Shown here: one piece after another, positions 1 through 64,000 of the stretch | Layout of the letters: the number at the start of each line of letters is the position of its first letter | How positions within the stretch are numbered: position 1 is the first letter of the stretch | Source: a virus | Lineage: Duplodnaviria > Caudoviricetes | IMG/VR virus record: IMGVR_UViG_3300011989_000257 | Span: 192,001 to 256,000 of that record | Direction: 5' to 3' (one strand) | Length of the DNA stretch: 64,000 nt | Made by a program: the position numbers and the translations under genes | Notes under the pieces: generated by a model | Told to the model about the DNA's origin: nothing | Database searches by the model: none | The model's input: the letters and a program-made list of their open reading frames with translations, nothing else

Positions 1-321
1 ATGTTTTGCCAAGAGTTGTTTATCTTCTGTGACATATAGAGTGCCTTTTGGAAGCCAAGAGGATTGATATGCTGTGAGTTGTAGCATATTTCTTGGTTTC
101 ATGTTTGCTCTCACAAAGGCATTATCTTCTAGTAGGCATGTATATTCTGTTGAGCGTGTATGAGACATAACACGTAGAAATTTCTTTTGGTTGGATTTTG
201 TATAGAAACCAAGAAAATTAATTTCTAGTGGTACTAGGAAGTGTGGCACATCATCATGTGGTGGGATATACACTGCATAGTATGTTTTGTTATGGTTTGT
301 TAATGAGTTATATGTTATCAT
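1..321 (-). CDS. Hypothetical protein, runs off the window (MITYNSLTNH...)
   Basis: ATG overlaps the TGA of 318..602 and the frame is open to base 1 (manual translation). Confidence 0.7.
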   Translation of the reverse strand, partial: MITYNSLTNHNKTYYAVYIPPHDDVPHFLVPLEINFLGFYTKSNQKKFLRVMSHTRSTEYTCLLEDNAFVRANMKPRNMLQLTAYQSSWLPKGTLYVTEDKQLLAKH

Positions 322-602
322 CTTGCATCAGTTGTTACTAGTGTTTCTTTTTCTTGTTCTATAGTTACAGTTTTATTTATAATATTTCTAACTGCCTTAG
401 TTGTAGCTGTTAGTGTGAGCACTCCGTATTTTGATAGGTATTCTTCTGCCTTAAGTTTGATATTGACAGCTTCTTCTTCGTTTATGCAGTCATATTTTTG
501 CATTATGTCTTTGATTGGCATGAAGAGGTCTCCCATGAGTGTTGCCATATTATCATAGTTTTTGAGTACGCTTATTATATTATTTCTATCTTCTTGCGTC
601 AT
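318..602 (-). CDS. Hypothetical protein with MTQED N-terminus but a body unrelated to family A
   Basis: ORF track; shares only the first codons with family A. Confidence 0.75.
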   Translation of the reverse strand: MTQEDRNNIISVLKNYDNMATLMGDLFMPIKDIMQKYDCINEEEAVNIKLKAEEYLSKYGVLTLTATTKAVRNIINKTVTIEQEKETLVTTDAR

Positions 603-604
603 AG

Positions 605-1084
605 TTATTTCTCTTTATTTATATACATACCTTCAGGCGCTTCTAACGCCAAACCTCTTTCAATTAAATATCTGTAATCAAAATGGCGCATATTCAGCCA
701 ATCAATCAATTTAGTACAAATTTCGCTAGAACAGAGCATATTTATTGGGTCTGCACCGTATAATTTACCGTCACCGCCGAAAAGATAGTATTTATGATAA
801 CTTTTTGACCCTATATGCCTTTCACCTTTTTTGTATTCAAATGTATAATAGGTTGTTTTTTCTAACTCTTTTCTCTCTTCCTCAGTCATACTTGACAGTG
901 GTCGGAGATAAGGTTTAAAATCTTCAACGTAACAGTCTTCTGCATCAGATAAATGCAATACATTATTATCAATTCCTTTTACAGTAAATGTTGTATTACT
1001 TTTATCATATGTTATTATACCTTTAACCCCATAAGACAACCTTGCTGTAAGGTCTTTTAATAGTTTTTTATCTTCTTGTACCAT
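605..1084 (-). CDS. Phage paralogue family A protein
   Basis: DLxxRLxYGV, KPYLRxLSSMTEEE, DWLNxxxFDYR and GLALEAPEGMY motifs. Confidence 0.85.
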   Translation of the reverse strand: MVQEDKKLLKDLTARLSYGVKGIITYDKSNTTFTVKGIDNNVLHLSDAEDCYVEDFKPYLRPLSSMTEEERKELEKTTYYTFEYKKGERHIGSKSYHKYYLFGGDGKLYGADPINMLCSSEICTKLIDWLNMRHFDYRYLIERGLALEAPEGMYINKEK

Positions 1085-1086
1085 AG

Positions 1087-1464
1087 TTATTTCTCCTTAT
1101 TTATATTATACATACCTTCAGGTGCTTCTAATGCAAGACCTTTAGGTATTAAGCCTCGATAATCAAACATCTTTTTGTTAAGCCAATCTAATCTTTTGGC
1201 ATCAGCAGTCATGCCTAGTTTTTTCAATAACTCCCATAATTCATTTTTTTCTTCATTAGTCATACTTGAAAGAGAACGAAGATATGGTTTGCAGTCGTTA
1301 ATGTCACACCAGTCTTCGAATATCTGAACTTTTTGACTATTTGTATTTATATTGCTTATTTCCACATGACCGTCACGTGGCCAGCGAATATTGATACACT
1401 TAACTCCATAAGGCAACCTTGAACAAAGGTCTACCAAAAGGAGTTTTTTATCTTCTTGTGTCAT
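1087..1464 (-). CDS. Phage paralogue family A protein
   Basis: Same motifs as 605..1084. Confidence 0.85.
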   Translation of the reverse strand: MTQEDKKLLLVDLCSRLPYGVKCINIRWPRDGHVEISNINTNSQKVQIFEDWCDINDCKPYLRSLSSMTNEEKNELWELLKKLGMTADAKRLDWLNKKMFDYRGLIPKGLALEAPEGMYNINKEK

Positions 1465-1466
1465 GG

Positions 1467-1721
1467 TTATTTCTCCTTGCCTTTAAATACTACTACGCTA
1501 TCTGTGGGTACACCATCCTTATAGGTGATTTCAAGGGTTGTTTTTCCTTGATAGACATCCATCGCAGTTGGTTTTGAATCACTTGAAAGCGCAAATACAG
1601 CACCTGATATTATATATGCCCCAATTACTCCAAATATGAATGCAGCGTCTTTACATTCTGTACATAGGAGAAACAATCCGACTAGCAATATAATTAATCC
1701 AATTGTAAATAATATCCACAT
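1467..1721 (-). CDS. Small membrane protein
   Basis: Two hydrophobic segments at the N-terminus. Confidence 0.75.
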   Translation of the reverse strand: MWILFTIGLIILLVGLFLLCTECKDAAFIFGVIGAYIISGAVFALSSDSKPTAMDVYQGKTTLEITYKDGVPTDSVVVFKGKEK

Positions 1722-1723
1722 AG

Positions 1724-2191
1724 TTATTTCTTTTTTATATTATACATCCCTTCTGGTGCTTTAAGTGCAAGCTCCTTTTCAATTAATCCACGATAATCAA
1801 AATGATGTTTATTAAGCCAATCAACCACTTCGCCGAACGTAGAGTATGAAATATCTGTATAAGGTTTATAAATATAATTTTCATCTGGTATACCTCCAAA
1901 CAGACAACTCAATTCTATTTTCTCTTCCTCTGTCATGCTTGACAGTGAGCGCAGATAGGGTTTAATAAAATCAACACACCCAGTGTAATGTTTTTTGTTA
2001 AAAGAACCGAAGTCATCGCCATCAACACCAACACTAGTATAGGTTTCTTCCATCAAAAACACATCACTAGATATTTTCCCATATAGTGTCTGTATTGTTG
2101 GTTCTTTAAATGTCGTATTATATACTTTCACTCCACACAGCAACCTTGAAGAAAGGTCTGTAAGCAATAAATCTTTATCTTCTTGTGTCAT
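1724..2191 (-). CDS. Phage paralogue family A protein
   Basis: Same motifs as 605..1084. Confidence 0.85.
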   Translation of the reverse strand: MTQEDKDLLLTDLSSRLLCGVKVYNTTFKEPTIQTLYGKISSDVFLMEETYTSVGVDGDDFGSFNKKHYTGCVDFIKPYLRSLSSMTEEEKIELSCLFGGIPDENYIYKPYTDISYSTFGEVVDWLNKHHFDYRGLIEKELALKAPEGMYNIKKK

Positions 2192-2415
2192 ACTTTATTC
2201 TGTTTTATATTTTTTGCCATATTTTTCTAGCTCTTCTGACGCTTGTTTTATGCTTTTCCATTCTTTCTCAAGATATGTTGCAACGTCATTACATAGGTCA
2301 GACACACGAATATTACTAGTATCAGTGGCTCGGTCTTTATTTTCTTTTGCACATTGTCGTAAAGCTGCAATAGCTCGATTCAAATTATTTATTGTAATCT
2401 CCATAATTTTATTAT

Positions 2416-2871
2416 TTATTGTTTGTACATTCCTATAGGTGCTTCTAATGCAAGACCCATTGGTATTAGTCCACGATAGTCAAAATGATGAGCATTGAGC
2501 CAGTCTATATAACTACTTATGTCAAATTCATATAATAATTTATGTTCTGTGGGGTATGCAGAAAAATCAGAGTCAAAAGGTTGTTGACCTACAATGAAAG
2601 AGTTGTATTCTTTTTCTTCTTCCTTGGTCATTGAAGACATTGAGCGAAGATATGGTTTAACCTCGTCTGTATGTGCATCCCAATAAGAATCAGCAGCAGT
2701 ATCAAATACCACAAGTTCTTTTGGGATACTAATTTCTACTGGCTTTCCATCGTTCAAACCTGCTGCTCCATCATCTACTTGGCATATTACTCCATACGTC
2801 AACCTTGCAGATAGGTCTTTCAACAATAGTTCTTTATCTTCTTGTGACAGTTCTTTATTTTCTTGTGTCAT
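2416..2871 (-). CDS. Phage paralogue family A protein
   Basis: Same motifs; duplicated N-terminal QENKEL/QEDKEL. Confidence 0.85.
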   Translation of the reverse strand: MTQENKELSQEDKELLLKDLSARLTYGVICQVDDGAAGLNDGKPVEISIPKELVVFDTAADSYWDAHTDEVKPYLRSMSSMTKEEEKEYNSFIVGQQPFDSDFSAYPTEHKLLYEFDISSYIDWLNAHHFDYRGLIPMGLALEAPIGMYKQ

Positions 2872-3122
2872 GGTTTATTTTTCTCTATGGTTAGTATCAA
2901 TGTATCTCCGATTTCGAAGTTGGTGGTATCTTTATAGTTATAGTCATACCATATGTGGTCTCCTAGTTTAATAAGTCTATACCTATAGCATGGTTCTCCT
3001 GCTTTTTTTGCCTTTGATGTGACGATGTATTTTGTACCGTTGCCCACATTTAGTTCGTCCATTGCCATATTGCATCCAATCATTATGAGGGATGCGAGCA
3101 TTAATAATATAATTTTTTTCAT
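2868..3122 (-). CDS. Putative lipoprotein
   Basis: MKK + hydrophobic stretch + LIMIGC lipobox-like signal. Confidence 0.65.
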   Translation of the reverse strand: MKKIILLMLASLIMIGCNMAMDELNVGNGTKYIVTSKAKKAGEPCYRYRLIKLGDHIWYDYNYKDTTNFEIGDTLILTIEKNKP

Positions 3123-3126
3123 ATCG

Positions 3127-5161
3127 TTACCAATTGATTATTAGCATTGTCCCTGGTGAGCAATTATACCTCACATATTCTACTTTAAAGCCGTAACTAG
3201 ATAAACGTTCATTTATGACATCTTTCAATGTAGTGAGTAATCCATCTGACTTAATTCCTCCAAAATAAGTATCAACTAATTCATCTAGTGACATATATAT
3301 ATCAAGCTTCCCTTTTTTGGCAGATTTCTCAATGTTTTCAAACACTGCGTCCATAAAACGATTTAAGCAATCATCATAGGTTGTTTCGATTTTATTGAAC
3401 GCCATTTCTCTTGCTTCTTCTGCTGTTATATGATTCATATTATTCTCCTTTTTGCGTTTTCAATTGTTTAATTCTAATGTCTTGGAATTGATACAACTGT
3501 TCATAGATTCGTTCATTGCGATTCATGCAAGTATCAAGTTTCTCTCGCCATAGTTTTGAAAGTTCAATCCATTCTTTTTCACTCTGCTTATAGTTTCTTA
3601 TCTGATAATCCTGAACACCTATTGTGGTAATCAGAAAAAGAAACAGCAACCACTTTCCAACGGTTACAAACGGTTTAAAATCTATATTCGAATCCATATT
3701 ACAATTCTCCTTTCTGTGCTTTATTATTAACTGCCATCCCAAGTTCAAAGAAATGCTTGGCAATTACTATTACAGGGCTTTCTGTACATTCATAAAATTC
3801 TTTTGTTTGAACAAATCTTTCTACCTCTTTCTGCAAATCCACCTCTTTTACCTCAAGGGTATCGAGGAAAGAAAGCAACTCCGTAAGAACAAAAGCTTCG
3901 TTTCCATAAACTGCTCTTAATGCTTTATCGGTTTCATTCTTTGGTATTTCTTTTCTTCTTCTCACTATCTCCGCTACTACAGCAGATTTTGGTATGTACT
4001 GTTCCATAATCTACTTATTTTTTAATATAATAAAATTAATAAAAATCTTACCAATGAATATATTATAAATTTTTCCAATTGGCTTATTATATTTCATAAC
4101 CTTAAAGAATGGTTTCCAAACATAGTCAAGTATCGTAATATTTAGTATAAATCTTTTACACTCCATTGATTTATCTTTTAATGCTACTAATTTCCACTGA
4201 GTTATTTGTTTTTTCAAACTTCATATTACCGTTACAAGCTGCGAACAATAGTTGTCCAACGATGAACAAGTAGGCCATATTCCTGATAAAGTAGCACATT
4301 TCTTCAGTTCTGACGTACTTATAAGGGTCTTCTAGAACCTTTTTAACATACAAGTCGGTTGTACCTTGGTGTAATACTACCATCAAGTGACTGAATATAT
4401 GCCACAAGATTCCAAGCAATATGATGATTAAAACTATGTATATAATTGTCATTTCCATACCTTACTCTCCTTCTATATAGTTTTTGAAATTTTCAATCAT
4501 TTCTTTCTTGCTATCAAATACTTCACTTTCAATGCTATAACGTCTATTATTGAAAAAGAAGTATTCATCTAAGAATTTCAATGCCTTCTCGATAAAGACA
4601 TCCTTGCGGACGTATTCCTTACTTTCATCGTCAATAGCCTTTGTTTGCCATCTCCTATCAAAATTAGGTGTGGCATAAATTTTTTCTGGTAGATTCTTCA
4701 TAACATTATTTCTTTTTCAATTCCACAAAGTCTTAATGCGTAGTGGAGTTGATGGACATATTTAATATGTGTAAGATATAATTTCGTTCTCTCACTTGGT
4801 ATAACATTGTCTTTTCCTTTTTCGACAATTTTGATGTACTCTATTCTGTTTGCATAGCCTAATTGTACTGATATAGAGTAGTTATCTAAATCTTTATCAT
4901 AATGATGCCAAATGAGGTCTCTTTTAAAGCCATTCTTCTCCAATATCTCTGGAGTAAGTTCTACATTGTCACCAACCATCGATTCGTTTGCTTTCATAAC
5001 TTCATTGCTTTGTGACCCACAATCCACTTTATCAAAAACAGTAATCCAAATGACACATACAAAGGTATTGCATCATCACCAAGCAGATTATATAACATAT
5101 AGCAACCATAATAGACAGCATAAATCCATACTATAATATAAAAAACTAACAATGCTTTCAT
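3127..5161 (-). CDS. Run of small hypothetical genes (3127-3438, 3440-~3700, 3699-4007, 4011-~4170, 4171-4458, 4462-4701, 4698-4997, 4994-5161)
   Basis: Head-to-tail packing; 4994..5161 is a 55-aa hydrophobic ORF found manually. Confidence 0.7.
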
Positions 5162-5272
5162 AACTTTATTTCTTTAGTATATAATATAACCACTCTATTA
5201 TTTGTTTGATTATAAGAAATATTCCACCTGCCGCAAGCCATGCAACAGTCCATTCTTGTCCATCTGTCATAA

Positions 5273-6412
5273 CTATTCCTCCCTTAGTTTCTTTAAATCT
5301 TTATAGAGCGATTCAAGGATTCCTAAGTTCACGTAATTTCCTCCACAAGCACACTTGAGTGTTTCTATCTGCTCTTCGCTCGGCTTCCAAGCGTATCTAT
5401 CTTTAAGTGACTGAAACCATCCAAAATGTTCTAATTTGATTTCATCAAAATATGGGTCAACCAAGAGTACACTAAGAGCATGAGCAATACTTTTAAAATA
5501 CCCTTCATCCTCTTTACTCCACTTAGCATTATTCTGCTCAATCATCTTCAATTCCTTCTTTTCAAAATCAAAGGTATATCTTGCATCAGCCATTGCTTTC
5601 ATTAGAGCATCACTCTGCTCTTTGGTGGCTGGTTTTACATCTTCATCATTAGGAGCAAGACAACCTTTTTCAGAATCAGAATTAAAATGAGGATACATAA
5701 TATTGTAATAACAATAGTAACTTAAAGCATAATGTTTCTTTGGTGTTCCTTTAAGAACGAATACAATCTTTGGTGTCCCACATTCATAAGTGCAAAGCAC
5801 ATCGCCATCCTTTGCATCTTGGATGGTCCAAAGATGATAATATTGATGGACTACATCAAAACAAATCTTATCACCATCATCTGCATAATACCACTCATTT
5901 TCGACTTTCACTATTTGAAAAGTACTATTATTATCTGTTATCCAATCACCAACTTTAAACTTTGGCTCAATCTTGTCAGCATGTTTCTGCCCTACCAAAT
6001 CCCATATACATTCTTCATCAAAGCCACAGATAAACAAATCTTCTGACCAATACCCATTTTCGTCAATCTTAGTGATAGTCAGAGATTCTTCATTGGAAGT
6101 CTTTATTTCGTCACCAACTCTAAACTTTGGAATGATTACAACAGGCTTCTGCTGACCTTGATTTTCAAGCCAATCTATAGCCTTCGTAAGTTCTTCATAT
6201 CTATCAGAACCTTTTTCATCGGTTGCTCTAAGACAAGCAAGTTCATTACTTATGAAGTTCCTTATCCTCTCATCCTCCTCGCTCTTTTTGAGTTCTGGGA
6301 ACATTCTTGCTAGTTGGAAGTTTGTGCCAATTGGCATTGCTCTGTCATTCCAATACTGACGAGCAATTTCTAGAGCCTTGTCATAACGTTCTGCCTTTTC
6401 TTTTACTGTCAT
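5273..6412 (-). CDS. Modular phage protein with two PKFxVGD (SH3/Tudor-like) repeats
   Basis: PKFRVGDEI and PKFKVGDWI repeats, LWTIQDAKDGDVL block; first gene after the promoter at 6437. Confidence 0.75.
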   Translation of the reverse strand: MTVKEKAERYDKALEIARQYWNDRAMPIGTNFQLARMFPELKKSEEDERIRNFISNELACLRATDEKGSDRYEELTKAIDWLENQGQQKPVVIIPKFRVGDEIKTSNEESLTITKIDENGYWSEDLFICGFDEECIWDLVGQKHADKIEPKFKVGDWITDNNSTFQIVKVENEWYYADDGDKICFDVVHQYYHLWTIQDAKDGDVLCTYECGTPKIVFVLKGTPKKHYALSYYCYYNIMYPHFNSDSEKGCLAPNDEDVKPATKEQSDALMKAMADARYTFDFEKKELKMIEQNNAKWSKEDEGYFKSIAHALSVLLVDPYFDEIKLEHFGWFQSLKDRYAWKPSEEQIETLKCACGGNYVNLGILESLYKDLKKLREE

Positions 6413-6436
6413 AACTTATATTTTTATACTATAATG

Positions 6437-6468
6437 CAAATATACGAAAAAAATATGAGATAAACAAA
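6437..6468 (-). promoter_or_regulatory. Bacteroidetes sigma70-type promoter overlapped by a terminator-like hairpin
   Basis: TTTG-N20-TATATTTG; IR aaatatgagat...atctcatattt at 6451-6485. Confidence 0.85.
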
Positions 6469-6558
6469 AAATTCATCTCATATTTAATATTATTTAACTT
6501 TTTGACTGCATTATTGTCTCTTCTTCACCTCACTCTTTCTTTGAGGTGCTTGAGTCAA

Positions 6559-9500
6559 TTAAATAGTTGACTTCAGTTTAATAGGTTCATCACTATATGT
6601 CATTTCTTTGCCAATAAGATGTTTAATAGTTCCTTTTGGTAACAAGACTCCTTTCTTAAATTCTGTATCAATGGAGCCAGTAGTCCAACGTTGCCCCCAC
6701 ATGACTTTTAAGTCCATATTTGGGAAATTTCTATATGGCTCACATGGAAATATTCTTTCGTCTCCATGACCATCAACACATATCCAAGATTCTTCCATAA
6801 TTAATATAATCCACTTTCTTTTTTAACTTCCTCAATCATATTTAGGATTGTAGCAGTTTCTAAAAAACCGCCTATTGGAATGCCACGATTTAAAGAATCA
6901 TACATTCTCCCAAATTCTTCTCCTGCTTCTTCACCAAACTCTTTAGAGTATTTGTCTATGCATGCTTGTCGTAAATCAAATTTTTTACGTTTCCACCACT
7001 TTATAATTTTATTCATAATTACAACAAATTTAATAAAGTTTATAGATATTTTTCCATCCTTCCACATCAAACCCCTTACCACAAACAGCACAAGTAACAC
7101 AAGGTGAACTACCACCATCTATATCTTTATGCCACCATATATCCCCTTTTTCAAGTTCTAACTTACTACCGCAATGTGGACAATTGCCAACAACTGATAA
7201 TTTCCCTCTTTCTAATATCTTCATAGCTATGTATTTTTAAGTTCTATGTTATTGCCTAATTTCATTAATCAAAATATCCGTAAGGAAAATCTTCAAGCTG
7301 ACCATTGTCGTTAAAATGATATTGTATTGTTTCTCCAGTTCCATATGCATTTTCATTTGCATACACCTCAACATTCTCGCCAAACCAATCCTTGCCATAT
7401 TCTCTATGAAAACGGCCTACATGGTTAATAAATGGTGAGTAGCAAGAATGTATATTATTGCCAAAGGATTTAATCATTGAAACAAACTCATCTTTAGATG
7501 TCTCAATAATATCCGCAGATGAATATTCATCTTCAATGTATTTGATACCTTTTTCTTTATGTACGTCAAGATAAATTTTCATATTTTTTCTATTGATAGT
7601 TCTTTCATAATTTATTCATTAGTCCATTAAGACATTTTTCTGCATCTTCACTATTACTAAAAACACAATTAACAGTACAATTTCCAGGTACAGATAAATC
7701 GGGATGAGGTGCCTCAGGTCCCCAATAAGTAACAGTTGTCCAAAATAAAGGAAGCCCAAATAAAGGGTTTTCTTGAACTTTATAAATAAGTTTGTTATTT
7801 TTATATTTACCTACAATTCTATATTTCATATTGTTCCTTCTTTAATTAGTTGTTCTTTTTCTTTTTCAGTATAATCGTAAGAATCTATATCTTTTATAAG
7901 ATTATCCCACAATTCTCCTGTAGAATCTAATGCTGCACTATTCCAATACTCTCCTATTCCGAACCATCCACCTTGTTTTGTTCTAACATAGACACCAAGT
8001 TCATCGTTTTCTCCTTTAGAGGTAACGATAAATTTATCACTGTGCGTAGAATATAGCCAAAAATGACCTTTTACGGCTTCACGATATAGTTCAAACTGTT
8101 TAGGATATTTTTTCCTAAACTGTTGATGGCCAAGAACTTCATCCACTTGAATAACAAAATGACGTGAAAATGTTATTTTTCCATCGTCAAAGCAATGATA
8201 CTTTTTGCCTACTTCTGGAATCGGTTTCATGTGCTTTTTATGACCACACAACACAGTTCTTGTTGGTAATGGATATTTATTTTTCTTCATAATCGCATTA
8301 TTTTATGCTTATATAATTTCAATAAAACATTGTATATGGGTCAGCACCAAGTATATCATCAAGTTGTTCTTGCGCTTCATCATCCCATTCGATTGGCTCT
8401 TTGGTGGATGGGATATATGGTTTTTCTTTTTTCTTTGGGGTAATATCTTTAAAGTAACTTCCGTAGAAATGTGTTATCGCTAATTTTTTTCTTTTCCTTT
8501 CATCAGCACGTTTAAACATTTTTACCAACGGCTCAAAGTCACTTTCGTGAGTTTTACCCCACATTGTAATTACTACTTTTGTATCTGATACTTCTATTTC
8601 CATAATCAAATCAAGTTTAATTTATTCAACTTAATAATCATTTCAACACAAGCATTAATATGGTTGTCAGAAATAACAATTTCTTCTTTTCCATAATCAC
8701 ATTTTATAGATACACCATTTTTTACAGGATGAATATCATACCAAAAAGGCATAACTTTAAGTAATGCTGGCAAGCTCCAACAAGGAATATATTTAATCTC
8801 TTCATCATAATCCTTTACAGCATCACTTGATAGAGAATATGAATAGAAATATGATTTTTCTCCTTGTGCAATATAATGATAATCCGCACTTTCAATTGGC
8901 AGTATCTCTGCCAACTTCTTGGACTGTTCTAAATCAGTATAACTTTTCATAACATATCATTTAGTACAAGGTATATGATAAATAACTCAACAGCAACTCC
9001 AAAAGCAGCCACAGATATGCCATAGTATTTAGGAGGTCGAATAAAGCAATCTATCCCAAATAACACAAGTAAGATAATTAATATCCAAATTATAGTATTA
9101 ACTGTTGCCATAAGTTATTTCAATAATAAAATCATTAAAACTATAACCAATATTATAATTGCTACTATTAATGGTTTAAATTCTCCCATAATATTCGAAT
9201 CAAATTATCTCCAAGCATATACTGCTGTATAATTACCCTTACACCCACAATCAATATCACGAGAATAATAATATTTAACGATATCAGAGAATGGGCTGCA
9301 ATTATGTTTCAATATAAACATTCTTGCTTCTTCGTTACGTAAAGTATATCCATTTTCATCGAAAAGATACTGATATATTTCATTATCTCTATCGCATCTA
9401 TATGGGTCTATTGGATTTATAAAGTTCCCATTTTTATCAAAAATGTCTTTTATTTTATTTATTGCCATAGCTTGTTTATTTTTTGAATGTGTTGTATGCC

Positions 9501-9658
9501 ATTCTTTGGATTTTCACTGCGTATCTTATGTCTAGAATTGCATTCATAATGGCTTTCTTATGTTCTGTTTCTGGGTGTTCATTAATATATGCCTCTGCAA
9601 AGTCGCATACTTTTTCAAAATTTTTTAAACGGCTTTTTGAAACATTATAAACTATCAT
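6559..9658 (-). CDS. Run of small hypothetical genes (6559-6798, 6801-~7016, 7030-7224 Zn-ribbon, 7265-7582, 7605-7829, 7826-8290, 8319-8609, 8606-8950, 8947-9111 membrane, 9205-9468, 9476-9658)
   Basis: ORF track plus manual translation; CPHC/CAVC in 7030..7224. Confidence 0.7.
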
Positions 9659-9793
9659 AGTTACTAATTTTAATTACTGGTTCAACATCATAATTGTCAC
9701 TTACTAACATTTCTGCCATATATTCTAATCGTCTACATTGTAATTTAAACAACTTTATTTTTTCTTCTTTTGTTAAATTGATTGTTGCCATAG

Positions 9794-10051
9794 TTAATCG
9801 TTCCAATTTATTATACCATGTGTACTATAATTTGCTTTAGTTTCTGCGATAGTCATAGGAGGCTTACTTCTTCTGCCATTTCCGCTATAATGTACAATAT
9901 TAACACTTGCGTCAATGTCAATACTCATTTTAAGAGCCAAGCAAGGTTCTTTGTATTTTTCCAAAAGAGCAAGAACATCATCGTGTATTTTTTGTGCAAG
10001 ATTTTGTTTCATTTCTTGCATTACCTCATTATCTTTTGTAGTTGTTGCCAT
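9794..10051 (-). CDS. Hypothetical protein (MATT start)
   Basis: ORF track; begins in the start-associated repeat. Confidence 0.75.
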   Translation of the reverse strand: MATTTKDNEVMQEMKQNLAQKIHDDVLALLEKYKEPCLALKMSIDIDASVNIVHYSGNGRRSKPPMTIAETKANYSTHGIINWND

Positions 10052-10196
10052 AGTTACTTAAGGGCTTTAATTGCTTGGTTAATTTTATCAATAGACCATT
10101 GAACGTTCAAATTCTGCTTATGTCCTCTAAGAAGATATTTTGCAGTATCTAATAACTGAATTATTTCTTCATTATCTTTAACCGTTGTCATAGTCT

Positions 10197-10400
10197 TTAT
10201 TCATTTTCATTTCTCCACAAAGTATTTTCCATTTTATCAGAATGGGAAAACTCTATGATTTCATCAATATTATTGCATTCATATTTCTTCAAAACACTTG
10301 CATCCATTGTACCATTGTTAACCTCTTTAACTAGGTCGAGCAATGTTTTGTAAGGCGTTAATAAATTCCTTAAATGTGCGCCCAATGTTTCTGTTGCCAT
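10197..10400 (-). CDS. Hypothetical protein (MATE start)
   Basis: ORF track; begins in the start-associated repeat. Confidence 0.75.
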   Translation of the reverse strand: MATETLGAHLRNLLTPYKTLLDLVKEVNNGTMDASVLKKYECNNIDEIIEFSHSDKMENTLWRNENE

Positions 10401-10406
10401 AGTTAT

Positions 10407-10784
10407 TCAAATTATATGTTCAAGACAATATCTAATACCAGCATCACAAGCTTCCTCATAGGTTTTCCCATATATATGTCCACAAGCATTTACAGTTGCA
10501 TCTATGCCAGAATCACGATAGTATATATCGGCTTCCCATTCTCCATAATCTCTTACTCCAACACTTGTTGTTACTGGGTTAACAACGAGATTATGCTTTT
10601 CTCTCAGCCACTTCATTGCCATTTGGAGAGTACATTTAGGTAGCCAATCAATTTCATTTTCCCAATGACCACACATAGTAGACCCTCTATTAGAATAGGA
10701 AAACAACGTAAAGCCTTCAAATCCTTTTTCTTTCAAGAGTTTTGCTATCTCAAATGAAACATAGTCTTCTGTAATTGTTGCCAT
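10407..10784 (-). CDS. Phage paralogue family B protein (start corrected to MATITEDYVSF)
   Basis: YVSFExAxLLKEKGF, TLQMAMKWL and EEA..I.YCL motifs shared with 10947..11381; start-associated repeat at 10776. Confidence 0.8.
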   Translation of the reverse strand: MATITEDYVSFEIAKLLKEKGFEGFTLFSYSNRGSTMCGHWENEIDWLPKCTLQMAMKWLREKHNLVVNPVTTSVGVRDYGEWEADIYYRDSGIDATVNACGHIYGKTYEEACDAGIRYCLEHII

Positions 10785-10946
10785 AGTTATTAAATTAAAT
10801 TGATATCGCCTTTCCGTCTCCCATATATTTGTTATGTGGGCATCCTTCACACGAATGATGTGTACCCCATTCATCAGTACACCCAGAGTTCCATCTTTCA
10901 TCATCATCTAATGGCCTATCTAATCGTAAACACCATTTTGCCATAA

Positions 10947-11381
10947 CTATTTAATTAAATGTTTTAAGCAATACTTTATTGCTTCTTCACAAGCTTGTTC
11001 ATGGGAATTAAAAGTACCTATAAACCTTCCAAACGGATACCTTTTGTTCAATTCCTCGACATAAGAGTGCCACCTTTCAGTCCAGTGGCAGTCTTCTACA
11101 CTTGGCGCTACATTCACGTAAAGCCTATGCTTTCGTACCAACCACTTCATTGCCATTTGAAGAGTTGGCGCAGATATGATAGAAGCAACACCTTCAATCG
11201 AGAGCTTCCAAGTATGATAGTCATTGCAGTCGGCGTTTGTTAAATCCTTTATCCCAAACTGGCTAAGTCTTAGCAATTCCCCATTATTTGAGAAGACGTA
11301 TTCGGTTTCTTCATTAAATCCCTTCTCTTTTAAGAGTTCTGCTGTCTCAAAAGAAACATAATTTTCTTCAATTGTTGCCAT
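10947..11381 (-). CDS. Phage paralogue family B protein
   Basis: Same motifs as 10407..10784. Confidence 0.85.
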   Translation of the reverse strand: MATIEENYVSFETAELLKEKGFNEETEYVFSNNGELLRLSQFGIKDLTNADCNDYHTWKLSIEGVASIISAPTLQMAMKWLVRKHRLYVNVAPSVEDCHWTERWHSYVEELNKRYPFGRFIGTFNSHEQACEEAIKYCLKHLIK

Positions 11382-12284
11382 AGTTATTCAGATTTATTTA
11401 AAAGCAATCTTTAAATTTTGCATTTCTACCGTATTTTTCTTTAAACTGATTATGTGTTATTATCTCCACCCTACAAGGGATTCCAAATAGTGAACCATAA
11501 TCAGAATAATATGCAATACGTATTTTCTTTAATACATAGAAAATATACAGTCGTTTCAAATATTTTATAAAGGGGTTTATTAGGAGTATCCACAACAAAA
11601 GGGAAATAACTATAACCCCTACTATTGCACAAATATATATTAAAAAATTCATGTTAATTACAAATAATTTTCTAATTTATCACTTCTATTATTATAGCAC
11701 TCGCACATACTTATGTCAGCTAACGCTAAAAAAACAATTTTAAGCCAATATTTAATTGTTGTCATAAGTTATCTATTATCTAAGTTTATTCTATCTGGGC
11801 ATTCGCCAATATTAAGAGGGTAAAGAAAACATCCAAGACAATAATGATTGTTATATACTTTAACTTTTCTATTATATCTCTTACAATAATATGATTTAAT
11901 TGTGGTCATAGCTGTTTACATAATTCATCATAATGTCCATTTCTTTTTGTGCATTTGTCTGCAATCTTAAATGATAGTTTCATCAACGATATTGTTAAAA
12001 TTGGATAGATTACTATGCAATTAACAAACATTAGCAATGGAAGCCAATGTATATTAATATATCCACTTTCTGTTATAGAAAATAACAAATATGCTACCAA
12101 TGCAAATATAATGGATGCTATAATAAAACCACAAGCACCAGCTAAGCATCCCGCCATTTCTTCATCAGTATGCGGAGTTAAATCTGGAATATCATCTGGA
12201 TGATAAGATGCCCAAGGATTGATAAATACCATAATCTATAATAACTTTTACGTTTCAAACCAAATTTTCAAGACAATCCTTTTA

Positions 12285-12632
12285 TTACCAACAGATACTT
12301 TCTTGATATGGGTGTGGAAAGAGTTTATCATCCCAAAATGGATAGTAGCCTCCGCAAGCAAATCTTTCATAATTAGCCACTTTGTTATATATGGTATATA
12401 AAACCATGCCATAGATAGGTTTCCCTTCTTCATCTGTAAACAATTTAATCTCCTTTGGCTTTAGCGTTTCTCTATCATAAAGTTTGTCGAATGAATCTTT
12501 ATGTGATGTTTCTGCCTCTTGAATAATTAGTTTGGTGTCACGCTTAATTGCATAACTACAATCATACGTTTTCCCATCATATTCAAAGCAATTTCCATTT
12601 ATTTGATATTCTTCTTTCTTAATTGTTGCCAT
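12285..12632 (-). CDS. Hypothetical protein (MATI start)
   Basis: ORF track; begins in the start-associated repeat. Confidence 0.75.
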   Translation of the reverse strand: MATIKKEEYQINGNCFEYDGKTYDCSYAIKRDTKLIIQEAETSHKDSFDKLYDRETLKPKEIKLFTDEEGKPIYGMVLYTIYNKVANYERFACGGYYPFWDDKLFPHPYQESICW

Positions 12633-12643
12633 AGTTATTCAAA

Positions 12644-12814
12644 TTAAATTATCCAGCCGATTTCATACATTCTATTTCCACTTTCGTCTTCGATGGTATA
12701 TCCACGCATATCATCAGAATTTACAACCTTAACACGAGTACCTTTTGCAAATGTACGAGCCAAACAACTATGCTTTTTTGTTGTTACAACCCATTCTCCA
12801 ATTTTTGTTGCCAT
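12644..12814 (-). CDS. 56-aa hypothetical protein (MATKIGEWVV...)
   Basis: Manual translation; first gene after the promoter at 12843. Confidence 0.7.
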   Translation of the reverse strand: MATKIGEWVVTTKKHSCLARTFAKGTRVKVVNSDDMRGYTIEDESGNRMYEIGWII

Positions 12815-12842
12815 AGTTATTAATATCTTTAATGTTATAGTG

Positions 12843-12874
12843 CAAATATACGAAAAAAATATGGGATAACCAAA
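12843..12874 (-). promoter_or_regulatory. Bacteroidetes promoter with hairpin
   Basis: TTTG-N20-TATATTTG; IR aaatatgggataa...ttatctcatattt. Confidence 0.85.
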
Positions 12875-12959
12875 AGATTATCTCATATTTAATATTATTT
12901 AACGTATTTTGTAATTTTACAATCGAGACAATATGCTGAATGCATACTATTGTGTTATT

Positions 12960-14675
12960 TTACTTTTTGTCCAATATTTCCAAGGTATCTTTAAATATTT
13001 CCAAGACATCTTCGATGGCTTTAAGAGCCTCTTCATTGTGGCGGTATTTTAATCTCAGTATTCTCACTTCACATAGTTTCCACAATAAGTCGGTTTCTGC
13101 TCGTTGATAGCCTTGCTGATATATAATCCTTTTATTTAAATTCAAATCATAAGAGCCACGACTATCACCTTCTATTCTTTGTGGATATGCCTTTAACGCT
13201 TCATCTTCTGCTTTGCTCATGGCATTTTTCCTTAAACTCTTTTACTTCGTTTTTCAGTTCTTCTATATTTTTCAGTTCTTTCCCAATGGCGATTTTGATG
13301 TCTTCGTCAGTATTTGCCAATGAATCATTTTTTGATTTCATTCTTTTTATTTCAGTGAAGAGTCTTTTTGCTTCAGCATGTTCAAAAATGGTATAATATT
13401 CTCCATCTCCTATTTCAATTTTGAATGTTCTTGCCAAATCTGGTGAAATGGTCATAAGTTCCCACCCTGAGTCAAAATCTAAACGTATTTTTGTCATGTT
13501 GTTGTTTTCATCGAAACGGTATGATACAGATTTCACCTTGATAGGTGTTATTTCTGTCCCTACTAATTTCCATATATAATCACCTTTTTCAAGCTGATTA
13601 AACATTAAAAATTGGAACTTCTTCTTATGTTCATATTTAATTATGTCGTATATCCAGCATAGGATTGGTGATATAGTTAGTAGAATCAGTAATATTGCAG
13701 TACAAGCTATCATAATTGTCATCATAATTATTATTTTTATGTTATTTAATGTATTCGATTTCAATCACATTTGGTATTTGGTTTCTATCATATAAAAAAA
13801 GATGTCCTTTCCACTGTATGAGGTACACGTTTGATGAATCTGTTGGCATTATTATCCGTTCAATATATGCCTCGTTTGTCATTCCTTCGACTTGTCCTAT
13901 TGATGAACATCCAATTGTCAATAGTACTAACAATGACAATATAATGATTTTTCTCATAAATTTTTAAGTTTATTTAGATATTTTCTATAGACAGCACCTG
14001 AAGAATATGCATCGATTTTATGGTGTAAGATGAAACCATGCGTTTGTAAAAAGATATGTATTTTTCTTATGAACCTTGCTATATCTTGTTTGCTTGTAGC
14101 GATTATTTTCTCTTTTTCATAAGCCATTAATACATGGATTGAAAATTCGTCATCATTTGCATTTTGGGCTGGTATTTCTTCCCTAAAATCGTCTCCAACT
14201 ATTAACAAGGTATCATTACTTGTGAATGTAGCCATTCGAATGCGAACCTTTCTTAATCTGAACCTTTCAGCAATAAACGGATTATATTCACAGAAATACA
14301 AATATCTACCTTTTATTTTTAATTTATTTTTATTTCTCATAAAGATTCGATTGCTTTATCGTATATATTTGAGCCAACCTTTGTGATATAATCTCTAGAG
14401 TCAACGCCTTTTAAAGTAATAAGAGCAATTTTATCCGTAAATGGATTATCCAATATTTCTATAGCCTCTTTTAATTGTTTTACGTTGTCAAAATAAACGT
14501 AGTAATCTGGTTTATTACCACTATTAAGAACTATTCTTATACGTAGTCTTGATGTTTCTGAACGTCTAATATCATAGTATGCAATATCCTTTGCTTTGAT
14601 TTTTGTGATATTGTCGATACCGCATGCAAATAATTTACTTTTTTCTTCGTTCATTTGATTGTAATCGTAGTTCAT
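12960..14675 (-). CDS. Operon of hypothetical genes (12960-~13190, 13201-13764 membrane-anchored, 13742-13957 lipoprotein, 13954-14340, 14337-14675)
   Basis: Overlapping head-to-tail ORFs; LTIGC lipobox in 13742..13957. Confidence 0.7.
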
Positions 14676-14700
14676 ATGAAAATTATTTTTTCGTTTGATG

Positions 14701-14732
14701 CAAAGATACGAAAAAATCGTGAGATAACCAAA
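14701..14732 (-). promoter_or_regulatory. Bacteroidetes promoter with hairpin
   Basis: TTTG-N20-TATCTTTG; IR cgtgagata...tatctcacg. Confidence 0.85.
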
Positions 14733-14751
14733 TATCTCACGTTAAAATATC

Positions 14752-17187
14752 TTAATACCGAGAACGATATGAATCCCAATATCTCTGTGATTCAACGATT
14801 ACATTTTGTAATGTCCCTTCTCTAATTATTCTCCCATCCACACCAAAGAATGATGTACCATCCCTCACGTGATTTATGGATAACAAATTGTCCACTGTTT
14901 TTCTATGTAATGTGACTATTCTTTCAATGACATCATCGTATGAAATCCATGAATGGTAACATAATTCATTTTGTGTTATTTCAGCCAATGCGACTGCTGT
15001 TAGTATTTTCTTTAGGATTAGCCATGCGCTTCCTCCTTCTTCAATACTTGTTTGATGGAGCAACTTTGCTGATACCTTTAATTGTCCTTTTGTTAAGTTA
15101 AACATCGCTTTCTGCTGCTGTTACTATTTCGAAATCTGTTTGTTTATGGTCTCTTTGGAATACATGAAATTTAATTGAGCATTGTTCATATTCTTTTCTG
15201 AACTTAATTGCATCTTTATATCCAGTTTTTTTATTTTGATAGAGTATCGTTTCAGAATGGTGTATATCTTTTCCCTTCTCTTTGTAAGAAACATCCAATA
15301 CATGGAATTCCTTCACCTCATCGAATTTATCCTCGAAATCAGTAATTGCATCCATTAAGGTATCTTCAGACAGCATGGAGCAAGGAAACCAAAAATCATT
15401 ATCAGGTTCCATGAAATAATATTCATCACCATTTGGGTTTGAATCGGTACTGACTTGTATTTTCCTTATAATTTTTATGTGCGCCTCTAGCGAAGGGGTG
15501 TTAGAAAAATTGCGTTTAAAACCAGTAAGATATATATTCCCATTTAATTTTATTGGTTCTAGCTCGATTCTGTCAACATAATCAGAAGTTAAATCTGTAG
15601 TATTGTTGAAGAATGTCATTATCATTTGCTGAGCCAAATATGAATTAATTGTAGTCATGCTTCTTTGATTTTTATGAGTTCTTTTTTTGCTTTATTATAT
15701 TTATATCCTGTTATCTGTAATAGATAAGAAATCTCTTTATATGTGCAAATGTCTAATTTGGTTATGACATCTGTAGATAAACGACTGCATATATTATTTG
15801 GAGGAGGACATGTGTCAAATAGTTTTTCTACCATGTTAATCAAGGCTTCTTTTTTGTATTGCTTAAATTTCGTTTGTATTTCCACAAAAGAAACCAAAGA
15901 ACGATATATACGTCTACTTTCAATATAGTTGGATTTTAAAGTAACCCATTTATTCTTTGGGTTGTTTTTATCGCTAACCAAGATAAAGTCACATTTCCCA
16001 ATCATAGTCAATATTTAGTATTTCCTTTAGATTTTTATTAATGGTATTTTTTCCAATTCCTCTTTTAAAATTTTTTTTGACATAGTTTGTAACAAAAAAT
16101 TTTTCCTTATCGAAATCATAATATCCCTTTGCCATTGTTTTTTTATTACAAGCTAGCCTACAGAAAATCTTACTTCCATCGTGATTCGATGCAAAGGCAA
16201 ATAACTCGAATCTATCTCCCATTGGTCAAAGAGTTTTTAATTTGCCTCTCGTAGTATGAGAGCCAATTGATTAACATTGGTTTTTTGCTTTGGAAATTAT
16301 CTTCATTAAGATTGTCTAACGCAGCCTTTCTGAAAGCATTTGCGTTTCGTTTAACTTTTTTCATTAAACTTTCTGACGAAGAAAGGTTTTCGCCAAACAT
16401 ATCGTCTTTAATCACATTTCCATCCAAATGGTCAAATGCTCTTTTCATGAAATCAACACGTTCCTTAAATGTGTCTTTTGTTAATTCGTTGATTGAATCG
16501 ATACAGTTTAAGAATATTTCATCAACTTCCTCTAATGTATTTCTATTAATCATAATAATTTTCCGAAATTATCTTTTATATTGTAATTAAAATAGCAAAA
16601 GCGTCCCCCACCATTCCGATATGTTCTATATGCATTATCAATCAAGGAAATAGTTCCCATGCATGCTTTAGGTTCAGTGAACATAGCATAAGGTGTTCTC
16701 CAACAGCATGCATCTTCTCCTTTCTGCTTTTCCAAGCAAGCCCATACAATTGTTTTGAAGAAAAGCAACTCATCAATTGGTCTTTTATTTCTCAATTCTC
16801 TGTATAATTGTAGAATTTTATCTGTACTCTCACTCGCAAGCCCAAATATATTTTTTCGTTTCATAGCAATTTTCCGAAATCTTTTTCTTTTTTGTAACCG
16901 AATGGATGTACTGCCTCACAAAGAAACATTATGTATCCTAAAGGTGTTTTACTTTTTCCCGCTCTCACACCGTTTTGTATGATTTCCAAATATTTGCTGA
17001 CGCTAACATAACATTTGTGGCATTTGCCATCGAATATGGTAGTCTCACTTTGTGCTTCTATCATTTTGGTAACAAACGATTTAACACTTAGTAGTTTATA
17101 TAAATCATGCTTTTGCTTAGCATCTTTATATATTGCAAAAATATATTCAAAATCATTTTTTCCAACAATTTTTTCCAATCTAGTCAT
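14752..17187 (-). CDS. Operon of hypothetical genes (14752-15105, 15098-15658, 15655-16011, 15989-16222, 16212-16553, 16550-16864, 16861-~17187)
   Basis: Overlapping ORFs; the last two end in KD(N)FGKLL. Confidence 0.7.
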
Positions 17188-17205
17188 GCCTAATTTAATT
17201 TGTAG

Positions 17206-17237
17206 CAAAGATATGGAAAAAAAATCAATTTCACAAA
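17206..17237 (-). promoter_or_regulatory. Bacteroidetes promoter
   Basis: TTTG-N20-TATCTTTG. Confidence 0.75.
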
Positions 17238-17258
17238 AATTAACTGTTAAAAAAAACT

Positions 17259-17286
17259 AAAAGGACGGATTAAAAATCCATCCTTT
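17259..17286 (-). terminator. Intrinsic terminator
   Basis: aaaggacggat/atccatccttt stem after the 17285 ORF stop. Confidence 0.6.
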
Positions 17287-17998
17287 AGTCAGCAGCCTCT
17301 AACGCTACTTCTAGTTCTTTTTCATAATTACATTTTGTTTTTGCTATAGTGCTAGAAACATTTTTTCTAGGGACAATATTTTTTTCTTTCGAGATTTTTT
17401 TAATTTGTTTAGCTTCATCTTCTGTTGCCATTTTAATGTCTTTTGGGTAAACGTTATATCGTTTTCCAGTATTAACATCAATAACACAATGTGAAGAATC
17501 TAATTGATATGTGCATTCAAATATTCCTAGAAATTGTTCGCCACTCCATTTTTTGCAACTAACACAATCTCCGCTATTAAAAACTATTTTTCCCATTGTT
17601 TTTTTTCCTTTAAATTGTTCCAATATCAGCAACAACCAATTCAAAATCAGTCATTTCTTTAACCTCTACAGCTTCTTCATATTCTACTTTTAATTTTGGA
17701 ATCAGTTTTGGCTCTTCTTTTTTGTGGGGTTGGCTTTCTGTTTTTTCAAACATTGAGTTAAATCGTTTATCTAACTTGTCGTATATTTCAATTGTTTCTT
17801 GCTCAGTGGCATCAACCATTGAATCACCTCTTTCTTCTTTTATTAGATATTGTTGTTCGCCATCCCAAACGATATGACTATTCCCTATATCACTTTGATG
17901 AAGTGCTAAAAATTCTCTTCCGTCTTTCTTCTTACATCTAACAACTTTCCATGCACGAAAAAAATCAATTCGCCTTTCCATGTTTACTTTTTTTAATG

Positions 17999-18030
17999 CA
18001 AAGATATCGAAATTAAATGAGATAACCAAA
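17999..18030 (-). promoter_or_regulatory. Bacteroidetes promoter with imperfect hairpin
   Basis: TTTG-N20-TATCTTTG; tgagataa...ttacctca. Confidence 0.8.
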
Positions 18031-18448
18031 TATTACCTCAAGTTTTAACATTAATTATGAGAGATTTACATTTGCTCTTGAATGCGCTTATTTTGTATTT
18101 GGTTTTTCAATTTCCTTCCAAAACAGAATATCATCGAATTCCACAACATCATCAGAGCCTACGAAATCAAAATATCTGTTACAACTACCATCAGAACTTT
18201 CATCAGCATATGATACCACAACCCTTTCTGACAAATCCTTCATAATGACAACATAATAGGTTGAAGACCAGTCAACATATTCATCGAACAAGTCTTTCTC
18301 AGACTGTTTATGCCACTCATTAATGCATTTTGTCTTAAGGCCAATAAGCCAATCCACGAGTTTATCATACTCAGACTGTCCAAGGCATTTGGTAACGTCC
18401 AATACGCTAATGATTCTATCTATCATTTTTACGTCTTTATTCTTCATT

Positions 18449-19003
18449 CTAACCTTCAATATACATTACACCTTGTCTGTTGAACATATCGATTACATTA
18501 TTAGCATCCATGTGTTTGATAAGCTTTCCAGGCCATCCTCTGAGTGGAACTTTCTCTTCCAATAGTCTTCCAAGCTCACAATCAAATCTTCTGCTATTCA
18601 TAGCAATGTCTTCATCACTATAGTCATAGATACAGTTATCCCAAGCCTCTGCTACATTCGAGATAAACATTGATGTTGCAAATGCCTTTAGGTGATGGTC
18701 TTCACAGAAGTTTGCAGCATAGCACCACACACAGATTACGTTCTTTGCTCTGATAAGATGTACATTGTTCTCATGGAGAATATACATTCCCTTATCGAAG
18801 TCTGGAAACAACAATCCATTCTCTGTGCCATGACCAGCAAAGATAAGTGTATCTTCTTCCTTTGCAATGGCTTCATCAACCTTATCCTCCCAATTAATTG
18901 AGTCCTTGGTAATCTCAATAAGATTGACATTTAGCTGACCTTCCCATATCTTCGGTAGGGTCATACAATCAATGTCGTTATTATTAGCAAAAATTACAGT
19001 CAT
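18449..19003 (-). CDS. Possible clan CD (caspase/gingipain/CHAT-like) cysteine peptidase domain
   Basis: Hydrophobic strand + GHG (LIFAGHG), later hydrophobic strand + C (VICVWC). Confidence 0.4.
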   Translation of the reverse strand: MTVIFANNNDIDCMTLPKIWEGQLNVNLIEITKDSINWEDKVDEAIAKEEDTLIFAGHGTENGLLFPDFDKGMYILHENNVHLIRAKNVICVWCYAANFCEDHHLKAFATSMFISNVAEAWDNCIYDYSDEDIAMNSRRFDCELGRLLEEKVPLRGWPGKLIKHMDANNVIDMFNRQGVMYIEG

Positions 19004-19436
19004 CTTCTACGTATGTTTCTTCTTCAAAAATCAGTTTCTCACTCACAATCTCACCAACTTGGTTTTCCCAATAAGCAGTGCCCTTGGGTATTGTGCATTC
19101 TATTACTACTGTCTTATGGTCTCCGCCATACTTGCCATTATTTTGATATATTTTTTGACCGCCTAGATGTCTAAGGCTTTTAACCTTTATATCTCCACCG
19201 CATAGCTGTTTCATTTCAATGTCCCAAGCATAGGAATGGAAACCAGCCTCAATAGCAACCCCAAAATTTCTTCCGTATATTGGGGTTACTTTGGTGCTGT
19301 ATTCCTTACCTAGTTCATATTCGAACCATTCTTGGTAATATCCATAATAACTTCCCTTGAACTTATCGACAATCTTTCTTGTCTTAATGTCCTCAGCTGC
19401 TATCTTCTCATCATTTACTTTACCTACCCAACACAT
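18984..19436 (-). CDS. Phage protein, MCWxGKV/GFH family
   Basis: Paralogue of 19443..19964 (GFHSY, ECxIPKGT, GEIV). Confidence 0.8.
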   Translation of the reverse strand: MCWVGKVNDEKIAAEDIKTRKIVDKFKGSYYGYYQEWFEYELGKEYSTKVTPIYGRNFGVAIEAGFHSYAWDIEMKQLCGGDIKVKSLRHLGGQKIYQNNGKYGGDHKTVVIECTIPKGTAYWENQVGEIVSEKLIFEEETYVEDDCNFC

Positions 19437-19442
19437 AGTTTC

Positions 19443-19964
19443 TTAATCAAATAACCAATTTTTCTTAACCTCTCTGAATCTCATTGGTTGCTCATTCTTT
19501 GGAGCACCCAATTCCCAACGAAAGTATAAACACGGTGTCACAATTTCGCCATACTTATTAATGTAATATTCTGTTCCCTTTGGGATTACACACTCTACCA
19601 CAACGGATTTCCATACACTCACATATAAGTCATATGTTTGCATTATGTTTCCAAATCTACGACTACTTCCAACACATAGTATTTTAGTTGGTTTCTCTTT
19701 GCTATATGGGTTTTTTTGATAGCCAAGAGTTATATGCGCATTCTGGGAATAGCAATGAAATCCTTGATTGATACTAGCATCTAGTCCCAAAGTTCTAACC
19801 TCAAGTGGCTTAATAAGGGTATATCGATGACCCATTTCATAATTTTTGCCTTGGAATGGAGAACGGTATTCCTTATTCTTTATTCCCCACCGTTCCAAGA
19901 CCTTATACACGATAATATTTTGTTTGGCAATTCTCTTATCATCTACTTTACCTATCCAACACAT
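19443..19964 (-). CDS. Phage protein, MCWxGKV/GFH family
   Basis: GFHCY, ECVIPKGT, GEIV. Confidence 0.8.
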   Translation of the reverse strand: MCWIGKVDDKRIAKQNIIVYKVLERWGIKNKEYRSPFQGKNYEMGHRYTLIKPLEVRTLGLDASINQGFHCYSQNAHITLGYQKNPYSKEKPTKILCVGSSRRFGNIMQTYDLYVSVWKSVVVECVIPKGTEYYINKYGEIVTPCLYFRWELGAPKNEQPMRFREVKKNWLFD

Positions 19965-20275
19965 AGTTTATTTAATTTTTCTTCCAAATCTTTGATGTGG
20001 TCTTTTACTACTTTCTTCAAGTCTTCTTTATTAAAATATATTGTTACATAGTCATTATATTTAGCTTTTGTTTTGGCCAAGTCAGATGTACAGAACCATT
20101 CCTCATATTTATTTTTAAAGAAAAATATTGTTACTCCGTATTTATCAAACTCGGTTTTTGATACACTAAATATATCAAAATCATGTGTTTTGCTATCATA
20201 ATAATATAGTGAATCGCCTACCTTTAAATCATTAAATGTTACTTTCTTTGTATTCATATTATCTTTTTTTTTTTG

Positions 20276-20307
20276 CAAAGATACGAAAAAAAATTGAGTT
20301 GACCAAA
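20276..20307 (-). promoter_or_regulatory. Bacteroidetes promoter with hairpin
   Basis: TTTG-N20-TATCTTTG; stem ttgagttgac...gtcaacccaa. Confidence 0.85.
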
Positions 20308-20309
20308 TG

Positions 20310-20456
20310 TCAACCCAACTTTTTAACAGAGTTTAATCTTAACGATTTAAGTTCTTCAAGCCATCTAGCCAATTGAAGATGGTCTTCAGCGCATCCTTTA
20401 ACTGAACAAGTAATAGCTTTTTCTTTGCAGTGAGCTATTGCTTCATCCAAGGTCAT
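20310..20456 (-). CDS. 48-aa phage protein (MTLDEAIAHC...CAEDHLQLARWLEELK)
   Basis: Manual translation. Confidence 0.65.
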   Translation of the reverse strand: MTLDEAIAHCKEKAITCSVKGCAEDHLQLARWLEELKSLRLNSVKKLG

Positions 20457-20602
20457 TTTCATCAATATTTTGATTCTTCTGTCAATGCTCCACGTTTACA
20501 TCTTCTTTCAGGTGTTAAATGTGGATAACCAAAATAATGACAATACCACCTTTCATGTCTTTTAATTTCTTCGTCTGCCATAATAGTTAAAAATTAAACA
20601 AT

Positions 20603-20707
20603 AAAAAAAAATAGGCACACCCCTCACATTTTCATGTGAAGAGTATGCCTTACTGTTACAGTGACCTTTATATATTATATATAGGTATGTTGGCTTTCAA
20701 TAAATTC
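20603..20707 (-). ncRNA. Candidate ~105-nt structured small RNA
   Basis: Lies between the promoter at 20712 and a strong hairpin (20613-20650) + U-run; two further hairpins; no credible ORF. Confidence 0.5.
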
Positions 20708-20711
20708 AATG

Positions 20712-20742
20712 CAAAGATATGAAAAATAATTGAGATAACAAA
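20712..20742 (-). promoter_or_regulatory. Bacteroidetes promoter
   Basis: TTTG-N19-TATCTTTG. Confidence 0.8.
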
Positions 20743-20774
20743 ATATTTATAGTTAATTAACGTTAATAAAAAAA

Positions 20775-21917
20775 ATGAAAAGAATACATATAAATGAGAC
20801 CCAATTGAACGAAATTCAATTTGGTGACGGATTTTGTGCTGGAACTGACCAACCATATTATGAGAACGAGGAGACTGGAGAAGTCTATGAAGCGACTTGG
20901 AATGGAGATTATGGATTTCCATTTGGCTATTGGCCAATCGATTATAACGGTAGCATGAAATTCGCTGTTGGTGATGCTTATACAACCCATGCAAATGCTT
21001 GCGGCAAGTGTGCTAAAGAGTATTTCAATGACTCCATGTATGAACAAATAGATGATGCAGCATGTCAACTTTCAGATGCAATGGAATCATTTGCTTCTGA
21101 CTTTCAAGAGTATGGGTATCAATATAATGAGGAAAGCGGTTTATGGGTATCAGCAGATGGCAGCGATGAAAGGGATTTGGATGATTTCATAAATGAGATA
21201 GAAGACCAAGTTTCTACCCCAATTAATATGCGTGATTATATCAGTGAATTTGTAGATAACTATACTCAAGGTGACACGAATATCCCAAGTAGTAGTGAGA
21301 TATATGAGTATATGAATGACGATATTTCAGATACATATGATTTCACGGATAAGGATGATATTAATTATGCAATGGAACAATTGGGCATGGATTTCTACCA
21401 ATACTTTGAAATGGGAAGAAATGAAGGTAGGATTTGGCCTGAAAGGGAAATGATTGGTTTCTATGAATCAGAGCAGCCAGACCCAGAGACATTGCACGAT
21501 ATTCTTTATGCATTGCAAGATAATGGAATTGCAAAAGTCAGTGACATGCTCCAATATCACATGGTCTTTGAAGATTGGAGAAATGATGGCACTATTACCG
21601 CATGTACAATACAAGACTACATCGATGGAAACTACGGTCCAGAATCATATGAGGATGAAGAATCTGATGAGCCAATACAATATAATAATGGACAAAAGAC
21701 CGTGTTCGTGCCTCATTTGGCAAACCAAGACCAAAAGAGAGAGTATTTCAAGGATTTTAGAAACACTAGAGATAGGGCTGTCTATACGCCTAGAGAAAAG
21801 GCAGCTGGAAACCTTGCAGCATATCATGCAATGCGTTATCCATATGGCGAATCTGAGAAAAAAATAGGAAATATTATAAAAGAGGTTATAAACAAAATGA
21901 TAAAGATGGAAAGCTAA
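20775..21917 (+). CDS. Highly acidic 380-aa protein, probably late/virion-associated
   Basis: One of only two long + strand ORFs; D/E-rich; IHINETQL N-terminus; preceded by ATATTTAT at 20743. Confidence 0.75.
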   Translation: MKRIHINETQLNEIQFGDGFCAGTDQPYYENEETGEVYEATWNGDYGFPFGYWPIDYNGSMKFAVGDAYTTHANACGKCAKEYFNDSMYEQIDDAACQLSDAMESFASDFQEYGYQYNEESGLWVSADGSDERDLDDFINEIEDQVSTPINMRDYISEFVDNYTQGDTNIPSSSEIYEYMNDDISDTYDFTDKDDINYAMEQLGMDFYQYFEMGRNEGRIWPEREMIGFYESEQPDPETLHDILYALQDNGIAKVSDMLQYHMVFEDWRNDGTITACTIQDYIDGNYGPESYEDEESDEPIQYNNGQKTVFVPHLANQDQKREYFKDFRNTRDRAVYTPREKAAGNLAAYHAMRYPYGESEKKIGNIIKEVINKMIKMES

Positions 21918-22904
21918 AATGCTATTCCATCTTTTTTTAATTCCCCTTTCTTCCTATTGTATGAGAAACCATTCATCCTAAGCAAAGTCATGAACTTGTT
22001 ATATTCTTCCAATGTTGGGATTTCAAATGTGTCCTCTCTTGTCCTACGAATTGGACCATCAAGGCTAATGGTGCTCTTTTGTCGATACCTTATATAAAGT
22101 TGACTAAATGGTATTTCACTATCCCTTATGATTTTTCCATCATCGTTTGACTTTCCATGATAAAGGCAGCATCCAAGGTCATAACATGTGGTGTGTTCAT
22201 CAAATGGCTTCAATTTATCCATTACAATGTAACGACTTTCCCCTTCACAACTTGGGGTTATAACCATTCTTATTTTATAGTCTTCCTCTGGAATCTGCAT
22301 TTCTTTTTGTTATATATAAGGCAATTATCTCTCAAAGATTTTCCAAGCGCTAGATACATGCTAACTGATGGCAATTCAAATACATCGTCTTTATGGACAC
22401 CAAAGGTGTTTGCCATTCCATTATTAAACGCACTAGTTTTATTAAACGACAAGGTAGGTCTGCCAATATATTGCCCTTTACTATTTTTCACCGTTGCTAC
22501 ACAATAATAATGATGCAATTTGGTTGCGTCGAAACTGATATTATCAAAATCATCTATTCCAATAAATTGTGTATGCGCTTCTTGTACAGTGTCATGTATT
22601 GTTCTGATTTTGAAACTCATTTGAATAGTTTAATTCTTTCCTTGTTATGTATTTTATGTAGGTTTCCTAAAATTGCCATTAATTCCTTGAAGTCCTCAAT
22701 CTTTTTTTCATTAACAACTATCTCTGATACCATTTTCGTCATACCAAATGTTTCAGGGTTAACCTTAATCACCTCAACATCAATCTTAACAGCGTAATAT
22801 GGTACGCTAAGGTATGAATAAGTTAATCTACTGCCATTACGTTTAACTGTATGTGCAAAGAACTTATTTTTCTCTAGTATATTTCTAATTTTATCGTAAT
22901 TCAT
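21914..22904 (-). CDS. Three hypothetical genes (21914-22300, 22270-22620, 22617-22904)
   Basis: Overlapping ORFs; the first two end in a YNxKK module; 22904 start lies 4 nt after a -7 element. Confidence 0.7.
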
Positions 22905-22908
22905 AATG

Positions 22909-22940
22909 CAAATATACGAAAAAAAATTGAGATAGCCAAA
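22909..22940 (-). promoter_or_regulatory. Bacteroidetes promoter (probably leaderless transcript)
   Basis: TTTG-N20-TATATTTG-CATT-ATG. Confidence 0.8.
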
Positions 22941-23229
22941 TAAAATCAACTATTTTGTTTCAGTTTCAGTTTCTCCCTTCTGTATCATTAAAGTCAATTT
23001 AAGATTTGTGTCAAAACCTTTGGTATAATTGCCACTGCTTCTATAATAAGCTGACATTATTTGACTTAGAATAGATGTGAGACTGCTAGCCTTCCCTTTA
23101 ATTACCATTTTGCATAATACATCCCCTTCAGTATCTTCAAGTTCCTTCTTTGACATGTTTGTGAGGACATTATGAGCAAGTTCTTCTAACTTGGTTTTAT
23201 CCACGCTAGAAGAACTCATTTCCTTGTTG

Positions 23230-23754
23230 TTATTTTCTGCCATTGATTTTACCAATTAGTACTTCCTTAATTATTTCACCGTTTACAGTTGGATATACTG
23301 AATTAATCATAGGTTTTATTTTTCCCATATCCTTCATTGAGAGAACATAATCTTCTTTTTGTTCAGAAAGATATTCATCAATCTTGTTAACAATGAACTC
23401 CTTTAATTCTTCGCCACTAGGTACACTTGGAAGAAACTCTTGCAAGATAAAAAGCTCTTGTTGTTCAGCCTCAGCCAATTCAGGTCTTCCATTATCTCCA
23501 TAGTCCTTGATGTTTTTCTTACGTTTTTCTGCCATACCGTTCAAGAACAATATTTCTTCCTCCTCTTTCATTTGATATTCAGAACGCTCATAAACTTTTT
23601 GGTTTTCCTTTATGAGTTCCGACTTGATGAGTTTAAGACTATTCAATCTAGCAGTTAGCCCATCTATAGTGCTTTGCATTTGTTTGTTAGCAACAGCAGT
23701 GGCTTTTGCCTTCATCGTCTCTTTTAATTTACTTTCAATTTCTGTTAGTTTCAT
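23230..23754 (-). CDS. yqeY: GatB/YqeY domain protein
   Basis: MKAK..LKLIKSE, KRKKNIKDY..GRPELAEAEQQE..LQEFLP, MKDMGKI. Confidence 0.8.
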   Translation of the reverse strand: MKLTEIESKLKETMKAKATAVANKQMQSTIDGLTARLNSLKLIKSELIKENQKVYERSEYQMKEEEEILFLNGMAEKRKKNIKDYGDNGRPELAEAEQQELFILQEFLPSVPSGEELKEFIVNKIDEYLSEQKEDYVLSMKDMGKIKPMINSVYPTVNGEIIKEVLIGKINGRK

Positions 23755-23774
23755 TTTTTTAGTTGTTTTTGTTT

Positions 23775-24626
23775 TTAACCTAAAACATCTTTAAATGGTT
23801 GGAAATTTCCTTGTGGGTTATGACTACCATTTGTTGATGCAAGGTTTATTATTGCAAAATGTATTACTTTGAATGCACCTTTATAGTTCTTACTTTCGAT
23901 TACCTCTTTGAATAGTTTAGCCATTTCAGTTGGAGGTGTCTTATATGCTCCACAACCAAATGCGCTTAGAATAAGCGAATCATGACCGTTCTCAAGGGCA
24001 ATATCTAGGATTTGTCTTATCTTGCACTTTGTTGTATCTATTACCCAAGGCTGTAATTTTCCATTCTGAAGCGTTGGTTTCTTCACTGCTGATACAGATA
24101 CCACACCAATCTCAAAAGGCTCTTCTAGAGGCGTATAATTAGTGTCATCACTTCCTTTGAATACCACTACATGAGGAGTATAGATACCACCGAAATTATA
24201 GTCAAGTGGATAACGTTCATCTTTCTGCCCTATGCCATAATTTTCACCAATTGAGTGAAATTGATAGAGTGATTTGAATATATTTGTACGTCTGAAAATG
24301 TTTTCCTCTTGTGCAGATGAGCCTTCTACAACTCCGCCACCAGGTTTATGGAATGATGCCATATTCAAAACGCAAGGATTCAGGCCTTTATCAATCAAAT
24401 CTTTGGCTGCGTAAATCGTATCGCTGTCGATAACCTTGACTTCTGTCTCATACCTTGGGATTGTATCATAATCCACGATAGCTTTTTTGCCATAGAACTT
24501 AGTGCCATCAATCATTGCTTTTGCGCTTGGAAGAATCACTTCCTTTCCCTTTGGGGACATATATCTGCCTTTGTTGACTATAGCCATAGTATTGGCATAT
24601 ACTGCAATTCTCTCTTCTTTATTCAT
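23775..24626 (-). CDS. TIGR02452/DUF2263 microbial-type poly(ADP-ribose) glycohydrolase (macrodomain)
   Basis: LNMASFHKPGGG, AQEE, IYTP and LSAFGCGAY motifs. Confidence 0.9.
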   Translation of the reverse strand: MNKEERIAVYANTMAIVNKGRYMSPKGKEVILPSAKAMIDGTKFYGKKAIVDYDTIPRYETEVKVIDSDTIYAAKDLIDKGLNPCVLNMASFHKPGGGVVEGSSAQEENIFRRTNIFKSLYQFHSIGENYGIGQKDERYPLDYNFGGIYTPHVVVFKGSDDTNYTPLEEPFEIGVVSVSAVKKPTLQNGKLQPWVIDTTKCKIRQILDIALENGHDSLILSAFGCGAYKTPPTEMAKLFKEVIESKNYKGAFKVIHFAIINLASTNGSHNPQGNFQPFKDVLG

Positions 24627-24636
24627 GATTTATAGT

Positions 24637-26244
24637 TTATTTCTGATAGTTGACATATTTAATTTTTTGAATTGGAGCATTTGTTTGTATCACGTATTCT
24701 CCAAAATGTTTTTTGACGTAGTTAGTACCTTTGTGAGAGCCAATTACTATTGGTCTATTATGCGTAACGGTATAATCTACAAATGTGCTTGGCGTGTAGT
24801 ATACACGATATGTCAATTCATAATTTCCATGAGGATAATTCTTTTCATCTTGATATTCAAGCATTTTAATAACACCAAATATCACTAAGCAAGAAAATCC
24901 AATGATTGATAAAATTTGAAAGCCAGTAGTGGAAGTGATATTGCCCACCCACTTGTTAACTTTCTTGAAAAAAGATTCTTCAGAATTGTTCATAATGTTT
25001 GTATTCATAATATCTATCCTAAATTGTTTTCAATCCTATATTCGTAATCTAGTATCATGCTATCATTCTGGGCAAGTTGCCTATCTATCTCAGCCACTTC
25101 TTTGGTAGTTGAGCATTTTGTTCTTTTCTCCTTGAGAATGCCGCTATTGTATTTCAGTTTAGCGATAGCTTCTCTCAATACACTTTCTTTTGCCATGCTA
25201 CATATTTTTTAAATTTTCATTCATTGTCCTCACCCTATCATTGACACTAGCAATATTTCTTTCAATCAATGGTATTCTTTCATCAATTGCTTGTTTGAGT
25301 CTAACATTCAATTCTTGAAGTTTGGCATTTTCATTAAACAATTGGGTATTATCTTCCAATAGTTTTTTCACATCTATATTGTCGTACCCTCGTTCCTTAT
25401 TGCTTTTAATCTGTGAATCCCAAGCCTCAACAGCGTTAAGTTCTTGCTTGAGGATATATCCAACCTCAAGAATAAGTCTTTTTTCTTCAGAGCTAGCACG
25501 AACATTGAGTTCTGCCAAAATATCAATGCATCTTCTTAAATCCTTAGCACTAATCATTTCTATATATTCCCATTAGGGTTAAACGTTCTTTTTCTTTTTC
25601 GAAATAGGCTATTTGTTCATCAGTGACTCCTTTAATCCATTCTGTACAATATTCGCCATATTTATTTCTAACATATGGGTCACTCATAAACCGCCAAATA
25701 AGATACTTTTCCATACGTATTAATCTCCATATTCATCCCAATATCTTTGATAATTTGAAGTATAAGTTTCCTTTTTATTCTTCTCGATACAGAATTTTTT
25801 CAAAATGTCTTTGAAGTCTTGAGTTATTGGTTTGATAATTTGACCATGATATGAGTTATCAGGAACTATTATCTTTTTTATGATTTCTCCAGTACTAGTG
25901 TCAATCATTGAAAGATTTTCTTCATCCCATAAATAGCCGTATTCAGCTAACACTTTCTTGGCTTCGGCTTTTTCAATATCTGAACATAATGAAATCCAAA
26001 AGTCCTCTTTTTCAGTGTCAATGGTGTCTTCGCAACGTCTTTTGCTGTCTGATACATCTAGATGTGGAACATGGTCATAGCCCATTGGTGTTTGCATAAA
26101 CTTCTCTGGGTCATACGAAGCAATCAATGACATTTTTTTGAGAGTACTATCAGATATATTAATCCCCTCATATATCATGAAACTTCCTTTTTTATTGTTC
26201 CTTTTAATAAAATCACCTTGTTTAAAAATCTTCTTTTCTTCCAT
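24637..26244 (-). CDS. Hypothetical genes (24637-25008 membrane, 25014-25196, 25198-25557 coiled coil, 25720-26244)
   Basis: ORF track, packing. Confidence 0.7.
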
Positions 26245-26248
26245 TTTA

Positions 26249-26872
26249 TCATTTATACAGTTGATTATCTGTTATTATTTTGTAAACTCCTTCTGTAACA
26301 TATGGATAAGGATTCATACCTTTTGATACCATATACCTAACCATAGTTGAAGAAACGTCTAGTCTTTGTATCTCAAGTAGCCTCACTTTCATATGTGTGC
26401 TAATTCCTTCATAACCTACCCTAAACGGAATCGGTATTCCAACTAAGTTACTATGTTGGTTTCCCTCATCCCATCTTGTAACCTCAATAAACCCAATTTT
26501 ATCCTTGATATGGGTTTCAAAGTTTTTCCACTTGGGAATACGTTTAATGGTATCTGTTCCAGCAATTAAGATGATTTCATCATTTGGATATTCTTTAATT
26601 GCCTTAGTGATAGGGATATATGAATAAACTGGAGGCTCATATTTCTCTTCAAACCTACATACCTCAAAAGCATTACCCAATGGCTTAATGGCTTCCTCAA
26701 TCATTTGGCATCTTAAATCAAATGGCGCTGGTTCTTCTTTCTTCCAAGGGTTATGTTTTGCGACAACGAATAGAACCTTGTCACAAAGTCCGCTTGATAC
26801 AACACTTGATGCCATTGCAACATGGGCGATTGTGATTGGGTTAAAAGAACCTAGTAGTAATCCTATCTTCAT
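26249..26872 (-). CDS. nadD: Nicotinate/nicotinamide mononucleotide adenylyltransferase
   Basis: GSFNPITIAH, NPWK, IAGTD..IPKWK and VSSTMVR motifs. Confidence 0.88.
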   Translation of the reverse strand: MKIGLLLGSFNPITIAHVAMASSVVSSGLCDKVLFVVAKHNPWKKEEPAPFDLRCQMIEEAIKPLGNAFEVCRFEEKYEPPVYSYIPITKAIKEYPNDEIILIAGTDTIKRIPKWKNFETHIKDKIGFIEVTRWDEGNQHSNLVGIPIPFRVGYEGISTHMKVRLLEIQRLDVSSTMVRYMVSKGMNPYPYVTEGVYKIITDNQLYK

Positions 26873-26888
26873 GTTTTTCTTTTTTATG

Positions 26889-26920
26889 CAAATATATGAA
26901 AAAAAATTGGAATAGCCAAA
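26889..26920 (-). promoter_or_regulatory. Bacteroidetes promoter driving nadD
   Basis: TTTG-N20-TATATTTG. Confidence 0.8.
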
Positions 26921-26924
26921 TAAT

Positions 26925-27203
26925 TTAAATAATTTTTTGATTTTTTACAATGAATTTATAATATTCATTATTTAGCTTGCTCCAAAAATCATGGCCTTCT
27001 GTGGTTTCTGCCCAACAAAAACCACTACCAATTGTTGTTTTTGACAAAAATTCTAATAATTCTTCTCCTCCATTCGGACAATTGTCTCCTCTTCGTCTCA
27101 CCCTATTTTCGACAAATTGTTTTAAGCAGCGTTTTTGTTTTAAAAATTTATATAATAATCTGCCATGATATAGATTAATCTCTCTGTCGGTTAGTAAAGC
27201 CAT
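26925..27203 (-). CDS. Family C small protein (FLK..F.W..FW)
   Basis: KFLKQKRCL...FCWAETTEGHDFW. Confidence 0.75.
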   Translation of the reverse strand: MALLTDREINLYHGRLLYKFLKQKRCLKQFVENRVRRRGDNCPNGGEELLEFLSKTTIGSGFCWAETTEGHDFWSKLNNEYYKFIVKNQKII

Positions 27204-27233
27204 AAAACCATTGTTTAAACCTCTTGTAATAAT

Positions 27234-27260
27234 TTTGGGCTAGTACGCATACTAGCCCAA
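27234..27260 (-). terminator. Hairpin, probable terminator
   Basis: ttgggctagta/tactagcccaa perfect stem after the 27269 ORF. Confidence 0.6.
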
Positions 27261-27268
27261 CATAACAA

Positions 27269-30200
27269 TTAATCCTTGCAAATTTCGGCAAGTTTATCAT
27301 CATATTCTTTTAGAATAAGAGGATAATATGCATCATAGTAATACTGAATATCATCCAAATCGTAGTCCTTAAGCATTTGGCGGTAGATACATTTGGCTTC
27401 GACATTCATTACCTTTTGCACATGCACCTCTGGAACTTTTCCATCACACCAATCTTCTGCTTTCTTTTGAAATTGGCTGACATATCCTAAATACTCAGCA
27501 AAGATTATAAACAAAGGGGCTTGAATAGTCGCAACTACATGCTCCACATTATCAGAAAACTTTTCAAGGTCTTTTACATTCCCTTCCCACTTCTCTGTAG
27601 AAGTTCCTACTTTTGTTTCGCTATTATTCATTTTTTATGTAATTAATTAATTTTCACCAACAACTCACATCAGTTATATCTTTCTCCTCACCGCAGCATG
27701 GGCATTTAATAGTCACAGCGTCACCAATCCCAGTTGGAGTGAAGATGTATTTAAAAGGTATATAATGCTTCGGATTGCATTTCTTATGTTTTTTAATGAA
27801 GGCATCTGCATCCTTTTTTTCTTTTTCAGTTAGTGTATAGTTTGCCATTAGTAATAAATTTCTGGATGCGAAGACACGGTGGTCTTCTTATTCTCTATTA
27901 CATGTTGTTCATTTGTTACAGCATTACTTAGAAAAATTGTAGATGCTGTGATGAATTCGTTCTTTTTCTGTTCCATCTTTTTCTATAGATATTTTAAAAT
28001 TTCTTTTACATTTTTTAACTATGGCTTTATAAGCAGGATTTTCCCATTTCTTGCGTGGAGTGAAACTATCTCTGCCAAAATAATCATAGGTGCTTGTATC
28101 ATTGCTACCTCTTCTAGCATCGCTTGGACTATCCCAAGTTATAACATTTTTGTTGGTTGTTGGGTATGTCTTAGTATTGCGATGCCTTCTATTTCTATAG
28201 GTTGAATTGTCGTAATAATCTGGGAAGAAAGCATTAAATTCATCTGGGTCAATGCCCATCCCCTCTAAATACTTTCTGTCATTCTCATCAAAGAATTTGA
28301 ATATGCCCCAAATTAAAATTCCAATTGGTAAAATAATGTATCCCCACTGCTCATTCACCACCATATCAATCATGGCGAAGAAAGCAACAGTCATAATACA
28401 AACAATAAAGTTATTATATAGCATATTTTCTTTTTTTAGTGCAAAGATATTAATTTTTTCTCTAAAAACTAAATTTTACACTTTAAAAATTGTTAATATT
28501 TTCTTTTATTAACAATAAACCTTGATAGAATACTAGTTTTATGCATTTTCTTCTCCGCATTGTCAGTTGTACTATCAGTCCTCTTAAAACGGATGTAATC
28601 ACCTTCAAGCCCTAGAATCATAATATCCATCCTTTCCAATGAAATGATTGGTGGGACATGATATATACCGTTAACTTTAAGATTACTTGGATGAATATGA
28701 GCCTTTATTTTCTTAAGCTCATCCTTATTGTCTTGAATTGTACGTTCTTTTGCCATATTATTACGATTTTAAAATTTATGATATTCTGTTATAAACACTG
28801 CGTCAAGGTCTGATGGGTATATGTTACAAGTATATGAATATTCATTACCAGTATTTTCATTAATCTCGTGACAAACACATACGGAACTTGTTTTACTAGT
28901 TACTTTTACAATCTTCCTAGGTTGATTCATTATTCTTGGGACTACATATAATTTTTTCTCCTCTATTTCATCCCATTCGATATGTTTGGGGAGTTCTTTA
29001 AGAAGTTCCCTTTTTTCACTATAAGTAAGCATATTTGCTGGTTTCTTTTTCAACTCTTCTATATTTGCACTTGGGATAGAAGTGATACTTTGACTAGGAC
29101 TTGGTAATTCCATGTGTTTATTATTTGGATTCAAGGGACACCAACTAGGACATACAATGTCTTGTTTTGGAGATAGATTATAATCAATCCTTCTAGCTCT
29201 AGAAACTCCAAAAGCATTATATGTCATCGCTTTACAAGCCGCATCAAATCTTCCTTCTGTACGAAGTTCAAACGATTTCTCTAGATTTATGCACAAATTA
29301 CATAATTTTGTACTCATTGCCTTAATTTTTTTATTTGGTTGCACCCTATCAGCAAATAAATCTTCATCAAAGATGCATGTTTCACAATCTTTACAATCCT
29401 TTCCAATGCAAGGATGTCCTGTTTGAAGTTCAGTCATAATATCCGTTCCACCCATAATCCCAACTCTTCCCCAGCCACTTCTAATAGTTTTTTGGCTTCT
29501 TTTTTGATGGTATCATCTGAAAAATATCCACCATCATCATCATAGTCCCATTTATTCAACACCTCTAGGACTGCATTCTCAAACTTAGTCAATGTAGTTC
29601 TCATATCTATTATTTTTCCAAGTAGTTTTCTCACCAAGGTAAGTCATCGACATCTTCCCAATCGTAATCATCTTGTTTGAATATTGGAGGAGTTAAATTT
29701 TGTTCGTTGTTTTGCCGTTCTCTCAAGTAATTATCAATCCATTCTTGAAATGCTCTCTCAGTTGCTTCTCCAAATCCACCTCTTTGGTTATGTCTTCTCC
29801 TATTCATTTGTGGAGGTGGCATCATTCTCCCAAATTTCTCCATCATTTCACGTTGTTTTGGGTCTAATGCCTCCGAAGTTTTATCAACAAAGTCATCACC
29901 AAATAGATTTTTGCATACTTCAGTGAAAACCCCTTCACCTATTTGTTCTAAAACACCGAATTCATCAACTATAAATGGTTCTATGCATGAGTGTATCAAT
30001 CCATTTACAGTATTCATTAGTTCCATCTGGCATTTACTATTATTTACAATTTGTAATTTACCACCATTTGCTTGCTGCATGGTACTTAGAATCTCTTCTA
30101 ATGACTTAGCTTGCATGTAGTATGGATTCATCATACCAAGTTTACCAATTGAATTCCCATAATTCATTAAAACTCTTGATGCAATAAGGTGAAACAAATC

Positions 30201-30326
30201 CTTATGCCTATTTGGAATGTTCACACTGCATCTGAATTTATGATATAGATGATGTAATTTGATGTGTTTCAGAAATACTCTGAATATTAGTAATTCGACA
30301 TCATAATTTTTTGAGTTTTTTCTCAT
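27269..30326 (-). CDS. Hypothetical genes (27269-27631, 27654-27848 Zn-ribbon, 27924-28424 membrane, 28493-28756, 28769-29437 Cys-rich, 29434-29637, 29631-30326)
   Basis: ORF track, packing; -7 promoter element at 28442-28449. Confidence 0.7.
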
Positions 30327-30331
30327 CTTTG

Positions 30332-30363
30332 CAAATATATTAAATTTTTAGTTGAAAACCAAA
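30332..30363 (-). promoter_or_regulatory. Bacteroidetes promoter (probably leaderless)
   Basis: TTTG-N20-TATATTTG, ATG 5 nt downstream. Confidence 0.8.
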
Positions 30364-30536
30364 TTTATATGGTTAATTTATCTTAAAACTAGTTTTATCA
30401 TCAAATTTACTGCAATTTGGGCAGTATAAGAATTCTTTCCAGTTAGTTTTTTCGGATGTCACCATTAGTGTCTTCCAAGGATAAAATTCACATCCACAAT
30501 CCTTGCATCTTAATAAAAATCTTTCGTCAAATTTTG

Positions 30537-31220
30537 TCATATTTCGATATAAGTTGGTTCATATGTCATTTTATAATCTTCGTTAAGTAACGATACATTG
30601 TACAATGCAGTACCTTCATGCATTACCTTACCATGTTCACAAGTATGCAGATGACCTTCTAACCATAAAGTTGGCTTCGCCTCATCAATAAACCACCTAA
30701 GTGCAGTGTTACCTATATGGTTTCCGTCAGCCCACCAACAATCTTTTTGCAAGATTATGTCGTTAATTCCATACGGACAATCGTGAGACATTATTATATT
30801 AATCTTCCCAATGGCTTTTAAATGACGTTCATACATTTCCCTTTGCTCATCTAGAGTAAGTGACATAAATGCCCAGTTATAGAACTTCTTGCACAAAGGC
30901 GTGCCATATATGACTTTCCCTTTATATTCGTATGACTCACAATCTAGGTAGATAATTTTATCTTGGTCTTTCAGCATATCCCTTATTATTTCAGGATGCT
31001 TCATCAAGATAAAGTCGTGATTACCGCCAATGAATATCACCTTTTCACAAGGTAAGTTGGTACACCAAGGTATGAAAAATGTCTTAAACCACATTTCACT
31101 CATAGTGTCATTACGCTGTATGTCCAATGGAACAATGTCCCCACATATCAACACAATATCGCACGTCTCTATCTTAAAATCATAGTTTCCGTGCATATCT
31201 GAAATTCCACATATTCTCAT
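30537..31220 (-). CDS. Calcineurin-like metallophosphoesterase
   Basis: SDMHG, CGD, GNHD, SH and GHLH motifs all intact. Confidence 0.92.
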   Translation of the reverse strand: MRICGISDMHGNYDFKIETCDIVLICGDIVPLDIQRNDTMSEMWFKTFFIPWCTNLPCEKVIFIGGNHDFILMKHPEIIRDMLKDQDKIIYLDCESYEYKGKVIYGTPLCKKFYNWAFMSLTLDEQREMYERHLKAIGKINIIMSHDCPYGINDIILQKDCWWADGNHIGNTALRWFIDEAKPTLWLEGHLHTCEHGKVMHEGTALYNVSLLNEDYKMTYEPTYIEI

Positions 31221-31926
31221 AATATAATCTCAATTTCTTTGCTAATTAATGATTGCCATTTATGATGTATTTTATCCCACTTTACACAAGATATACTTGC
31301 TACTCTATACCATGCAAAACTTACATCTCGATAATTAAATAAATCAAAAAAACAATCTCTGCTAGATTTTATGCAGCTTATTAGAACCTCGTTACTAGTA
31401 TATTCTTTAGCAGATGGATGCTGATATTTATAGCATTTTACGAATTCCCCAAAAACATTATTCTCCATCAAAAATCTAGCAAGAATAAATTTAGCTTGTT
31501 TTCTAGACAATTGATGCTTATCGCACAAAAAATCATTCACCATAATTAATGTTCAATATATTTTGTGTCATAATATTTGGCTTCCCACTTTTCAGAAATC
31601 CCATGCCAAAAACCTTTCCACTGATACATGAATGAAGATGGAATAAATCTAAAAAAACCTCTTATAGTTCCATCATAGTAACAGTAAGAATTATTGCTGC
31701 ATGTGTTGTTGATATAGATGTCTACACATTTTGATAAATGGGTTTTGAAATCATCGTATTTGCTCAATGAGATTTTATCATAATATGGTTGGTAGTAGCT
31801 TCTTTTGCTTGAAAACTTTGATGCTTTTGATTTTTCAAACCATTCTTTTTGAATTCTATTTTCCATCATGAATTGGATTAGTAGGAAAATAAATTGTTTT
31901 CTGTTGACAGATTTTGGTGCATCCAT
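31217..31926 (-). CDS. Two family C-like small proteins (31217-31543, 31546-31926)
   Basis: RKQ..F..FLMEN/FMMEN and C-terminal W-x6-W. Confidence 0.7.
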
Positions 31927-31945
31927 AACTTTTGTTTTAAATCAG

Positions 31946-31981
31946 AAAAAACCTAGCACTATTTTCACAAACGGTACTAGG
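31946..31981 (-). terminator. Intrinsic terminator
   Basis: CCTAGTAC...GTGCTAGG followed by TTTTT. Confidence 0.65.
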
Positions 31982-32021
31982 CAATGTTTAACAATCAATA
32001 TGAACAAAAAATTAACAATGT

Positions 32022-32657
32022 TTAGTTGGCTGGAGTTTTCTTGACGAAACGTCCATTAGGCGCACGATTTACCGTCTTAGATGCGTTCTCATGAAACTTA
32101 CGTAGCAACTTACTAGCAGCTTCATGTGCATGCGAATCCTCAGCCTTAACTTCCTTCTTAGGGGTTGCGGTACGATTAATCTTATACCCCTTTGGCTTTT
32201 CCTCTTCAGTTGGCTCTGAGATTGCCTTTGGGATAACCACAGTCATCGTCTTTGTAATCGAATTATACTTTTCAGTTTTCTTCTCAACATCACAATTCTT
32301 AGGAATCAAAACTGTTGTTTTATTGGAACGCTCAGTGTTCTCATCCTTAAAAGTGACCTCAACGATTAACTTGTCATCCTCAATTCTTGATTCGAACTTC
32401 TCGCCGATGCTTTCGTCAAAGGGAACTGATACCTCAAAATCAGAGATAGTGTTCTTGACTTGTTTCATCAACTCATTAAAATCCCCAAGAAGAGAGTTGC
32501 CCTTCTCAATGAGAGAATCCTTCATTTCATTAAGGGAATCAAACTGCTCATCCCAATCAATGGAGTTAATTGTCTCATTCATTCTGTCAACAAGGCTCAA
32601 TGCAGCAGATGTGCCGTTATCAATGAGTCCTAACAATTTTTCTTTTAAATTTGCCAT
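32022..32657 (-). CDS. Hsp20/alpha-crystallin-like protein
   Basis: IEDDKLIVEV...VLIPKNCD...MTVVIPK pattern. Confidence 0.55.
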   Translation of the reverse strand: MANLKEKLLGLIDNGTSAALSLVDRMNETINSIDWDEQFDSLNEMKDSLIEKGNSLLGDFNELMKQVKNTISDFEVSVPFDESIGEKFESRIEDDKLIVEVTFKDENTERSNKTTVLIPKNCDVEKKTEKYNSITKTMTVVIPKAISEPTEEEKPKGYKINRTATPKKEVKAEDSHAHEAASKLLRKFHENASKTVNRAPNGRFVKKTPAN

Positions 32658-32692
32658 GTTTTAATAATGTTTAAATAAATTTTTTAACAATG

Positions 32693-32724
32693 CAAAGATA
32701 TAGATAAAAAACGAGAAAAACAAA
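32693..32724 (-). promoter_or_regulatory. Bacteroidetes promoter
   Basis: TTTG-N20-TATCTTTG. Confidence 0.8.
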
Positions 32725-32737
32725 TTTTTAACAAATT

Positions 32738-33295
32738 TTAACTCTTCTGTTTTTCTAAGACATCTTTTATTCTGTTATAATAGCTGCTCAGTGTACCAGT
32801 TCTTAATTTCTTGAAACATTCGATTATTGTTTCATAAACATCAGTTCCTTCACACCAAGTACTTGAAAGGCTGTTTCTAGTCGTAACAGCACACTCAACA
32901 TGATAAAATATTTTATCTCCAACAAGCATAAGAGGTTTAATATCAACACGGTTTCCTTTTTTTCTCTTAAGTTGTATTAGTGTTTTAACACAATCATCAA
33001 ATTCCACCTCAATCTCTTTAAAATAGTCCCTTAATGGTTCTAAATCCCAAATTGAGCCGTTGCCATCTGTAATTGTCTTCCCATTATCAATTGACTGATA
33101 TATCCAATTAACATGAAAATAGCCTTCATTTCGTGTTAGACAATCATAATTATAATAGGAATCGATATTATAACTATACCTACTACCATAGCTTTTACCA
33201 TTACCAAATGCATATGTTAAAAACGCATTCTCATTATTGTTATTATCTACTAATTTTTCCCATTTTTTAATGCAAGCATAATATCTTACTTCCAT
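32738..33295 (-). CDS. Hypothetical protein
   Basis: ORF track. Confidence 0.7.
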   Translation of the reverse strand: MEVRYYACIKKWEKLVDNNNNENAFLTYAFGNGKSYGSRYSYNIDSYYNYDCLTRNEGYFHVNWIYQSIDNGKTITDGNGSIWDLEPLRDYFKEIEVEFDDCVKTLIQLKRKKGNRVDIKPLMLVGDKIFYHVECAVTTRNSLSSTWCEGTDVYETIIECFKKLRTGTLSSYYNRIKDVLEKQKS

Positions 33296-34599
33296 GTGTA
33301 AATGTTTTTGTAATGTTTTTCAACTTTAGTCAAATTCGGTATTAATCTGTATTTCCACCAAGCAAAGATGGCAGCACACATTATCCCAAATAGTGAAGTG
33401 GTATTTTTTACGACCTTAAATTGATAATGTTTGAAATCATATATAAACGAATCGTCATACATGTCTTCATTGCTTATATCGTTGCCAATAAGCAATATTG
33501 ATACAAGTATATCAAAGAAAAGTATTATAATCAAAAGTGCAATGCTCTGTCCCTTTGTGAGTTCATTCTCAATATAATCGAAATCCTTAAATTCCTTTCT
33601 TTTCCACAAATGTAAATGATTTTCTAGCCATTGTGGATATTTACTTAAATCCATCCTTGGGTGCTCTCTGAAGTATCTCTTTGTAGCAACCTCTAACTCA
33701 GGCTTATCACACCATGAGAATGGATTACACCAATCTATAGTGCCCTTCTTGGTGTTGTAACCAAGACAAAGAACAAATTCATTTTTGTTTCCACCTTGCC
33801 AATAGGACTTCTGTTTCTCAGATATTTCCAATGGTTTATCTCTAAACACAAGCACATATATTCTAAACTGCTTTTTAGGGCCATAGACAGAGTTTATGTA
33901 TTTGTATTGTTTATGTACCTCTTTTCCAGCCTTGAAACCAAGTATAACTGCTTGGTCATTATCTTTAACGTCAGGGTATCTAAACAACCCCAATGAATCT
34001 GCATCATCATCGTCTATCTCCTCAAACTTGAAGATAGAATGAGACGCAAGAATCTTGTTTCTATATGTTTCTGACCATACCAAAGGTCTTATATGTTGTA
34101 CAGTCCCATCATAGAAATAATCTTGAGCATCACCATCAATCCTATAGTAGTTTCGATGCATGTCTCTGAATACCATCTTAGGGTATCCTAATTCTTTCAT
34201 TGCGGCATCGAAATACGACTTATTATAAAAATACTCTTCTCTATTGTAATTGTCAGTGTATGTCCAACACTCAGGATGATAATCCCTATATGAGCAATCA
34301 TATGTTTCTGTGCGATATATAGTGTGCCCTTTGCTATCCCTTCCACAAGGGACTTGTCTAGTACAAGTCTTATGTATCCATTCGTCCCATTCGTCATAAT
34401 GGGTAATTTTGGTAATGTAGCCACCAAGATATTCAGTATCATATTCAAGTGAAGCAATAAACACTGACTTAAGCAACAACGTAAACAAAATGGAGGTCGC
34501 TACCAAACAAATATATTCCCACCATACAATATACTTCTTAAAGAAAATCAGAAGGAATATTGATATGATAAAAGGTAATGAATAAATAATTATTTCCAT
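33286..34599 (-). CDS. Multi-pass membrane protein with large soluble domain (possibly TPM-like)
   Basis: N- and C-terminal TM segments; YWQGGNKNE motif; near a LemA-like gene. Confidence 0.65.
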   Translation of the reverse strand: MEIIIYSLPFIISIFLLIFFKKYIVWWEYICLVATSILFTLLLKSVFIASLEYDTEYLGGYITKITHYDEWDEWIHKTCTRQVPCGRDSKGHTIYRTETYDCSYRDYHPECWTYTDNYNREEYFYNKSYFDAAMKELGYPKMVFRDMHRNYYRIDGDAQDYFYDGTVQHIRPLVWSETYRNKILASHSIFKFEEIDDDDADSLGLFRYPDVKDNDQAVILGFKAGKEVHKQYKYINSVYGPKKQFRIYVLVFRDKPLEISEKQKSYWQGGNKNEFVLCLGYNTKKGTIDWCNPFSWCDKPELEVATKRYFREHPRMDLSKYPQWLENHLHLWKRKEFKDFDYIENELTKGQSIALLIIILFFDILVSILLIGNDISNEDMYDDSFIYDFKHYQFKVVKNTTSLFGIMCAAIFAWWKYRLIPNLTKVEKHYKNIYTWK

Positions 34600-34601
34600 G
34601 T

Positions 34602-35329
34602 TTATCGATTTTCTAAAACCAATTTAACTGTCTTTTTTTCCTTGTCTAAAATTATTGCATCTGTATCATCACAAAAATCATCACTATCAACGTACTCGTT
34701 TGGATAAAATACTCTTAAAAAATTGGCAAATATTTGGTAAGAGCATACATGAGGTTTGAATCTAATTCCTTTTTGCTTTAAAAAATCAGTGAACTTAGTC
34801 TGTCCAAATACATCTACAATATGTTTCTTGTCAGCCCAATGGATTTTACTATCGTATTTGTCACGATTTTTGTGCATAGAGCTATCCAAATATTCCTTCC
34901 AATATGGTAATAGATTGGTCTCTTTTAGAAACCTTAAAACTATTCTTTTGTTGTGAATAATGTTATTGTTCATGTTGGTGCATAGGAAATTTTTTCATCT
35001 ATTTTGACCTTTTTCTTTTCTTTATCAATAGTTACTGGACCGCATACTCCTGATGGTTTTTTCAATGCTGCAAGATAATATTCCAATAATTCGTACATTA
35101 AAAATAAGCCAATTTTTGAATCTCGTTTGTGTTTGTGAACAAAATCAGTAAAATTAGTACCCCCCAATATGTCTGAATATTCAAAGATGTAATCTGATTT
35201 ATCAATCCAATTCTTAGCAGTGTCAGGGTTATATAAATATCTAATCCATAAATCATATAGCCCCACTTCCTTTAGGAAACGTGAGGCTATACGAAGTGCT
35301 TCTTTTTTATTTTTAGAAAAGTTTGACAT
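34602..35329 (-). CDS. Two family C proteins (34602-34973, 34970-35329)
   Basis: RFLKE..L..W, G.T.FTDF and DKEKK.VK motifs. Confidence 0.8.
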
Positions 35330-35858
35330 TATCATCTACTCCAGTTTCCATTACTTGTTTACTCTGACTTGATGATATTACAGTATATTCAATCTCAGTC
35401 TGGTTGGTTATGAACCAACGTCCAGGATATGTCTTACACAATGTGCTATGCTGTCTCTTGATGTCAAGCATCCGCTCTTGCTCTTTCTTGAATAGAGTGC
35501 GCTGCACCTCGATAGCATCCATCACATCCTTATATAGACTTGTATCAAAGTTAGGATTGGCTTCCTTAATCCACTTCATCAAAGTACCATCACCTTGAGA
35601 GTAACGGCCAGCGATAATATGAGTATAAATTGAGTCAAACCCAGTACGATACTCTTGAGACACTTGCGCCTTTTGAGAGATAATTTTCCACATTGCATCG
35701 TGAACACCCTCTACCTTACCACGCTGTGCTTCAGCTTGCTCACGAAGAGCAACCTCTTGATTGTTGTAGTTGAAATAACTACCCACTGTTGTGATTACAC
35801 CCAAAGCTACGATGATAATCACCGCAATAACTGCAATTGTTTTTACTCCACTATTCAT
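35313..35858 (-). CDS. LemA-like membrane-anchored protein
   Basis: N-terminal TM followed by SYFNYNNQE and an all-helical body. Confidence 0.55.
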   Translation of the reverse strand: MNSGVKTIAVIAVIIIVALGVITTVGSYFNYNNQEVALREQAEAQRGKVEGVHDAMWKIISQKAQVSQEYRTGFDSIYTHIIAGRYSQGDGTLMKWIKEANPNFDTSLYKDVMDAIEVQRTLFKKEQERMLDIKRQHSTLCKTYPGRWFITNQTEIEYTVISSSQSKQVMETGVDDNVKLF

Positions 35859-36169
35859 TTTTTTTTATTTTATTTAATCTATAAATTCTATTGTTGTAGT
35901 CACACGAACTTTCTTAAGCTTACCGTTTCCGACTTGTTCAAGAAAACGTTTTTTATTAGCCTCATATGTAAGAGACTCAATGCCATGTTCATCAACATAT
36001 TTTTTCGATGTTTCATTGACTCTTCTCACATTTGACATTGGAACATTAACCGACCACTTTGATTCATTGAATGGTTCAATGTAACCTTCAATCGTACAAT
36101 GTCCATCTTGGTATTCTGTACCGAAGAATTTCCCATCTTTCTCAATGACATAGTATACTTGTTCAATCT

Positions 36170-36544
36170 TCATCTTTTTTTTATAAATTCTATTTTTATT
36201 GTTCTTTTTTCTTTGTCTATCGTTCGTAGTGCATCTTTATGCGGTTGAACACCAATATCATAATAATTTGGATAAAATACAAATAGCCAAGCTTTAAAAT
36301 AGTCGAAAAGATTGAACCTATTATTTTTTAGTTTGATGTCTTTGTGACCCTCAAGCCAAAATGTTATTTGAGTACCCCCAAAATTCCTAAGTGGACTCAT
36401 TTCCCAAGTTTTAAAACTATATGTACCACCCACATAGCACTTGTCGCACCAATGGCAATACTCTTTAAATTCTTTATAAAGTCCAATCTCTTTAAAAAAA
36501 CGAACAATTATTTTATACTCATCACATATATTTTCAGCACCCAT
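36170..36544 (-). CDS. Family C protein
   Basis: RFFKEIGLY, FGGT, VFYPN, IDKEKRTIK. Confidence 0.8.
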   Translation of the reverse strand: MGAENICDEYKIIVRFFKEIGLYKEFKEYCHWCDKCYVGGTYSFKTWEMSPLRNFGGTQITFWLEGHKDIKLKNNRFNLFDYFKAWLFVFYPNYYDIGVQPHKDALRTIDKEKRTIKIEFIKKR

Positions 36545-36980
36545 AAGCCCTTACCTTTCTCCAAGTATATCTACCAAATGAATCTTGCAGATATAATTCT
36601 GGAAATACATACCCGTTTATGAAAAACGTGATTTTTGACCAACCATCATTCCTTGCAAATTTTATGGTGTTTCCATAATATGTATATGTCCATGTCTCAG
36701 TAAACCAATCTGGATTCCTAACAATAGCCATTACAATGTCACAACGTTTCCCATCTAAAAACTTGATTTCTTTCAGTTCCACATTGCCAACAATACAACC
36801 GTAGTCCATTTGCCAAGTCCCTAATAGTTTCTCAGCACAAAAATAATCTTGGTTGTAAGTAATTTTTGCTGTAGTGCCTCGATACTCCCTATATCCATAA
36901 TCATCCCATTCTGCATACGGACACTCACATGATGCAAAACTAATAATTAAGATAATTAATAAAACTATATATCTTCTCAT
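36534..36980 (-). CDS. Putative lipoprotein (lipocalin-like)
   Basis: SFASC lipobox; LLGTW motif. Confidence 0.6.
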   Translation of the reverse strand: MRRYIVLLIILIISFASCECPYAEWDDYGYREYRGTTAKITYNQDYFCAEKLLGTWQMDYGCIVGNVELKEIKFLDGKRCDIVMAIVRNPDWFTETWTYTYYGNTIKFARNDGWSKITFFINGYVFPELYLQDSFGRYTWRKVRAYGC

Positions 36981-37163
36981 TATCTCACGAATTCAAAACG
37001 TCTATTAACATTGCCATTTGCATCCTTGCATGGCATAAGACCCATAGGGCAAATATCAGCCAATGCGCACTTTTTACATGTGTTTGTATTATCCTCCACA
37101 ATTGTCAATTTTCTACCAAATATTTCAATTACGTTGTCCATATGACTTTTTTTTAATTCGTTG

Positions 37164-37195
37164 CAAAGATACGAAAAAATATTGTAGTAACCAAA
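37164..37195 (-). promoter_or_regulatory. Bacteroidetes promoter
   Basis: TTTG-N20-TATCTTTG upstream of a 53-aa Cys-rich ORF (36980-37141). Confidence 0.8.
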
Positions 37196-37199
37196 TAAA

Positions 37200-38409
37200 T
37201 TAAGTTTTCTTAACTAATTTGTTGAGTACTGATATGTATTTATACCCCTCTTTTGCTATTTTTTTAATAAATTCAATTTTTTGTTTTTCTGTTGGCAAAT
37301 AAAATTTGAAACCATTTGCAAATCCCCAATTTCCAGGTATCTCGCCGCAATAAAAAACACCGTTCTTCAATCCATAAGAAGCGTATCGATAAATATGTAA
37401 GTCACTAGACCTATTATTTAAGTAATACCTTTCACGCTTAATACTTTCAACAAGAATTAACCATTCTTGTCTTACTTCAACCTCATATTCAGGTTTTGCG
37501 TATAATATAACACCTTTCAAACCCTCATGAACATTAACTTCTTCCATGTAACAGTGTATTTGTAAGTAATTTGGTTATTCCATCTTTGCCATGCGCTTTC
37601 AAATAAGCTTTTTTAGCAAATTCGATTGCTTTCTTTGCTGCCATTTCAAAATTTTCTATTCCTCTTCCTTCATCGTTTTTAACGTTAAAGGGGTAATTTA
37701 TGTAGAATGAATAATCAAACCAATATCCATCCTCTTTTATATGTGGCATTATTGTAACATCGATGCTTAGTTTTATTTTGAGGGATTGTATCAGCATATC
37801 TATTCTTTTTCCTTTTTGACAGTCATCAACAATGGAAAATATCTTATTAAATTCTTCTATTCTGAAAAAATCATATATATCATTCTCGCCACGCACAAAA
37901 TAGCCAAAACCTAGGCTGCGCACATCGTCTTCAGTTAGAAAACTATTGGGAACATCACAGATGTAAATTGCGATATAATATTTCATTGCAGCATAATAAC
38001 CATCTGTTTTGGTACAGATAACTAGATTGTTACGACATGATTTAATTCTGCTAAAAATCCCCTTTATCATGGTTTATTTCTTTTTAATTAATTTATCAAG
38101 TATTGGAACGTATTTGTATCCTCTATGCTTTAGTTCATTAATGATAATTTGTTTCTGCTCATTTGTTGCCTCGTAAAATTCCCAATGTCCAGTGTCTCCC
38201 CACGGCTCAGGTTCATTCTCGTAGAAGTACCATTTATTACTTCCAGTATACTGATAGAAAACATACCCATATAATCTCAATTCATCGGGGGTATACTTTG
38301 AATCTGTAACATCACTTACCAATACAAGCCAATCGTTGTAGTCTATGCTATTGCTTTTTGCATAAACGATTATACCTTTTGTATGTTTATCGATATTAAT
38401 TTTCTTCAT
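37200..38409 (-). CDS. Hypothetical genes (37200-37547 and 38074-38409 are paralogues; 37534-38070 lies between)
   Basis: KGxIxYAK..WL.LV...WG...FY..T..QK...GYKY..L.KL.KK. Confidence 0.8.
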
Positions 38410-38911
38410 GCTTTTCCTCTAATAAATCAATTCTAACCTCATCAAGAACTTTGCCTAGTAGGTTGTCTCCAAGCCAATTCTTTTCATTGTCAATCAATGG
38501 GTCATTTTCACTTAATCCGACACCCCATATAAGGTCCTTGGGACTTGCTTCGCAAAAGTGTTTCCCCTCTAATTCTGGGTTTAAAAGCATTTCCTTTAAG
38601 TCCTTATTTTGAGAATATTTATAATAATTGGCATCAACCATCACGTCATAGCGTAAATCATCCCAAATCTCATTGTCGTAGTTTCTAACTTCTCTGCCAA
38701 GAGCCTTTGCTGTCCTTGGATTGTGACCTCTCTTGAGTATTTTTTTCGCAGTTTCTTCATCGCCAAATGTTTTAGCTTTTTTCCACATAAAATATTGTTC
38801 TGAACTAGAGAAACCAAGTTCTTCACCGTTTTCTTTGACAACAAAGTGGCAAGGATACCAATTTGAGGGCCAATCACCCCAAAAGAAAATATATTTATCT
38901 GTTATTCTCAT
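38396..38911 (-). CDS. NADAR (YbiA/DUF1768) family protein
   Basis: SNWY, SSEQYFM.KA, AKALGR and EASP.D.IWGVG motifs. Confidence 0.92.
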   Translation of the reverse strand: MRITDKYIFFWGDWPSNWYPCHFVVKENGEELGFSSSEQYFMWKKAKTFGDEETAKKILKRGHNPRTAKALGREVRNYDNEIWDDLRYDVMVDANYYKYSQNKDLKEMLLNPELEGKHFCEASPKDLIWGVGLSENDPLIDNEKNWLGDNLLGKVLDEVRIDLLEEKHEEN

Positions 38912-39228
38912 TTTTTAATCAATCTATTTAGTTTTCTATTATAATAATAACTCCCACCAAGCATTTCAATAGCCTTTTTCACCTCTTTTAAATCATTTTG
39001 CGTTAGTTCTCCGAATTTATCAAAGTCTGTTTGTAGCCCAGCAATAACACCTAATTCTATCGCTCCATCAAAGCAAACTGTAAAATGTGTTTGGAAATTG
39101 AAAGTTTCGCCACTACGTTCCTCCATTGGACATACAATAAGGTAATTCCTAGGATAGCGTCCAACTACTGATGGATGTGAAGATACTAACTTATATATCT
39201 TATCTTTTTCTAATCTCATATACTTCAT
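38908..39228 (-). CDS. Hypothetical protein with YYNRKL C-terminal module (leaderless)
   Basis: ATG lies 4 nt after the -7 element. Confidence 0.75.
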   Translation of the reverse strand: MKYMRLEKDKIYKLVSSHPSVVGRYPRNYLIVCPMEERSGETFNFQTHFTVCFDGAIELGVIAGLQTDFDKFGELTQNDLKEVKKAIEMLGGSYYYNRKLNRLIKK

Positions 39229-39232
39229 AGTG

Positions 39233-39264
39233 CAAAGATATAAAAAAAGCGTGAGATAAACAAA
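39233..39264 (-). promoter_or_regulatory. Bacteroidetes promoter
   Basis: TTTG-N20-TATCTTTG. Confidence 0.85.
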
Positions 39265-39355
39265 TATTATTTTTTAAATAATGTTAATACTTTTTATTTT
39301 GGGAACGATATACTTGTTGACACAAAATAACGTTCTTACATAAATATACAAAAGA

Positions 39356-39384
39356 TGAGGAATTGTTTCAATACAGTTCCTCAT
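39356..39384. terminator. Subterminal hairpin at the left end of the transposon
   Basis: atgaggaattgt/acagttcctcat stem flanked by A and T runs. Confidence 0.6.
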
Positions 39385-39446
39385 TTTTATTTCACATCAG
39401 ATATTTATTACTATAAGAATAATAATACAAAATAAATATCAAAATT

Positions 39447-40460
39447 ATGAGCGTATATTTAAAACAATTCAGTACTCACTCTGAGTACGAACAGTACATC
39501 AACGGTAGTGGTGCAATTCTGCCTAATGTATCAATCTGCACAACTGAAGGTGATGTACATTATAATCCTTGGGTTGCACCTGAAACAAGAGTGGTAGCAA
39601 AATTCAATGTAACCGACACAAGTAAAATAATCTCAATTGCATATATGAAAAATGTTTTCAGCGCCATTGAGATTGACGGTGTTGAGCAGCCAAGCGTAAC
39701 TACTGGTTATATCTTTTCTACAACAGGAGAGCATACTGTTAAATATACATTAACAGACCCAACAAGTATTGGTAATGGTGCTTTCCAAGATTGTGGTGAT
39801 ATGACAACTTGTACGATACCTAATAGTGTTACAAGCATTGGCCAGAATGTTTTTAATAAATGTAGTGGTATGACATCTTGTACTATAGGTAGTGGTGTTA
39901 CAAGCATTGGTGGTCATACTTTTGAAAATTGTTATGGTCTTACAAGTATAGTTATACCAGATAATGTTACAACTATTGGTAGTTATGCTTTCCAAGATTG
40001 TAGCGGTATGACATCTTGTACTATAGGTAGTGGTGTTACAAGTATAAATGAAAGTACTTTCGGATATTGTAGAAGCCTTACAAGCATAACTATACCTAAT
40101 AGTGTTACAAGTATTGGCGGGTTGGCTTTCAGTTATTGTAGAGGCCTTACAAGCATAACTATACCTAATAGTGTTACAAGTATTGGTAATACTGCTTTCG
40201 CTAATTGTTATGGTCTTACAAGTATAGTTATACCAGATAGTGTTACAAGTATAGGTTGGAGTGCTTTCGATGGCTGTAGTGGACTTACAAGTATAACATC
40301 TAATGTAGTAACAGCCCCTACAATACAAAGTACTACGTTCAGAGGCGTTAAGACAGGTGGTACGTTAACAGTGCCAAGTGGTAGTAGTGGCTATGACACT
40401 TGGATGCAGAATGCTAACTACTACTTAGGATTGTATGGATGGACAAAGGTGGAACAGTAA
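39447..40460 (+). CDS. BspA-type (TpLRR/LRR_5) leucine-rich repeat protein
   Basis: About seven 23-aa repeats IPNSVTSIGxxAFxxCxGLTSI (69-bp DNA repeats); ATATTTAT at 39401. Confidence 0.92.
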   Translation: MSVYLKQFSTHSEYEQYINGSGAILPNVSICTTEGDVHYNPWVAPETRVVAKFNVTDTSKIISIAYMKNVFSAIEIDGVEQPSVTTGYIFSTTGEHTVKYTLTDPTSIGNGAFQDCGDMTTCTIPNSVTSIGQNVFNKCSGMTSCTIGSGVTSIGGHTFENCYGLTSIVIPDNVTTIGSYAFQDCSGMTSCTIGSGVTSINESTFGYCRSLTSITIPNSVTSIGGLAFSYCRGLTSITIPNSVTSIGNTAFANCYGLTSIVIPDSVTSIGWSAFDGCSGLTSITSNVVTAPTIQSTTFRGVKTGGTLTVPSGSSGYDTWMQNANYYLGLYGWTKVEQ

Positions 40461-40475
40461 TAATAGTAGATAACA

Positions 40476-40506
40476 AAGGGATAGTTCAAATAAGGACTAT
40501 CCTTTT
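40476..40506. terminator. Bidirectional terminator between convergent LRR and transposase genes
   Basis: aaagggatagtt/gactatcctttt stem. Confidence 0.65.
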
Positions 40507-40507
40507 C

Positions 40508-41530
40508 TTATGCCACGTTATTACGTGTGTACCACTCATAGTACACCTTGCTATGGAACTTCCTATACTCAATATCTACAACTGTAGATAGACTGAGTAC
40601 ATCGTTATAGTCAAAGTGCTTTACAGCCTTCTTAAACATATCGTGGAAACGATAGGAACTCTTCTCTTCCCTTGTGTTCCAACGATACATCTGCTCGTCA
40701 ATATAACGAGACAAGTAATCCTTGCTTACCATATGGTAGGTAGAAAACACAACACGCTTGAAGTGTGCCCAAAAGCCCTCAATACCATTGGTGTGAATGT
40801 CACTGCTCCTTACAAACTCACGCTTGCCGTGATTAACGAATAAGTGGTCATAACCCTTCTTCGAAAGGTTATTGTAGATTGATGCCTCGTCGGTGTAGGT
40901 AACAGTACCTTCCTTCACAAACTGCTCCACGATGGGCATAAGGGTTGCACCCTTGGTATCTTCCACCTTCATTGCAATAACCTTGCCATCACGCTGCAAC
41001 ATACCGAAGATAGGAGTCTTCGTCTTGGTACTACGACCTTGTGTACCCTCAGTACGCTTGTCGTTGTGCTTGTTGGTCTCACGACCACCGAGGTACATTT
41101 CATCCATTTCGACCTCACCATCAAGTTCAATCTCGTCAGTGATGCCATAGAGTCCACGAACCTTATGGAGAATGAACCAGGCGGTCTTCTGAGTAACTGC
41201 AAGGTCTCTTGCAAGTTGGTGTGAAGACACACCCTTCTTCGTAGAAGAAACAAGGTACATTGCCATAAACCACTTGCGAAGAGACAACTTGGTGTTCTCA
41301 AAGATAGTGCCAACGGTGACGTTGAACTTTCTCTTGCAGTTAGGACAAGAGTAGCGACCATCAGTGCAAGAGTAGGTGTGGGTGCAACCACAGTAAGGGC
41401 ATACAGCCTCGCCATCACCCCAACGCTGTTGGGCGATAGCAGCCTTGCACTTTGCCTCAGAGTCAAAGTAGTCAACGAGAGCAATGAGTGAGTTGAACTG
41501 TGCGAAATTGATGTGAAGTGTCTGTTCCAT
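40508..41530 (-). CDS. IS1595-family DDE transposase
   Basis: N-terminal Zn ribbon CPYCG..CPNC, GTIFE, SSHQLARDL HTH, EMDE, TDE and HTNGIEGFW motifs. Confidence 0.95.
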   Translation of the reverse strand: MEQTLHINFAQFNSLIALVDYFDSEAKCKAAIAQQRWGDGEAVCPYCGCTHTYSCTDGRYSCPNCKRKFNVTVGTIFENTKLSLRKWFMAMYLVSSTKKGVSSHQLARDLAVTQKTAWFILHKVRGLYGITDEIELDGEVEMDEMYLGGRETNKHNDKRTEGTQGRSTKTKTPIFGMLQRDGKVIAMKVEDTKGATLMPIVEQFVKEGTVTYTDEASIYNNLSKKGYDHLFVNHGKREFVRSSDIHTNGIEGFWAHFKRVVFSTYHMVSKDYLSRYIDEQMYRWNTREEKSSYRFHDMFKKAVKHFDYNDVLSLSTVVDIEYRKFHSKVYYEWYTRNNVA

Positions 41531-41681
41531 ATGTCCTTTTTTGCTTAAAATCTAATACAAATATAGGATTTTTCAACTATCGGAACAGTCTTCTCATACA
41601 TATAAATGGACAAAATTTAGTATTTCATTTTACTTTGTAAAATGAGTGTTTTAGTTAATACACCAAAAACTAATACAAAAA

Positions 41682-41713
41682 AATCTGCAAGATTTCTGAA
41701 TGTCTTGCAGATT
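41682..41713. terminator. Subterminal hairpin at the right end of the transposon
   Basis: aatctgcaaga/tcttgcagatt stem. Confidence 0.6.
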
Positions 41714-41722
41714 AATGTATAT

Positions 41723-42484
41723 TTATTCAAAAGGAACTGCTTGTGTCAACAAGTATATCGTTCCCTTTATTTTTTCACGATATTTTTTTTGAGATTCTTT
41801 AATATGTTTTTTATTGTCTTGATAATATTTTTTTAATTTTTCTTTTCTAGAAATTTCGTATTGTTTTATTTTTTCTTTATGACTTTCACGATATTTTTTT
41901 TGTTGTAATTTTATTTCTTCTCTGTGAGTTTCACGATAGGCTTTCTTTTTTAAATTTATTTCTTCTTTATGACTTTCACGATATTTTTTTTGTTGTAATT
42001 TTATTTCTTCTTTTGTTTTAACGATATGAGGTTTTTTGTGCAACTTGTAATAAGAATGTTGTTTTTCTTTTATTTTTTCAGCATTATTTTTTCTATATAA
42101 TTTACTATAGGCTAATATTTTTTCTTTGTTTTTTTGATAATATTCTTTTCTTTGCTTTAATTTTTCTTCTTCAGTTAATATATTTTTTTGCCTACCCTTT
42201 TGTCCTCCACATGTAATATTTAATACATTATAAGCACTATTGGTTTTATAATAGTCAATCCAATATTTTTCACGTTCAACACCTTCTTCAATGGTTAAAT
42301 CATTTTCAATTATTATCATCTTAGGGTGTTCAACACCATGTTCACTACTGAACTTGTATGTTTTTTCACTTTCTCTATGTTTATGCGTATAATGTCTGCT
42401 TTTTGGATTTATGGTTCTACCAACATAAACTGTATTTAATTCTTCCCATAAATAAATGTAAATGTTATCTCTTCTTATTTCCAT
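41723..42484 (-). CDS. GIY-YIG-like homing endonuclease with Lys-rich repeat tail; last codons supplied by the transposon TIR
   Basis: IYIY..VYVGRT..R, E.YWI and LN..GG motifs; QQKKYRESHKE repeats (49-bp DNA repeat at 90-bp spacing). Confidence 0.75.
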   Translation of the reverse strand: MEIRRDNIYIYLWEELNTVYVGRTINPKSRHYTHKHRESEKTYKFSSEHGVEHPKMIIIENDLTIEEGVEREKYWIDYYKTNSAYNVLNITCGGQKGRQKNILTEEEKLKQRKEYYQKNKEKILAYSKLYRKNNAEKIKEKQHSYYKLHKKPHIVKTKEEIKLQQKKYRESHKEEINLKKKAYRETHREEIKLQQKKYRESHKEKIKQYEISRKEKLKKYYQDNKKHIKESQKKYREKIKGTIYLLTQAVPFE

Positions 42485-42540
42485 AATATTGTTTTATTAA
42501 TAAATATCATGGAAGTTCAAAAAGTCGCCAGAAAAAAAAA

Positions 42541-42568
42541 AACGTGAGATAAACAAATATCTCACGTT
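42541..42568 (-). terminator. Terminator hairpin of the promoter/terminator family, lacking the -7 element
   Basis: aacgtgagata/tatctcacgtt stem + T-run directly after the pncB stop. Confidence 0.75.
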
Positions 42569-42576
42569 AATTTTAT

Positions 42577-43770
42577 TTAATTGATTTTCACACCAAGTTC
42601 CTCAAAATGTAGTTCTTTGGCTGCGATACCAAATAACTCTTTATTACCCATGTGTTTCCCAAGGTCATCAGAAATCTTAATGACATACTCCCAGAAGTCA
42701 CGAGGGCTATAACGACATTTGGACAACTTCATTACAATATTTGCCGCTTTATAACCTTCAATACCTAAATCGCATGTAAGATTAGTTCCGATTCCAGCTG
42801 CAACTTTAATTCGTCCTTTAAAGTAACGTGCAATTTCAGCATACTTTTCAAAATTGAGAGCATTACTGAATACAATTGTCTTACTAGTTGGGTCAATACG
42901 CATTTCACGTAACTTATCAATAATCATATTACCAATCTTAAATTCATCGCCACTATCTTGACGGAATCCATCAAGCAACTTAGCTTGCTGAAGCGTGAGG
43001 GTGTGAAGATAAGAAGCAGTTGTGTATGTATCGATAAGACTGATGCCAAGGTCACCACTGTACACCTTAATCCAGTCATTAAGGGCTGTAAGATTAGCAG
43101 TCTTGAAACCACCAATACCAGCATGGAACATAATCCACTCGTGAGCACAAGTACCGCTAGGCATCATGTTATATTTCATTGCAAAATATACATTAGATGT
43201 ACCAACACAGTAGATAGGGCAACGTTCTTTCAAACGTTTCACGATAGCTTCATGAGACATTGCAGAGGCTCTACGTCTCGTGCCGAATTCAGAAAAATAT
43301 AACTGATGCTCATTCGCAAAGTCAATTTTCTTATCTAGGATATCAATTACCTTATTAGCGTCAATAGTAATGCCAAGCCACTTGTTGCGAATTTCAGCAA
43401 CTGTTGCTAGGATAGGTACTTCGTATAAGGTTACTTTATACATCTTGTCAGTTACCTCAATATGAAGATGTCCATTGTCATCAAGCCAAAACTTGATTTT
43501 GTCCAACTCAAACTGGAAGTTTTTAAGCCACTCAGTATAATTGGTAGCCAAGAAACGAATCTGAGACACGTACATGTACTCTTCCAATGTCATCTTGAGC
43601 TGACATAGCCTTGCAAACGCAAGCTGCAACTCTTCCAAGAACTTCTTGTCATAGACCTCATTGTTGCGGTCATTAAATGTAAATGTACCTTCAGCATCTG
43701 GATAAAGCTGATAATATGCATTAGACATCGTAAATTTATAGAGGTCTGAATCGAGTATACTATATATCAT
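42577..43770 (-). CDS. pncB: Nicotinate phosphoribosyltransferase
   Basis: LDSDLYKFTM, EFGTRR, GTSNV, GTCAHEW, LIDTY, RQDSGD, GIGT and KISDD motifs. Confidence 0.95.
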   Translation of the reverse strand: MIYSILDSDLYKFTMSNAYYQLYPDAEGTFTFNDRNNEVYDKKFLEELQLAFARLCQLKMTLEEYMYVSQIRFLATNYTEWLKNFQFELDKIKFWLDDNGHLHIEVTDKMYKVTLYEVPILATVAEIRNKWLGITIDANKVIDILDKKIDFANEHQLYFSEFGTRRRASAMSHEAIVKRLKERCPIYCVGTSNVYFAMKYNMMPSGTCAHEWIMFHAGIGGFKTANLTALNDWIKVYSGDLGISLIDTYTTASYLHTLTLQQAKLLDGFRQDSGDEFKIGNMIIDKLREMRIDPTSKTIVFSNALNFEKYAEIARYFKGRIKVAAGIGTNLTCDLGIEGYKAANIVMKLSKCRYSPRDFWEYVIKISDDLGKHMGNKELFGIAAKELHFEELGVKIN

Positions 43771-44915
43771 ATTTTTTTATAGATTTTTTCTTTTAAAATG
43801 TTCAAATTTGTAATCATATTTTCTCTTTTAAAATTGGAATAATATAGTAAATGTATTTTTTTCTCTTTACATTTTTCCAATTTAATTCTATCATTCTCAA
43901 CTTGTCTAACAAACCTATCAATGCCACCAAAATGCTTTATTGGCTCAAAATGTTGTAAACCTTGGCATTCTATTGCCACATTAAATTTAGGAAGATAGAA
44001 ATCCAATTCTAAATTTCCTAACCACTCAGCATGATATCTATATTCATATTTTATTTTTTCGTTATTTAAAAATGTTATAATTTCTCTTTCCAGTGTACTC
44101 TCGTTACAAATAGGGCATCCTTGACCTTGTAAATGGGCAGAAGGCTTTTGCCAGAATTCTCCATGTTCTGGACAGATTATACAAACTTTAGTATGTGCAT
44201 TGACATACTCGACTTTAGAGTAATCATACTTATGATTGTGTAACTCATCCGCTGTTTTTATCCAATCATCTTGATAAGTTTTTTTGTGCTCAAACCTTAT
44301 TAAATCTCCGCATTTTTTACAACCTTGACCATTTAAGAAATTATCTGGCCTAATCCAAAACTCACCATGTTTAGGACATACTATACAAATTTTTGTTTTA
44401 TTGTTAACATACTCAACCTTAGAATAATCATATTTGTCACCATGAATTTGTTTAGCTTTTTCGATAAAACTTTCTAAGGTGTGTTTTTTCACTAACTTTT
44501 TGTTTTCTACTGTATAATTACTAGCTAATTCTTTCCTAGTTCTGCATTTAGGACAACCTCTCTCCCTAATGTGATTACTAGGAGTTATCCAAAATTCTCC
44601 ATGAATTGGGCATATGATGCATACCTTGGTATTGGCGTTAACATACTCAACCTTAGAATAATCATATTTGTCACCATGAATTTGTTTAGCTTTTTCGATA
44701 AAGGCTTCTGCGGTTATTTTTTTATTTCTACCGCATTCTGGACACCCGCAACCATTCAAATGACTGTTTGGTATTTGCCAGAATTCTCCATGTTTAGGAC
44801 AAATAATGCAAACTTTAGTATGTGCATTGACATACTCGACTTTAGAGTAATCATACTTTTCACCATGTCTTTCTTTTGCCTTTGTTATGAATCTTTCTTT
44901 TCTGTCTATTTTCAT
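43767..44915 (-). CDS. Homing endonuclease-like protein: four Zn-finger modules + C-terminal PD-(D/E)xK/Vsr-like domain
   Basis: 4x HGxKYDYSKVEY..CPxHGEFW..GCxxC; LDFYL..AIECQG.QH. Confidence 0.85.
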   Translation of the reverse strand: MKIDRKERFITKAKERHGEKYDYSKVEYVNAHTKVCIICPKHGEFWQIPNSHLNGCGCPECGRNKKITAEAFIEKAKQIHGDKYDYSKVEYVNANTKVCIICPIHGEFWITPSNHIRERGCPKCRTRKELASNYTVENKKLVKKHTLESFIEKAKQIHGDKYDYSKVEYVNNKTKICIVCPKHGEFWIRPDNFLNGQGCKKCGDLIRFEHKKTYQDDWIKTADELHNHKYDYSKVEYVNAHTKVCIICPEHGEFWQKPSAHLQGQGCPICNESTLEREIITFLNNEKIKYEYRYHAEWLGNLELDFYLPKFNVAIECQGLQHFEPIKHFGGIDRFVRQVENDRIKLEKCKEKKIHLLYYSNFKRENMITNLNILKEKIYKKI

Positions 44916-45001
44916 ATTGATTATGATTTATATATAAATATTAGATAAATATATAAAAATCTAAATCTTTATAAAAATAAATTGATGTATTTAACGCTAA
45001 A

Positions 45002-45553
45002 TTACAAATCTTTATCTCTTTGAGACTGGTGTCTAATTAAATTTGCAACATCGTAGTAAGTAATTGAAAGCAGTGATAGGTCATTTACTTTTTTTATTTG
45101 GATTGTAACGTGTCCTATGTTTTTGTTATTTTTGAACACTGGAATAAATTTTTCGTATTTTCCATCAAGTTTTTCTGCTTCTTTATTATATTTATTTTCT
45201 AATCTAATAACTAAAGTTTCAAACTTTGGATATAATATATTTTCTTCATCTATATTTGTAACATCTTTCATTTTGAACACGTCTACACAGTAGACTATGT
45301 TTAAATCTTCATCAATTATAGGCATTACTAATGCAGTATCATTGTCGTATAAGCCTTTATACATTTCCGTGTTTCTGAATTTCTTGAAACCTTTTAATTT
45401 TAATTTTTGAACAAAATTCTCGTAAGTTCCATTAATAGGAATACCCATGAATTTAAAGTGTTCTGATGTGTTTTGGGCTAATGCTATTGAAGGTATTAAA
45501 CACATTACAATTGTTAATACTAAATGCGTAACAATTTGTTTAACTTTTCCCAT
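45002..45553 (-). CDS. Secreted protein
   Basis: Signal peptide ending ALA-Q; HFKFMGIPING. Confidence 0.65.
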   Translation of the reverse strand: MGKVKQIVTHLVLTIVMCLIPSIALAQNTSEHFKFMGIPINGTYENFVQKLKLKGFKKFRNTEMYKGLYDNDTALVMPIIDEDLNIVYCVDVFKMKDVTNIDEENILYPKFETLVIRLENKYNKEAEKLDGKYEKFIPVFKNNKNIGHVTIQIKKVNDLSLLSITYYDVANLIRHQSQRDKDL

Positions 45554-45561
45554 TTTTTTTA

Positions 45562-46616
45562 TTATTTTAAAATTTTATACAATTTTTCTGTCCATTTATG
45601 CGATTTCGAATCACCGAGCGTCCGAAGTTGATGCAATACTATGGTGTGCAAATGGCATCTATTCCTTTTATGGAAATTTGAAAGTGTGATTGCTTGCTCA
45701 TTAACTACTGCGTTTTTACCATCACATGTTCTAATATGATATAGTATGTTTCCATCACTAGGGTGTACTGCCATATTTATTATCTTCCAAATGAACTTAC
45801 TTTCACTAGAAGGTATGTAATAGTTATTGCTATCACCCCAAAAATATTTAAATGCATCTGTGTATGTAGAATACTGGTGTCCTGAGTCCACAACTTTTAC
45901 ATAATCCCCAATTTCGAACTTTGACCTTATTGGCTGTAAATAACCACAACCGCCTCTATATACTATGTAACTCATGGATAATAATCGTTTCTATTTTCAG
46001 TTAAATCTACAGTAATTGTATCATTGCATACTTCTTCTGTTTGTTGATACTCATTATATCCATTTGTATCATATGTGCCATAATAATTAGTTTTGCGCCT
46101 ATTATATGTTGCATAGTCGTTATTTTTTGATATTTGCGCAAAATAATAGATATTGTTTACACATCCTGCTGCTAGGAATAAGCACATAAACATTCTTAAA
46201 ATGATTCTTGTAAATTCTCTCATTTCTTTTCATCAATATTTTGAAGATAGTAAAATATCATCTTCTTCCTTATTAATTTTTCTTAGCAATTCTATTGACT
46301 GATTTTTTTCTGTCCATGACATAACAGCATATTTCCCAACCCTATTCTTTATTAGAACACATAATTCCCAATAAAAATTAGCCCCAAAATCAACTATTTT
46401 CCATTGGTTAATTCCGTTTTTTAATTCTGAGGTTGGATAGTCATTTGGGTCTATCACATTTGGGTCATTTACATCAAATAATGATTTAATATGTCTATAT
46501 GCAAGACATGCTCTACAATTTTTGACCTTAACAATGTCTCCACGTGAAAATGGAATATTGAATGAGGATACCCCCGTTCCCAAGCCACTAGTAATTAAAA
46601 CATGAGTCATTCCCAC
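45562..46616 (-). CDS. Hypothetical genes (45562-45975 and 46233-46616 are related; 45972-46223 lies between)
   Basis: F..GD.VKV, WKI and GK.AV shared. Confidence 0.7.
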
Positions 46617-47548
46617 TTATTTAGCGTTTCGATATTCTCATGATACCATTTGTCGAACTCATTAAATTCATCATCAGAGAACTGTTTACGTACAGCATCG
46701 TATTTTATGTAATCACAATATTTAACCTTAACGATGATACGATTTCCACCGCTATCACAAAGAGGAATAGTAGGACGTGCAACAATACCTTCCTCAATCA
46801 TTGTTGGGTCAGCAGCATTTTCGAACTTGGTGGTGAAACCAGCACGAACCATATTCTCAATGTCACGTAATGTCATAACACCCAAGAAAGGCACTTGCTC
46901 AAGACCAAGAGTTTTACACATTGCATCACGATTCTCTTTTGGCAACCACCAACCTTGCTGACGTATATCAAACACACGGAAATCATTACCATTTTGAATA
47001 TAGCGAGAACCACATTTCTGAATACCAGTGCCGAAATACTCACCGTAGATATAGATTGGAACTTCCTCAAGTTCTGAGATATAGTCTCCACCAACTTCCA
47101 TAGTCTCAACCTTATTACCACGACAAGGGAGACTACCCTCTGGTATATTCATAACCTCTGGATAGTAGTATACAACTTTGTTATCTTCCTTCACAGGGGC
47201 AAATCTTGCACTCTCTTTGGGGAACATAGCGCAAAGCTGTGGTTTGATACGCTCACCAATCTCTTGAAGCATTTCAAACTGACCATGCTGAGAGCAAGAC
47301 TTATCTGACTTACTGCCAACTTTAATCTCTCTAGTAGATGGGAAGAAAGCAATCTTGGAGTTAGTACCGTCAATTTTGCTGTATGCTTCCCAAGGACAAT
47401 TGAAAAGGTACTCTGCCTCCTTGTTTGAAAATTCGCCAAGAATAATCTTATTCCTAAATTTCAGCCATTCTTTGTTTGGACAATCTTTAGCATCGAAAAC
47501 GTACCTTTTGTACATTGTATTAATTTTTTGATATGTCTGTAACCCCAT
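46607..47548 (-). CDS. ATP-dependent RNA ligase (Rnl2-like adenylyltransferase domain)
   Basis: KIDGTN, YGEYFG, FRVFDI, EEGIVARP and VKVK motifs. Confidence 0.85.
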   Translation of the reverse strand: MGLQTYQKINTMYKRYVFDAKDCPNKEWLKFRNKIILGEFSNKEAEYLFNCPWEAYSKIDGTNSKIAFFPSTREIKVGSKSDKSCSQHGQFEMLQEIGERIKPQLCAMFPKESARFAPVKEDNKVVYYYPEVMNIPEGSLPCRGNKVETMEVGGDYISELEEVPIYIYGEYFGTGIQKCGSRYIQNGNDFRVFDIRQQGWWLPKENRDAMCKTLGLEQVPFLGVMTLRDIENMVRAGFTTKFENAADPTMIEEGIVARPTIPLCDSGGNRIIVKVKYCDYIKYDAVRKQFSDDEFNEFDKWYHENIETLNKWE

Positions 47549-47996
47549 ATATGTTTTGTTTTAATTGTTTAACTACTATTTTGTCTTCAAAGGATAGTTT
47601 TGCTATATCAATCCACCCATTATTATCCCAATAAATAATGAGTTCTCTAAGCCTATTATCTGAGCAAATAGATATGTTGTTCCTTACACAATATAATGCC
47701 CATTTAAGACCAAGCGTACACCAATGCTTCGTAAACGAGGTTTGAACGCCGCCATAAGCCCATTGAAATGACCTAAAGATTAGATGCATTGCTCCAAATT
47801 CATCATAATAGTTTTTACCAGTACCATTTTTGGTATCTTCCATCATTATTTGAATATAGTTGGGAATACGTGAGTTAATCACATGATATGGAGTATTCGC
47901 TTGTTTTCTAAAACATCGCATGAAATTCTCATATTCACCATTCTTTTTCAGAAAAAACCTAAAATGCCTAAACACGTTTATTGTTATTTCTTCCAT
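47520..47996 (-). CDS. Family C-like protein
   Basis: FFLKKNGEY...SFQW...HW. Confidence 0.7.
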   Translation of the reverse strand: MEEITINVFRHFRFFLKKNGEYENFMRCFRKQANTPYHVINSRIPNYIQIMMEDTKNGTGKNYYDEFGAMHLIFRSFQWAYGGVQTSFTKHWCTLGLKWALYCVRNNISICSDNRLRELIIYWDNNGWIDIAKLSFEDKIVVKQLKQNIYGVTDISKN

Positions 47997-47997
47997 G

Positions 47998-48029
47998 CAA
48001 AGATACGAAAAAATCGTGAGATAACCAAA
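47998..48029 (-). promoter_or_regulatory. Bacteroidetes promoter
   Basis: TTTG-N20-TATCTTTG. Confidence 0.8.
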
Positions 48030-48262
48030 AAATTAACTGTTTTTAACTCCAAATAAATCTTTCAGCGGTTTAGTTACACTACTCCAATTGAACAATCTAT
48101 TTAAAAATCCTTCTCTATCGAGGTCTACTATCAAAGCCCTTGCCTTTTCAAGAAGTTCTTTATTGATAGCAGCCTCTGTTGAGACAGAATTCAAGGCAGA
48201 TTCCAAGTTTTTAATCTTGTCCCTCATGCCTTGATATTCTTTCATGTCAAGGTCAATCCTAC

Positions 48263-48856
48263 TCATACCAACTCTACTCTTTCTGAACTGTTAATAAAAT
48301 CAATAAAGTTCTTTGCGGTATCTTCAGCAATAGCAGGACAAAATTCTTTAAATACTTTGAATTTCACATTTGGTAGATAACGCAAACCATCTTTAACTGT
48401 ATCTGCGACACAATAATCAAATGCAATACCTCCTATGTGTATTTCATCAATGTTATATGTATTCACCAATGCAAGTATTTTTTTGCGAGAATCTTCATTT
48501 TTGAATACTGAATACTCCTCATGGTCTTCATCACAGCCTTTTGTAAATACCATAAAGTTGGGACAAGTTTTGAGAACGTTATACAATGGTTGATAAATTG
48601 CAGCATCATGTGTAAATTGTTCACAGTGATTTGGCCATTTCCCTCCATTTTCTTTGAAAGAACAATGAGTTAATGGATGCCAATCAACAGTTGCTCCAAC
48701 AACAGCATAAATATTCTTTTTCTCATTCAAGTATTTGGCTTGTAAATCCCCAGATTTAGTGCCACCATCTACTGCGAGGTTTCCTCCTTCCACAAACCCA
48801 TTCTGGGTATCAATCGATATATACATTAAATTCCCCATATTATTTTTTTTAGTCAA
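48263..48856 (-). CDS. pncA: Nicotinamidase/pyrazinamidase
   Basis: IDTQNGF.GG.L, DWHP..H.SF..WP.HC, KG..EEYS and GIAFDYCV motifs. Confidence 0.93.
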   Translation of the reverse strand: MTKKNNMGNLMYISIDTQNGFVEGGNLAVDGGTKSGDLQAKYLNEKKNIYAVVGATVDWHPLTHCSFKENGGKWPNHCEQFTHDAAIYQPLYNVLKTCPNFMVFTKGCDEDHEEYSVFKNEDSRKKILALVNTYNIDEIHIGGIAFDYCVADTVKDGLRYLPNVKFKVFKEFCPAIAEDTAKNFIDFINSSERVELV

Positions 48857-49157
48857 TGTTATATTTTTTATAATCTAAAGCTTTATTTAAATTGAAATAT
48901 AGTCCTTTTGCAATACATATATTTGCCCATTCTACACTCCTATCATGCCATTTTTGCCAATTAGAAGGCCAATGGCAAAATGCACTTGAACTTTGAATTA
49001 ATTCAACAGGTTCATATCTGTTGATTACATCAATGAATTTTGTGTGAGAATACTTGAATGGGAGAGACAACTGTTTATATTCTTCCCAAAAACCTTTACT
49101 TCTTGCAAATTTTTTGAACTCATATAAAGTTTTCTTATCAATTCTATCTTTATCCAT
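48849..49157 (-). CDS. Family C-like protein
   Basis: KFARSKGFW...FCHWP..W. Confidence 0.65.
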   Translation of the reverse strand: MDKDRIDKKTLYEFKKFARSKGFWEEYKQLSLPFKYSHTKFIDVINRYEPVELIQSSSAFCHWPSNWQKWHDRSVEWANICIAKGLYFNLNKALDYKKYNID

Positions 49158-49505
49158 TTTTCTTTTTTTGAGATTTAGTATTGCTTTTTTTCTTTGGAAC
49201 TTTCACCTCATTCGCTTTTTCTTTGGAGAAATCTTCCAATTCTTTATTAAAAAGCAACTCTGTTATGTCAAGATTGACACAACTGTTTCCGTACTTGGTT
49301 GCAAAAGCAATGGTACAAGGCTGTCCACTTTCCTTATATGAATCCTTAACAGGACAATTCTTACATAATGTTCCCATATTTAATACTTTTTGCAAAGATA
49401 CTAAAAATATTTTATAATAAAAAATAAATTAATATATATTATTATATTTTATATTATTTTAATATATTATTATATTATTTTAAAATATAAAAAGGCTTGG
49501 CAGTG

Positions 49506-50903
49506 TTAGACCGCCAAGACTTTGATATATTCATCAACCAATTTAAGACATTCCTCCTTTGTAATCTTTGGATTCTCGAAGTATGCTTCTTTCAAATGTT
49601 CCATTACTTTACCTACTGTTGGAGTTCCCCTCTTCAAGCCAAGATGCTTCATTACATCAGTGCCATCAATTGGTAATTTAACATTCTTGGATTCTTCGAG
49701 TTCACCCAACTCTTCAATCCTATTCAGAACATCTAATGCTTGCCTTTTCTTTTTGTCGTATGTTTGAAATTGGTTATTGTAATGCATCAAATCAATTACA
49801 GTACCAATATCATCGCCACAAGCATTTATGAATTTCCTAATTTTTTTATCAGGTGGAACAATACCATCAGCATAGTTTTTGAAAAATCTATGATATTTAA
49901 TTGCATTTTCCACAGCGTTGATTACTGAATTTGGGTATTTCATAGCTTTTAGGTCACTTGCTGCTATATCAGCACTAAAAGAATCTTGCGATATGCCTCT
50001 GTTTATTTCAGTAGCAACCCTACCGACATCATGGAATAACGCAGCTAGCCTATTCTCAATATTAGGTTGTACCTTATCAAGAACTAGCATTGTATGGTCA
50101 AATGATGTTACTGCTGGATTTCTTGATTCATAAGCATTAGTTAAATCATAGATATCTGGCATTATTTTGCTCAATATTCCGCAATATAACAATTTACGGA
50201 TACCAACTGAAGCATTAGGTCCAGTAATGATTTTTGAAACCTCATCTGTTATTCTTTCTTGAGAAATAATCTTAATGCGGCTAGCATTTTTAATCATACC
50301 AAGCCATGTATTTTTCTCAATACCCCAACCATAACGGCAACTGAAACGTATTACACGAAGTATCCTCAATGGGTCATCGCAGAACGTTATATCTGGGTCA
50401 GTTGGTGTCTTAATCACTTGTTTGACTAAATCATCAATACCTTGGTTGAAGTCGTATAATTTTTTGTTACTGACATTATAATACAAGGAATTAATGGTTA
50501 GGTCTCTACGCTTAGCATCCTCTTCAATACTACCGAATACTTGTTCTGGATTTCTGCTTTCCACATGGTATTGTTCCTTGCGAGTCTGTACAAGTTCAAG
50601 GTCAATATCCGATAATTCTTTATCATTACGCAAAGTGACCTTAGCAGTTCCATATTTCGGATATATCACTGGATTAGTGTCTATTTTGTGGCTACCATCT
50701 TTTATGGCTAAGAATGCCGCAAGACCAATTCCGCCACCTTCACGTTCTACAACAATGTCGATGTCCTTGATTGGCTCATCTAAGATTGCATCCCTAACGC
50801 AGCCACCAACAAGAAATACATGATTTTCAAATGCTGTGCCTTTGATGTATTCTTGCAATCTATCGATTAATTTTATATATTTTTCTTCTTTAAATAATTC
50901 CAT
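49506..50903 (-). CDS. cca: CCA-adding tRNA nucleotidyltransferase with HD-type region
   Basis: VGGCVRD, DID, EDAKRRDLTIN, DDPLRILR, SQERI and ALFHDVG motifs. Confidence 0.9.
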   Translation of the reverse strand: MELFKEEKYIKLIDRLQEYIKGTAFENHVFLVGGCVRDAILDEPIKDIDIVVEREGGGIGLAAFLAIKDGSHKIDTNPVIYPKYGTAKVTLRNDKELSDIDLELVQTRKEQYHVESRNPEQVFGSIEEDAKRRDLTINSLYYNVSNKKLYDFNQGIDDLVKQVIKTPTDPDITFCDDPLRILRVIRFSCRYGWGIEKNTWLGMIKNASRIKIISQERITDEVSKIITGPNASVGIRKLLYCGILSKIMPDIYDLTNAYESRNPAVTSFDHTMLVLDKVQPNIENRLAALFHDVGRVATEINRGISQDSFSADIAASDLKAMKYPNSVINAVENAIKYHRFFKNYADGIVPPDKKIRKFINACGDDIGTVIDLMHYNNQFQTYDKKKRQALDVLNRIEELGELEESKNVKLPIDGTDVMKHLGLKRGTPTVGKVMEHLKEAYFENPKITKEECLKLVDEYIKVLAV

Positions 50904-51108
50904 TTTTAATTCAATTTTAATATAATGTCTTTTTCACATTTGTATTTCTTGATTAAAAATACATAGAATTTAGTATAAACTGCATTCCAAAACGCATATT
51001 CTCTACCACTTAGTATTTTTTTATTGCGCCTCATTATTATATACCTTGAATATAGACGCTCTTGTTTCAAGAAATAAGCAAATTCCCTACTTATACACGG
51101 TTTAATCA

Positions 51109-52077
51109 TTATTTCACTAGCTCTAATGGTTTCATATATTTACACAATTCATGGTCACTAGAAAAAACTAGGTCAGAATCGCTTATTTCTATCCCATTGA
51201 GTAGTTTATACACTTGTGGGTAATAAGTGGCAGGAACGCACTTTAAAGTGCGTCTATGGTCATTTAAAAAGTCTTCTTTCTCAAACACATTTAAGCATTT
51301 ATCAGAGAAAGGTCTTTTGAATGTCCTCATGTTGAGTTTGAATTTGCTAACACGGAACTTGAATCCTTCAAATTCCTCGTCTCTAACTGGAAACTTTTCA
51401 AATTCCTTTACAATGTCTTGTCCATCGTATTTTTTAGGCCATCCGTTGAACTTGAAGATAACCTCATCAGTCTTAATTGAGAATGGTTCAAGGAAAAGAT
51501 GGTCATCCATTATCTTACCGAACTTGTTTGAGATAAATTTCTCAATAGCAGCCAATCTCTTACCATTAAGTTTACCCAATACCTCTTGTCTTATTTGTTT
51601 TGCGGAAGCAAGGTATTTCACATCGGTGAAGCAAGCTACGAACTCTTCCCAAGTATCACAATCACGCACAATGCTTGGGTCAACATAGCGAAGCGCTTGG
51701 AAGTTTGCCTTAATCATATCATAAGATATGAATAAGCCACCGTCTTGCTGTTCTGTGTATAACTCATTTGAGCCTACAATAGGCTTAAAGTCCTCTAATG
51801 GGGACTTGTCAACTAACATTGTCTTATAGCCATCAGAATTGAGTATATGACTCAAAATTTGGTCTTTAACGCTATGTCTATGCTCAAGGAATTTCTGCAT
51901 ATTACCATCAAACTTATCTCTGATTGTCTCCATGAGTGAGAGATATTTGAGCTGTACATGGGATTCCCCCTCAAGCATCTTAATTCTTTCATCAAAGTAT
52001 GGGTCTTCAACTACCGTAATTGGCAGTTGGTTATCGTCTATAAATCTACCTCTAAATTGCTTAACTATTAATTCCAT
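51109..52077 (-). CDS. Hypothetical protein with polymerase-palm-like motifs
   Basis: FISYDMIKANF and SIKTDEV resemble family B polymerase motifs A and C. Confidence 0.4.
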   Translation of the reverse strand: MELIVKQFRGRFIDDNQLPITVVEDPYFDERIKMLEGESHVQLKYLSLMETIRDKFDGNMQKFLEHRHSVKDQILSHILNSDGYKTMLVDKSPLEDFKPIVGSNELYTEQQDGGLFISYDMIKANFQALRYVDPSIVRDCDTWEEFVACFTDVKYLASAKQIRQEVLGKLNGKRLAAIEKFISNKFGKIMDDHLFLEPFSIKTDEVIFKFNGWPKKYDGQDIVKEFEKFPVRDEEFEGFKFRVSKFKLNMRTFKRPFSDKCLNVFEKEDFLNDHRRTLKCVPATYYPQVYKLLNGIEISDSDLVFSSDHELCKYMKPLELVK

Positions 52078-52090
52078 TTTGTTGTTTTTT

Positions 52091-52474
52091 TTATATTAAT
52101 GTTGTTATTTCTTCGTATTCTCTTTTATATATGAAGTTTTGCCATTCCCCCAACATACTAATCCAATAGTCATATCTATCGTATATACTTGATTCTTTAC
52201 ATGTACCATCATGTCCTTTAATGGTTTTTGGATATTTAGTTTTCGCAAAAGAGAAAAACCCCCCGAAAAGTCCAACAAGCCCCTCATTATTCCAAGCAAA
52301 TTGATTGAATATGTCATTATAGTATTGTCTTCCACGATTATGATTGCTCTTGCTAACCACCTTAGTGTTAAAGTGTTTAGTGTTGGCAACGAAATCCTCG
52401 TATATTCCCCTTCTTTTAAGGAAATATGTTAGGATTCTCCTATATTTTTCTCCATATTCTGACAAACTATCCAT
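52091..52474 (-). CDS. Family C-like protein
   Basis: YFLKRRGIY...FSF..T...YW...W. Confidence 0.7.
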   Translation of the reverse strand: MDSLSEYGEKYRRILTYFLKRRGIYEDFVANTKHFNTKVVSKSNHNRGRQYYNDIFNQFAWNNEGLVGLFGGFFSFAKTKYPKTIKGHDGTCKESSIYDRYDYWISMLGEWQNFIYKREYEEITTLI

Positions 52475-52496
52475 TTCATTACAGTATTTTTCTATG

Positions 52497-52528
52497 CAAA
52501 TATATGAAAAAAAAATGAGACTACCAAA
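52497..52528 (-). promoter_or_regulatory. Bacteroidetes promoter with hairpin (would terminate the iscB-array transcript)
   Basis: TTTG-N20-TATATTTG; atgagactac...gtaatcccat. Confidence 0.8.
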
Positions 52529-52554
52529 AAAGTAATCCCATATTTAATTTTATT

Positions 52555-52693
52555 TAACTAATCTAGTACAATGCACTTTTTTCCACGATGTATAAAATAT
52601 ATTGTTATAATTATTACTATTAATAAACTAATCTAGTACAATTTGATTATCTTCAAAGCAATTATTATTATTAACAAACTAATTCAGTACAAT
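52555..52693 (-). CRISPR. CRISPR-like mini-array downstream of iscB (3 repeats, core ATTGTACTAGATTAGTTT)
   Basis: Repeats at 52555-52572, 52625-52642 and 52676-52693 (two extend to 34 nt, 30/34 identical); unique spacers; repeat complementary to the 5' end of the omegaRNA scaffold. Confidence 0.7.
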
Positions 52694-52741
52694 TCGTGTT
52701 AGATGCGCATGCCACACAACAATTGCAGTTGTATGACATTT

Positions 52742-54016
52742 TTATTCGTAAGTGAACTGGAGTAAATGACTTCCGTGCATTCTTCTTAAGAATTTAACAT
52801 CAGCACTTCTTACAGTAAAAGGTGTCATCTTACCTTTACCGTTTGGTTTTCTCGTAACAAAATTACCATTAATATCCTTCAGATACAACCTACCATTTGA
52901 ACTTCCACCAACAAAACACTCTATTCCATTCCACAAAACCAAATCACCTTTCTGTAACCTACTTTTACCTATCATATGACTAGTAGTCATGGCCTGACGC
53001 ATACCTCCTTTTTTTGGAACTTGTTTATGTAGAGACCTAGTGTGTCTTCTGTTAAGTTTGTATTGATAATATCCACCAAGTCTCTCGGCAGATGTGTTAT
53101 CAGCTATAACGAATGCATCACTAGTATGTGACTTCTCAATTCCATTTCTTAAACGATTAGCCTTAGTCATATAGCCGTATGTGGTTTTGACATCGCCATA
53201 TGTTTCTTTTGTTTTTTTGAAAAGTATATTACCAATTATTGATACTGAAGTCTGGTTTTTGAGACTAGGGAGTTTTTTAGCATTAAGTTCAAATTCCCCT
53301 TTGTGCAGCCTTTTGTGACATTCTTCACACAATGTGATAAGATTTTCTACAGTATCAGTACCCCCTTGTGAACGATATTTGATATGATGTACATTTAACG
53401 TTTCACATCCACTTTTACCATGACAATGCTGGCACTCATGTCTGTCCCTAGTCAGAACATATTCTCTAGCATTCTCAAAACCAAATAATTCTCCTTGTTG
53501 ATATTCCTCACCTTGAATTTCTGGATTCTTTATTTTTTGAGTGTCAAATGGTGCAACCTCAAGAATAATACTAGAAATAGGAAGAATGTTATAAACACGT
53601 TGGATTGCTTTCTCGTGTTCATTTAACCTATTTCTTGAGGTTGGTGTCAACCACCCATCTTGTCTTTTTCTGTTATCGAAACGTGGCTTTCTATATCTAG
53701 TCTTTCTGCTACGTCTAGTTCTTCTAGATTCGAGTCTAGAAAGCATAAGTTCTGGAATCTCTTTGCTACGAAGTTCTACTTGTGCGGCATAAAGCTCCTT
53801 AGAAGATGTCGAAGCAGATAAACCTATATATTTAGAACCAGTATCAACCCCAAGTTTTATTTCTTGTAGATTTTCCTCAGAAGTGTAATCGAGCTGGATT
53901 GTGAAAGGGATGGTAGAAACAACATGTGCTTTACCTTCCTTTAAAAGCCTCCTAACTTTTCCATGACGAGTTGTTGGCATTATAGGTTTGCCATCTTTGT
54001 TTAACACATAAACCAT
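52742..54016 (-). CDS. iscB: IscB RNA-guided endonuclease (PLMP-like, split RuvC, bridge helix, HNH)
   Basis: GKPIMPT, GVDTG (RuvC-I), RRTRRSRKTRYRKPRFDNR, ILEV (RuvC-II), HHI..RSQGG..NLITLC..CH (HNH), SHTSDA (RuvC-III). Confidence 0.95.
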   Translation of the reverse strand: MVYVLNKDGKPIMPTTRHGKVRRLLKEGKAHVVSTIPFTIQLDYTSEENLQEIKLGVDTGSKYIGLSASTSSKELYAAQVELRSKEIPELMLSRLESRRTRRSRKTRYRKPRFDNRKRQDGWLTPTSRNRLNEHEKAIQRVYNILPISSIILEVAPFDTQKIKNPEIQGEEYQQGELFGFENAREYVLTRDRHECQHCHGKSGCETLNVHHIKYRSQGGTDTVENLITLCEECHKRLHKGEFELNAKKLPSLKNQTSVSIIGNILFKKTKETYGDVKTTYGYMTKANRLRNGIEKSHTSDAFVIADNTSAERLGGYYQYKLNRRHTRSLHKQVPKKGGMRQAMTTSHMIGKSRLQKGDLVLWNGIECFVGGSSNGRLYLKDINGNFVTRKPNGKGKMTPFTVRSADVKFLRRMHGSHLLQFTYE

Positions 54017-54034
54017 CTTTTTATCTTATTAAAA

Positions 54035-54218
54035 ATGCTGTAAGCCACCAACTTAATGGTGTTGTGTACCCATCGCTAATGTTGGTTGGAGGTTTTTACT
54101 AGAAAGACATTCTCGCTAGCCGCAGGGTTTGGAGCTTGGGTAACAACTCCAAAGTGCCTATATATTCTCCCTCAACGTAGTCCTCGAAGGACTTAAGCTA
54201 ATCGTACTAAATTAGTCT
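54035..54218 (-). ncRNA. omegaRNA scaffold beginning with an anti-repeat (tracrRNA-like)
   Basis: Directly upstream of iscB; omegaRNA-type blocks GATTAGCTTAAGT..GACTACGTT..ATAGGCAC..CCAAGCTC..AACCTCC..AACATTAGCGATGGG; 3' boundary approximate. Confidence 0.8.
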
Positions 54219-54222
54219 AGTG

Positions 54223-54254
54223 CAAAGATACCAAAAAAACATGAGATAAACAAA
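54223..54254 (-). promoter_or_regulatory. Bacteroidetes promoter for the omegaRNA/iscB transcript
   Basis: TTTG-N20-TATCTTTG; hairpin catgagata...tatttcatg. Confidence 0.85.
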
Positions 54255-54270
54255 TATTTCATGCTAAAAA

Positions 54271-54334
54271 AGATTAATATAGTGCAATTAACATTAGATT
54301 TAAGGTATAGTATATAAACTAATATTAGTACAAT
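54271..54334 (-). repeat. Two further, more degenerate copies of the IscB-associated repeat upstream of the promoter
   Basis: ATTGTACTAATATTAGTTT (54316-54334) and ATTGCACTATATTAATCT (54271-54288). Confidence 0.65.
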
Positions 54335-54353
54335 ACCATTATTAACGCTACAT

Positions 54354-55118
54354 TCATGTATTAACGCTACACTCATAGATTGTGACCAATTGATTAGGGT
54401 CTAAGTTTTTTATGAATCTGTCATAAAACGTTGCAATCCAATGTTGTTCCCCTTCCTTATCACTATCTATATCTGTCCAACCGTTCTCATCAACAAAGGC
54501 ATAGTTCCAATAAGATGTACTATATGCAACATAATTCTTTTTATTCTTGAATTTAGAGAAATATACTGTTTTATCTTTCATTGATTCGTATATTTTCTCT
54601 TCTTCATCATTGGTTGGTTCTCTGCCATCCATTACCATTTCCCAAGCAGCCTCGTATAGTCTCGGTGGCTCATTCATGGAATCCCAATCAATGTCACTTG
54701 CCTTTGCTGAATATGACTCACTACCATCTTTTAACTTTAATGGTAAAGAAAAATTTCTTCCCACCCTAGCAGTTTTCCAATGACCTTCAGTGTTTTCAGT
54801 TGATAATGCATTACCATTCTCATCATAATACATGCCATCTGTTAATTCTCTATAGTAGTCAAAAGGTGTTAACTTCTTAAGAATATTTATCCTCTCTGAT
54901 AAACTATTCTTAATAGAGCCATCTATACCGATAGTATCGGCATTAGATAGTATGTTATTCAATGCCTTTATTGCATTATCCAAGTATTTATCAGCTTTAA
55001 GGTATTCATATTTGACATAAGGTTCAATTTCTAAATCCATTGAATACTTTGCCATTATTTCTTTATGGTTTTCTCCAATTACCATGACGGAGAAAAACTT
55101 ACTCGCAGTATTAGCCAT
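54354..55118 (-). CDS. Hypothetical protein
   Basis: 254-aa ORF. Confidence 0.75.
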   Translation of the reverse strand: MANTASKFFSVMVIGENHKEIMAKYSMDLEIEPYVKYEYLKADKYLDNAIKALNNILSNADTIGIDGSIKNSLSERINILKKLTPFDYYRELTDGMYYDENGNALSTENTEGHWKTARVGRNFSLPLKLKDGSESYSAKASDIDWDSMNEPPRLYEAAWEMVMDGREPTNDEEEKIYESMKDKTVYFSKFKNKKNYVAYSTSYWNYAFVDENGWTDIDSDKEGEQHWIATFYDRFIKNLDPNQLVTIYECSVNT

Positions 55119-56379
55119 TATTTGTAACGTTAATTGTATAAGTTAGGTCTTCGATGTTAGCATTAAAGCCTTGCCGTATTTGTTCCATTTGCGCTTCGTT
55201 TAATTGAAAATATCCATGATTAGGAACTTCTGCAATTCCAATATGCGGCTCATCTGCAATTCCTCCATCATCTGCCATTGGTCTATCCATATCAATGTAG
55301 TCACGTTGTTTCCTTGGTGCAGTTTCTTCGCATATTATATTGTCAAATGTGTGACCGTTATTTTCCAATGTCTTGGAGGTATCAATTCCAAAGAATGCCT
55401 CCAATTGAGAGTTTACTTGCATCATTCCATAAGATTGTAATGAGGAGAATACCATGTCATTTATTTTATCAGTGTGCGACATTTTAAACCTTCCATAAAA
55501 CCAAATGTAAGGTTTTGATTCCTCATCTATTAGTCTTTCATATATCTTATCCATTACTTTTCTCTCATTTGAAAAGTTGGATGCAGTTTTTTCATTGTTG
55601 GAAAACCATTTACTTTTTTTAAAAGCATTTGTTCCAGGATATGCAAAACTTGGACATGTGCTAGTTATTACGCAATTAATTTTATATTTACTGAGTATAT
55701 CATTCAGTTCATCTTCTTTATATTGTGGTGCTTCATTCTCCCAATACAACTTTTTGCCATATAACTCTTCTTGAGCAAGTTTCCACTCTTTATCCATTGA
55801 TACACTTCCACCAATACATAGACAATTAAATGTTTTAAGAGAAACTACTGAATAATCTGGTATAGTTTTGATGTGTTCATAGTCAATTTTCTTGTCATTG
55901 AATATTGAAGGATTATCATTATTGCCTCTTAAAAAGAGTATGAAACAATTATTGTCCGAAAGACTTTTTTCTAACTTGGTGAATGTTTCTTCGTAGTATT
56001 TTTTACTTTTAGTACCAATACCACAATTACCACTAACTATTACCACACTGTTATCAAAACTTGAATCTAATTTTTTAGATTTACCGTGCGGAGAAGATTT
56101 AGAGAAAAACGTTTCAAATATTTCATCATTAGGGTTTCTTCTCCTTGCTTGACGTGGACCGTGAATAGGATGTGGCATACCAAATCCACCCAAACCACCT
56201 TCAATAGGTTTTTCGCTACGTTTTTTCAATCTTTCTTGTCTTTCTATCTCTTTTGGGTGCTCTTCTTTTGTGAATTTAGAAATGTTAGATGTTATGCTAT
56301 TAATGAATCTATCCATATTTCTATCTATGTTACCAAACACATAACATTTTTCGATTTTTTTAAAATTATAAACATTCAT
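55111..56379 (-). CDS. Metallophosphoesterase-fold protein with degenerate metal ligands
   Basis: GNIDR, SGNCG, RGNND, TSTCP and YGRF replace GDxHG, GD, GNH(D/E), xH and GHxH; IGGSVS.DK block retained. Confidence 0.7.
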   Translation of the reverse strand: MNVYNFKKIEKCYVFGNIDRNMDRFINSITSNISKFTKEEHPKEIERQERLKKRSEKPIEGGLGGFGMPHPIHGPRQARRRNPNDEIFETFFSKSSPHGKSKKLDSSFDNSVVIVSGNCGIGTKSKKYYEETFTKLEKSLSDNNCFILFLRGNNDNPSIFNDKKIDYEHIKTIPDYSVVSLKTFNCLCIGGSVSMDKEWKLAQEELYGKKLYWENEAPQYKEDELNDILSKYKINCVITSTCPSFAYPGTNAFKKSKWFSNNEKTASNFSNERKVMDKIYERLIDEESKPYIWFYGRFKMSHTDKINDMVFSSLQSYGMMQVNSQLEAFFGIDTSKTLENNGHTFDNIICEETAPRKQRDYIDMDRPMADDGGIADEPHIGIAEVPNHGYFQLNEAQMEQIRQGFNANIEDLTYTINVTNNG

Positions 56380-56422
56380 GATTTTGTTAGGTTTTAAAAA
56401 TTCAACATATGGTTTACATAAG

Positions 56423-56454
56423 CAAAGATATGTATATTTTTGTTAATTTCCAAA
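56423..56454 (-). promoter_or_regulatory. Bacteroidetes promoter
   Basis: TTTG-N20-TATCTTTG. Confidence 0.8.
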
Positions 56455-56467
56455 TTTTTTAGTTAAA

Positions 56468-56503
56468 AAAAAGTGATATGCAAACAAATACATATCACTT
56501 TTT
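56468..56503 (-). terminator. Intrinsic terminator
   Basis: aaaaagtgatatg/catatcacttttt stem. Confidence 0.7.
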
Positions 56504-56520
56504 TCCTTTAGAGAGGGTAA

Positions 56521-58581
56521 TTATTCAGCCATAGCATACTCAAGTTCTGACTTACTGTTAGCAGTTACATTTTTGTCATCAGTTTCTTCAAACTTGTAAC
56601 TACCGAATATGCTTTCATCAGGTTTAATATAATCACTGAGATTGATTCCACAAGATTTAGCGAGTTTTTTATCTTCCTCCCTTACCTTTACGTCTGGTCT
56701 CTTACCAATAATCTTCAATGCTTCAAGGTTCTTGCTACGAATACAATCACCAAGTGCAGCGCATTCAAAATCGTTTACAACGTTGATGTCAACGTTCTTT
56801 TTTGATGCAAGAGCCTCAACAACCCAAAGCATTTTTGGGAATTCGCAAGCAATGTTGATTGCTGTGTCGGAATTAAGGTCTTTTACATTGAAATCATATG
56901 TATCAGACTTCAAGATGGCATTAATCATCTTTTTTAATGAGTTTTCCTCTTCCTTAGAAGCTGAAATTTCATCAGAGCTATACAAGTAGATAAGTGACTC
57001 AAGAAGTGTCTCACCAAAGCCATCTTCTATAGATGAATCAAATTTGGGATGTCCAACGATTTTCTCGAACAAAGTATACATCTTCTGATTTACAGCAGAA
57101 ATGATAGGCACTCTATTGTTAAACTCATAGTTGACATTAAAGTCTTTGCCCTCTTTTTCAATCAGTTTGATTGCACCAATTTCATCGTTTTCATCGATGT
57201 ATTTGTGAAGTAATATTTGTGGGTCAATTGCTTCACGGTTCATGTAGTCATCCCTAGTAATACCTATTTTCGACAAATAGCCAACACTAGTTACGTCAGT
57301 GTTAAATGGGTCGTACATCTTCTTTAATGACAGACTTCCATATGTATCTTTTTGGTAATGCATTGCAATAAGTGCTCTGTCATCGTTATATTTCAAATTG
57401 GTATCAATAAGAACATAAACTTTGTTATTAGAGTCAGCAATGAAGTTACCCAAATTAATAAGGGTGTGACCAATAAGAGATTTTATTGCTTGGTTGTTAA
57501 GGATGTTGACAATTAAGCGCCCATCCTTTTCATACGCAATAGCAAAATCGCTTGTTCTTTTCTTAATGAAATCCAAAATAGATTCCATTTCCCACTTATA
57601 ATTCTTCAAAACACCTAAACGTAAAAACAGAGACATGCTGCACCCTGCTTTTTGAAGCGCTTGGTTAATATTCATGGTCTCGTTTCCTTGGGTATAACTG
57701 CCAACCATTCCACAGTTATTACAAGTCTGGGCGCAATAGAACCCCCTACCATTCTCCATAGTGAAACCAATATGTGCAAATGCATCACTTTCTTTACGAT
57801 TGAAATCAAACAAGAAATATTGGTCACGATTTGGATAATCAGTCACATACTGACGGAAATAACTTTCTTCACGTGTGATACACCACTTAGTTCTTCCATT
57901 ACCACACAGAAGTTTACTTGATTTAAATGAAGGAACGTGAACAATCACAAAGTTACCATTATTAAGTACCACCTCACAGTCAGTAGTCACGTTAGCTACA
58001 TAAGCCAATAGGTCTTCTTTATTCCAATCATATGTGGTTTCAAGACAAGTGATAATTGCGTTTTGCAAATCAGCAATGTTCTTTAAACGAGAACAGTTGC
58101 TATAGAACTTATTCTTACGGTCAAATGGAAGACGATTGAACTTTTTGAAAATGTCAGCCCATTTCTTAACTGTCGCATTACTATAGCCTTCGATGGCAGT
58201 AAACTCTTTAGTGAGAATGCTACTAGTAAGCAGTTTTCGCTGGTCAGTGTTAAAATGGTTAATAGTGTTTTTGATAATTGCGAGATTATCAAGACCTTCC
58301 ATTTCTTTGAATAACTGAGTAATTGCTGATTGTGAGGAATAAGATACAATGTTCTGTTTCTCAAGTGATTTCACCAATGTTTGGTTGTTGGTAGCCCATT
58401 CATGAATTCTTTCTAACTGTTCAATCTTAATTGATTTTGAAAAAATCATTTTGACTGCCCAAATCTGATAGTTTGGCTGTCCGTCAAACATTTCAATTAC
58501 TCTAGCGAACAGTTTGTTAGTCTCAGGATTGATAGCATACTTATCAATCAAAGGCTGCATTTGTTTCTTGTTGTAAGTCAT
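56521..58581 (-). CDS. Large protein with T.WCI domain and C-terminal ankyrin-like repeats
   Basis: TKWCIT..YFRQY; FNVKDLNSDTAINIAC and DINVVNDFECAAL ankyrin-like units. Confidence 0.7.
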   Translation of the reverse strand: MTYNKKQMQPLIDKYAINPETNKLFARVIEMFDGQPNYQIWAVKMIFSKSIKIEQLERIHEWATNNQTLVKSLEKQNIVSYSSQSAITQLFKEMEGLDNLAIIKNTINHFNTDQRKLLTSSILTKEFTAIEGYSNATVKKWADIFKKFNRLPFDRKNKFYSNCSRLKNIADLQNAIITCLETTYDWNKEDLLAYVANVTTDCEVVLNNGNFVIVHVPSFKSSKLLCGNGRTKWCITREESYFRQYVTDYPNRDQYFLFDFNRKESDAFAHIGFTMENGRGFYCAQTCNNCGMVGSYTQGNETMNINQALQKAGCSMSLFLRLGVLKNYKWEMESILDFIKKRTSDFAIAYEKDGRLIVNILNNQAIKSLIGHTLINLGNFIADSNNKVYVLIDTNLKYNDDRALIAMHYQKDTYGSLSLKKMYDPFNTDVTSVGYLSKIGITRDDYMNREAIDPQILLHKYIDENDEIGAIKLIEKEGKDFNVNYEFNNRVPIISAVNQKMYTLFEKIVGHPKFDSSIEDGFGETLLESLIYLYSSDEISASKEEENSLKKMINAILKSDTYDFNVKDLNSDTAINIACEFPKMLWVVEALASKKNVDINVVNDFECAALGDCIRSKNLEALKIIGKRPDVKVREEDKKLAKSCGINLSDYIKPDESIFGSYKFEETDDKNVTANSKSELEYAMAE

Positions 58582-58630
58582 GTTTTATTTCTATTAATAA
58601 TATGTTTGTTTCAAAATATGTTTATCGATG

Positions 58631-58662
58631 CAAAGTTATATTTATTTTCTTTGAAAACCAAA
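58631..58662 (-). promoter_or_regulatory. Bacteroidetes promoter
   Basis: TTTG-N20-TAACTTTG. Confidence 0.75.
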
Positions 58663-58879
58663 TTTTTAATGTTAATTAGTCTTAAAATAATGAAAAATAT
58701 AATGTCCATAAAACTGTGATACATATCATCAAAAAAATGTCAGCATATGCACCAGCTTGTGTTTCTTCTTCATGATAAGCAATAAACCTTACCGCTTTAC
58801 TAAATTTATAATTAACTGAAAAAACAGTAAAGCCTATTGCTAAAAAAAGTAAAACTGCTTTTATCATTGCATAAAACAT

Positions 58880-61363
58880 TTAAAACAGTGAGTCAGCTAT
58901 AACATATTCAAAGTCCGAAGCAAGGGAGGCTCTTGTTGGTTTTTTCTTACCAGTTAAAGCCAAATATTTTTCATAATTTTTGCAGTTATCGTCATAAGCT
59001 TCTTTGACTTTGTGATATTCATTGGCTTTTAGTTTGATGAAATTCCGCATATCATCACTACCAAAGTACACTACATATTTGATAAGAGAATAGATACCAT
59101 CATCAAATAACGCATAATCTAATTTATCCATCATAATGGTTAACAATTGATTATATAATTGAGCTTCCTTCCCATCATTTGCAATATAGGTTATTATTCT
59201 TTTAAACATTAAATTGTAATCAGCCTTTGATAGATTTGTTTCATTATCAATTATAGTTTTAATCGCAATAAATAAGCCAATAAATTTGGTATCATCTCTC
59301 CCATAACTGTTTTCATAGAAACCTTTAATATGTTCTTCAGTGACGCATTCAAGTTTGCCAAACATAGTTGTGTACCTACCAAGGTTTCTCATGTCATAAG
59401 CCAATTGTTTTAAAATATCGCTTGTGTATTTTATCGATAAAATAGAAGTCAGATTGAAACCATTATCATAAATAAGATTAAGATAGTCGAAAGATACATA
59501 TTGCCTTATTGTTGTCATAAGTATGTCATAAAACGACTCAGCACCAATATCTCTTGTTATTATTCTCTTGATGTCATCTTTACTGCACTCTTTGATGCTA
59601 TCCTTAATCATTGGCGTATTATAAGAGAATAGACCATTTCTTAATCTTACATAAGGGTTATTAGTTCTCCTTATTGTATTATAGGGTAAACCAAATTCAA
59701 TTAGTTTAGAATCGAAGTTCTGCCTAGAATTAAGTGCTCTTTCATTATACAAGCCAACGCAATAATCTTCATCACCGCTACTTTCTTCTATGATTGCAAA
59801 TTGAAGTTTATTAATGTCATATACATTTTTGCTGAAGTCAATAAAAATAATGTGTTGATAGTTCCAATAATCAGGAGATATATTATCATGGTAAGTATCA
59901 CCAAAGAAGTAACGAATATTCTCATCCATAACTGAGAGAACTATCTTGTTGTCTCCTTTTTTAATAATGTCAACGTTTTCTGGATTCACACATTCATACA
60001 GATAGGTCATTAGACTCTTCTCATCCCATTTGTATGGAGGCATGTCATATTGTACAACAAGAGTAATATCAATACCATCTTCTGCCAACAAAGAATAAAT
60101 GTTCTTGTTGTTGGTGAACCTAGAAATAAATGAATTTAGAAGAACTTGTTCAGCTTCCTCATCACCCATTAGGTTTTCGTTTACAAAATTATGAGCAGAA
60201 GTAATACCTTTGTTGTGTGTAGTGGTAAAACCAATAATTGATAACTTATCGTCTTCTAACTTGGAAAAATCAAACACCATATATTGAGTGGTCATACCAT
60301 GATACCCTTCGATGTAGTTATTCCAATAAGTTTTGTTTTTTGATATACACCAATTGGTAGTTTTTCCAAGTTGTTTGATTGTTTCGTAATCAAGCACTTT
60401 AACTAAAACGACCTTATCATTCTCGAATATTTTTTCGTACTTGATTCCTTCCACATTAGTTAAGAAATCCATAAATGATTCTTTACTCCATGAAAAATGA
60501 ACACTAGTTACAAAGCGGAGTTGTTTGGTCAACTCACAATAGTCTGTAATTGATGAAACCTTTTTAATGAAGTTAATCCTTTTGGTCTCAGAAAGTCGTG
60601 AAAACCTCCACAATGCTTGTTTATCTGTATCTGTAAGTTTGTTATTCTTGAATAGTTTTTTCTGGGCTGTGTTAAATGAATTTATGGAGTCATTTATTCG
60701 TTTCTCTTTTCTTAATTCTCCTAATTCACCTACTAGTTTGAAAATAGAATCCCTACTTGTATATGCAGTAATCGTACCTTTTGATAAATTCTTTGAAAGT
60801 TGCTTGTACGAATCATTCCAAATAAGTATATTTCTCAACAGAGACATTGATATGCCATTGTGGTAATAAGATGTAACAGCCCACTGAAAGAAATTTTTAG
60901 AACCTTCGGAATACATGTATAGCATTTTAACCCTAATGTCATTGGTTGAAATTCCGAATTTATCCCTCAAGGTTGAAACTACTTTATTATTTTCATTCAA
61001 GAACTTTTCATAATCATGCTCAAAAGAATTCGGTAATAAAGTAATCTCTTGGAAATATCCACCCCACGCTGGAAGTTCCTCTTTTCTCATTGACATGACA
61101 CGACAAGTACAAGAACTAACATCAGTTGTTTTAAAATGCTTTTTGAAATCATTAGACATGATTACTGTGTCAAAGCTCCAATTGCCTTGACGAAGATAGT
61201 TATTAAAGATGAATAAAGTTTCGCCGAACGAACTATTTTCTGGAAATTTGACTACTTTACAAATGTCCCATGTGTTTTCCTTAAACTTAACTAAAATTGT
61301 TTTCAAAGAGGTATCAGACACCCTGTATAAGTGTCTGATACTTCTAATACTTGTACCTATCAT
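58880..61363 (-). CDS. Large paralogue of 56521..58581 (T.WCI domain)
   Basis: INSFNTAQKKL vs INHFNTDQRKL; TNWCISKNKTYW; YMVFDF..IIGFT. Confidence 0.8.
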   Translation of the reverse strand: MIGTSIRSIRHLYRVSDTSLKTILVKFKENTWDICKVVKFPENSSFGETLFIFNNYLRQGNWSFDTVIMSNDFKKHFKTTDVSSCTCRVMSMRKEELPAWGGYFQEITLLPNSFEHDYEKFLNENNKVVSTLRDKFGISTNDIRVKMLYMYSEGSKNFFQWAVTSYYHNGISMSLLRNILIWNDSYKQLSKNLSKGTITAYTSRDSIFKLVGELGELRKEKRINDSINSFNTAQKKLFKNNKLTDTDKQALWRFSRLSETKRINFIKKVSSITDYCELTKQLRFVTSVHFSWSKESFMDFLTNVEGIKYEKIFENDKVVLVKVLDYETIKQLGKTTNWCISKNKTYWNNYIEGYHGMTTQYMVFDFSKLEDDKLSIIGFTTTHNKGITSAHNFVNENLMGDEEAEQVLLNSFISRFTNNKNIYSLLAEDGIDITLVVQYDMPPYKWDEKSLMTYLYECVNPENVDIIKKGDNKIVLSVMDENIRYFFGDTYHDNISPDYWNYQHIIFIDFSKNVYDINKLQFAIIEESSGDEDYCVGLYNERALNSRQNFDSKLIEFGLPYNTIRRTNNPYVRLRNGLFSYNTPMIKDSIKECSKDDIKRIITRDIGAESFYDILMTTIRQYVSFDYLNLIYDNGFNLTSILSIKYTSDILKQLAYDMRNLGRYTTMFGKLECVTEEHIKGFYENSYGRDDTKFIGLFIAIKTIIDNETNLSKADYNLMFKRIITYIANDGKEAQLYNQLLTIMMDKLDYALFDDGIYSLIKYVVYFGSDDMRNFIKLKANEYHKVKEAYDDNCKNYEKYLALTGKKKPTRASLASDFEYVIADSLF

Positions 61364-61377
61364 AATTCTCTGTTGTG

Positions 61378-62931
61378 TTAGAATTTAATATCATTACTGA
61401 ATTTCTCACTCACTTCTGTCTCGAATAACGAGAAATCAACATTAGACTTCTCACAAATGCTCTTGATAGCCTCAAGAACCTCATCCTTAATTGCTAAGAT
61501 ATGTCCATCATAACGATTGACTATATACTTAACCATATCAAAAGTAAGTTGCTCATCTTTAGTAGCGGTTGTCTTGTTAGTATTGTAGCTACTGCCAGTA
61601 TTGTAATAACCGCCTCTACGCTTAGAGTCACCAAGGCTTTCTAGCATTTTGGTGTCATCAACATCAACACGAACCAAATAACCGTTTTCCCTCTTGTAAG
61701 TGCCTTTAGATGCGCTCCAAGTGGTAGAGCTATGCTTCAAATAGTGACGTGTGCAACCAATATGGTCAATCAATGCAAGACCCATTCCGCAAGCATGGTC
61801 CATATGCTCCATGATAATGTATTCACTTTCTGAATGGGCAAGATAACCACCATTACCAAAGTTCATGCACATAACCCCAGTCTGCTTGCGAATCTCCATG
61901 ACATCGGTGATTGGTTCTGAATAGAAACAATCCTTAAGACCCCATTCATCGCATACTGGCTTCATCCACTTCTCATAGAACTCATAAGAGAAGAGTTTAA
62001 CACCATTACATGACCATGCTGCTCTAATAAGCTCTGGAGAGTCATAACCAATGCAATAACCTACATCATTGAACCAATCCTTATCCAACTCTTTAGAACC
62101 AAGGCATCCAATTTCTTCGCAAAGGAAGAAACAAGCCTTAAGTTTTTCAAGATGCTCAAACATTGAGAGGCAAATGGCAACGCCACCCTTATCATCAGCG
62201 CCAATACCAATTTTATCTTGCCCCTTATCATCAACATATACTTTATGCTCGTTATCCTTAGTTAATTCACATTTGAAGTCAAGATTTACACCAGCACGGA
62301 TATAAGGTTCTTGCCTATGCTGAACTGTGTCAAGGTGAGAAGTAACGCAAGGATAATATTCGCCCTCAGCAAGTTCACCCTTTGTAAGATATACATTTCC
62401 GTAATCGTCAAAATCATATTTAATGCCGTTACGTCTTGCAAACTGGATAATATAAACTACCAAGCGAAATTCGTTTCTACTATCAGTAGGAATGGACATG
62501 GTTTCCAAAATAAAATCCTTATTGATATATGCCAAATCCATGTCATCATCGATTGGGTTATGTTTCTCTTCAGCTACTACCACATTGTCTTCTTCACTAG
62601 AAGAGGCTTCTGACTCTTTCTGTGCTTTTTCATGTGATACTATTTCAGTAATTACCATATCGCCATTTTTCTTCTCAAGACGAACCTTTACGGTATCACC
62701 AACCATTGGTTTCTCCTTAAACTTATCATAAGGTAAAGTTCCTCTATTCTTGTCATCATTGTCAAATTTGACAGTGACCTCTTTGTCAAGGATTAATGAA
62801 ACAATCACACCGCTTATGATGCTATTCTCTTCATTTGGTGTAACTGTCTTGGTCTCTTTCAGTTCACCTTCTTTTGGAGTGGCATTAACAACACCCTCTT
62901 TTTTCTCGTTTAAATCTTTAGAGTCATTCAT
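61378..62931 (-). CDS. Zn metallopeptidase (M28/M20/M42 clan) with N-terminal S1/OB-like region
   Basis: SHLDTV, GADDKGG, EEIG, YD and AH motifs. Confidence 0.8.
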   Translation of the reverse strand: MNDSKDLNEKKEGVVNATPKEGELKETKTVTPNEENSIISGVIVSLILDKEVTVKFDNDDKNRGTLPYDKFKEKPMVGDTVKVRLEKKNGDMVITEIVSHEKAQKESEASSSEEDNVVVAEEKHNPIDDDMDLAYINKDFILETMSIPTDSRNEFRLVVYIIQFARRNGIKYDFDDYGNVYLTKGELAEGEYYPCVTSHLDTVQHRQEPYIRAGVNLDFKCELTKDNEHKVYVDDKGQDKIGIGADDKGGVAICLSMFEHLEKLKACFFLCEEIGCLGSKELDKDWFNDVGYCIGYDSPELIRAAWSCNGVKLFSYEFYEKWMKPVCDEWGLKDCFYSEPITDVMEIRKQTGVMCMNFGNGGYLAHSESEYIIMEHMDHACGMGLALIDHIGCTRHYLKHSSTTWSASKGTYKRENGYLVRVDVDDTKMLESLGDSKRRGGYYNTGSSYNTNKTTATKDEQLTFDMVKYIVNRYDGHILAIKDEVLEAIKSICEKSNVDFSLFETEVSEKFSNDIKF

Positions 62932-62960
62932 TTCTAAAATACGTTTGATTATTTTTTTTG

Positions 62961-62992
62961 CAAAGATATAGTATTTTTTTAATTAAACCAAA
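62961..62992 (-). promoter_or_regulatory. Bacteroidetes promoter
   Basis: TTTG-N20-TATCTTTG. Confidence 0.8.
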
Positions 62993-63033
62993 ATATTGCG
63001 TAAAGTTTAACATTAATTAAGCATATAAATCAA

Positions 63034-63635
63034 TTATTCCACTATTGCACATTGTACTAATGGTGAACGTGGTAATACGGGCGCAATTTGTATTCTGTAT
63101 TCTTTCCTCTTACCTATCGTAATGGATTTTTCTTTATTGCTCCCTTCTTTTACAATATTAACGCCTATTTTATATCCTAAACTTTTAATTAGACTAATTC
63201 TGAAATCTATATCACGAACATGGTCAATGAAGTAACATATATCTCTATAGTCTCTTTGAAACTTATCTTTTTTGCTCATTTTATAATTGAATTAAGCAAA
63301 ATCTTTTTGTCACTAGGGGATAGTCTGAACCATTTGCTTGAAAAAGATGAAAGACCAAATTTATTTTTTAATTTTGTCTTTTCCTTATTCGTCATCGAAT
63401 CATATGTACGAATCAATTCACCTTTTACAAGAATATTAGTTTGATTTTTAGAGAGATTAGAAAATTCATCATCCCAATTAGCCAACGGCAAACCAAGTTT
63501 ATTAAAAATGTGTTTATATTTATGGCTTGAACGAATTTTTTCAGCACTAGATTTTGAATCCCATTTTTCCCTTGCTCTATTTACAATGACCTCACGTGAC
63601 AATAAAGTATCTGTGATTACATTGTTTTCATTCAT
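63034..63635 (-). CDS. Two hypothetical genes (63034-63279, 63276-63635)
   Basis: Overlapping ORFs. Confidence 0.7.
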
Positions 63636-64000
63636 TATCTTTTTTCTTCAATAAAACTTCAAAATAAAATGATTTGTCCACGCCTTCCCAAGAACTTACC
63701 TGAGCCATAGATTTGTAATAAACATACCACTCATCTTCGTTATACTCAGGAAATACAGCATCTCCATCAGCATCATCATTTACAATGGTTAACCTCATTT
63801 CATCAACAAGATTCTCTTCCATGAACTGACGATAAATGCTTTCACCTCCAATAACAAATACTTCCTTATCTCCAAAGAAAGCATCGCATAATTCAACAAC
63901 ATCTTTCACTGAATGTACAATATATACATTTTTAAATTCCGCATTAACACCATATTCCTCATTATTGGTGATTATGATGTTTACTCTGTCCTTCAAAGGC
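63628..64000 (-). CDS. folA: Dihydrofolate reductase (5' part outside the window)
   Basis: PLKDRVNIIIT, VFVIGGESIY and GDAVFP motifs. Confidence 0.9.
   Translation of the reverse strand, partial: PLKDRVNIIITNNEEYGVNAEFKNVYIVHSVKDVVELCDAFFGDKEVFVIGGESIYRQFMEENLVDEMRLTIVNDDADGDAVFPEYNEDEWYVYYKSMAQVSSWEGVDKSFYFEVLLKKKDNE

Follow-up and report, generated by a model that had tools for sequence, protein, structure and literature searches.

Our picture of the step from the one-piece omegaRNA of IscB to the crRNA, tracrRNA and spacer array of Cas9 is drawn from a very small number of natural examples. An iscB locus in the window (the 64,000-nt stretch of phage DNA analysed here) bears on this step. 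The locus is a cassette of rumen jumbo phages; it carries a TnpA-less IscB, and its omegaRNA is likely to be functionally split. The clade to which it belongs would be a second natural case of this step, apparently independent of the known ones.

The nuclease gene and its scaffold RNA

The iscB gene (52742..54016, minus strand) encodes a 424-aa protein with a PLMP/RRXRR N-terminus, a split RuvC domain, an HNH domain and a divergent C-terminal (TAM-reading) part. Pfam matches the ORF to RRXRR (3e-63) and HNH (3e-11). Alignment to OgeuIscB structures shows that the RuvC-I Asp, the RuvC-II Glu and the HNH His-His/Asn are conserved, and that the zinc cysteines and the RuvC-III His/Asp are also kept; both results agree with the intact RuvC and HNH residues noted in a preliminary description of the locus. 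The features that define IscB, an RRXRR/PLMP N-terminus, a RuvC split by an inserted HNH and the catalytic residues, are all present. The product aligns to IscB, its match to Cas9 is weak, and it is the only IscB in the 412-kb genome.

An omegaRNA scaffold lies upstream of iscB, as had been proposed. The Rfam HEARO model (RF02033) matches 54229-54061(-) with 61 bits (E 2e-11); the score stays under the gathering score of 83 bits since the model's P1 hairpin has no counterpart here. The positions after P1 are well aligned and make up the scaffold body (54061..54200, minus strand), a tracr-like RNA with pseudoknot, central stems and nexus; its nucleotide identity to the scaffolds of two related loci, L006 and L007, is about 80%. 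In the covariance-model alignment the 18-mer at 54218-54201 falls on the P1 3' strand, and no P1 5' strand accompanies it in cis; there is no one-piece omegaRNA with a cis P1 directly upstream of iscB. This homologue of the P1 3' strand (54201..54218, minus strand) is called the anti-repeat below. It is unpaired when the scaffold is folded alone and is the putative 5' end of the scaffold RNA.

A terminator-promoter module of the generic phage type (54223..54263, minus strand) adjoins the anti-repeat. A terminator hairpin (54263-54240) and a T-run precede a TAnnTTTG box (54230-54223), and A54218 is 5 nt past this box. Six genes that look leaderless and follow modules of this kind have their ATG at the same offset; they include the genes at 22904 and 39228, for which this offset had been reported before. 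At least 69 terminator-promoter modules occur in the 412-kb genome, and the promoter box lies 4-8 nt ahead of the anti-repeat in all five lineages described below. Judged by the leaderless-ATG offset alone, the 5' end of the scaffold RNA would be at 54218.

Repeats and related loci

The pattern of the 18-mer matches the window four times, compared with 0.35 matches expected; none of 100 shuffles reaches four. Three matches are on the minus strand downstream of iscB (52693-52676, 52642-52625 and 52572-52555) and the fourth is the inverted anti-repeat (54201-54218). Each downstream repeat closes an array unit on the minus strand. Unit 1 (52676..52709) consists of a candidate 16-nt spacer (52709-52694) and repeat R1 (52693-52676); unit 2 (52625..52658) of a candidate spacer (52658-52643) and R2 (52642-52625); and unit 3 (52555..52588) of a candidate spacer (52588-52573) and the terminal repeat R3 (52572-52555). 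No further good repeat copies were found in the 412-kb genome outside the IscB locus. A window repeat likewise has no exact match in IMG/VR besides this locus, in a scan that may not have covered the record of the genome itself.

R1 and R2 each form 18/18 pairs with the anti-repeat, three of them G:U, and R3 forms 17/18. These counts confirm the pairing first described, and the computed duplex energies bear it out: they range from -19.6 to -21.3 kcal/mol, with z near -8 when shuffled repeats are the reference. In cofolds each repeat settles on the anti-repeat, and the joint structure is 14-20 kcal/mol more stable than the two RNAs taken separately. On the opposite strand the G:U pairs would turn into A-C mismatches, and the pairing is therefore assigned to this RNA strand.

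A direct-repeat array that pairs with an anti-repeat at the scaffold 5' end is characteristic of CRISPR-associated IscB, and the window has such an array of three repeats. Its periods (51 and 70 nt in the window, 34-152 nt in relatives) are not those of a regular CRISPR array. Repeats are 18-20 nt long and gaps 16-134 nt, and compact units with 16-nt spacers are only some of the units. Because the array is irregular and the unit is not uniform, the guide part of each gap is an assumption.

The split layout is common to five IscB lineages, which are 77-95% identical and form one clade (support 100/100). The anti-repeat-bearing lineages besides the window are L006, L007, L192 and L194; HEARO scores are 52-67 bits there and the P1 5' strand is missing. 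Each lineage has 3-10 repeats which pair with its own anti-repeat (five arrays, 33 repeats, -13 to -22 kcal/mol), and in a cross test of three lineages the cognate repeat:anti-repeat pair was the best. By hand count, the first nine pairs are standard pairs in 45 of 45 cells over the five lineages, and four of the nine show compensatory changes, with positions 6, 7, 8 and 9 altered on both sides. Pair position 3 is U:G in all five lineages.

Outside the clade the RNA is of the ordinary type. Complete HEARO RNAs (97-140 bits) are found at 17 IscB loci of greater distance, the RNAs at sister-group loci have a short P1 and reach 82-85 bits, and more distant relatives (IscB at most 60% identical) have one-piece omegaRNAs. 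Pairing between upstream and downstream sequence is absent at about 28 non-clade IscB loci. In the tree the split-RNA clade is placed as a derived tip within ordinary IscBs. The label of an IscB-to-Cas9 intermediate, given in the preliminary description, can therefore be kept as an analogy only; the clade represents a parallel event and not an ancestor of Cas9.

The spacers turn over. L019 has an IscB that is 95-97% identical to that of the window (96.7% at the nucleotide level), yet it has eight repeats with different spacers, two of which are exactly 16 nt long. The approximately 40 spacers across the lineages are not shared beyond chance; likeness of window spacer 1 to L019 and L192 spacers is within the range of shuffled sequences. 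The five lineages, the co-variation, the L019 spacers, the one-piece RNAs outside the clade and the lack of TnpA and Cas1 in the 412-kb genome support the earlier proposal of one tracr-like scaffold with several exchangeable guides.

The cassette, its insertion site and its guides

The whole mobile cassette is 1778 bp long (52557..54334, minus strand). Three complete sister phages (G001-G003) lack it at the corresponding site, between the same two genes, and these three have no IscB elsewhere in their genomes either. An empty allele is also present in a rumen RNA library, in which a contig connects 54359 directly with 52520. The last base of the cassette is 52557, and the native TAA follows at once. 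At the left junction, the end of the upstream gene is duplicated in tandem over 19 bp (54340..54377, minus strand), as seen from repeat family D4 and from alignment to the empty alleles; the first copy supplies a new stop to the upstream ORF. The native terminator-promoter module of the site (52497..52541, minus strand; hairpin 52541-52515, box 52504-52497) was found by terminator scan. It resembles the upstream module (family D2), is the sole module in empty alleles, and appears to end the array transcript and drive the next gene.

Between the window and L019 the iscB gene is 96.7% identical while the flanks are 80% identical. The other four lineages have other neighbours and lie close to the homologue of 375 kb in G000; L006, L192 and L194 immediately follow a T4 gp13-like gene, and at that place G000 has one module only. 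The cassette does not reside in an IS200/IS605 element with TnpA. No TnpA (Y1 transposase) was found in the 412-kb genome by a search that gave matches in control genomes, and no Cas1 was found in it either; the absence of tnpA and cas1 noted for the window thus extends to the whole genome.

The repeat search detected two upstream copies that the preliminary description had missed (54334-54316 and 54288-54272). The first, rep1 (54316..54334, minus strand), is the left cassette end and pairs with the anti-repeat with a 1-nt bulge; the duplex has an energy of -16 to -17 kcal/mol, and a cis fold closes P1. The second, rep2 (54272..54288, minus strand), is degenerate, and 14 of 17 positions are pairable by hand count. 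Directly 5' of rep1 is a flank-derived guide candidate, G0 (54335..54350, minus strand), which is the native 3' end of the upstream gene. It matches the empty site in L155, L156 and L157 with one mismatch each, and TAA follows there. Presence or absence at an orthologous site, together with this match to the empty allele, identifies a homing-type cassette. Judged from the sequence, a repeat preceded by insertion-site flank is the classic OMEGA homing arrangement.

RNA-library contigs from two studies cover the scaffold and continue past the proposed start at 54218 for about 70 nt in the upstream direction, bridging 54296 to 54069. Since they cross 54218, they represent either read-through transcripts or DNA in those RNA libraries. 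Two of them stop together near 54289-54296; this is explained by a strain indel and was not taken as an RNA end. Contigs from four libraries cover the array in part, and the uncovered parts are uninformative either way.

These upstream features bear on the earlier claim that the scaffold RNA has no guide of its own. The missing P1 5' strand speaks for the claim; it has to be qualified because a flank guide and rep1 lie upstream, rep1 at a distance of 116 nt from which it could complete P1, and because contigs bridge the proposed start. With transcriptional read-through, rep1 and the flank-derived guide could complete P1 in cis. Rep1 would then be a cis partner, and the split may therefore be incomplete in the window.

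Taken to its end, this argument gives a one-piece omegaRNA in the window, produced by read-through from the upstream gene in the order G0, rep1, a 97-nt P1 loop (rep2 and the terminator-promoter module), anti-repeat and scaffold, with the downstream repeats as relics or spares of little function. We consider this improbable. The closed P1 of the cis fold, the bridging contigs, the existence of long HEARO P1 loops (L008) and the position of G0 as an insertion flank with an empty-site match, as in classical IscB elements, are all in keeping with it. However, four of the five lineages lack an upstream partner of the anti-repeat and yet keep 4-10 well-pairing downstream repeats. In addition, the supposed loop contains a terminator and a conserved promoter, and the downstream repeats pair better than rep1 (-20 versus -16 kcal/mol) and co-vary with the anti-repeat. 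A one-piece RNA is compatible with the split model in the window, but it cannot replace the split for the clade.

G0 is the only guide candidate that matches related viruses. The suggestion that the targets are competing phages or host DNA thus holds for G0, which matches the empty site of sister phages, and not for the three downstream spacers, for which no target was found. Searches of the phage's own genome, of five relatives, of IMG/VR and of GTDB genomes detected no credible protospacer of the array spacers, and the window's own spacers have no self-target in the 412-kb genome at 0-1 mismatch. Two foreign spacers match this genome at one mismatch, one of them in a T4-type portal gene; this is unconvincing because 0.3 matches are expected for 19 spacers. 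Exact 16-mer scans are dominated by noise: the IMG/VR matches (0, 0, 6 and 103) are in unrelated contexts of mixed GC content, the portal-gene matches that one L019 spacer has come from aquatic T4-like phages and occur at chance frequency, and none of the 30 exact GTDB matches of spacer 1 is in Bacteroidota. Against five related phage genomes, spacers 1 and 3 did no better than a reversed-pattern control. There was also no match between spacers and any of the compared loci with their flanks, between gene-end flanks at the second insertion site and the arrays, or by megablast against GenBank phages.

A weak Rfam match (E 3.6) of the last repeat and its terminator to the Bacteroidetes FopS sRNAs was rejected. 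FopS RNAs regulate polysaccharide use and are linked to RbpB (PMC11697453).

The role of the repeats and comparison with known systems

In the split-guide reading, the phage promoter would start transcription at the anti-repeat or right beside it, and the scaffold RNA would begin with the P1 3' strand and carry no guide. Guides would be separate units, each of about 16 nt of variable sequence and an 18-20-nt repeat that serves as P1 5' strand. The units lie in an irregular array in the iscB 3' UTR; the window has one more unit upstream. Repeat and anti-repeat would rebuild P1 to give an omegaRNA-like dual RNA which loads IscB, and the loaded nuclease would cleave spacer-matching DNA beside a TAM. 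The upstream flank guide probably directs cutting of cassette-less sister phages, resulting in homing or exclusion during co-infection, and the array would add further targets. At the sequence level this reading builds on the architecture, the pairing and its co-variation, spacer turnover, cassette presence or absence and the G0 match to the empty site; RNA ends, processing and cleavage at the IscB locus are what it predicts.

The same pairing could be read in the opposite sense, with the 18-mer as guide in an omegaRNA that lacks P1 and the repeats as its DNA targets, so that IscB binds or nicks its own flanks for regulating or mobilising the cassette. This is very improbable. The 18-mer is where a guide would be if P1 had simply been deleted, repeats are found at both cassette ends (54334 and 52572), and complementarity at the DNA level is 15/18. 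However, in alignment the 18-mer corresponds to the P1 3' strand, and the repeats look like the P1 5' strand seen in canonical HEARO RNAs. The 3-4 G:U positions per duplex would be mismatches in an RNA-DNA hybrid; one of these (repeat position 3) falls in the stretch of the would-be guide closest to the TAM, a region in which IscB has little tolerance for mismatches (PMC9755519). Furthermore, the unrelated 16-nt sequences between repeats vary freely, like spacers rather than a target site, and self-cleavage at up to ten sites per genome would be costly.

The least probable explanation is that the repeats serve as sites for recombination or transposition, or as regulatory motifs of a generic phage kind, with incidental complementarity to the 5' end of the scaffold: they bound the cassette, the locus is amid highly repeated phage intergenic modules and a solo repeat occurs in the 5' UTR of a neighbouring gene in L019, but the motif is restricted to the IscB locus in 412 kb and found nowhere else in IMG/VR, strand-specific co-variation that preserves G:U pairs in five lineages is unexpected for protein-binding sites, and a transposase is absent.

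If the guide is in two parts, as the split-guide reading holds, the absence of CRISPR adaptation genes means that the step at the origin of crRNA and tracrRNA would have been repeated here in miniature. It is conceivable, although rather unlikely, that the arrays were built without Cas1-Cas2 by capture of insertion-site flanks, the units being stacked behind iscB by cassette recombination. A left end (P1 5' strand) landing beside new DNA would then create a new guide-plus-repeat unit. Were this true, the clade would be a living example of an omegaRNA becoming a tracrRNA and a CRISPR-like array, and of a multi-target homing or exclusion weapon running inside phages.

The clade has several useful traits: a promoter marks the split point, the array is hypervariable without adaptation genes, and one guide (G0) keeps the ancestral logic, in which flank equals guide, beside an identifiable empty target site. 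Spacer origin and biological use are therefore directly testable. On the practical side, the system offers a 424-aa nuclease whose TAM-reading domain is divergent and a guide format that would be naturally dual and multiplexed.

CRISPR-associated IscB has been described before (Altae-Tran et al. 2021; DelIscB; PMC12660989, PMC11610941). DelIscB shares with the window locus a small IscB, a repeat/anti-repeat duplex that replaces the one-piece P1, guides of about 16 nt and the lack of an adaptation module (PMC12660989). As described, its array is upstream, in the same ncRNA as the anti-repeat (PMC12660989); the window has no such upstream array contiguous with the scaffold. Instead, the promoter adjoins the anti-repeat and the array is 1.5 kb off, behind iscB, with irregular units, a jumbo-phage cassette of the homing type and an extra flank-derived guide. 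What is new compared with known CRISPR-associated IscB is an array that is downstream, irregular and on a phage homing cassette.

Canonical IscB-omegaRNA (OgeuIscB; RF02033) has the same protein family, the same scaffold after P1, a 5' guide that adjoins the P1 5' strand and, as in G0 and rep1, is derived from the DNA on the left of the element. The window locus differs in that the P1 hairpin is in pieces, there are several alternative 5' strands and TnpA is absent, as IS200/IS605 ends seem to be. TranC, which represents 'functional RNA splitting' on the way from TnpB to Cas12, also has a transposon guide RNA split into tracr-like and crRNA-like parts, independently and recurrently (PMC13565253). 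TranC belongs to the TnpB/Cas12 lineage and has 3' guides (PMC13565253), whereas the window locus belongs to the IscB/Cas9 lineage and is phage-borne.

Likeness to type II CRISPR-Cas9 consists of a repeat/anti-repeat duplex beside the guide, a scaffold beside the nuclease gene and a degenerate terminal repeat. Unlike a type II locus, which has a Cas9 with a REC lobe and a cas1-cas2 module, the window encodes a 424-aa IscB-like protein with no REC lobe, and it has no cas1 and seemingly no cas2 or csn2; repeats are 18-20 nt and spacers 16 nt. Phage homing endonucleases of the T4 Seg/Mob type are likewise accessory nuclease cassettes that are present or absent at the same intergenic site among related phages. 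With these and with TnpA-independent OMEGA homing (PMC13565253) the locus has in common a cassette that is much more conserved than its flanks and specificity toward the empty allele. It differs from T4 Seg/Mob-type homing in that recognition would be by RNA, and in that more than one guide would be carried.

IscB and its probable two-part guide RNA

The window is taken from a 412.5-kb IMG/VR virus record (bases 192001-256000) that is rated complete; with its T4 gp20-type portal, it is a genuine phage. Its only IscB gene lies on the minus strand at 52742-54016, and RNA libraries made from bovine and sheep guts contain parts of this locus. The product is a complete IscB with Pfam RRXRR and HNH domains. 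All RuvC and HNH catalytic residues are kept relative to OgeuIscB, as the preliminary description held; the C-terminal part is divergent, and the alignment ends at residue 329. The omegaRNA scaffold reported upstream of iscB is recovered by the Rfam HEARO covariance model (54229-54061, minus strand; E 2e-11). At 61 bits the match stays short of the model's gathering score (83), since P1, the first stem, is missing. The model puts the 18-mer at 54218-54201, the anti-repeat, on the P1 3' strand.

Three minus-strand repeats lie downstream of iscB: R1 (52693-52676), R2 (52642-52625) and R3 (52572-52555), each the reverse complement of the 18-mer with G:U allowed. Four matches to the repeat pattern occur where 0.35 are expected. 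R1 and R2 each form 18 pairs with the anti-repeat and R3 forms 17, with duplex energies near -20 kcal/mol (z about -8); the complementarity is therefore confirmed as first noted. When repeat and scaffold are cofolded, every spacer-repeat unit settles on the anti-repeat, which the scaffold folded alone leaves free.

Protein searches return five 90%-identity clusters that are 77-95% identical to the window IscB; the next matches reach at most 58%. The five form one clade with a long stem (support 100/100). DNA from each of the five lineages was examined: the window together with L019 (a 95-97% identical relative whose contig begins within iscB and lacks the upstream side), L006/L011, L007/L012, L192/L193 and L194-L199. 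Contigs that include the 5' side share one order: promoter box, 4-8 nt, anti-repeat, conserved scaffold, iscB and 3-10 direct repeats. The final repeat of each array is slightly degenerate and passes into TAA and then a terminator-promoter module.

The repeat varies among lineages and the anti-repeat varies alongside. In a hand tally, pairs 1-9 are standard in 45 of 45 lineage-by-position cells. Positions 6 and 9 change between A:U and G:C, position 7 passes from C:G to U:A via U:G, position 8 occurs as U:A, C:G and G:C, and position 3 is U:G in every lineage; the wobble pairs hold on this RNA strand and not on its complement. When three lineages were tested crosswise, the cognate pairing gave the most stable duplex. 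All five lineages lack P1 and score 52-67 bits against HEARO; scores of 97-140 bits and a complete cis P1 are found at 17 IscB loci that are more distant, and no upstream-to-downstream pairing was seen at about 28 non-clade IscB loci.

From architecture, co-variation, HEARO scores, spacer behaviour and cofolding, it is likely that the clade uses a split guide, with a tracr-like scaffold RNA and separate crRNA-like spacer-repeat units. The proposal of one scaffold serving several exchangeable guides is supported by the shared layout, co-variation and varied spacers across the five lineages. RNA ends, processing and cleavage are what we infer for this system. The locus had also been called an IscB-to-Cas9 intermediate; in the tree the clade is a derived tip of ordinary IscBs, and thus a parallel to that transition, not a step on that road.

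The sister group encodes 414-aa IscBs that are 53-58% identical; in two of its members (L200:1759-1946, L201:14-221) the HEARO scores of 82-85 bits lie near the gathering score and P1 is short or weak. This state is possibly an intermediate before the split.

Proposed transcription, cis pairing and mechanism

An intergenic module (hairpin/terminator, T-run, TAnnTTTG) occurs in at least 69 copies across the phage genome, usually followed by CA; the window copies include those at 54223-54263 and 52497-52541. The TAnnTTTG box is of the Bacteroidota promoter type. At six modules an ATG lies exactly 4 nt past the box, which suggests leaderless mRNAs. A module always adjoins the IscB cassette.

The module promoter would start the scaffold RNA at the anti-repeat, because the offset equals that of the leaderless genes. 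The start claimed at about 54218 thus agrees in offset with the leaderless ATGs; however, it is drawn from analogy, and RNA-library contigs bridge the stretch upstream. The same transcript, or read-through from it, would extend across iscB and the array as far as the terminator (52541-52515). A repeat would then pair with the anti-repeat and restore P1, with the 16 nt 5' of the repeat as guide, and IscB would cut matching DNA next to a TAM, which its divergent C-terminal part would recognise. The array would escape self-cleavage because the repeat sits in the TAM position.

The scaffold was said to have no guide of its own. This holds for the trans layout of the other four lineages; in the window, rep1 (54334-54316, minus strand), preceded by the flank guide, could close P1 in cis. 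The predicted fold spans a 97-nt loop holding a second upstream repeat copy, rep2, with the terminator and the promoter. RNA-library contigs from two studies span this stretch between rep1 and the anti-repeat, although they may include DNA and their ends fall at a strain indel, not an RNA end. Since rep1 could close P1 and contigs bridge the loop, cis and trans forms may coexist in the window. Among the five lineages, a further anti-repeat partner outside the array occurs in the window alone; in the other four, only the trans form is possible.

The cassette, its empty sites and known systems

Three complete sister phages (about 410 kb) have no IscB anywhere in their genomes. They carry the same two flanking genes, the upstream one 82% identical, with a single module between. 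Relative to these empty alleles, the insert is 54334-52557 (minus strand); it starts with rep1, ends with R3 and separates the TAA of the upstream gene from that gene's final sense codon. The flanking genes (55111-56379 and 54354-55118) have no match in Pfam and PHROG searches. At the cassette junction, 19 bp from the end of the upstream gene are duplicated in tandem (54377-54340); this alters the gene's last residues and gives it a new stop codon.

One bovine RNA-library contig links 54359 to 52520 via 41 other letters, so empty and occupied alleles co-occur in the same sample. Between window and L019, nucleotide identity is 96.7% in iscB (L019:1-519) and 80% in the neighbouring backbone genes (L019:762-2363), and the array between is unalignable, which suggests that diverged phage backbones recently exchanged the nuclease gene. 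The other four lineages have a different neighbourhood, near the homologue of 375 kb in the window's genome: L006, L192 and L194 are directly behind a T4 gp13-like gene, where that genome has a single module, and L007 has an extra gene between. These comparisons show that the locus is a mobile cassette.

The flank guide consists of the 16 nt immediately 5' of rep1 (54350-54335, minus strand), native sequence from the end of the upstream gene. In each of the three sister phages the empty site carries these 16 nt with one mismatch, and TAA is next there. Such an arrangement is the classical OMEGA design, in which the left flank is the guide aimed at the element-free allele; here it is present without TnpA. 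Neither TnpA nor Cas1 was found in the 412-kb genome, in line with their reported absence. In co-infections the flank guide would direct cutting of cassette-free sister phages, with homing or exclusion as the outcome.

Reports of CRISPR-associated IscBs date from 2021, and one of these proteins, DelIscB, has been engineered (PMC12660989; PMC11610941). In DelIscB the array is upstream, in the same ncRNA as the anti-repeat (PMC12660989), whereas here it is downstream and the split is placed at the promoter. Phages commonly carry HEARO/IscB genes, which make up about 16% of loci and seldom have a linked TnpA (PMC9755519). For TnpB, a functionally split guide RNA is documented in TranC systems, and OMEGA elements have been described as homing independently of TnpA (PMC13565253). 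In comparison with DelIscB, TranC and OMEGA homing, the locus is therefore a variant of the known CRISPR-associated IscB. A literature search found no paper on IscB linked to phage mini-arrays. The array is irregular, hypervariable and without an adaptation module, in a homing-type cassette of jumbo phages that keeps one guide in the ancestral flank position.

Spacers and candidate targets

The L019 IscB shares 97% of residues with the window protein and has the same downstream gene, and its array has eight repeats versus three with different intervening sequences, two of exactly 16 nt. IscB guides are 16 nt long. In two further samples, RNA-library contigs part from the window sequence right behind the iscB stop codon: one agrees with L019 from that point, and the other has yet another sequence. 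Across six arrays, the 40 spacers show no sharing beyond shuffles; their GC content (40%) exceeds that of the genome (34.5%; P about 0.002). The sequences between repeats thus behave as spacers, with the turnover that the preliminary description had proposed to look for.

Competing phages or host DNA had been suggested as targets. The flank guide does match empty sites, but no credible protospacer for the array spacers was found in the phage itself, five relatives, IMG/VR or GTDB genomes, collections in which exact 16-mer scans give mostly noise. The split-guide interpretation as a whole is upheld with caveats: the cis partner, a parallel in place of an intermediate, and targets for the flank guide alone.

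The portal gene, outside the window, contains a repeat copy with three mismatches (genome positions 84479-84496; L004:1501-1518) and, 300 nt away, a stretch that differs at one position from the L007 array's first spacer (84779-84794; L004:1801-1816). It is the sole hint of cross-targeting among cassette-bearing phages and is probably chance: 19 foreign spacers give two one-mismatch hits in this genome against 0.3 expected. In L019, a solo repeat (967-987) also lies in the 5' UTR of the gene that follows the array, immediately behind that gene's promoter; the window has no repeat at the matching site. This copy may have come from another flank capture or may serve as a decoy.

Follow-up and report, generated by a model that had tools for sequence, protein, structure and literature searches.

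Which role could three short sequences play that lie between an iscB gene and its terminator in the genome of a large phage, each of them directly 5' of one copy of a repeat? The window, that is the whole stretch of 64,000 nucleotides that was analysed, comprises bases 192001-256000 of a 412.5-kb virus record that is rated complete, and has a GC content of 33%. In a preliminary description of this DNA the three sequences had been proposed to be guides of the IscB nuclease. The best explanation, to which we assign a probability of about 0.6, is that the three repeats would be crRNA-type repeats of a split IscB guide RNA, with the flagged sequences at the guide position. That the sequences take guide positions is well supported by the covariation of repeat and anti-repeat and by the turnover of the array, and no match supports the claim that they work as guides on identifiable targets. 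The elements of the locus are as follows.

54223..54263, minus strand: weak hairpin with T-run (54263-54233) followed by the -7 box TATCTTTG (54230-54223), a generic terminator-promoter module of the phage
54061..54229, minus strand: omegaRNA scaffold (Rfam HEARO, RF02033; cmscan 61.3 bits, E 7e-11), without the 5' strand of the first hairpin
54201..54217, minus strand: anti-repeat GACTAATTTAGTACGAT, located at the 5' extremity of the omegaRNA and differing at 3 positions from the reverse complement of the repeat
52742..54016, minus strand: iscB, 424 aa (Pfam RRXRR 3e-63, 213 bits; HNH 3e-11, 43.7 bits)
52744-52742, minus strand: iscB stop codon TAA
52713-52694, minus strand: candidate guide 1 GGCATGCGCATCTAACACGA, those 20 nt of the 48-nt gap 52694-52741 that adjoin repeat 1
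52693-52677, minus strand: repeat 1 ATTGTACTGAATTAGTT, a variant with GA in place of AG (2 changes) that still pairs at 17/17 positions, followed by an AT-rich 17-nt tail
52659-52643, minus strand: candidate guide 2 GCTTTGAAGATAATCAA, 17 nt with 29% GC, between the tail of repeat 1 and repeat 2
52642-52626, minus strand: repeat 2 ATTGTACTAGATTAGTT, followed by an AT-rich tail
52592-52573, minus strand: candidate guide 3 TACATCGTGGAAAAAAGTGC, 5' of repeat 3, at the end of a 36-nt gap
52572-52556, minus strand: repeat 3, the last one, followed by AAAT and the terminator
52541-52515, minus strand: hairpin of an intrinsic terminator, found by terminator scan, which closes the omegaRNA-iscB-array unit

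The protein has the architecture that defines IscB: its N-terminus is a PLMP/RRXRR region and its RuvC domain is interrupted by an HNH insertion, and IscB structures are its top matches in the PDB, both by sequence and by fold. Its PLMP motif is intact in the PIMP version. The RuvC residues D58, E153, H297, and D300 and the HNH residues H210-H211 align with the OgeuIscB chains, whose catalytic residues are D61, E193, H247, H340, and D343 (PMC9640706). The nuclease residues are thus intact, and these and the PIMP motif are unchanged in 25/25 homologues. Concerning the C-terminal TAM-interacting domain, the phmmer alignment to OgeuIscB covers only residues 1-329, the AF2 model is poor overall (pLDDT 54) with residues 350-424 forming a confident beta domain, and Foldseek aligns the protein over its full length to IscB at a low TM-score. 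The closest homologues form a tight clade of 77-95% identity, the next relatives being only about 55% identical. Its members sit on large phage contigs or metagenome contigs, several of which come from cattle rumen.

The omegaRNA scaffold is found where it is expected for an IscB, upstream of the reading frame, and the HEARO hit and the RRXRR gene are each unique in the 412.5-kb genome. With 61.3 bits the hit stays below the gathering score (83), since most of model positions 1-55 is unaligned; the first hairpin is largely missing. In the Rfam alignment the anti-repeat occupies the place of the 3' strand of this hairpin, just ahead of the nexus region with its conserved GAUUAGC. The omegaRNA lacks the 5' strand, and as predicted it would not be a single RNA with its guide in cis. 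In OgeuIscB the guide is joined to the scaffold by a 14-bp guide-adaptor hairpin (PMC9640706), which Kato et al. equate with the repeat:anti-repeat duplex of Cas9 (PMC9640706). From GATTAGC on, the scaffold is ~97-100% identical within the phage clade, though the proteins differ by ~20%. The anti-repeat, in contrast, is hypervariable while the rest of the scaffold stays near-constant.

The sequence ahead of the anti-repeat is common in this genome. The combination of T-run and TAnnTTTG (TATCTTTGCA) is present 92 times, compared to 14 times for a backwards control, and 52 of the 92 boxes read TATCTTTG. The module lies mostly on the minus strand, and its strand bias tracks the genes. TAnnTTTG is the -7 element of Bacteroidota promoters, and with the usual offset of this promoter type the +1 of the omegaRNA would be at about 54218. 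In all relatives the same module is located 0-4 nt ahead of the anti-repeat, and every locus of the clade has the same order of hairpin, T-run, and TATCTTTGCA box, anti-repeat, scaffold, iscB, repeats, and terminator. At the other end the preliminary description had the array as part of a single unit ending at a hairpin, and a scan did find the terminator there (52541-52515); the next promoter box ends at 52497, past this terminator. Scaffold, iscB mRNA, and array are, as predicted from the arrangement of these signals, probably one RNA of about 1.7 kb. The module frames the IscB cassette on both sides (54223-54239 and 52497-52515). The further claim that the array has no promoter of its own is uncertain. 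It agrees with the window, where there are only weak boxes, but not with a conserved TTAGATTT[C/G]TG box, a host-type -7 motif, which follows some of the repeats in relatives and is common to L006 and L011. By its appearance, this box resembles an internal promoter of the repeat unit, comparable to type II-C CRISPR arrays, where crRNAs are started from promoters within the repeats.

Between the iscB stop and the terminator, the three 17-nt repeats (core ATTGTACTAGATTAGTT; 34 nt if the AT-rich tail is counted) each have a unique 5' sequence. The three minus-strand copies and their distinct 5' sequences were recovered as they had been quoted before, with unique parts of 48, 17, and 36 nt before repeats 1, 2, and 3, and a repeat finder reports them as a 35-nt family of 77-100% identity spaced by 70 and 51. 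With up to 3 mismatches allowed, the 17-mer occurs 4 times in the window while 0.56 occurrences are expected, and a count of 4 was reached in 0/100 shuffles. Elsewhere in the 412.5-kb genome there is one 2-mismatch site, inside a gene. The repeat-proximal parts had been described as GC-balanced, which agrees with the GC contents of guide 1 (55%) and guide 3 (40%); the 17-mer of guide 2, with 29%, is at about the genome average and does not conform. A weak promoter-like box may overlap guide 2, and this and its AT-rich composition count against a split guide. Over 36 units from six loci the last ~30 nt before the repeat have ~38% GC compared to ~30% further off, with no sharp edge, and the guide length of 17-20 nt used here is adopted from OgeuIscB.

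The spacing of the units is not that of a classical CRISPR array, in which repeats of ~23-55 bp alternate with spacers of similar size. From start to start the repeats are 51 and 70 nt apart in the window, the relatives have distances of 36-171, and the gaps are between 13 and 134 nt long across the loci. Such gaps are unlike any characterised array, which has to be counted against a split guide. A range of this width also means that no ruler of the Cas1-Cas2 type is at work. In accordance with this, and with the earlier proposal of acquisition without Cas1-Cas2 that had been based on the irregular spacing, the genome contains zero matches to Cas1 (PF01867) and Cas2 (PF09827), while the positive controls did match. 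Csn2 was not found in it either.

Further evidence comes from comparing repeats and anti-repeats. In the window all 17 positions can pair, 3 of them as G:U, so that each of the 3 differences between the anti-repeat and a perfect complement of the repeat is G:U-compatible. The predicted duplexes between repeats and omegaRNA have 17-19 bp and -19.7 to -21.4 kcal/mol and always begin at nt 3-5 of the omegaRNA, whereas shuffled repeats have means of -8 to -10 kcal/mol and a best value of -15.6. Five types of pairs are present in the clade.

W (the window locus) and L019: repeat ATTGTACTAGATTAGTT, anti-repeat GACTAATTTAGTACGAT
L006: repeat ATTGTATCAGATTAGTT, anti-repeat AACTAATCTGGTATGAT
L005: repeat ATTGTATCAYTATTAGTT with one bulged base, anti-repeat AACTAATATGATACGAT
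L011: repeat ATTGTGTTGWTTAGTTT, anti-repeat AAACTAAACAACATGAT
L013: repeat ATTGTGTGATTAGTTT, anti-repeat AAACTAATCACATGAT

Watson-Crick or G:U pairs are found in 85/85 cells (17 positions in each of the five types), although both sides change at 10 of the 17 positions. Five sites are G:U and zero cells are A:C, an asymmetry as expected if the iscB-sense strand pairs as RNA, and not as expected for inverted repeats at the DNA level. The length of the duplex varies jointly on both sides (16, 17, or 17 plus a bulge), and cognate combinations score 15-17 compared to 7-14 for distant non-cognate ones. One observation that counts against a split guide is an A:A mismatch in the duplex of about half of the L011 repeats. 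Upstream of the omegaRNA a copy of the repeat is lacking in L005, L006, L011, and L013, hence in four of five types, whose anti-repeats have only a partner in trans available. The orientation claimed before, with the guide 5' of the repeat on the iscB-sense strand, holds and so does the logic of repeat and anti-repeat, given the covariation in five types. A covarying repeat:anti-repeat duplex as in the dual guides of type II systems can be read from the sequences; the two separate RNA molecules are putative.

These data suggest the following course of events. A phage promoter would abut the start of the omegaRNA, so that the RNA begins with the 17-nt anti-repeat and, having no guide of its own, resembles a tracrRNA. 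The repeats in the 3' UTR could pair with this anti-repeat and thereby rebuild the guide-adaptor hairpin in trans. The ~16-20 nt that precede each repeat would then come to lie at the site from which IscB takes its guide for the cleavage of DNA. Scaffold, iscB mRNA, and array would probably be transcribed together and be separated afterwards by cleavage at the duplexes, with host RNase III as one possible enzyme, and some relatives possibly start their crRNAs at promoters within the repeat tails. The array would turn over fast by gain, loss, and replacement of units without Cas1-Cas2. Its targets are probably rival phages, plasmids, or the host.

How fast the arrays change can be seen from closely related loci. 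The IscB of L019 is 95% identical to that of the window, and omegaRNA, repeats, and terminator are common to both loci, yet 0/3 downstream spacers are. The last repeat and the terminator are identical, and the stretch holding guide 1 has been wholly replaced. The earlier proposal that these sequences are guides has gained from this complete replacement of spacers next to an almost unchanged nuclease, as it has from the covariation. The arrays of the clade contain 3-10 repeats. L047 and L006 are 99% identical across iscB and array, yet L047 has one unit more, and some adjacent units of L013 and L019 have similar spacers, which suggests that the arrays grow by duplication and divergence. L047 is a 3.4-kb contig with a peculiar composition. 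Its positions 300-620 contain an anti-repeat and three upstream repeats of the W type, its iscB and its 5-unit downstream array are those 99% identical to L006, and the crossover is inside the omegaRNA. The W-type anti-repeat forms 16/17 pairs with the L006-type repeats, a further point against a split guide. Either L047 is a natural recombinant in which a mismatch is tolerated, or it is an assembly chimera.

It could also be that the pairing is regulatory, with the 5' end of the omegaRNA and the repeats in the 3' UTR serving to circularise, stabilise, or process the iscB mRNA, for example in an autoregulation by RNase III, and with mere filler between the repeats. We regard this as unlikely. 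Anti-repeat and repeats are on one predicted transcript, the lengths of the gaps are very irregular, zero targets were found, and the first repeats are often directly behind the stop codon. In L005 (4289), L011 (3793), and L019 (1661) the first repeat is located 13-16 nt past the iscB stop. The guide of such a repeat would be the 3' end of iscB itself, which is to be counted against a split guide, and these first repeats may mark a site of mRNA processing rather than a guide. However, one repeat would suffice for regulation, yet the arrays hold up to ten, and unique spacers are swapped wholesale between near-identical loci with the repeats kept. The duplex also lies exactly at the position of the guide-adaptor hairpin, where the adjoining 5' sequence reads as guide, and a guide-less omegaRNA would leave an intact nuclease unprogrammed.

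The search for targets has a different outcome. For the three candidate guides and three spacers of relatives neither a target nor a TAM was found in the phage's own genome, IMG/VR, INPHARED, the JGI metagenomes, and the GTDB genomes. A match above chance or a shared flanking motif, on which the preliminary description had made its proposal depend, was found for none of the three sequences, and this is the computational half of the result that it had named as speaking against guides. When the repeat-proximal 16 and 20 nt of 14 spacers were compared to the phage's own genome with 2-3 mismatches allowed, only the array itself matched. The same was obtained with all 36 spacers by blastn-short, which in the related loci gave nothing beyond chance. 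BLAST of four arrays against INPHARED returned only E-values of 0.05-10, and the three spacers of relatives had no foreign match in IMG/VR. A comparison of the guides with the full-length records of four phages that are related or carry IscB yielded a single site, in a related phage, which matches guide 2 with 2 mismatches, a mismatch lying in the seed. It has to be considered that natural spacers are mostly without matches, too.

The individual matches of the three guides are few. The 20-mer of guide 1 has zero exact matches in IMG/VR and the JGI metagenomes and one in GTDB (596 Gb), located within a gene of a GC-rich Pseudomonadota MAG and without extension. By our own estimate about 1.1 matches are expected there by chance (2 x 5.96e11 / 4^20), so that the single match is the number expected. 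The 17-mer of guide 2 matches IMG/VR 21 times, about 14 of these being independent, and the absence of a common flank among the 21 is consistent with chance. The 20-mer of guide 3 has no match in IMG/VR, but an exact 20-nt match in two overlapping metagenome contigs of 55% GC, which were counted as one event. Including ATT, the first 3 nt of the repeat, this match extends to 23 nt (L024:2636-2658, L025:13653-13675). It starts 72 nt into a gene of a tail-sheath family that adjoins a tube gene of the gp19 type. The pair is flanked by housekeeping genes and is therefore chromosomal, and the tail-sheath family is commonest in Bacteroidota. As one or two chance matches of a 20-mer are expected per scan of that size, there is only a small chance that the match is real, and it is held as a lead only.

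The missing targets would also be explained if the split guide once worked and has decayed since, the repeats still pairing while the three sequences are now unused or without a living target. There are only 3 units in the window compared to 7-10 in L005, L011, and L013, guide 2 is AT-rich and just 17 nt long, and the copies of the repeat upstream of the omegaRNA are bulged or degenerate. Against decay, however, 3/3 repeats pair at 17/17 positions and the nuclease residues are intact. That every spacer differs between W and L019 indicates recent turnover rather than decay. We therefore consider decay rather improbable.

The complementarity could instead be a matter of DNA, if the repeats were inverted repeats flanking iscB, such as terminal inverted repeats or ends similar to the LE and RE of IS200/IS605 elements, or recombination sites, and the pairing only reflected the symmetry of the ends. 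The usual location of IscB is within IS200/IS605 elements, in which the left end and the omegaRNA 5' end coincide, the cassette has differing gene contexts in different phages, and L047 looks recombinant. However, the Y1 transposase (PF01797, TnpA) is absent from the complete 412.5-kb genome, and the IS200/IS605 context is thus missing. DNA ends would also not account for 3-10 right-hand copies with unique spacers or for a left arm inside an RNA scaffold at the position of a hairpin. Between the arms, G:U is the only kind of difference and A:C does not occur, and symmetry of the DNA does not predict such an asymmetry of the strands. This explanation is therefore quite improbable. Finally, that ordinary AT-rich intergenic repeats of the phage, like its promoter and terminator elements, resemble the 5' end of the omegaRNA by chance can be dismissed as very improbable even in an AT-rich genome (33% GC) full of repeated promoter-terminator modules, because the genome has the motif at this locus only, its count was not reached in any of 100 shuffles, and it covaries with the anti-repeat across five lineages.

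A split guide RNA with crRNA-type repeats, the preferred reading, would place the locus next to several known systems. CRISPR-associated IscB has been described by Altae-Tran et al. 2021 (Science 374:57), according to the account given in PMC12660989, and has been proposed as an intermediate between OMEGA and Cas9 (PMC12660989). A nuclease of IscB size together with repeats, spacers, and an anti-repeat in the ncRNA but without Cas1/Cas2 characterises these systems (PMC12660989) and is found here as well. The ncRNA of DelIscB, which was characterised by Zhang et al. 2025, contains repeat and anti-repeat, and the authors leave open whether it gets processed into two RNAs (PMC12660989). In DelIscB, however, the ncRNA includes the array, which is located upstream, and pairing of the last repeat is in cis (PMC12660989). 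The clade of the window has no contiguous upstream array with regular repeats and spacers of the CRISPR type. Judged by the layout, the main array is in the iscB 3' UTR, and a promoter parts the anti-repeat from anything upstream. In addition, the repeats have 17 nt (34 with tail), the gaps 13-134 nt, and the carrier is a 412-kb phage. CRISPR-associated IscB as such is already known, and the differences here are the scaffold's own promoter at the anti-repeat, the array in the 3' UTR, the 17-nt repeats, the irregular spacing, and the megaphage as carrier. Our literature search found no paper linking IscB with huge phages.

With canonical IscB-omegaRNA systems (OMEGA, OgeuIscB) the locus shares the protein family, the catalytic residues, the scaffold from the nexus stem on, and the location of the omegaRNA in the iscB 5' leader. 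In contrast to them, guide and 5' strand of the guide-adaptor hairpin are outside the omegaRNA, and neither TnpA nor an IS200/IS605 context is present. Type II CRISPR-Cas9 has the same dual-RNA logic, with the spacer 5' of the repeat and the repeat pairing with the 5' part of the scaffold RNA, and the intra-repeat promoters of type II-C resemble the TTAGATTT[C/G]TG boxes after some repeats of the relatives. Unlike Cas9, the nuclease has 424 aa and no REC lobe, there are no Cas1, Cas2, and Csn2, the repeats are short and irregularly spaced, and array and tracr-like RNA are on the transcript of the nuclease mRNA. The CRISPR systems of huge phages (Cas-phi; Al-Shayeb et al. 2020, PMC7162821) and the mini-arrays of viruses are similar in combining a compact nuclease and a short array without adaptation genes, and the presumed use against rival elements or the host is common to the huge-phage systems and the window. 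Here, however, IscB takes the place of Cas12, the arrays lack the regularity of CRISPR arrays, and targets were not found.

We consider it an even bet that in a clade of megaphages from rumen and gut the omegaRNA has been divided independently into two parts, a tracrRNA-like scaffold without guide and crRNA-like units in the iscB 3' UTR, and that the latter form irregular proto-CRISPR arrays, which expand and are remodelled through duplication and replacement in the absence of Cas1-Cas2. Cas9 is accepted to descend from IscB, and the way from a one-piece omegaRNA to a crRNA plus a tracrRNA fed by an array is still debated on the basis of very few natural intermediates. In this clade five repeat/anti-repeat pairs have evolved together around a scaffold that hardly varies. 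Because the arrays are on the nuclease mRNA and have neither a fixed spacer size nor adaptation genes, it becomes testable how guides are made and how units arise without Cas1-Cas2. If true, this would be a natural and still-evolving model for the origin of the Cas9 dual RNA and of the CRISPR array from an OMEGA element, and at the same time a multiplexable nuclease of 424 aa, a small enzyme possibly accepting separate short guide RNAs. A target, once found, would show for what a giant phage uses an RNA-guided nuclease.

Some minor observations concern the surroundings of the cassette and of the repeats. The neighbours of the cassette vary between phages (window 54354-56379 compared to the upstream genes of L011, L013, and L048). 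In the window it comes after genes of 254 aa and 422 aa, both without Pfam match, and in other phages it is flanked by a T4 gp13-like gene and a Plug-domain gene. Either the cassette moves or the genomes rearrange around it. Behind some repeats there is a TTTWATAKTATTAGATTT[C/G]TG tail though the repeats themselves differ (L006:4344-4367; L011:4158-4178 and 3999-4019). Upstream of the omegaRNA, where the W lineage has 1-3 copies only, the window contains two.

54334-54317, minus strand: upstream copy of the repeat, ATTGTACTAATATTAGTT, with a 1-nt bulge, right after the stop of the preceding gene
54288-54272, minus strand: degenerate upstream copy of the repeat

The terminator-promoter module separates this upstream mini-array (54272-54377, minus strand) from the anti-repeat. 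A cis hairpin between the upstream repeat at 54334-54317 and the anti-repeat over a loop of 99 nt was considered and rejected, because 4/5 types lack an upstream copy and the supposed loop is the generic terminator-promoter module. The nearest canonical relatives, L020 and L021 (~55% identity, 1225-1290 in both), are in phage-like contexts and retain a short cis hairpin without an array, and their scaffold start GGATTAGCC is directly duplicated ~30 nt upstream. A 19-nt tandem duplication in the window (54340-54377) overlaps the stop codon of the preceding gene and the would-be guide of the upstream copy, and L019 is single-copy there.
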